A stretch of 64,000 bases of DNA from Haliotis cracherodii (Eukaryota), in assembly GCF_022045235.1 (NCBI RefSeq), contig NW_027266286.1, positions 64,666,001 through 64,730,000 of the forward strand, in the 5' to 3' direction. A program made the position numbers and the translations under genes. The notes beneath the pieces are model-generated. The model did no database searches. It saw nothing but the letters and a program-made list of their open reading frames with translations, and had not been told where the DNA came from. Numbering within the stretch: position 1 is the stretch's first letter; each line of letters opens with the position of its first letter. Positions 1-64,000 of this stretch are shown one piece after another.

Positions 1-862
1 TAGTATACAGAGGGATGTTTTATTTCTTAAACGAAAACGTCTGATAATGAAGGGTGGAATAAGTTCAAGTGCATAAACTATGTAGTTTTTTTACTTCAAC
101 ACAGCCCTTCTGGACGTTCATGCATCAAGAACGCACAAACCATCTCGTTTGATAATCATTTTCTCTTTCCGAAAGTCACAATAAGTTTTCCCTATTTAAA
201 CTTAATACAAGATGCGTTTTTTAGGCTGGCTCTTTTATGGACATATATAATTAGTATGAGCTGCGTAACTTTTCCAGGTGTATATGATATTTTGCTTACT
301 TGGAAAGTTATATGTTCTCAAAGACCAAAGTTGATTCAACTGCTATCTGTGTAAGGAACAATACAGTCGTCATGACAGGCGAGACTATCTATATATCATA
401 ATATGCATTTAGGTAAGAAAAACGTGACCCGCCTCTCATCTTAGACAGCTGCACGTTATCAAAGGGGTGTAAATAACCAGAATCTTCCGCAGAACTTCCT
501 ACACTTTCCAGGCTGAATATTAATTTTAAACCTTGAATTCTTGTAAATTTCATTTCGAGAAAAAAATATTTGTTTAGAAAACATATAATGTCCAGATTTT
601 GTTCAATAAAACCAATAAATCTTAAACTTTAAATACAAGCATAATATGATGAATTAAAACTGGACCCTGTTATATACCTCTGTTATGTATCTGGGTAATA
701 TATCTCTGTTATATAACAGTAACATTTGTACTGTTATCTAATCTAAATCTAATTCTTCTTCTAAAAAGACGTCATGTCGCTTGGCATGTTTACACGTCTG
801 TTTATTTACAATCATGCACATGTATAGATAAATATATAGTATAGATGCAAGTGATGGAACGC

Positions 863-1015
863 CGGATCGGGTGGTCAGGCTCGCTGACTTGGTTGATGCA
901 TGTCGTATCCCAGTTGCATAGGATGTCAACCACTGGATTGGTCAAGATTCGATTATTTGCAGACCGTTGTCATTTTGCTGGAATATTGCTGAGTGCGGTG
1001 TCAGACCACAAACAA
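863..1015 (+). mobile_element. SINE family B (V-SINE-like) fragment with internal deletions
   Basis: Matches other family B copies (GGATCGGGTGGTCAGGCTCGCTGACTTGGTTGA...GCTGGAATATTGCTGAGTGCGG) and has an ACAAAC tail. Confidence 0.8.
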
Positions 1016-2554
1016 GCTTCATCAGGATGGTGTTCATTAAATGATTTGGACACGTTGTGAGTGGATGTGGGTGGTGATGGAACTGTTAGGGAGGGGGGGG
1101 GGGGGAAGTGGTAATAATTTATTCGAGTACCTCTGCGCGTTACAATTATATGGATTTATACATCGTGTATGATGAAAGTCTGCAATTTATAAACACACAT
1201 TGATTATTCTATATCCCGTAAGCATAGCTCTTGTATAAACGTTATATTTCCACTCTTATCATCTGTTTCCAGATATAGGCATTTAGTTATGATCCCTGGT
1301 GAATTAGAAGAAAAAACGTAGATTTTTTTATGATAAATCTTAAATATTGAATGGGTTTCTGGTATGATGCGGTGGACGATATTGACATACTTGATGACGT
1401 CACCTATTGGGGTCGACTATTTATTTCCAAAGATTAATAATGTTTGATAAAAGATGAATAATTATGATATCAATAAAATCAATGAAAGGTGATCAGCCCA
1501 CTTAACATATTTGTGTCATGCTGAGTGATCAGAATTGAAATTGACCCTTAAAAATACACGTTCATGCAGCTAATTAATCCAATTTTCAAGTGTAAACATT
1601 CTTTTGCCCGGCATGTTATTTTTGTAAAACGTGTCACAGAAGCATATACATGTATGTGTTATGTGTTACAATGTTTAGATATTACTGTGTCATGTACATG
1701 CATACACCGCCACAGTATTTTTTGTCTTTTTTTACGAGGAGGCATTTCCAGATTAAACTAAACCAAGTCTAGTTTCATTGATTCCATATGAAAACAGCAG
1801 GAGAAAAAATATAATTATTTTAAAGAACTGTTTTCATTGACTAAGCGTTATTCTAGGAGATTCCAGGTTGAAAGAAGTACGCCATATCGTACAGGCCACA
1901 ACAGTGGGTCGCTGTATAATTTGTCTGATAGTTTACCCTCAACGGCGTCAGTTATTGCACGTGTTATCAGCCATTGGTTTGTCAGATCTGATTATCACCA
2001 GGGCACCACGACACGGCTGCGAATACAATAAAACACTCTCCCCAAACATCCATAACTGTCTCTGCGATTTCTCCCAATGACGCTACCTCTACTCTGAACT
2101 CAATTATTTTTCGGAATTTATTATCTTCCGAGTTAAATATAAAATATGTTATTAATACCATTTATACTCCTTATTTTAAGATAAACTAATACATTTTAAC
2201 TTAATTCACACCATAAACTATTATTGCATAAAAAGTGTTTACTTCTAAATCAAGATGACGCATTTGTATGTGTGACAAGTACGTTATCGCTGTCCTGCTG
2301 TAGATGCGCGAGATGGTAACAAACTGACAATGAATACCACACCAACAATTGTAGGGCTTTTTCCACTTAAAAAGACGTAGAGTCAGGGCCTAAATAAAAA
2401 CAAAACTGCAATAATATATTTTCGGAATATCTTCGAATGAATTAATTCAAATGAAACGCGCTGCGTGAAATGTTTTCTCTTATTAAAACGTTCACAAGTT
2501 TCAGTTTATACTGCCTATGATTATTTCATGAATCAGATTAATTCGACTTTCGTT

Positions 2555-2818
2555 AAATAGTGGGTCGGTAGGGTTGTGAAATAGTGGGTCGGTAGGGTTG
2601 TGAAATAGTGGGTCGGTAGGGTTGTGAAATAGTGGGTCGGTAGGGTTGTGAAATAGTGGGTCGGTAGAGTTGTGAAATAGTGGGTCGGTAGGGTTGTGAA
2701 ATAGTGGGTCGGTAGGGTTGTGAAATAGTGGGTCGGCAGGGTTGTGAAATAGTGGGTCGGTAGGGTTGTGAAATAGTGGGTCGGTAGGGTTGTGAAATAG
2801 TGGGTCGGTAGGGTTGTG
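2555..2818 (+). repeat. 24-bp minisatellite, 11 copies (AAATAGTGGGTCGGTAGGGTTGTG)
   Basis: Near-perfect tandem copies read directly, with only two substitutions. Confidence 0.97.
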
Positions 2819-3084
2819 GAATCCGTATATCAATTGGTAACAATGTATAAAACAACCCAAGTGAAAACACTCGTCTGGCCTGTTTCAGTAAATCTTCCTC
2901 AAAGATAAAACAAATTTCTCTTTTTCACCGTTTTACACCTTTTATGTACAAAACCTATCTTTAAAAAACGGAACAGAAAGTCCCGTTACACACATTATTG
3001 TCTTTCCTTTCGGTCAGAATAATATGGTTTCAAAAAAATGCGACAAAAATGTTCCATACTCATAAGAATTCTCTGCCAAAAGCA

Positions 3085-3530
3085 GAGTCGATTGTACGAT
3101 TCTGACTATATCATGAGCATGTGTTTATGAATCAATATGATACCAGGTGTTCGCCCAAGGTGCCGTTCACCTGGTAAATACACGGAAACATAAGGTTGAA
3201 GTCAAAATAGGTAATTGCATCGGACATCACTTCTGTCACTGATGCATCAAACTTTGAATGTCTGCTTTTTGAAGCTTTACTGAGGCGTTGAATATAACCC
3301 TGATCAAACAACTTTTGAACAAGAGTCTTATGGCGCTCTTTGGAATTTTCGTCGAAAGAACATGCTTGAAAGGGCATGTAGGTGCTGGAATATTTCTCAA
3401 TATAAAGGGGAGGTTGATTGTTTTAAAGATGAAGTCATAGTTAGAAACATTTGTTGTCTCTCATGCAAGTCCTGTATTGACTGTGATTCAGAATGATGAC
3501 GACAATCTGCCCAACACGGACTTGAGAGTC
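3085..3530 (-). mobile_element. Degraded Penelope-like retroelement RT 3' remnant
   Basis: Minus-strand translation INLPFILRNIPAP...ACSF...RHKTLVQKLFDQGY resembles the PLE RT thumb (NFPFL.SNIP..PAYG; LV.KLL.QGY). Homologous to 33136-33640. Confidence 0.65.
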
Positions 3531-4016
3531 ATCCAATTAACACGGATTCGACATTCATTGACATTTGAATAACGTGTGCATAATTATTATCGATTAAAAT
3601 GAAATATAAAAAAAACACATATTTAACAAAATATAATGTAAGTTTATTCTGCATAGTATCAAAATAACAATAAAATTTTATAACAATCAGGCACAAAATA
3701 CATACCATTATATGCATTCAAAACTGATAAAACATCATGAACACATTTCCTCTAGAACGTCACGAAGAGAAGGTCAATGTAGGCACTAGTTGGCAACTTT
3801 TACAGTTTATCGCTTTAAAGTGTTCATTGTGTAACGAAACCGCCGACGTCTACGACGCAGTAGCCCATGAAACAACACAACGTACTCACTGAACGCCTCG
3901 TTGTTGCTGGTTCGCCTTACACAGCTTGTGAATCAACGTCCTTGACGTTATTCAACGTCATCACTTTAGGACATTTTACTCATAATAAAATAGCGTCTAA
4001 TAAACGTACTCCAGTC

Positions 4017-4706
4017 TCAAGACTTCCATCCCTCCTTGTTATGACGGTGGGGTTGTGGGTGGGGGTGAGGCTTCACTTGACACTCGGGGCACGCACAGGG
4101 GAATCCCGGGACCCCAGGGGCCTGGAAAGCTGCTGTCGGCAGGGTGAGGTGTGGGTGGTGGTAGGGCGATGCTAACACGTGGCGGGCAGGGTCCACCGTG
4201 GGGGTGAAGTGAGGGGGGATCCCCAGGGGTGGAGCACTTCTCTGCAGAGACAGGTCTTGAACGAGTTTCCTCATCTCCTCCAGTGAACGCGTCAACATCA
4301 CGATGTAGTTCCTCGCAAGCAACAACGTCGACATCTTCGACAGCTTCTTCACCGTGGGGCCATGTGAGTATGGCATCACTTGCCGCAGACTGTCTAACGC
4401 CGAGTTGAGGTCGTGCATTCGCTCACGTTCCCGGCTGTTGATGCGGAGACGAACGTCCTCGGGAACACGTGACCTGGATGCGTTCATGTAGGATTCATTC
4501 GACAGCGGCGACGTCAAACCCTCCGCCTTCGCTTCCAACATCTCCAACGTGATATTGTGATCATACGCCGATCTGGTAGTCTTATCCGTGTTCATATCTT
4601 GATTGTGAAACTCCACGTCTATAGACGAGTCGGACAGATCGCCGGATCTATCCTCACTGGGTTCGAACCTGTCGACCGACTGAGCAACAACCTTCGCAGA
4701 AGACAT
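4017..4706 (-). CDS. Olig: Olig-family bHLH transcription factor, single-exon CDS, 229 aa
   Basis: b[56 protein letters not shown] matches the Olig signature (VMPY.HGP, LLLARNY) better than Bhlhe22/23 (VIPYAHSP, LAKNY). C-terminal PCACPECQ motif. First ATG is at 4706 (the ORF track starts at an upstream TTG). Confidence 0.9.
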
Positions 4707-5664
4707 GATCAAGATGTGTACGGTGGAGTCTCTAGCAGTGTTCTGATGGGGAAAACAGTCGGGGCTGCTCTTATCTCCTCATTCGAAGCCTCCTAATGAC
4801 CGGAACAATGGTCTCCCGTGATGCACCTCTCAATTCTGACTTCTTCACGGTCTCTTGATCTGATGCGCCAACGCGCCTTTTAAAACTCGCATCATAATAC
4901 CTGTCAATCGCAGATAATTGCTTCCCCCTCAGGCTGCAAACAAACCTGCACAATGGGCGCTCCCCAGTGCCTTCTGGGAGGCAACATGATCCTAGTACAC
5001 CTCCCCCGTGAGAACAGCGATCCTTCCTTCACGGAATAACTAGACAATATTGATAAAGTCTGCACATATCACTTCGAAAATTGGCATTAATTATAACCAA
5101 TATTCATAGACAGGCAAACTTGAGCCTGGGTGGCCGAGCGTCAAAAATGTCCAACGTCAGATCTAAATATCAATCTGTAGCCAGTTGATATCGAATTATT
5201 TGTATCGGAACAAGAGAGAAAAATAACAACCAGAGCAAGCGATAAATGAACTTTTGGAAATTCATACTGCAAAACTGACTGACAACTTGAGAAGAGAGCG
5301 AGTAACAGCACGTAGTGATCAACAAAACATGGTGGGATTTGCCGAACGGTTCCCACCCCAATCAATTTCATTGCTTTTGTGGATTTTGCCTTTGCACGTT
5401 TTATTGACTCAAATAAAAAATGTCTTTTTAAAAAAAACAAATCTTGAGTGACAGATATATATTTTGTGAACTTATGAACTTGTGAGTTATATAAAGACAT
5501 TATTTATATATTTTCTATACAGATTTGATTTCAGAACCATAGCGAATGTGGTCAAAATATTAAAAAAATGTTTCATGTAGTTTATTTAAATAATCTCTTA
5601 AATGTGGGGTTGGTCGTTAAATAAAAATGAATATGTGACAAGTCATTACATTTCTTCTCTTCAC

Positions 5665-5723
5665 TCCGCCGTGATCTTGCTCGAATATTGCTATAAAGCG
5701 GCGTAAAACCATACTCATTCATT
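5665..5723 (+). mobile_element. SINE family A 3' fragment
   Basis: CGCCGTGATCTTGCTCGAATATTGCTATAAAGCGGCGTAAAACCATACTCATTC matches the family A tail. Confidence 0.75.
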
Positions 5724-6518
5724 TCCCTTTACTTTGATGGGTTTGTTTTTTTTTATATGAGGTGTGACGTGCAGAACACGTTTTTTAAAACAATCTAACA
5801 AATGTCTCTCGTTAAAGTGCCTCTTAATATAATATGTATTCCAAGCTCACTTTTATGTCGATTGGTGTGTTCATCGATGGGTGCTATGATCATCTAGGAG
5901 TAGAACTGAGAAAACGAAAGTTTAAAGAAGACGATTGGCAAAAGCAGAAGCCGGAACTGTCATCAATTTGTTTAATTAACAAAATCAGAACAAGATACGA
6001 ACTGCGTGCTAAACTGTCAGTGTCAGCAAAGAAAAGGCATCCGTCTAGTAAACAACACACGATGTTAAATCAATACCAAGGCGTAAGGTGACAATACATT
6101 CTAATATCCGTTGTCTACAAATATTGATAACATACCTCTATTCAGTATTATATCTTCGCTAATTAGTTTGCCTTCTCTACAACATTCAACAACCAACAAA
6201 GTAGCCGGGGGTGCTATCTGAACCTAAGAATCAGTTTTAGGGACAATGCCAACAGCACCGAGAAGTATAAGGGGACGGACAGATGGCCACCTATCCCCCA
6301 GGCTCTGTGACAGACATCACTGATCTATATCGCGTGGGGATGTTTAATTTCTGCGTGTGATGAGTTATTTAGTAACAGTTTATTTTTTATAAGTAGGATG
6401 AAACAAATTAAATTCTTCTACTTACAAAAGTAGCTATATATTGAAGCGATAGTTTTCTTTCTATTTGCTGTGATTTTATTGAAAGATTTTTTTATTTGAA
6501 CAGTAATGCTGCTGAAGT

Positions 6519-6795
6519 TTTGTTTGTTTGTTTGTTTGTTTGTTTGTTTGTTGTTTAACGCCGCATTCACCAATATCCCAGCTATATGACGGCGGTCTGT
6601 AAATAATCGAGTCTGGGCCAGAAAATCAAGTTATTGATATCATGAGCATCGATCCACGAAGCGATGACATGCATCAACCAAGTCCGCGAGCCTGGCCACC
6701 CGATCCCTTTAGTCGCCTCTTACGACAAGCATAGTCGCCTTTTACGGCAAGCATGGGTTGCTGAAGACCTATTCTATCCCGGACCTTCACGAGTC
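6519..6795 (-). mobile_element. SINE family B (V-SINE-like)
   Basis: Contains the GCTTGTCGTAAGAGGCGACTAA core and a (CAAA)n tail; near-identical to the other family B copies. Confidence 0.9.
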
Positions 6796-6805
6796 GTTGC
6801 GAAGT

Positions 6806-6959
6806 AGTGAGTGAGTATGGTTTTACGCCGCTTTTAACAGCAATATCACGGCGGGGGACACCCGAAATGGGCTTCACACATTGTACCGACGTGGGAATCG
6901 AACCCGGGCCTTCGGCGTGACGAGGGAACGCTTTAACCACAAGGCTATCCCACCGCCCC
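6806..6959 (-). mobile_element. SINE family A (tRNA-Asp-like head)
   Basis: A box, B box GGTTCGATTCC, shared body and ACTC tail. Confidence 0.9.
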
Positions 6960-7203
6960 TGTTGTTGAAGTACTACTTAGATTGCAATACAATCCCACTC
7001 GCACAAACATTCGTGGGGCTTGTAAATATTCTCACACTGTAGATCATAAATAGCCGTGTGACTAACTAATCGGTTGACATAGTAGCCTTCGTTGCAGAAA
7101 TTCAACCACCAATACTATGGTGCCTTAAATCACTCGCGCACTTTGAAACTTCTATATAGTTCACTTGTTGTTACCCTTCCTGGTACAAGACATGGGTTGG
7201 AGG

Positions 7204-7385
7204 CTAAAACAAAGACTGGTCGGCTCGGAGTCAGTATACTGTGTCTGAGTAGTGTATCCATGTAAACTGCGGCATGGTATCCCAGTGGACTAGCACTATA
7301 TAGTCCGGACTAACACAAGGTCACACACACGCACGAACGAACGCACGCACACACGCACGCACACACACACATACACGTGCATGCA
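7204..7385 (+). mobile_element. SINE family C (Meta-SINE-like) fragment ending in CA repeat
   Basis: AAACAAAGACTGGTCGGCTCGGAGTCAGTATACTGTGTCTGAG...CTAGCACTATA matches the full copy at 62614-62964. Confidence 0.8.
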
Positions 7386-7704
7386 CATGCACCCATTTCA
7401 CACACACACCCCTCACTCCCCCATTACCCCACAATACAACTCTCACTCAAAAAACTCAACGCAATAACAATACCCAGATCCCCACAGCCATCAAAACCCA
7501 ATAGTTCATTCACATTCGATACGAGTTTGGTTTATTCCAACAAAGACGAAATAGATTGCTGTAATGTAACATTGATGGTGCTTCATATATTTGAATTGAC
7601 GTCAATGATACTTTGAATTTAAGTGTCGTACAAATGGCGTACGTGTGGTGGATTTAAGTTATACACGAACACGTTTTAATTCACAAATGCTTCTTTTTTT
7701 ATGG

Positions 7705-7960
7705 TTGGTTGGTTGGTTGGTTGGTTTGTTGTTTAACGCCGCACTCAGCAATATTCCAGCTATATGACGGCGGTCTGTAAATAATCGAGTCTGGACCAGA
7801 CAATCCAGTGATTGACATCATGAGCATCGATCCACGCAATTGGGATACGATGACATGCATCAACCAAGTCAGCGAGCGTGACCACCCGATCCCGTTAGTC
7901 GCCTTTTACGGCAAGCATTGGTTGCTGAAGACCTATTCTACCCCGGATCTTCACGGTCTC
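7705..7960 (-). mobile_element. SINE family B with TSD TTTTTTATGG
   Basis: TSD at 7695-7704 and 7961-7970; (AACC)n tail. Confidence 0.92.
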
Positions 7961-9592
7961 TTTTTTATGGAATCAAATAAGAGATATTACAAAGTCAGGG
8001 ATATATATTAAAATTCATGATTTCCTTGTAATTTACTTTACTTTATATCATGTGAAAAAGGCAGTCACGTGTCAACTGCCGTGCAAAAGAAAGTATACAC
8101 TTGAACATTGGATCTTACCAAACTATTGCAAACGTTTTCAAGACGTTCCTTATCTGAAACACTGCATACTTCAGGTCCAAAACACAGCTATGATACCCGT
8201 ATCAAATGCATCACCGTCGAACAACCAGTTCTTGATTATTTTCTCTATTTAGCCACCATCAAACATGGGTGTAAAACCCCCTGTCCGGCAGTTTATTAGA
8301 AAAGTACCAAAGACAGCATTTTGCGGGATAAAACCTGAAATGAATGATATATGTTTTCGATGTCACATTAAAAGAGTCTTGTTTGTCGTCATTTAAAAAC
8401 AGATTGATTACGTAGAGATAATGTTTATTTTATTGTAATGAATAATCTCACAACATAACATTGCACAAGATGACAGGCGAGTTATGTTATACATGATGTG
8501 ATCCACAGATTTTATGTTTAAATTAAATTGAAAACGAAGTTTATTTCTATAAAATACAGGGTCGGATTTTGATGAGAAACGAGATTATTTTATGTGTTCT
8601 TATGTCGTATAATAAAGTGGAACACGAACAAAATAACATTTTGAAAAAAATGCATTGTCATAGAAGAAAATAACAATACTTGATTTCTTTCAGACCCGCA
8701 TCAGAAAACACAACGTTAACAAAACCGATTAATTCTACTATTTCTGTTTTAAGACAGAAATTAAATTTTCTTAACTGAACTGAACCGCATTTGTATATAG
8801 GCCGCAAAGCGACAACAGAGATAATAAAAAGTGTTGATTATACAAAGCTATGAACACGAAAACAATGTTACAATCTCATAAACATGTAATTCATAAACAG
8901 CGATCGGATCAGGTTAATGACACAAATTCTTAAAATTTGTGCAAACATTTATATATTCTTTCCAGGTTTAAACTATATCATGACTGTTACACAACATAGA
9001 TGCTAGTAGTTTTCTTCATGTTCCTAAATCGTGGATCTTTAAAAAGCAATTTCATTTTAAACGAGTTAGGTTTAATATAATAATATTAATAATTATGAAT
9101 CAGTTGTTTCATATTGTTTAACCGAGGTAGCATGTATCCCACTGGTAAACAATTGTTTCATCGCACCGCTATTTTGAACAGTTATATAATCACTGAAGCA
9201 ATTGTTCTTATATCAGCCGCGGTAATTATAAGCGCTTTCAAAGACACGTCGTTGATTTTCCACATTATCATACGTTTTGTACTGTTATCAACCTCTCTGT
9301 GTTAACGTTTATTACCAAACATCCGACATACAACGTTTCTATGTCTGTCGTCGTTTTCATAAAATCTTTCAGAATGTCATTTCGTTACTTTTAAATCGCC
9401 GGGCAAGAGAAAGTACACGCTTGAAAATTGGATTAAACCAAAATATTACAAACGGTATCAAAACGTTACTCGGCTGACAACATTCGCCGAAACATTGCAG
9501 ATTTAAGGTCCAAAACACAACCATCACATATATCACCTTCGAATGACAATTTCTTATTTGTCTCATTTTTAGCCACCATCAAACATGGAGGA

Positions 9593-9919
9593 GTGAGTGA
9601 GTGAGTGAGTATGGTTTTACGCCGCTTTTAGCAATATTCCAGCAATATCACGGCGGGGGACACCAGAAATGGGCTTCACACATTGTACCCATGTCGGGAA
9701 TCGAAACCGAGTATTCGGCGTGACGAGCGAACGCTCTAACCACTAGGCTACCCGACCGCCCCTATAGACATTGTTAAATGTAAACGTTATCAGTAACTTT
9801 TCTGAAGCACACACTCACGCTCTATGAGAACTCGCACAGTTATGCGACGGATATGAGTCGAACCCGGGTCTTCGGCGTGACGAGCGAACGCTTCAATCAC
9901 TAGGCTACCCGACCGCCAC
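9593..9919 (-). mobile_element. Composite SINE-A insertion (head fragment + ~90-bp spacer + full SINE-A) within one 13-bp TSD
   Basis: CAAACATGGAGGA at 9580-9592 and 9920-9932; full copy 9593-9762, extra head 9855-9919. Confidence 0.85.
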
Positions 9920-11511
9920 CAAACATGGAGGAATACTTTCTTTTACCCGAAAGTTTAATTCAAAACTGCCATAATCATATCTCACTTCGATTTTCCTTTG
10001 CCGACAGGCATTCATGACATAATGTCTGAATCCTGCCTGAATGAAAAGTGGTAGTGACTTGCTTGTCATCAGTGTGTTCTTAATAGTTTCCCCTTTCCTG
10101 ATTCAAACCCATTTTCACTTTGACATTTAACTGACATTAATGAAACGCCACTGGGAAACAGAGTTCATTTGGAAGAAAAGTACTTTACAAATGAATCAGA
10201 AAAGAAAATTCCATCGGTCAGGCAATTACATTGACCTTCTGGAACGTAGGCTAAGTGCGACACGCATTCGTTCCTTAATACCAGCAGATTTACCTTAATT
10301 ACCTGCTGACAAATGATAGGTTGTATTGCAGTGGTTTCCTGTTTAATTCCGAGGGAATTAAGTCGATTGTTAGGTTACGGCATGTGGAGTATCTGTATTA
10401 ACCCTGTCCCCAGGTGGCGCTACGAGACAAACATATCCAGGACATACGGCGCGCGCACGTCAACAGATCTACACCAGGTACAGTAATTACCTGCTCGCGA
10501 GATTGGCCCGTTTACATCTGTTTGTCTGCCTCAGTGGGAGCGCCGCAACATGTCATCAAAATGATTCTCGTAATTATAGTGCATGTATAATCGATACCTC
10601 CAGTAACGAGTTTCACTTTCACGGGTATTAGTTATTTGACGCCTCGGTGGCCCGGGACCCACTTAGCCTTGACTTTTGCCCCGGGTCATGAGTCAGGGTC
10701 ATGGTCACGGTCGTTCTCACACCTTTGGATCAGAACTCAATTTACTCTGTAATGAGGTGGTGATAGTATCGCGCCTCAACCAACTGGTCACCGAATGTTT
10801 GCTTAGATTAATATCTTACATCCACATGTCCACGGTCTTTCTTAGTATAGATCTACCGATGGACAGACTGAGAGGACGTTTGTGACTTAAGACAGGTAAT
10901 TTGTGTCGGCCATTACAGAAGACGGGGAGAATGGGTCGTTGTTGACGTTGACGTAAGCATCCTTGACACGGCTTGTGTCACACATCTTCCCTTGTGGGAA
11001 CAGAGACAACCAACACGGTCCTAGCATCAGACATACACACAAAAGATTGCCGCGCCTCTGCTGTAAGTCGGCTGAACGTATGTCACACATGGCGTAAAGA
11101 TTAGCAGTTGTCTAAAGCTGTCGTCTGCACCGTCGGGAGTTATCGTCTGCTTGCACGTGTATTGCAGACGATATGGCGGGATAGTTCATTGTCACCGCGG
11201 GGTGTTATTGATAAATCTTGGCACATGATGGTTAATCCGATTTGTAAACCGTTCTCCTTTTACTCATCTCCGTAAAACGCGCACTGCACCGAATCACATA
11301 TTGTAGCGAATGTTCTGAAGCTTTAATTATCACTGTTCGAAAGTAAGTATATGCAATTTAAATATATTCAGTTGACAGCAAAAACATGTGTGGTGTTTAA
11401 GCACTCCTCATCGAGATTCTCCAGTCAATTGGATTGTCCAGTCCAGACTTGATTATTTACAGATCGTTACAGATCTAAGTGTTTGGCATGCCTACAAGGT
11501 CTGTGGTGTGT

Positions 11512-11677
11512 AGGGGCGGTCGGGTAGCCTAGTGGTTAAAGCGTTCGCTCGTCACACCGAAGGCCCGGTTCGATTCCCGACATGGGTAGAATGTGTGAAG
11601 CCCATTTCTGGTGTCCCCCGCCGTGATATTGCTGGAATATTGCTAAAAGTGGCGTAAAACCATACTCACTCACTCAC
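11512..11677 (+). mobile_element. Full-length SINE family A with 12-bp TSD
   Basis: TSD TCTGTGGTGTGT at 11500-11511 and 11678-11689; A and B boxes; (ACTC)n tail. Confidence 0.95.
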
Positions 11678-12324
11678 TCTGTGGTGTGTCCAGATATTTG
11701 ACACAGTAACCAGATTTGTTGTGTTGCATCCAGATATTTGGTATTATGACTTGTTTTTGTTTCCATATATCTGTCATTTTGTTTAAACAAACTGTGACGG
11801 TGGCATTGTATCACGTTTTTGACATTGTATCTCGGTATCTAAAACAGAGTCGTAAATTTGAGTTAGTGGCTCTGAGGCGTTAAACCGTATTTCAGTGTAA
11901 GTTTGGCGTATGAGGGAATCCGAAGTGATACAGGCCTTTTTAGAGATACGAAACATGATCAGGACGAAACTGGGATTCGAACCCACGATCATATGTTGCT
12001 GGTTGGCCTAACGGACGCAACTCTGCCCTCTTGAGTCATAACAAAACCTGTTTGGTAATGTATGTATCATTTGATATCATATCTCCGGTGTTTGGCATTA
12101 CACATCGGTGTTTGGAACATTATTCCTTCAGATAAACTGTGGCAATGTCATACTAGCCAGTTTGACAGATAATCACACAGTGAGGAACACTGGAATTGTC
12201 TGGCTTATAACAAGTTCATTTTGGCATTATTAACACGCTCTGTATGTTCTTGCTGTAAACAAACATGCTGACGTTATCAAGAAGATTGGAAGCAATATAT
12301 CCGGATTCTCAATCCCCACATGAC

Positions 12325-12373
12325 GTGCACACACATAAAGATAGACAAACACACATACAAACAAACTGTGAGC

Positions 12374-12413
<40 letters not shown>

Positions 12414-37862: not shown

Positions 37863-38561
37863 CACGATCTATTTTATATTGAACGTAGTTGGAGCATGAA
37901 GGAAGACACATTAAATTTATACATCAGACTGGCTTGCCTAGTAAACAGTAATAATTATATATGCATTGGTTTTTGGTGATTATGATGATTTTTTGTCTTT
38001 TGTGAAAACAGATGGTCGGGAGGTAAACAATCCTTATATTTTGTAATAATTCTATGTCATCATGGCCAAGATCCAGAACAATTATTTAAACTTGCTGCCA
38101 GTCTTCGTCTCGTCAGATGAAATAAAAAGAATGTTATAATTACATTTCATGTGATAAACTGGGATAAACCTTTATATCCTAAATTAATGGGGTTTTCAGA
38201 CTCGGTGCCAATAACAAAACACTCTTGATTAAGAATTATGTTTTTTCTACTTTCTTTATTCTGATGGTAGGTGAATCAGTAAACTAATTAATATAAAAAA
38301 ACACCTTAAATCATTCCGTTTGAAAAATAATGATAGACGACTACGGGACACTCAGTGTATACAGAAAATAAATAATATTAAGTTTAAATAATTAATTAAT
38401 CATTATAGGATACTTGTTAGTGAGAACTGATCACTTTGTCAAAGCTTGTTTCAACATTCAGTATTATCAAGCACACAATGCCATCGACCTGATTGCCAAT
38501 CAACTGATCGTTAGGTCGCCATGACGTGTCGAAACACTAATCATGAGTCATTATGACACGC

Positions 38562-38622
38562 TCGTTCACTCTAAGTTGTCAAACCAACATATAATCTCGT
38601 GTTGTTCCCTGTTATCGTCATT
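38562..38622 (+). promoter_or_regulatory. L7 core promoter: TCGTTCACTC + 18 bp + TATAAT + Inr-like TCATT
   Basis: Shared motif and spacing. Confidence 0.7.
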
Positions 38623-38687
38623 CCATCCTTCCTCGTCAAGTCATCAGCTCAAAAGTCTTCCTCTACCTCCTCCTGTCCACCTTCACA

Positions 38688-39350
38688 ATGTCGGACATGT
38701 CATATGACCTCCTCTCCTCGGACTTGGAAGAGTCCGCAGACTTCATCGCTCTCAGTTTCAACATCGCTGACCCCTTGTGTTTCGCGTGTTGTGACGTGAT
38801 CACTGACCAGTACTATCTACGTGCTGGGGATCACGTGTGGCATGAGCACTGTCTGCGTTGCTGTGTGTGTCAGGTGACGCTTGGTGGACATTCTTCTTGC
38901 TTCGTTAGGGACGGTAACATATTCTGTCAGAGAGACTTCGCCCGAATTCACGAGACCAAGTGTAGCTCCTGTCTACGTAACATCGAGTCCGGAGATTGGG
39001 TCAGATCGGCAGGAGAGAACATGTACCACCTGGCATGTTTCTCGTGCAGCATGTGTCAAAGACAACTTTCCACAGGAGAAGACTTCGCCATCCACGACGG
39101 CCGCGTACTTTGCCGAGTCCACGTCCTCAACCCTGACGACGAGAATATCATCTGCCGACCCAAATCCAAGAGATTCCGAACAGCCTTCAACGAAGACCAG
39201 GTAGCTGTTTTACAGAAGTACTTCGACTTTGACACCAACCCCACCGGAAATGACCTCGGGATGATCGCAGAAGAGGCGGGTCTTCCCAGAAGAGTGGCCC
39301 AAGTGTGGTTTCAGAATGCACGAGCTAAACTCAAGAGAGCCTTGCACTGA
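38688..39350 (+). CDS. Awh: L7: intronless LIM-homeobox protein, Arrowhead/Lhx6/8-like, 220 aa
   Basis: Intact ORF; AATAAA at 39599-39604. Confidence 0.9.
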   Translation: MSDMSYDLLSSDLEESADFIALSFNIADPLCFACCDVITDQYYLRAGDHVWHEHCLRCCVCQVTLGGHSSCFVRDGNIFCQRDFARIHETKCSSCLRNIESGDWVRSAGENMYHLACFSCSMCQRQLSTGEDFAIHDGRVLCRVHVLNPDDENIICRPKSKRFRTAFNEDQVAVLQKYFDFDTNPTGNDLGMIAEEAGLPRRVAQVWFQNARAKLKRALH

Positions 39351-39702
39351 ACTTGACATTATGTTGTTTGGTACTGACACATGTCGTAATTTCGGCAGAC
39401 ATTGATATTTGTGTAGCTGGTCTTTATTGCTGATGTAAGACAACCGGTGCAGCCTGAAGTGCTTTATCTCAACAAGGGAATCTGATTGGAAAAATTGTAT
39501 ATTTTGTACAACTTGTTATTATTTATGTCATCAGTTACAATATTGTACATTGGCAATGTTGGACGTGTAATTTATTTCATGTATATATATTGACCTTTAA
39601 TAAATGATTCAATGCACAGTTTATTTTCTTGTTGATATATAAAAGTGTGGGGCGGAAGGGAAGATGATATGGTGAGGGACTGTGAGGCAGACAACATGAA
39701 AT

Positions 39703-39935
39703 TCAGTGAAAGGATAGTCCCTTACACCTTAACCATATTTAATAGTGATTTAGGCGACATTTTGCACTATCTTGCGAAAAGTATGAATTAAAGCACTAAA
39801 CTGACTTAACGACAATCAGTGAAAGGATAGTCCCTGACATCTTAACCATATTTAATAGTGACTTAGGCGACATTTTACACCATCTTGCGATGAGTATTAA
39901 TTAAAGCACTAAACTGACTTAACGACAATCAGTGA
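39703..39935. repeat. 113-bp tandem duplication
   Basis: TCAGTGAAAGGATAGTCCCT at 39703 and 39816. Confidence 0.9.
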
Positions 39936-40460
39936 CTAAAGTTCTCGCCCTGTTGGTATGCTTTGTACATTCCTTCTATATGCAGGGACGTCCCCGTGAA
40001 ACTCAGAGAGTGAGCATGCGCAGTCTTTGTGGTGGCACCAGAGACATCAAGATGATGAAGGATACAGTTTCTTGAACTTACAGTTCAAACGTCTGTACAT
40101 TCTGCACCATCTTCGTGTTAGTATGCCAAGTACGCTTGGTATGCAGACTAAATACGCAACTCCTCTTGTAACGAAGTCGACATACGGAACTGTAAATCCC
40201 AGAAGTTCTGTTTCGAATTTCGAATACTGGAATTAAACCGGAATATATAGATCTTAGAATTTTGCCTTATCCCGAATTGACTGATCTACATTTGTCCTAT
40301 TACAGAGCAACACGAATCTTTTGTTTATGTTAATTTGGGGGATGAAATAAACACTGAAATAACTGTTCACTGAATGTCCTGACAGAATTGTGTTTAGGTT
40401 CAAAACATATTGTTTTAACAATTATTTTTTTATATCAGAAATATACTATTTACTAGATAT

Positions 40461-40724
40461 ATTTCTCTTCTTTAACACATGCCTTATAATATGAACGTAT
40501 ACATNNNNNNNNNNNNNNNNNNNNNNNNNNNNNNNNNNNNNNNNNNNNNNNNNNNNNNNNNNNNNNNNNNNNNNNNNNNNNNNNNNNNNNNNNNNNNNNN
40601 NNNNNNNNNNNNNNNNNNNNNNNNNNNNNNNNNNNNNNNNNNNNNNNNNNNNNNNNNNNNNNNNNNNNNNNNNNNNNNNTATATATACGTACATATTATA
40701 AGGCATGTGTTAAAGAAGAGAAAT
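40461..40724. repeat. 44-bp inverted repeat flanking an assembly gap (40505-40679)
   Basis: 40461-40504 is the reverse complement of 40681-40724 at 42/44 positions. Confidence 0.85.
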
Positions 40725-41910
40725 TCGTCCGGTTCGATTGTGTTTAGCACGAGTGTATGCAGACTATTGTATTAGTATATGCATGTTTAATGTGAAGTAT
40801 CATATCAAGTTTATTCTTATTTGTTGGTCATCGGCCCGTGTACAAATATATATATACACATATTAAATATCTTGAGCAATAATGAAACATGGTCGGTGTC
40901 CATTTAAGTATGAATGTATAAATATACATAAATATATGCGAGAGACGATGCTTAGGTATTACTGGCAGTTCTTAGACAGGAATCATGTTTGATAAATTTA
41001 GCATATCTTATAAGTACAGGCTTTTCATTGCTGTTGAGTAGCGTTCCATGTTTGGCTATTGCAGATAAACCATCATATTTTTGTGAATATTTATCTCTGC
41101 TGTATTCAATATGTGCACATTTTTAGCGCTGTTGCTGTACAAGATATACGGCTTTTCCACTGGACGAGAGGCGGTCACATGACCATGAAACTTGCGTTAA
41201 TAAGTGTAAGAACGACACAGTTGACACGTTTTATGGAGAATCTATTCTAGAAATGGCGTAAACACCGACGGACTACTTACACATTCGCGAGGAAAGCCCT
41301 TGGAATTCCCTATTACGAATAAATATTACGTTGTTCCTGATTATTTAGACTCTTTAATCTTCAACCTGACGTGTTAGCATACATTGGATGCGTCAGAGAG
41401 TTTGACTGAATGCCCTTTCACGAATATCCTCGTTACGACCCACTTTGAGAAAAGAATTAAGAAATGCACATTCAAACCATCGACTCTATCAGTGTCTAGA
41501 CTGACAGGTGACAGTCTACAGAAATCTAAAAAAAATACCTCAGTATCTCTTTAACACATCTTTATAATCAATGATGTCAATGATCGTCAACTTCGAAAAT
41601 CTCTCCCGTCACGTTTATCGTGTCGGCCATTTTGATTTCCTGTATTTGACGTAACTGTATTACGACGCGCTGATTTGTTATTACACTTGTACATATACCA
41701 AAATAAACTGTGCATTGAATCTTTTATTAACGTTTAATGTATATATACATATGAAATAAATTACACGTCCAACATTGGCTATGTACAATATAGTCACTGA
41801 TGACATAAATAATAACAATTCGTCCAAAATATACAAATTATCCATTCAGATTCCCTCCTTGAGAGGAAGCACTTCAGGCTGCACCGGTTGGCTTATATTA
41901 ACAAGAAGGA

Positions 41911-42073
41911 GTGAGTGAGTTTGGTTTTACGACGATTTTAACAGTATTCCAGCAATATCACGGCGGGGGACACCAGAAATGGGCTTCACACGTTGTGCAC
42001 ATGTGGGAATCGAACCCGGGTCTTCAGCGTGACGAGCGAATGCTTTAACCACTAGGCTACCCGACCGTACCTC
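41911..42073 (-). mobile_element. SINE family A inserted in the L8 3'UTR
   Basis: TSD AACAA(G/C)AAGGA at 41900-41910 and 42074-42084; absent from the paralogous L7 UTR. Confidence 0.92.
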
Positions 42074-42160
42074 AACAACAAGGATAATTTATACAAATAG
42101 TATTATCTGCAATATCATAACTTCAAAGACGTATTAATACAAAGCACTGAAGTTTCAAGT

Positions 42161-42823
42161 TTACTGCATGGCTCGCTTGAGTTTAGCACGTGCATTCTGG
42201 AACCACACTTGGGCTACTCTTCTGGGAAGACCCGCCTCTTCTGCGATCATCCCGAGGTCATTTCCGGTGGGGTTGGTGTCAAAGTCGAAGTACTTCTGTA
42301 AAACAGCTACCTGGTCTTCGTTGAAGGCTGTTCGGAATCTCTTGGATTTGGGTCGGCAGATGACATTCTCGTCGTCGGGGTTGAGGACGTGGACTCGGCA
42401 AAGTACGCGGCCGTCGTGGATGGCGAAGTCTTCTCCTGTGGACAACTGTCTTTGGCACGCGCTGCATGAGAAACATGCCAGGTGGTACATGTTCTCTCCG
42501 GCCGATCTGACCCAATCTCCGGACTCGATGTTACGTCGACAGGAACTACACTTGGTCTCTTGAACGCGGGCGAAGTCTCTCTGGCAGAATATGTTACCGT
42601 CCCTAACGAAGCAAGAAGAATGTCCACCAAGCGTCACCTGACACACACAGCAACGCAGACAGTGTTCGTGCCACACGTGATCCCCAGCACGTAGATAGAA
42701 CTGGTCAGTGATAACGTCACAACACGCGAAACACAAGGGGTCAGCTATGTTGAAACTGAGAGCGATGAAGTCTGCGGACTCTTCCAAGTCCGAGGAGAGG
42801 AGGTCATATGACATGTCCGACAT
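42161..42823 (-). CDS. Awh: L8: intronless LIM-homeobox protein, Arrowhead/Lhx6/8-like, 220 aa
   Basis: Intact ORF; AATAAA on the minus strand at 41723-41728. Confidence 0.9.
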   Translation of the reverse strand: MSDMSYDLLSSDLEESADFIALSFNIADPLCFACCDVITDQFYLRAGDHVWHEHCLRCCVCQVTLGGHSSCFVRDGNIFCQRDFARVQETKCSSCRRNIESGDWVRSAGENMYHLACFSCSACQRQLSTGEDFAIHDGRVLCRVHVLNPDDENVICRPKSKRFRTAFNEDQVAVLQKYFDFDTNPTGNDLGMIAEEAGLPRRVAQVWFQNARAKLKRAMQ

Positions 42824-42910
42824 TGTGAAGGTGTTCAGGACAAGCTAGAGGAATTGTTTTGTGGAGATCTGATTAAGGAAAGAATGATGATTTCAGCAGA
42901 CAACGGTCTA

Positions 42911-42944
42911 TTTATACGCTGGCTTGGCATCTTAGAGTGAACGA
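42911..42944 (-). promoter_or_regulatory. L8 core promoter: TCGTTCACTC + 18 bp + TATAAA
   Basis: Shared motif and spacing. Confidence 0.7.
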
Positions 42945-43430
42945 GAGTGTCATGATGACGCGAGATCAGTGTTTTTACACGCTATGACGTCAGGGTGATC
43001 ATCCGGGCCTTGATCACTTAATAATCATTTAATCATTGATACTTAGCGTTGCATTGTTTCCATGTCCTTGATGAGCTCGCTCACCATGGTAGTTAACGAT
43101 GCTTGAAGTATCACACAGACAACAAATATATGATTTCATCAAAATAATTCTCAAAATACACACTGACAGCGGCCATATTACATACAATAGATAAAATTTA
43201 TTTGCCAGATGTAAACTGAAATATGACTCTGACAAGGTATTATCATGAACATATTTCAAGAGAACTTGTTTCAAATTAATTGACACTGTTCCAAATATGT
43301 TTATTAGACAGTCATTGTATTACTGTACATACTGCACGCTACACATTTACGTCATACACCTCTGTCAAACAGTCAAGTAAATCAAGTTGTTTGATGAAGG
43401 GATAAACCGATGTAAACTAATGTGTTGCGT

Positions 43431-43505
43431 TTATTCCCTACATTATTCCCTACATTATTCCCTACATTATTCCCTACATTATTCCCTACATTATTCGCTA
43501 CATTA
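43431..43505. repeat. 12-bp minisatellite (TTATTCCCTACA) x6
   Basis: Read directly. Confidence 0.95.
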
Positions 43506-44200
43506 AATGATCGGGCTCAGTTTGGCTCGGTCCATGGTGATTTTTCAGTTCAGTTTTCAAAGTATCTCTTAAAAATGTTCATTATTTTGGACTCCTTCTA
43601 TTATCATATTTGAAAAGCCATGAGGTGCTTTGAGGTCAAACATCTTATGAATCGCTCCCAAATCTATTAATATAATATCAAAATATTCGGTTCGAAGCAG
43701 ATTGGCATATTTAACGCTCATTTAAGCACGTGCATTTTCAGTGTAAGCTGTTTTGTCTTTTTAAAACAATAACATCATCTCAGATACAGTCTGAATTGAA
43801 CACGAGTTTTGTTTATTTTCCTACTTTTTCCTGAGATAGAACATAGAGAAACAACTCAAAAAATGCACTCAGTTGTCCTTCAGGTGAGATAGTTCAACAG
43901 TTATACCTTCCTCATTGGTTCATAAGGGGCCGGTCGTTTGATATTCTGTAGGGGCATGTGTTTGAAAAAGAAAAACAATAGCCTTATGTTTACCACGCAT
44001 AAACCATGCTGGATGTTCTGACAAGTGTTTGGCACCTTGTGTCAGAGATACGTCTTGTATAGCTTGACGTGCGGATTAATAAATATTCTGTCTCAAACAA
44101 GTACTTGAAGCCACCTGGACTACTTAAGGTCGGACCGTTAGGCACATATGAGAATGTATTTGCTCATCTCATGTTGTGTTTTAATTGTAAACATGTAAAA

Positions 44201-44365
44201 GGGGCGGTCGGGGAGCCCAGTGGTTAAAGCGTTCGCTCGTCTCGCCGAAGACCGGTTTCGATTCCCGACATGGGTACAATGTGTGAAGCCCATTCCTGGT
44301 GTCCCCCGACGTGATATTGCTGGAATATTGCTTAAACCGGCGTAAAATCAAACTCAATCACTCAA
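44201..44365 (+). mobile_element. SINE family A
   Basis: Full-length match; degenerate TSD TAAA.AT.TAAAAG. Confidence 0.9.
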
Positions 44366-44867
44366 TAAAGATATAAAAGATGAAGCACATGCTTTGCTAC
44401 CATGGCCATTATATAGATGCATTATGGCCACCCATGTAAATGTATGCTTTAAAGCATGGGCAAGTTTTTATTCGTTAACTGCTTGTTTAATGTGTCCTTG
44501 ATATTATTACCCTGGCTTGACCTCTTATGTTCCTAGAATCTTCTTAAGTATTTTATGTAAATAGACATGTATCATATTGTATCATATATAGTCTTGCATA
44601 CACCGCCAAGTGACTGGTCTTAAATGTATGTATACTTTTAGTATGTACACTCTAAAAAAAAAATTGATTTTTTTGGTAACATTTGACACAAGAGCCATCA
44701 TATTATGTTGTTCGGTATATTTATGCATGATATAAACAAACACAGTAATATCATTTTGTTACACAGTCATCATTCGTTGTCACGGGAGTAAATATTTTTT
44801 TGTAACAATCGTTTTCTGGCCCTTCACGTTAATGTTGAGTGTGAGTTACATTGTGTGTTAGAATACA

Positions 44868-45450
44868 TGGTTTAAACATATTCATGTTCACAAAAATGTG
44901 AACATGGATTGGTAAACAAGCGTAACGCTTATGTTAATACCGCTCAATTACACAGAAGACATGATACAATAAATATACCAAAGAAGGTTAGATGTAACAA
45001 ATCAATTGTACATGCCAAGCTAGATGTGTGTATATATAATAAATATATTTGCAGTTTATATTAAACAATTCATTTAATTGAAAATCTGCATGTCTTTAAT
45101 ATGAAGTTTTGAATAGAATCTAATGTTTGGATTTGCTCTTTCTTACTCAAATACGAATTTCCGCGTAGCACTGTTTGTAAAGAATAACCATGTTGGTAAA
45201 AATACATTTTCATTTCGAGGAACATAGTAACTTGTACAAACAAAAAAGAAGTGTAAAGCATCTTCTGTATGGTATCCACATGAACAATTTTTGGTATCCA
45301 AAATATATCTATCATACTGATCTGCGTTAAGATCGCTGCAGCCAAGCCTGAGGCGACTGTGAATAATTTGACAAATCCATAATTTGAATCCAAGTGAAAT
45401 AGACAAGTTGAATCCACTAAATACATGATAAAGATTTTATGTATTTGTAC
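44868..45450 (-). mobile_element. 5'-truncated CR1-group LINE remnant (ORF2 C-terminus + 3'UTR)
   Basis: Frameshifted IIHSRLRLGCSDLNAD...CSCGYHTEDALHFFFVC..Y and LRGN..LS...IQNFILKTCRF; ends in AATATGTTTAAAC. Confidence 0.8.
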
Positions 45451-45562
45451 GTAATATTTAAGAGTGCGGCTAAAATAAACACTTCTGTTTGTCTTAGTGA
45501 ATGAATAGTAGGCATTAAGAAACAATTGACTTGGAGTACTGCACAAATTGATAATCTGTTGG

Positions 45563-45905
45563 ACCGTAACTGTAGATATGACTCGTCAATACATCTCAAG
45601 CCTTAATAAGCCAATGATTGAACTACTGATAGAGTCAATCAAACCTCCGCTATGTGGTTCGTGACGGCGCGTGTCAACATGGCTGACACTGCCGTCACGC
45701 CCGAAGTCGTTCACTCAGTATGATGCACCGTAACTGTAAATATGACGCGTAAATACACCTCAAGCCTCAATCAGTCAGTGATTGAATATCGATGGAATTA
45801 GTCAATCCGCAGCGAGTTTGTACGTGACGGCGCGTGTCACCATGGCTGACAGTGCCGTCACTCCCGAAGTCGTTCACTCAGTCTGGTATGCGTAGAAGTA
45901 TATAA
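45563..45905 (+). promoter_or_regulatory. L9 promoter: 164-bp tandem duplication, each copy with a palindrome and TCGTTCACTC; TATATAA at 45899
   Basis: Units start at 45563 and 45727; motifs at 45707 and 45870. Confidence 0.7.
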
Positions 45906-45987
45906 CGTCATGGACGCACCGTAAGTCATCCACATCCTCTCTCGTCACCTGAGCAGCATCTTCATCTGTAACGTCGTTCGTTCCGCC

Positions 45988-46659
45988 ATGTCCCACTCGT
46001 CGTATATGTCCTCCTCAGCGTCGGATCTCGAGGATGAGATACATTCATATCTCACCAGTCTCAGCCCGGACCCTCATATGCCCATCTGTTTCACGTGCTG
46101 TGACGTCATCACTGACCAGTACTATCTACGTGCTGGGGATCACGTGTGGCACGAGCACTGTCTGCGTTGCTGTGTGTGTCAGGTGACGCTTGGCGGACAT
46201 TATTCTTGCTTCGTCAGGGACGGTAACATATTCTGCCAGAGAGACTTCACCCACGTTCACGAGATCAAGTGTAGCTCCTGTCTACGTAACATCGAGTCTG
46301 GAGATTGGGTCAGATCGGCCGGAGAGAACATGTACCACCTGGCATGTTTCTCATGCAGCGCGTGCCAAAGACAACTGTCCACAGGAGAGGACTTCGCCAT
46401 CCACGACGACCGCATACTATGCCGAGTCCACGTCCTCAACCCCCACGACGACAACGTCACCTGTCGACCAAAGTCTAAGAGATTCCGAACAGCCTTCAAC
46501 GAGGACCAGCTCGCCACTCTTCAGCGCCACTTCGAGATGGACCCCAACCCAAATAGCCTTCACCTTGATCAGGTCGCCATGGACGCAGGTCTGACGAAGA
46601 AGGTGACAAAAGTCTGGTTCCAAAATGCACGTGCAAAACTGAGGAAGTTAAAGCACTAA
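45988..46659 (+). CDS. L9: divergent/mosaic intronless LIM-homeobox protein, 223 aa
   Basis: LIM domains as in L1-L8; distinct N-terminus and homeodomain helices (LATLQRHFEMDPNPNSLHLDQVAMDAGLTKKVTKVWFQNARAK); AATAAA at 46849. Confidence 0.9.
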   Translation: MSHSSYMSSSASDLEDEIHSYLTSLSPDPHMPICFTCCDVITDQYYLRAGDHVWHEHCLRCCVCQVTLGGHYSCFVRDGNIFCQRDFTHVHEIKCSSCLRNIESGDWVRSAGENMYHLACFSCSACQRQLSTGEDFAIHDDRILCRVHVLNPHDDNVTCRPKSKRFRTAFNEDQLATLQRHFEMDPNPNSLHLDQVAMDAGLTKKVTKVWFQNARAKLRKLKH

Positions 46660-46943
46660 TTTCTGTTGCTCAAGATGTACTTACAACATGACAAAAAATC
46701 GGTTATGTTTAACATGCAATGTACTTAGATCTTACAAAGCAGCGGTTCTGCTAGAATCGCTTGTTCATGGTGCTACCTGTGTACATATCTTCTCAGGCTT
46801 TGTGTAACATAATGTACTTTTTGTCCGTCTTCTATGTAGATGTATATAAATAAAAAGTGAAATGAACTTCATGTCAGTCATATATTTCCAGTAATTAGCA
46901 TGTACCCACTTCGATAAATATACCCACTTGTTACCTTTCTAGA

Positions 46944-47106
46944 GGGGTGGTCGGGTAGTCCAGTGGTTAAAGCGCTCGCTCGTCACGCTTAAGACCCGGG
47001 TTCGATTCCCAGCATGGATACAATGTGTGAAGCCTATTTCTGGGCCACCCGCCGTGATATTGCTAGAATATTGCTAAAAGCGGCGTAAAACCATACTAAC
47101 TCACTC
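46944..47106 (+). mobile_element. SINE family A
   Basis: Full-length; TSD ACCTTTCT. Confidence 0.9.
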
Positions 47107-47212
47107 ACCTTTCTTGAGCCCACGTCTGGAAGGCAAGTGTTTCCTGACTGCATGTGTTCGGACTAACGTAATTTCATCATATAGATTAAGTGGAGTCTTT
47201 CACGAATATATA

Positions 47213-47380
47213 CGTAAGAGGCGAATAATGGGATCGGATTTTCAGACTTGGTTAATGTATGTCGTCGTATCATTGGTCATGATGTCAATCACTAGATTAT
47301 CCGACCCAGACTCTATTATTTACAGATAACGGTCTTTTAGTTGGAATATTGGCGAGTGCGGCGTAAAACAACAAACACAC
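47213..47380 (+). mobile_element. Degenerate SINE family B
   Basis: CGTAAGAGGCGA...TGGAATATTGGCGAGTGCGGCGTAAAACAACAAAC. Confidence 0.75.
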
Positions 47381-47904
47381 AAATGTATACACCTTAATAT
47401 GAGTACTGGTGTGTTTGGTGTAAAACGTTGGCTTCTATTTCAGAGGTTCCCGAATCTTTGACATTCCACAATATACTGGCGCGGGCATGGATGGCCCTGT
47501 GCCCTGATGCCCAGCAATTCGCTGTGCGGAGTTGTGTCTCTTGGGCACCCCAGAAACCTATGATCGTGGGTTCGAATTCCGGTTCGCCTGATGTTTCTAG
47601 GTTTGTTAGAATCGTGCTTGTGGTTTTCACTCCTTTGAAGTAGTAAAATAAACTTTTAAGACGCATATTGCATAGTTTACATATCCATGTAGTTGTAATG
47701 CTGTCCACACAGGCCCGCTCTTCAGATCGGCAAATCCTGGCATCACAACAACAAAACAAAAAAAATAAAAATAAAAATCCTGGCATCACATGTACAGCCG
47801 ATCACCGGATGATGATGTTTGATATTGTACGTGCGCTTCACGTTGAGCCAATTCCGCTCTCGCTGCATTGCCCGTGTTGTTCTTTAATAAACTTATGTTT
47901 CGCA

Positions 47905-48330
47905 ATCTGATGGATCGAGTCTGGCAGGAGGGCGGAAGGTCGGTAGTTCGATCCCTAGACGCGTCATACCAAAAGTCGTTAAAAGATGGTACTTGTTACC
48001 CCGCCTTGCGCTTAGCATAAGTGGATAAAACAAGGACTGGTAGGCTCGGAGTCGGTACACCGAGTGAGGATGCTTATAGCAATATTCCAGCAATATCAGG
48101 GCGGGGGACACCAGAAATGGGCTTCACACATTGTACCCATGTCTGGAATCGAACCCGGGTAGTCGGTGTGACGAGCGAGCGCTTTAACCACTAGGCTACC
48201 CCACCGCCCCAACTGTGTTTGAGTGGAGTATTCATGTTAAAACGCACGGTATGGTATCGTAGGGGCTAGCACTAGGAAACCGATAACAGTCTGGAATAGT
48301 GCAAGCAGTCACACACACATACATACATGT
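47905..48330 (+). mobile_element. SINE family C interrupted by an antisense SINE-A (48062-48210)
   Basis: Family C sequence stops after GCTCGGAGTCGGTAC and resumes at CTGTGTTTGAGTGG. Confidence 0.85.
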
Positions 48331-49342
48331 CATTATTTAAAAGAAAGAATTGTATTATACATATTGGGAGTCCAGTGATCGGATATCTTCACTAGACAGC
48401 TAGACTAATGCAGCATGGTATAGAACCTCTGATCTCACGTTACATCTCACATTACATCAAGACCAGCAGCTGTGTGAAGTTCATTGTTTTCACCCTGGCT
48501 ATCCAACCTCGATCTGTTTTGGCAGCTTGACGACTGTTGTTGCGAGCTGGATATTATGAAAAGGGGTTATTCTCCATTCTTTAAAAATAATGGAGCAGAG
48601 GCCCATTATTTTTAAGGGATGGAGAGTTACGAGGATATTCCCCTACTTTAAACTCCACCCTACTTTCACACTTTGAGAAAATATCTGTTGTTGAAAATAT
48701 TTTAAAAATAAACCCGACCTGTTTGTTCACTGTATTTATACCTTGTGAATCGCCCTTGCGTGATGCACGAGGAACACGTTCTCTGCCGCTGTTGCACGTG
48801 CACCAAGCTTCGTCGCGAGATGACATTTACAATGCATGGTACACGGCTCTTCATAAGTTCGTTGGGTCCTAAACACATCATAGGGAATAATAGGACATAT
48901 AGAGCCCCGAACAAGGATATATATTACCTCTAATTGCTATAAATATGAACATTGTTGTAGGTAACCTGCTCTAACACAAAATATATACATATTATTTGGA
49001 GCTTTTAAGCATTATGCAAAATTATGAAAATATGTAAGAGTCAATTTTACACCACACCTTCATAGACCGCCGTAGCTGAGGTTGACAATTGCACGTCCTC
49101 AAATCAAACGATGCGGGATCGAAACTCGCTGCCGGCACATGAAATTAATCACTTGTCAATAAATGTAAAAAAAATAGTTCTGTCGATTCCATGTTGAAAT
49201 TACTTCATATGTTGGTTCAGGATAATGTCTAGTTGAAAAACAACTCTCCATTATTGAAAAATAATGGAGCGTTCAAACAAGAGAATGTGTTTTAATATCT
49301 CTAGTGCTATTACCAGTGGCATTGTACTGCCACTATCTTCTA

Positions 49343-49590
49343 CGGAAGCCGTCTAGGACCTTTTTTTTATTTTTTTCTTGAAATTTTAGCTAATCTATCT
49401 TGAAATTGAATACTAACTTGATATTCAAGATGTTATGTAGAAATTTCAAAACACATACTAAGTTGAAACTTCAAGATAATGATCTTACAATTTCAACTTA
49501 CGTATCACGACATTTCCACATAGCATCTTAAAATTTCTCAACTTAGCATCTTGAAACTCCAACACAGCATCTTGAAATTTCATCTTACCG
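49343..49590. mobile_element. MITE-like element with ~20-bp internal subrepeats (TCTTGAAATTTCAACTTA); relative at 50650-50842
   Basis: Both copies start TAC..AAGCC.T..AGG.CC and carry the same subrepeat in both orientations; second copy has AAGGGCCATT...AATGACCCTT ends. Confidence 0.55.
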
Positions 49591-51366
49591 TGTTTCAATG
49601 GAATGCTGGTATTATCGTGCTAAAAGCTATTTAATGTTTAAGAAGTTGTAAAATACGCAAATTTTAATGTAACTTATTATTTGTATGATTTATTAGGTAC
49701 AAATTCACGTTGTTTCTATAAAATGTATAATAAAGAAAAATCTTTCTTTCTGAAACGGGTGACGAACGAAACTGTCTTGAAGTTCACTGTAAATCACGTG
49801 TGCATTTGATATGAGGCCATGCTGCCACACAAGCCCAATCCTACAGATCGGCAAATCCTGACATCACATTTCCAGCCGGCTGCCTGATTCTACCAGACAT
49901 CGTTGTGGTTTAATCATTGCTGACAATCACCTTCACTGATCAGTCAAGTCTCCGCTACCCCTGCCCCAGGCAATGGCAGTCTCCAAGGAGTCGAGTTATC
50001 GGTGACGAACCTCACCGCGCCAGCCGTGGACAGATGTGTGAGGGAAGGGACATAACTCCTGCTGGCTTCGTGCATTGTTTCACCTGACTGTCGACATAGG
50101 GAGTCCACACACACACCTTGTGTGACGAGCTGTGATTGACTGTCAGCTGTGGGGACAGATGTGGGACGGGACGTGATTTGGGGGATCTGCCTCACCTAGG
50201 ACAACAGGTTAATGGGGCGGAAGACAAGAGTAGAACTTGTTATTGTTAACGATCTCGTCTAATTCACCATTTTCCTGTGAGGGAAGTCATGTTTAGACTA
50301 AGAGATTATTTATACATGTGTGTTCATTTCAACGAAAATTATTTTATTCTAATAGATGATAAACTATATGGCTGTCTGTGATCCGGTTTGAGTAAACAGG
50401 TGAAATCACAAAATATCGACAGCTCGACCATCCCTTGTCCCACAAAACACGCCGTACGTGTACTGTAGTGCCGTTCCATAGTTCAACAATATATTATTCA
50501 AATGAATTTCTCAAAACGTTGGCACGTTTTAATTCGATTTTAATCAGCTGAATGTAACATTGCACTGTTTTTTTAAGCATAGACGGTCACACGATTTTCA
50601 AACGCAGTATTTCTACGCCAAACAATATGAGTGTGATTAACGTGGAATGTACACGAAAGCCTTTAAGGGCCATTGTTTTTATTGAAATTAAAAGATAATA
50701 ATTTGAAATTTTAAGATTATAACTTGAAATTTTAACTGAGTGTCTTGAAATTTCAACTTAGAATCTTGAAATTTCTACTTAGTTTCTTGAAACTCAGTAT
50801 CTTGAAATTTTAAGAAAAAAATGAAAAAACAAATGACCCTTCAGAAAATATATCCTTTTTAATATATTCATATCTTGGGTCATAACAAATATTGGCTTAC
50901 GATCGTGGAGACGACATTAGATGAGATGAGATGAGTTTGTTTTACAGATTAACTTATGTAGATATAATTACTTTAAATTTTGGTGAGCAAAGGAAGAGGT
51001 CGGAGTTGGCCTTCCTTTTACATTCAGTGTTGTAATATAAGTCCAAAACATGCGCGTGCTGAAATAAACGATGTCTTGATATCATTAATTTTAAGACATT
51101 TCATAACTTCCATAACTGTTTATTAATGTTCATTAAAATTATCTTCAATTATGCAGATGCTGTTGGCAATGAGACCCGTATCATGTCCTTCAAAAAGTGA
51201 TCGATAAGATTTGCGGAATATCATTATGAGACATAGTGTAAAAACTTAAAAAAACAGGCTAGGTTCGAATAACCTGGCTATTTTTTTTAAATAGAAATAA
51301 CGTCATGTTTCCTCATTTCACAAAACTACAATTAATTTGCAATTAAGGGAGAGAAAAAAAAGTAAT

Positions 51367-51438
51367 CTCCCCGGCCGGGAATTGAACCCGGGTCTCCCGC
51401 GTGACAGGCGGGGATACTGACCACTATACTACCGAGGA
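51367..51438 (-). tRNA. tRNA-Asp(GTC)
   Basis: TCCTCGGTAGTATAGTGGTCAGTATCCCCGCCTGTCACGCGGGAGACCCGGGTTCAATTCCCGGCCGGGGAG: intact 72-nt cloverleaf with a T8 Pol III terminator at 51354-51361. Confidence 0.97.
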
Positions 51439-51715
51439 TCTGTTGTTATGAGATGAAATTCTAATATTTAGGCAGATTAATATATTAGAGCGTGAGTAAA
51501 TATGAAGCAGGTTGTTTCGTTGATTGAATGAAAAACAAATTTATGCATACGAGTTAATAAACGTAACATGTCTACAATCTACGGTACTTCAACGCTACCA
51601 TATTGCGAAGGCAGTGTCGTAAACTCCATGCAGGGGTAATAGCTGTAATACTTTGCCTAAGGGCCGCATGGTTGCATGTGGTGGCGTGGAGCTTGGATCC
51701 TCATTGTCGCATTCG

Positions 51716-51799
51716 TAGACTGGTTCGCCTGCCCTTAGAGCGCTTGCGCTCATCGACGCACTACTTTGTGCAGTAACAAGGACAGGGTACCAGTCTAAC
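51716..51799. mobile_element. 84-bp palindromic mini-element with 8-bp flanking direct repeat CGCATTCG
   Basis: TAGACTGGTTCGCCTGCCCTT ... AAGGACAGGGTACCAGTCTA inverted ends; direct repeat at 51708-51715 and 51800-51807. Confidence 0.7.
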
Positions 51800-53067
51800 C
51801 GCATTCGCCCCTTTCCGTAAACAAGTCGGCTCTGTTTTTCGGCCAACCTCGCCCCTTTTCCGTAACCGCAAACAAGACTTCACGATATGTGCAGGCGAAT
51901 CTTTATGTTTCTTGAAAATATACAAAGAATATGAACGTATCTTTCAAGCTAGTATTATATTGTTAAAGTTAACTGGATTACTGCCGTCGTACCCAATACT
52001 GTTAAAATATTTAGTGAAACATATTGTCAACGATATGATCATTAGACAGTTTTCCAGGTCAATCCGCATATTTAAAACAAATCTGCACTCCTAAAATATG
52101 AGTGATATGTTCTCTTGTTCTTCTCCGTAGAGTGTACATGTCATTATCAATTAACTGCAGTTTATCCTTTTTTTGATTGGGCTACAAGAGTAGAGAGAGC
52201 CAGTGTTTTAATAACTGTACTTGTTCCAATGACCGATAGATTTTTCTTTCTCCAACTATATTTATATTTTTTAAATTCTCATGATTTTATTTGATTAGAA
52301 TGGCGAAAAAATGTTGTAAGTTTGGTTACAATTAAAATTGCTACATCAAATACGTACAATATTTTTTTTTTATTATTTATTTTTCAACTTGATAATGCTC
52401 TATTATTATTTTTCTGGTGTTAATCGCCCACGATTACTTAAGATACGCATTAATCTTTGTCCCTAATGATTCGAATTCTCAACATACCATTCTAACTTTA
52501 AGTCTTCACATTGTTTACTTTGACACACTGCCTTGGAACCGATCCATGGGTATGGTCTTGTCTACATTCATCTTAAAACCTGGCATTCCAAAGAATTTAT
52601 TTAAAACATCTGTAGAGGCACAGTGCCGTCTAAAATACCTCTGTATCACAACCGATTTGTCCATATTTGCATTCAACATCATGTAGAATACAAAAAATAA
52701 TTATTTTATAGGCGTTGAATATTATATATTTCATGTAAACGCGCTCGAAATAAGGACAGGCATTCCGTCCAAACCTGGTTGGTTAGTTTGGTGATTTGTT
52801 TTCCTTAAAAAGTACACGTCATGTGTGCATTACGAACATTTTAACAAGTACGTCATCTTCATGTTTAGATCTAGTGGATGCCAAATACATGGCGATACTC
52901 AAATATATTGTGAACATTGAGAATACAAATAATACTCATAAAAGGTTAAACAGTTAAAGAACATATGATTCTTTCATACTACTATAGTGTTAGTCTGTCA
53001 TGTCAAACAGATTAACTATAGTTACGGGAAATAATCGGGTGTTCTTTACCTTCTTTGCCTAGTATAA

Positions 53068-54805
53068 GTCTGAATAAAATTATCAAATGTGACATTTGTG
53101 ATATATATAGTGTATATCGTGTATACGTCTGAATAAAATTATCAAATGTGACATTTGTGATATATAGTGTATATTGTGCAGAGAAGTATACGTCTGAATA
53201 AAATCATCGAATGTGACATTTGTGATATATAGTGTATATCGTGCAGAGAAGTATACGTCTGAATAAAATCATCAAATGTGACATTTGTGATATATAGTGT
53301 ATATCGCGCAGAGAAATAATAAACTCATCAAATGTGACATTTGTGATATATATAGTGTATATCGTGCAGAGAAGTATGCGTCTGAATAAAATCATCAAAT
53401 GTGACATTTGTGATATATAGCATATATCGTGCAGAGAAGTATAGGTCTGAATAAAATCATCAAATGTGACATTTGTGATATATAGCGTATATCGTGCAGA
53501 GAAGTATACGTCTGAATAAAATCATCAAATGTGACATTTGTGATATAAAGTGTATATCGTGCAGAGAAATATACGTCTGAATAAAATCATCAAATGTGAC
53601 ATTTGTGATATATAGCGTATATCGTGCAGAGAAGTATACGTCTGAATAAAATTATCAAATGTGACATTTGTGATATATAGTGTATATCGTGCAGAGAAGT
53701 ATACGTCTGAATAAAATTATCAAATGTGACATTTGTGATATACAGCGTATATCGTGCAGAAAAGTATACGTCTGAATAAAATCATCAAATGTGACATTTG
53801 TGATATATAGCGTATATCGTGCAGAGCATATATACGTCTGAATAAAATTATCAAATGTGACATTTGTGATGTATAGTGTATATCGTGCAGAGAAATATAC
53901 GTCTTAATAAAATTATCAAATGTGACATTTGTGATATATAGTGTATATCGTGCAGAGAAAGATACGTCTGAATATGATCATCAAATGTGACATTTGTGAT
54001 ATATAGCGTATATCGAGCAGGAAGAATACGTCTGAATAAAATTATCAAATGTGACATTTGTGATATATAGTGTATATCGTGCAGAGAAAGATACGTCTGA
54101 ATATAATCATCAAATGTGACATTTGTGATATATAGCGTATATCGTGCAGGAAGTATACGTCTGAATAAAATTATCAAATGTGACATTTGTGATATATAGC
54201 GTATATCGTGCAGAGAAATAATAAACTCATCAAATGTGACATTTGTGATATATAGTGTATATCGTGCAGGAAGTATACGTCTGAATAAAATCATCAAATG
54301 TGACATTTGTGATATATAGTGTATATCGTGCAGAGAAGTATACGTCTGAATATAATCATCAAATGTGACATTTGTGATATATAGTGTATATTGTGCAGAG
54401 AAGCATACGTCTGAATAAAATCATCAAATGTGACATTTGTGATATATAGTGTATATCGTACAGAAAAATAATAACCTAATCAAATGTGACATTTGTGATT
54501 TATATAGTATATCGTGCAGGAAGTATACGTCTGAATAAAATTATCAAATGTTACATTTGTGATATATAGTGTATATCGTGCAGAGAAATATACGTCTTAA
54601 TAAAATTATCAAATGTGACATTTGTGATATATAGCGTATATCGTGCAGAGAAATAATAAACTCATCAAATGTGACATTTGTGATATATAGTGTATATCGT
54701 GCAGGAAGTATACGTCTGAATAAAATTATCAAATGTGACATTTGTGATATATAGTGTATATCGTGTAGAGAAAGATACGTCTGAATATGATCATCAAATG
54801 TGACT
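53068..54805. repeat. 65-bp satellite, ~28 units, with 56- and 64-bp variants
   Basis: Unit CGTCTGAATAAAATCATCAAATGTGACATTTGTGATATATAGTGTATATCGTGCAGAGAAGTATA. Confidence 0.97.
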
Positions 54806-55133
54806 GTTTACTCTCAAGGCCAAGGACTGAGGGAGGCAGACAATATTACAATAATAAACCTATGAAATTGATTTTACTGCACTTAAAATACAAGTTGTGT
54901 ATTTTCATGATTTGAGTGCAGTTCTGAAATGTGTATTTTAAGGGCAAAAGGGCATGAATTTTATAAGTACAAGTTATATGGTATAAGTTCAAGTCATCAT
55001 TTAATTGCCAAACTTTTATGGCTGCTTTTTATCCCTTTATCCGGTAGATGTCGTTACAAACAACTATTAAGAAGTTGTTATCTAGAAAATATTCATGTTG
55101 TCATTTTCTTTCAACTTTTAATTGTTAATCGAA

Positions 55134-55287
55134 GCTGACTTGTCATAGATCCCAATTACGTGGATCGATGGATCGATGATCATGATGTCAATCACTGGAT
55201 TGTCTGGTCCAGACTCGATTATTTTACAGACCGCCGTCATATAGTTGGATTATTGCTGAGTGCGGCGTTAAACAACAAACAAACAAC
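55134..55287 (+). mobile_element. 5'-truncated SINE family B
   Basis: 3' half match and (CAAA)n tail. Confidence 0.88.
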
Positions 55288-55790
55288 TTAATTTTGAATG
55301 ATTGCCATTTTCGTGCGTTATTTTATTAACGGTTCGCATACCACATGTCCACAGTGGAGTAGCCTCCCTTATACTGCCCCAATTTATCTTGCGTACGTGC
55401 GGGGCCGCATGTGTCATTTCATATAATGAGGTTCTGAGTGGAGTCGTCTGGCTCTCCCTTTAGCCTCTCTAAGGGGAATAGCAACGAGAGTAGACATCAT
55501 GCTGTTGATCCAGATAGGCTATACACATAGTACATTATGATATATCGAACGAGACAGAACATCACTGTTGGTACCGAGCGGGATGTTTTGCTTTCCTCGA
55601 TGTTTTGCTGTAAAAAGGGCTAAGTCCAAATTCCGTTTATGTTTCCTTTCCTACTTACCTTATGTTATATGGTAGTATTTATTTGATTTTGGAAAACAAA
55701 TCCAAATGTTTAGTTTAATAATGTAATAATGTAGCTGCCGCGTCTTAAACATGTTATTCCAAGCGCCCCCCGAATAAACATAAATTCAGA

Positions 55791-55852
55791 ATTTACATAA
55801 AGGCGACGCAGCGCAAAGACTATTTACATAAAGGCGACGCAGCGCTAAGACT
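55791..55852. repeat. 31-bp tandem duplication
   Basis: ATTTACATAAAGGCGACGCAGCGC(A/T)AAGACT x2. Confidence 0.9.
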
Positions 55853-56010
55853 ATCCAGACCCCGTCAATTTAGAGAGAATGAGTTAAAAAATAACGTTGC
55901 ATCGGGTATATTTCAGCTATATCAAGATTGTGAACACGTCAACGAAGGGCAGTTAGGTGAGGTAATTAATATAGCGACGTGCATGCACATGTGTGTGTGT
56001 CTGTGTGTGT

Positions 56011-56041
<31 letters not shown>

Positions 56042-56455
56042 GGGGTCCCTGACCATAACCATAGAGAATAAATTAATATTGTATCTATCTCAAGTCTAGA
56101 ATTATTTGGCAAGTCTAGATTGCCTCAGAGCTTTCTTGCTCTTAATAACAAGTGAAGACGATAGATAAAGCTTGGATATTGAACAATGCTTCAGGCTGTC
56201 TTTTACAGGTTAGTTCACAGGTAATATCTGACGCCCAGCATACTTGACTGCTGTTATCATTAAATAATACTGATTTTCGTCATGAACACTTATAGCGTCT
56301 CTTCTTGAGGTCTGGGTTCATAATTGCTTCCCTTTCACGAAACTCATGTAAACTTGAAGACGTATTTTTCACAATGAAACGAGACGATTCAAAGCAATAT
56401 CTGTTGTGTCACTTCAGTACCACATTTTATGTATGTGTTGTGCATTCACGAGTTA

Positions 56456-56630
56456 CAGTAAACTACGGTTATAACGAACTCAAGGGGACTACTAATTTTA
56501 GTTCGTTATAACCGTAATTCGTTATAAGCATATATACAGCATAACTACAGCAAATAGTCGGGACTAAAAAGTTAGTTCGTTATATCCGTCAGTTCGTTAT
56601 AAGCGTGTTCGTTATAACCGTAGTTTACTG
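56456..56630. mobile_element. 175-bp pogo/Tigger-type MITE
   Basis: Perfect 24-bp TIR CAGTAAACTACGGTTATAACGAAC; TA on the left side; internal TTCGTTATA subterminal repeats. Confidence 0.9.
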
Positions 56631-57090
56631 AGACTTCGAGAACTTTCTCAAACTGGAGTCAAATTTTCTTTAAGTCAAGTAGACTCCTCCTGTTTGAAGA
56701 CAACCCGGAAACATCCCCACGTATGATGCAAATGCACCTTTTAGATTTGAGAGAAATATTCAATGATTTAGATCTTCGTATACGTAGGTGTTTAAGTTAG
56801 ATCATTGTGGACTCGCCATAAGCTTCTGAAACATTGATGCGAAATTTGACTTAAACCAAATACACTAAACTCGGACACAGTATATTGACTCTTTTAACGT
56901 CGAACCACCTATCTTCCTCTCCCCTGGGAGACACTCGTTATCCCTAGACCAAGGAGAGTAAGGACGGTGAAACAGAAATATGAACGGCAGGGTTTTGTTA
57001 GATTGCTACCCCAACTAATCATACACTGATTAATGGAAACATATGTATATATTTTGGCAACACGTCATTCCAAGGCATTAGTAACCACTC

Positions 57091-57272
57091 GGTTCAATCC
57101 CCGGCCGCGTCATACTTAAAGACGTTGAAAGATGGTACTTGCTGTTGACCTGCCTGGTGCTCGGCATTAAGGGGATAAAACAAGGACTGGTCGGCTCGGA
57201 GTCAGTGTCCTTAGTGGGGTATTCATGTATCTCAGTGGGCTAGCACTAAAATTGGCATCAGTCCGGACTAGT

Positions 57273-57306
<34 letters not shown>

Positions 57307-57414
57307 GCACGCACGCACGCACGCACGCGCACGCACACACACACATACACGTCGCTAAATAAGTGAAATAATCTTGGACACGACGTTAAAGCCTATTTCA
57401 TCTCAGCTCACCTC
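57091..57414 (+). mobile_element. SINE family C, from the B box to the tail
   Basis: Matches 62614-62964. Confidence 0.85.
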
Positions 57415-57481
57415 CTATCCTACATCTGGCACTTGGGCGTCGAGGTTTGACGGTCCACAGTAACATATATTAATATATTAT

Positions 57482-57820
57482 GCTGGTCGTAAGAGGCGGT
57501 CAGGCTCGGTGACCTGGTTGACGACGTGTCATCATACCCCGACGGCGTGGATTGTTGCTCACAATATCGATCACTGGATTGCCTGGCCCAGACTCGATTA
57601 TGTCCAGGCCGGATTCATAGAGACTGTAATTTTTTTTATCAGATCCTATACACAAAAATAAGCGCGTAACTTGTCCCATCAGTTTTTATGCGTATTGGGT
57701 CTAAATGTGGGAAAGACCCGTTGGGTCTAAACATGTCTGGTATGTGTTTACATTCTAGACACACGTTTTACAGTGTAGCGGAAAAATTGCTTAGTGGCCA
57801 TAAACAACAAACAAAAAACA
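57482..57820 (+). mobile_element. Degenerate SINE family B split by a ~154-bp insert (57622-57775) with ACTGTAA/TTACAGT ends
   Basis: SINE sequence breaks at CATAG and resumes at TAGCGGAAAAATTGCT. Confidence 0.7.
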
Positions 57821-59334
57821 TCTGGCACCTCTAATGAATGGTTCGTCCTGCTGAAAATGACCCCACAGTCTGTGGTGTCAACGCAATGACCTCAACCAAC
57901 TCTTGTTTCAGTTTGAAGAATTTGAGAGCGACATTCTTACACAATTTAGGTCAATAAATGATCAGTTCCATTAAATCAATACTGGTCTAAAAATGTGTTC
58001 CAAGCATTCTTTAAATGAATAGTTCTTTGAGGAATTCTAACGATACAACGGCTTTCGCGGGTCCTTCCCCTGTTAGGCCGTCAGATGGCGTTCTGATATT
58101 AAGAGGGGCGTCGATAAAACATCATGGCCAGGAATACATATGACAAGAAAGCTTTCATAATTGTAGATTTATTGTTTGAATTAGTGTAGACCTCTGCTGA
58201 CTTGATTCTCGTCGCGGGATCGATTTGTCACGTGACTATGACTCATGCGAACCGTTTCTGGTGGTAACGTCATTGGTTGCCCAGCAACAGAAATGGAAAA
58301 CCAACTCGGGCGCCCTGACAGCATGTCAATATTTTCCTCATCTGCAACTAAAACGTAGTCAAATATGAATGCGGAAAATGTATTTGTTTTCTTAGTGAAT
58401 TCTGAAAAAGACTGACCCTAGATCTATAAAAAATTATACATGTACACGTCGTTGGCAGCAAACACATTGAGGAGGAAATTGTCACACCATGTTTTTTATG
58501 CAAGAGACAACACGTTCCACGTGTTAACCCAGCATAGTTACGACACAATTAATGGGGAGACGAGAATTATCAAACATCCGGTATTTTTTAATCACTTTTA
58601 TCATTTCTTTTTGACCTGCCATTTTATAATTACGTCATTTTAACAGAAATATCCATTTTGTCATAACAACTCGCCCTCGTGAATAAATCAAATTGCAATC
58701 CTTGATTATTGACGCCAGGACCTAGATTCTCGATGTGTTGCTTGATTAAAGAAGATAGCATCGTCTCCCTCCTCATCATCAGCATCATCGTCGTCGTCGT
58801 CGTCGTTTTTATGCTTTAAGATCGCTCACTACGTTACATTACAAACAATACACAAATCATGTCGGCAGTTTATATTCCCAAGTTTAGATATTGACGTAGA
58901 GTTTTAATATTATATCTTTTGTTTCCTCTCTACTATCTGTTGTAATTTATAGAAATTGTCCCGAAGATGAAAATTGCCATTAACGTTTCTTGCTGCATCA
59001 CATGCGTACAAAACCGTAAAGATATGCATCTCCAATAGAGGCGTTACACAGCTGCACGTGTAAATATTCTCTCTGATCACAGCAATATTATCCACCGCCA
59101 TGTGTGACTGACATGATGGATGGTATGTTATTTCTGTAATAAAGGGACAAATACATTTAAACTTGAGTTTCCAAACTTTTCCTGGTGATATTTATAACAG
59201 CTGACAGGTTCTACTAGATAAGGCAGTTATAAAAAGCCTGACTGGGATTAAGTACAATACAAGTGTTATGACAGGTTTATTGACGAACACCTAAGAACGG
59301 CATGCATCGTGATTTACAACAGGTTCGCCATCGT

Positions 59335-59495
59335 TGTGGCGGGAGGGTAGCCTTGTGGTTCAAACGTTCGCTATTATCGCATAAGGTCTGGGTTCGAGGC
59401 CACACATGGCCAGGGTGTGTGAAACTCATTTCTGATGTCACCCGCCTGTGATATTGTTGGAACAAGTGTAAATGTGGCGTAAAACACAAATCATA
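59335..59495 (+). mobile_element. Degenerate SINE family A
   Basis: Diverged end-to-end match. Confidence 0.7.
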
Positions 59496-60126
59496 AACAA
59501 GTTTCATCCGAGGACATCATTCTGTAACGCATGTGACAATTTAGAGTTACCTCCCTTCGTCCATACATCGATGACTTGTCGTACGACTCCGGTAATGTCA
59601 CAGCGTCACAGCAACACACAGATGGGCGGTGTTCAGTGAATGGACGCGATTCGTCGAACAAACATACCTTTGTTTGTCCAACCCTCCGAATTATGCCGTG
59701 TTGTTGTCACGACAGCGGTAATAGTAGCTAACCCCAAACAGGAAGGCATTTTCTGAATAATAATGCTGACATCATTTAAACAAAATTTAAATGGTTGAGA
59801 TTTACATTACAATCGGTCATCATGTTTCTGTTTCTATTTAATGACTATTTCTCTGAATCGCAGGAGTCAACTGATGTTTCATGAGCATAATTCCATGTGT
59901 TGCCATGACGATATCTTATTCTTCACATAAATTTATGATGTGGTCGGCTAAATAATTCGTTCAATACCAGCTTCAAGCGGGACTTTCTGTAGAGATACAT
60001 AACCCCATTAGCTACATTTATTCCTGATATTGAAGTCGTATTGATTCAGTAGATATCCATCGTTAATATAACGGCGTATTTATGTTGTAAACGTTCCAAG
60101 GCCTGCGATCATCGAATACTATTTGT

Positions 60127-60760
60127 ATACTCTCCAAAAAGGTAGAGGATCATGAACTATTAATGTAGTGACAGGTCGTCGGAAGAAAGAGTGGCTTTGA
60201 AAAATGGCTGCAACAGAACCAAAACAAAACCTCACGCACCAACACAACCGAAACATGACACGTTGGCGATGCACTTCCTACATTGGGAGGGAGTCATTCT
60301 TGATTTTGACACTTCAATGAAATGTCGTCAAATAGCTCGGAGCCTTTTTACGAGTAATGATTTTTTTCATTATCCTAAGTAACATGTAAGCTCTCTAATC
60401 TCCCTTTAATGCAGTATTTGTGATCAGATTGTGAATGCATCGTCTACGTGATGAACGCCTAATGGATATTTGCGTGCTTCATATGTTCACTGTGTCTCAG
60501 TCTGTGATTTGCAGACTTTGGAGCAGGTTTCTGCTGACCCAGAATCTGATCGGCTCTGCACAGCGCCCCCTAGGTCAACAACACCAGGATCGATTAATCG
60601 GAAATCAGGCTTTATGAAATCCAACCCAAGCAGTCAATCCTGTCGCTGTACACTGGCGCTGGGCCACCAGAGTGCAGGTTACTGACCAGATAATTTGAAA
60701 TCGTCTGCATGCTCGGCGACCACTTGTTGTACCAGCATTAACAAATCGACACATTCTCGC
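60127..60760 (+). mobile_element. Tc1-family transposon remnant (left end and paired-like HTH region)
   Basis: Broken frames VSQSVICRLWSRF, PRSTTP, QDRLI, NRLHARRPLVVPALT.RH. Confidence 0.7.
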
Positions 60761-60946
60761 CGTTTTGCGGAATTGCAAAGCAAATTCGTGAACAGCTTAA
60801 ATTATTTGCTTTAACAACACTTTGCGGAGCACAGGGAATGGTTAGATTATACACAGTCGTTGATCAGTTGATTTGCATCGTCACTCGATCTGAGGTATAG
60901 GTGTCCACCTCTCCTTCTACTGTTCTTCGACTGTCTACTGGTGACT

Positions 60947-61147
60947 ATGCTTGTCGTGAGAGGAGACTAACAGGATCGGGTGGTCAGGCTCGCTGACTTG
61001 GTTAACGCATGTCATCGTATCCCAATTGCGTGGATCGATGCTCATGATGTCAATCATTGGATTGTCTGGTCCACACTTGATTATCTACAGACCGACGTCA
61101 TATAGCTGGAATATTGCTGAGTGCGGCGTTACACAACAAACAAAACC
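60947..61147 (+). mobile_element. SINE family B
   Basis: Close match to family B. Confidence 0.9.
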
Positions 61148-61275
61148 TATTAAGTTGACTTCGCGGTGTCCGTGGAAAGTCAGTCAGAGTGTGTTTAATA
61201 CCCGAATTCACGCAGTCATGAATTGGTCTCTCGTTGGATTTCTCGATTTCACATACCAAACACAAAGGTTAAGAT

Positions 61276-61440
61276 GAGTGAATAAGTGTTGGTTTACGCC
61301 GCTTTGAGCATTATTCATGCATTTTCACGGCGGGGGACACCAGAAATGGGCTTCACACATTGTACACATGTGAGGAATCGAACCCGGGTCTTCGGCGTGA
61401 CGAGCCAACGCTTTAACCACTAGGCTACCCCGCCGCCTGT
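61276..61440 (-). mobile_element. SINE family A with TSD GGTTAAGAT
   Basis: TSD at 61267-61275 and 61441-61449. Confidence 0.92.
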
Positions 61441-61559
61441 GGTTAAGATTAACGCTCTGCCAATTCGACATCTAATTGTTGGAATGGCTAGAGCTGGAAC
61501 AACATCAGTCGACATTTCAACGACAGTGTGAGAACAGCCCAAAGATATGAAACAATCCT

Positions 61560-62150
61560 TTACAAATGACAATATTCGGTCACTCCCAAAAAGCGCCAAG
61601 ACCGTCCTAAAAAGACCACAGTGAGCGATGCTCGTGCGTTGTACCGTCTTACAAGACGCAACGGACGTTTATCAGGATTTCCACTGACGAACAGATGAGG
61701 AATTTATATTAACTATACAAACAGTGAATCGCAGTTGGATTGCGAGGGAATCTGGGGTAAAACGCCCTGTCCGTCAACCGTTTTTGACGATTTAACATAC
61801 ACTTTTTTAGGTCACCGGAATGGAGACTAAAACAATGGCGTCACGTCATCTTTTCAGATGAATCACGTGGCCTGCTCCACAGGGTACGCCGAGTGACTGA
61901 TGTTCAATGATGGTTGTGATGGAGGTCATGTCACAGAGGCAGTGTCGCGTCACGGATGTGTAGTTGTTTTGGGCGGTACCCATTATAAAGGCAAAGCAGT
62001 ACTTTTAGTACTCAAGCACAACGTCAATTAGCGGTCGTATACAGACGTGTTTGGGGGACACCTGTCTACCACATGCTGACGGGGTGTGTGGTAACCACTT
62101 CATTCACAGGACGACAATGTTCGACCCCAAGAGCCAGGACTAGCCTTGCT
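61560..62150 (+). mobile_element. Tc1-family transposase remnant (DDE domain)
   Basis: RPKKTT, QWRHVIFSDESR and QDDNVRP motifs in broken frames. Confidence 0.8.
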
Positions 62151-62613
62151 CCATGTCTGTCCTGAATGATAAAAGTCCATGGATGTATGTTAATTCTATC
62201 CTTTTAGTAGGTCTAGGTCTATATATCCTGATAACTTATAAGTTTTGATGTTTTATGAGAGGACAACTTGTCCCTGTTATTCATATAATCTACGAATTAT
62301 TATTTAAGCTAAATAATAATTGTCTTAGTGACTTGTGCAAGTCTAAGTCAGGACCATTAATGACTTTTAGTCTTTTTGCTAGTCGCTGAAATGAACATAT
62401 ATATAGATGAAAATAATTGTTGAAATATAGGTATGAAATATAATAAAAAGGAGCCAAGAGGCTTTCTTCATTCCTGACACTGCAGTTATCTAGACTTGCT
62501 AAGTATTATGGACTTGCATGGGCTGTATTGCATATATTTGTTTCAGATTGTATGACAGATTAGCAGGCAGAGGTAGTTGACACACAATGATCCGCATAAA
62601 ACCCTCATATGAG

Positions 62614-62964
62614 GTGAGGTGAAATTGGTTTTAACGTCGCGTCCAAGATTATTGCACTTATATAGCGACGTTCATGCACGTGTGTGTGTGTGTGTGGCTG
62701 CTTGTACTAGTCCGGACTGATGCCGATTTATAGTGCTAGCTCACTGAGATACCATGGCGCAGTTTAACATGAATACCCCATTCAGACACAGTATACTGAC
62801 TCCGAGCCGACCTGTCCTTGTTTTAGCACCTTAATGCCGAGCGCCAGACAGGGTAACAACAAGTACCATCTTTTAACGTCTTTTGGTATGACGCGGCCGG
62901 GTATCGAACCCCGGAACTTCCGCTCTGCGGACAGACGCTCTACCACTAGACCACGGAGGCGGTC
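62614..62964 (-). mobile_element. Full-length SINE family C (Meta-SINE-like) with 13-bp TSD
   Basis: tRNA head GACCGCCTCCGTGGTCTAGTGG...GGTTCGATACC; TSD ACCCT(C/T)ATATGAG at 62601-62613 and 62965-62977. Confidence 0.92.
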
Positions 62965-63379
62965 ACCCTTATATGAGTCCAATATAGCATGCTTGTGGCC
63001 GTCTTGAGCGTTCTGTCACGCATTACCAGCAAACAATGTGGCAGCATTGGGCGATGATGCGCTGGGTCAGAGCATGACACCAGATGGGCTCGTGACATGT
63101 TAGTCGCCTTATTGACAGTATGCCCAGACGGATCATCTCCCTTGTCGAGGCGCGTGACGCTCTCCCGCTAGACCACGGAGGCGGTCACCCTTATATGAGT
63201 CCAATATAGCATGCTTGTGGCCGTCTTGAGCGTTTTGTCACGCATTACCAGCAAACAGTGTGGCAGCATTGGGCGATGATGCGCTGGGTCAGAGCATGGG
63301 ACCAGATGGGCTTGTGACATGTTAGTCGCCTAATTGACAGTATTCCCAGACGGATCATCTCCCTTGTCGAGGCGCGTGA
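62934..63379. repeat. 222-bp tandem duplication including the 5' tip of the SINE-C
   Basis: Units start at 62934 and 63156. Confidence 0.92.
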
Positions 63380-63420
63380 TGGCGCAACACATTATTAAAC
63401 TCTTTGATGCAGTAACTGAT

Positions 63421-63573
63421 GTGAGTGAGTATGGTTTTACGCCGCTTTTAGCAATATTCCAGCAATATCACGGCGGGGGACACCAGAAATGGGCTTCACA
63501 CATTGTACCCATGTCGGGAATCGAACCCGAGTCTTCGGCGTGACGAGCGGGCACTAGGCTACCCAACCGCCAC
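63421..63573 (-). mobile_element. SINE family A
   Basis: Near full-length match. Confidence 0.9.
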
Positions 63574-64000
63574 TTAATGAGGTAACTTCGCTGACTTTAT
63601 CTGATTGTGATCACTGTAGACTGACTCATACTTTAATCATACACACAGCTTTCGACGTCTTCTTTTATATGGACAATAACTGTGGTTCGCGTTACTCAAA
63701 CAACCTGTTTTGGGATTCATTGGTTGTGTATATAGTTATTCTTGTGGAGCAGCTATAACAGCTATTTAGCAAACTCCCGTACAGAATGTTTAGCCTTTAG
63801 CTGAATAAATGTGTTGACGACAGGGCGTTGACGATTAATATCAAGCGATAATAGGATAGAATAATATGATTTGTTTTTTATTCATAATGCTATGATTTAG
63901 GAACAGAATGTGTTCTAAATATATATCGACTAATATAAATGTTCAATACATTTTCTCTACACGGACGATCAGGATTTTGGTTTGGTTTGTTGTTTTACGC

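Follow-up and report, generated by a model that had tools for sequence, protein, structure and literature searches.

An abalone LIM-homeodomain gene is a mosaic of a homogenised LIM cassette between two old and distinct ends

Mosaic conversion of homeobox paralogues has been shown with GENECONV-type evidence for Dlx-a and Dlx-b of Capitella teleta (McDougall et al. 2011, PMC3199776). These genes resemble the one described here, which we call L9, in that two homeobox paralogues lie close together in inverted orientation and have, within an otherwise highly diverged sequence, a mosaic tract some hundreds of base pairs long (PMC3199776), and hexapod engrailed and invected, in the passage where that paper cites them, are a case of the same kind. 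The likeness does not extend to the part that is homogenised: in Dlx-a/b it is the homeobox, as it also is in engrailed/invected in the same cited account (PMC3199776), whereas in L9 helices 1-3 of the homeodomain and the N-terminus escape, and the LIM cassette and the N-terminal arm of the homeodomain are homogenised. TPRX1/TPRX2 and other mammalian ETCHbox genes have likewise undergone repeated conversion, with the homeobox especially homogenised, according to the portion of Lewin, Royall and Holland (2021, PMC8208926) that deals with them. As described there, the ETCHbox genes are, like the abalone cluster to which L9 belongs, a lineage-restricted, tandemly duplicating homeobox family with conversion across species; they are, however, PRD-class genes with introns, while the Haliotis cluster consists of single-exon LIM-class genes and it is the homeobox core that escapes.

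Outside the homeobox genes, long-lasting mosaic concerted evolution is known from mammalian gene pairs (Carson and Scherer 2009, PMC2720389), and a "mosaic divergence" model of interlocus gene conversion has been proposed for tandem HMA4 copies (bioRxiv 10.1101/2025.10.29.685298). In both, as apparently in L9, there is a bounded stretch in which paralogues are closer to each other than orthologues are, and an effective conversion rate that varies along the gene gives tandem copies a mosaic of divergence; they concern other genes and taxa, and are based on nucleotide and population data, in contrast to the protein-level cross-species data used here. As an example of neighbouring duplicates exchanging sequence by gene conversion L9 is clean but has precedents, and what is unusual about it is that the homeodomain helices escape conversion. 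Since this reverses the pattern seen in Dlx, engrailed/invected and TPRX, the gene bears on paralogue escape from concerted evolution: conversion and divergence partition one small transcription-factor gene by domain, the LIM cassette being in step with eight neighbours and the homeodomain helices being distinct across at least four abalone species.

The window, that is, the whole 64-kb stretch of DNA that was analysed (G000:C23:64666001-64730000 of a 1.18-Gb genome that its protein matches mark as abalone, Haliotis), holds nine complete single-exon LIM1-LIM2-homeodomain genes of 220-223 codons each, as judged from open reading frames and Pfam, and all nine lie within a span of 29 kb. Eight of them are L-type paralogues, defined by their open reading frames and pairwise differences: L1 (17482-18144, minus strand), L2 (21095-21757, plus), L3 (24717-25379, plus), L4 (28341-29003, plus) and L5 (31952-32614, plus), the last two in 3.6-kb tandem units, followed by L6 (36058-36729, minus), L7 (38688-39350, plus) and L8 (42161-42823, minus). 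The ninth, L9 (45988-46659, plus), occupies the cluster edge. Its nearest L-type neighbour is L8, which is arranged head-to-head with it, the two start codons being 3.2 kb apart, and which differs from it at 32/426 nucleotides of the LIM block; the smallest difference in that block, 27/426, is found with L2 and L3 alike. A GCG (Ala) codon at 46360-46362 is common to L9 and, among L1-8, to L8 only, and L8 is a candidate exchange partner.

Relatives of L1-L9 carry the NCBI name "LIM/homeobox protein Awh-like", and the best named matches outside Haliotis are Awh or Awh-like proteins of 45-48% identity. A six-frame search of the whole genome returned relatives of three kinds only, namely L1-L9 themselves, one further single-exon LIM-homeodomain gene approximately 160 kb upstream (259 aa; LIM region 34% and homeodomain 51% identical), and ordinary multi-exon LIM-homeodomain genes. 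The best genomic match outside the cluster is one of these multi-exon genes, an Arrowhead-like gene on C19, which aligns best to an oyster Awh-like protein and which was represented in our comparisons by a single homeodomain exon (L012:1513-1704:-). In the homeodomain tail, the identity of L9 and L1-8 to canonical Awh is only ~47-58%. The Arrowhead, or Lhx6/8, group, as represented by oyster Awh1 and Awh2 (PMC5322547) and the C19 gene, has the same LIM1-LIM2-homeodomain architecture, from which L9 and L1-8 depart in being single-exon genes of 220-223 aa with nothing C-terminal to the homeodomain. The oyster catalogue contains only Awh1 and Awh2 (PMC5322547), the L9/L1-8 gene type is confined to Haliotis and one ENA source, and no description of an abalone Awh-like cluster or LIM-class expansion was found in the literature searched; the Haliotis-restricted array of single-exon Awh-like genes is so far known from automatic annotation only.

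The L9 product is a protein of 223 aa encoded by an intact single exon. Pfam recognises LIM in two stretches (E 1e-25) and a Homeodomain at residues 164-220 (E 1.7e-16), and the translation shows the Cys/His/Asp ligand patterns CFTC...HEHC..CCVC...CQRD for LIM1 and CSSC...HLAC..CSAC...CRVH for LIM2, so that the two tandem LIM zinc fingers N-terminal to a homeodomain that define a LIM-homeodomain factor are all present. On the 5' side, a TATATAA at 45899-45905 (plus strand), ~85 nt upstream of the start codon, is a possible core promoter, as read from the letters themselves; it is preceded, at a distance of ~19 nt, by a GTTCACTCA motif, and in the L-type genes this motif likewise precedes a TATAAAT.

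Comparison of L9 with its neighbours divides the gene into three segments. A two-breakpoint maximum chi-square scan of L9 against L3 split the gene at 46087 and 46510. The two sequences differ at 25/423 positions between these breakpoints and at 105/237 beyond them (Fisher p 5.9e-32; 0/200 permutations as extreme). The 423-bp tract thus bounded (46087-46509, plus strand) runs from the first Cys of LIM1 through LIM2 and the linker to homeodomain positions 1-12 (KSKRFRTAFNEDQ). It is preceded by 33 L9-specific N-terminal codons (45988-46086), which differ from L1-8 at 42-45 of 87 aligned nucleotides, and followed by an L9-specific homeodomain tail (46510-46659). The latter takes in positions 13-58 with helices 1, 2 and 3, then three C-terminal residues and the stop, and differs from L1-8 at 55-59/147 nt and 25/49 aa.

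Codon alignment with L3 gave 44/87 nt and 18/29 aa differences for the N-terminus, 27/426 nt, 10/142 aa and 16/142 third positions for the LIM block, and 59/147 nt, 25/49 aa and 28/49 third positions for the homeodomain tail. The original prediction had counted nine residue differences from L3 over the 141 codons of the tract and an identity of 24/49 aa beyond it, and both counts were reproduced by the alignment, the tenth amino acid change coming from an I/L difference in the boundary codon (46084-46086). It had also described the two genes as nearly identical at third codon positions; the low divergence of the LIM block is real, but the wording was too strong, as 11% of third positions differ.

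The same division was seen at synonymous sites, where Nei-Gojobori divergence was calculated for each segment between L9 and L1-8. In the tract pS was 0.146-0.236 and mean dS 0.23, while the N-terminus (pS 0.61-0.72, dS ~1.8) and the homeodomain tail (pS 0.63-0.73, dS ~2.3) were both saturated. Among L1-8, used as a control, mean dS was 0.16-0.18 in each of the three segments; because it is uniform there, the contrast along the gene is specific to L9. A uniform dS would have spoken against the mosaic that had been proposed, and what was found instead is 0.23 in the tract against ~2 in the ends. The features expected of gene conversion are a bounded tract of low divergence that includes synonymous sites, as seen in the counts on either side of the breakpoints, and a donor and acceptor that are physically close, as they are in a cluster of this size with L8 only 3.2 kb off. 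These results confirm that L9 is a real mosaic, in which the two ends are old and distinct and the middle 423 bases were most likely copied from neighbours.

Within the tract, L9 differs from L1-8 by 27-38 nt and the L1-8 genes differ among themselves by 4-35 nt, which places the L9 LIM region at the edge of the L1-8 spread and outside any one sub-group. Thirteen tract sites are private to L9, and its other variable sites match changing subsets of L1-8. In a GENECONV-like permutation scan within the tract of this genome, no recent sub-tract linking L9 to one L copy was found after 36 tests (best p 0.02). Because of these 13 private sites and the lack of a significant sub-tract, a very recent conversion is without evidence, and our reading is that no large one took place very recently. 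The tract showed no excess of GC3, which in L9 is 0.66 for the tract and the N-terminus alike and 0.63 for the homeodomain tail; a GC-biased signature is a frequent but not obligatory trait of converted tracts.

Which of the two components is resident at the locus can be read from the flanks. L3, L8, L1 and L7 share ~130 nt of promoter (z 20-40), whereas local alignment of the L9 flanks to L-type flanks gave z of only 0.1-3.0 upstream and -0.3 to 3.6 downstream, that is, no detectable homology, and the sole BLAST match between them was a dispersed repeat of ~165 bp, in which ARAGORN called no tRNA. As the L9 flanks lack homology to those of L1-8, it is the LIM tract that was imported, into a locus that is old and resident. 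A whole-genome search found no L9-like homeodomain elsewhere in this genome, which leaves no other donor to consider. When words of the homeodomain by itself were searched for, they returned only the L9 cluster and the ENA protein P0004/P0032, which has an L9-like N-terminus (SISPEIDLPIC) and an L9-type early helix 3 (GLTKKVTKVWFQNARAK); its LIM region differs at 37-38/142 residues from L9 versus 34-35/142 from L-type genes.

Orthologues of L9, each of 223 aa, were found in a 90%-identity protein cluster for H. rubra, H. rufescens and H. asinina (at least 90% identity), and the contig of each also carries several 220-aa L-type proteins with neighbouring accession numbers. The mosaic is present in all three, with identical tract edges. 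The cross-species comparisons that follow are at the protein level and amount to one contrast, between this genome with H. rufescens and H. rubra with H. asinina. Among the four species the L9 N-terminus has changed at 0-3/32 aa and the homeodomain tail at 0-4/49 aa, while the L9-type ends differ from every L-type gene at 18-19 of 29 alignable N-terminal residues and 23-26/49 homeodomain-tail residues. That L9 is an old paralogue, as had been suggested, is therefore borne out by its saturated synonymous ends, its unalignable flanks and the retention of L9-type ends in four Haliotis species. The inverted conservation that had been pointed out, with a homeodomain less conserved than the LIM region, is a property of paralogue comparisons only; when L9 orthologues are compared, conservation of the homeodomain tail still equals or exceeds that of LIM.

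The tract behaves differently. There, the L9 of this genome differs by 10-15 aa from same-clade L-type genes, with the minimum of 10 to its neighbours, whereas its H. rubra and H. asinina orthologues are 19 and 16 aa away. In each of the four species the Ile of "RILC" occurs in L9 only, and this site has therefore survived every exchange. Smaller hints of exchange are that, of five LIM differences between the L9 of this genome and that of H. rufescens, three are L-type variants, the other 81 residues being identical; that homeodomain position 13 of the H. rubra L9 is Val, as in L-type genes; and that a Thr before the first Cys is common to the H. asinina L9 and one H. asinina L-type gene.

Separate LIM and homeodomain trees with orthologues from sister species, the check that had been proposed for the mosaic, gave conflicting topologies. 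The tree of homeodomain tails unites the four L9 genes in one clade (99/99), but in the LIM tree they are nested: those of this genome and H. rufescens belong to the L-type clade of these species, with support of 98/90 with outgroups and 97/90 without, and L9 of H. rubra and H. asinina fall among the L-type genes of those two species. Residues that distinguish the two species pairs also co-vary between gene types. Eight columns are clade-diagnostic in L-type and nine in L9, and five coincide (hypergeometric p 1e-3 among 61 variable columns, 1.5e-5 among all 141); in four of these both gene types show identical residue pairs (S/T, H/Y, E/K-Q and D/G), and in the fifth only the H. rubra/H. asinina residue, Thr, is common to both. 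Together with the nesting in the LIM tree, this clade-wise co-variation of the protein sequences points to exchange between L9 and L-type genes after speciation, though an AU test, given below, does not reject L9 monophyly. At least one exchange probably falls between two splits, that of this genome and H. rufescens from H. rubra and H. asinina, and the later one that separated this genome from H. rufescens.

We consider it likely, and hold this with good confidence, that L9 is an old functional paralogue in which the tract was replaced by L-type sequence through interlocus gene conversion, probably more than once. The N-terminal 33 codons and homeodomain positions 13-58 would have diverged from the L-type long before the sampled Haliotis species split, and 46087-46509, with LIM1, LIM2, the linker and the N-terminal arm of the homeodomain, would then have been overwritten by neighbouring L-type copies by interlocus (non-allelic) conversion. 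Linked tandem or inverted copies, such as L8 in its head-to-head position, would provide the substrate, with one diverged acceptor facing eight donor copies. The direction appears to have been mostly from L-type to L9; we infer it, as we do the number and timing of the events. A tract of 423 bp is of ordinary length for gene conversion. The claim that the LIM region had been overwritten in this way is supported by a sharp tract inside the coding sequence, the lack of flank homology and the same-clade likeness within the tract. One consequence is that LIM-region trees of L1-L9 will mislead orthology calls.

The edges of the tract are sharp and in the same place in all species, likely because the flanks are ~40-50% diverged, and where identity drops to ~50-60% heteroduplex should be unable to extend; selection for a distinct homeodomain may add to this sharpness. 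What the exchange would have left unchanged or altered in the protein was considered residue by residue. In standard homeodomain numbering, the tract covers positions 1-12 and includes Arg3 and Arg5 of the N-terminal arm, and the helix 3 positions that govern specificity (Val47, Gln50, Asn51 and Ala54) are identical in L9 and L-type. The 25 differences are confined to positions 13-46, 57 and 58 plus the three residues C-terminal to the homeodomain, and the core residues (Leu16, Phe20, Leu31, Leu40, Trp48 and Phe49) are kept in L9. They thus affect helices 1 and 2, the loop and the beginning of helix 3 (TKKVTK vs PRRVAQ). It had been proposed that helices 1-2 were kept distinct, which they are, but the distinct part also takes in the first half of helix 3 and the N-terminus. 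The DNA base contacts (Arg3, Arg5, Val47, Gln50, Asn51 and Ala54) would thus be unchanged in L9, and the surface of helix 1, helix 2 and early helix 3 would differ from that of L1-8. Residues 26-147 of L9 match, in sequence, the solved chains of Isl1-Ldb1, Lhx3-Ldb1 and LMO4-Ldb1 (E 7e-27 to 1e-17), and L9 is predicted to have the same tandem-LIM interface for an Ldb-type cofactor as L1-8. The functional proposal made for L9, a shared cofactor interface with another homeodomain surface, is thus a reasonable one.

A more far-reaching version of these predictions is that the tract edges are maintained by selection as well as by lack of homology. Selection would then enforce one common LIM cofactor interface across the cluster and keep L9 as a variant whose homeodomain surface differs, and which might compete for the Ldb-type cofactor of the other copies or re-target it. 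The array would be an abalone-specific developmental or germline homeobox cluster like ETCHbox, Dux or Rhox of mammals. We regard this as unlikely, and if it were true, L9 would be an instance of domain-selective concerted evolution with a functional reason.

It is also conceivable, though in our view improbable, that the L9 chimera was made once, before the Haliotis radiation, by one conversion or by unequal recombination between two diverged paralogues, and that its LIM tract has since been independent of the L-type genes. An AU test is compatible with monophyly of the L9 LIM regions, which was not rejected either with outgroups (p 0.057) or without them (p 0.285), and a single origin would agree with the identical tract boundaries in four species, the absence of a significant recent sub-tract in this genome, the 13 L9-private tract sites and the Ile of RILC in all L9 genes. 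However, if the tract had evolved independently, its distance to L-type genes would not depend on the species and the four L9 tracts would form a clade, whereas the mean amino acid distance of L9 to L-type genes is 12.9 in this genome and 13.8 in H. rufescens, against 19.8 in H. rubra and 22.4 in H. asinina. The LIM-tree support for nesting and the five coincident clade-diagnostic columns, four with the same residues in both gene types, also argue against it, as does the tract dS of L9, which is no greater than that between L-type sub-groups having 1:1 orthologues in H. rufescens. These points favour exchange after the abalone lineages had separated.

A history free of recombination is very unlikely. 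L9 would then be as young as L1-8, its ends having been sped up by positive or relaxed selection and its LIM region constrained, and it can be counted in favour of such a history that the stem of the L9 clade in the homeodomain-tail tree is long, with 0.66 changes per column, and that lineage-specific homeobox duplicates evolve fast, at least in the families treated in the relevant part of PMC8208926. Protein-level selection is nevertheless rejected as the cause of the divergent ends because the synonymous sites there are saturated (pS 0.61-0.73, as against 0.15-0.24 in the tract). The L9 flanks, moreover, are unalignable, and its ends are nearly invariant among the four species and are therefore not fast-evolving now.

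That an L-type LIM region was misjoined to unrelated ends in assembly can be practically dismissed: the tract is a nine-copy repeat in which short-read assemblies do break (unitigs X6 records 17 and 21 end inside it), but the same 223-aa mosaic is annotated in three other, independently assembled species, the tract contains sites private to L9, and contigs of other organisms bridge both 46087 and 46510. The latter were found by aligning public contigs to 45400-47200 (1,801 letters), as reads over the junction had been named as the means of detecting a chimera. The 5' junction is bridged in organism B (X7 record 25, 45442-46137) and organism E (X16 record 9, 45969-46319), and the 3' junction in organism C (X15 record 1, 46221-46724) and organism E (X16 record 12, 46384-46713), with at least 31 letters on each side of the junction.

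The same alignments located the 3' edge in two of these organisms. In organisms B and E, the match of L-type contigs to L9 ends precisely at 46509, and the contigs continue with GTAGCTGTTTTACAGAAGT, the L-type homeodomain, which places the edge at the same base in both. Among the listed differences between the organism E L9 and that of this genome, several (46202, 46215, 46236 and 46288-9) are states that L-type copies in this genome carry, a further small hint of exchange. The coverage of L9 by X15 and X16 looks like that of a transcript, the RNA label of these two small runs being a guess. Their contigs cover only 45969-46724, plus a dispersed repeat at ~46940-47110, and the remaining neighbouring non-coding DNA is covered by DNA runs and absent from the X15/X16 contigs.

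A GCG codon (Ala) in the 'SC-S-A-CQ' stretch is found in only two genes of the tandem cluster of single-exon Awh-like LIM-homeodomain genes (L1-L9): the mosaic gene L9, where the site lies at 46360-46365, and its head-to-head neighbour L8 (42161-42823, minus strand), at the matching codon. At the same position in H. rufescens, P0031, the protein most like L8, has Met, while L9 has Ala. Judged from sequence, L9 may have passed a very short tract to the inverted neighbour L8 and so given both the common GCG, in which case exchange would be bidirectional; the codon could also have arisen in both genes by parallel change.

A further single-exon LIM-homeodomain gene, encoding 259 aa, was located approximately 160 kb upstream of the cluster on the minus strand (G000:C23:64551094-64551765; locus L010:1219-1998). 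Compared with L9, it is 34% identical in the LIM region and 51% identical in the homeodomain, and the start of its helix 3 (GLSKKVTQ) is nearer to those of L9 (GLTKKVTK) and of the multi-exon canonical Awh gene (GLSKRVTQ) than to that of L1-L8, the L-type genes (GLPRRVAQ).

Immediately 5' of L9 we observed a tandem duplication of approximately 165 bp (copies at 45557-45722 and 45721-45885, 82.5% identical), with CCCGAAGTCGTTCACTCAGT present in both copies. The motif GTTCACTCA, possibly an ancient promoter element common to both gene types, occurs approximately 19 nt upstream of the L9 TATA-like box and, in L-type genes, likewise precedes the TATAAAT.

Among other open frames in the window, a 231-aa bHLH frame (4017-4712, minus strand; Pfam HLH, E 1e-14), approximately 13 kb away from L1, could, from its sequence, be a neighbouring developmental regulator. 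Long plus-strand antisense frames of 131-194 aa, beginning MARLSLARAFWNHTW, lie opposite L1 (17192-17776), L6 (36065-36460) and L8 (42168-42563) and probably arise as a side effect of codon usage; among the frames listed, none of at least 120 aa lies opposite L9. The long ORFs on both strands within 12416-14012 are spurious, a product of this CA/TG-rich low-complexity stretch, which contains N runs at 12638-12982 and 13087-13262.

A dispersed SINE-like repeat of approximately 165 bp, with a tRNA-like beginning but no tRNA called by ARAGORN, has copies around L9 (44200-44364, 46943-47107 and 48072-48210) and elsewhere in the window (9598-9763, 11512-11676, 35677-35838, 41909-42067, 61275-61437 and 63421-63555). 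Over 47047-47107, within the copy at 46943-47107, summed contig depth climbed into the millions for every run compared.
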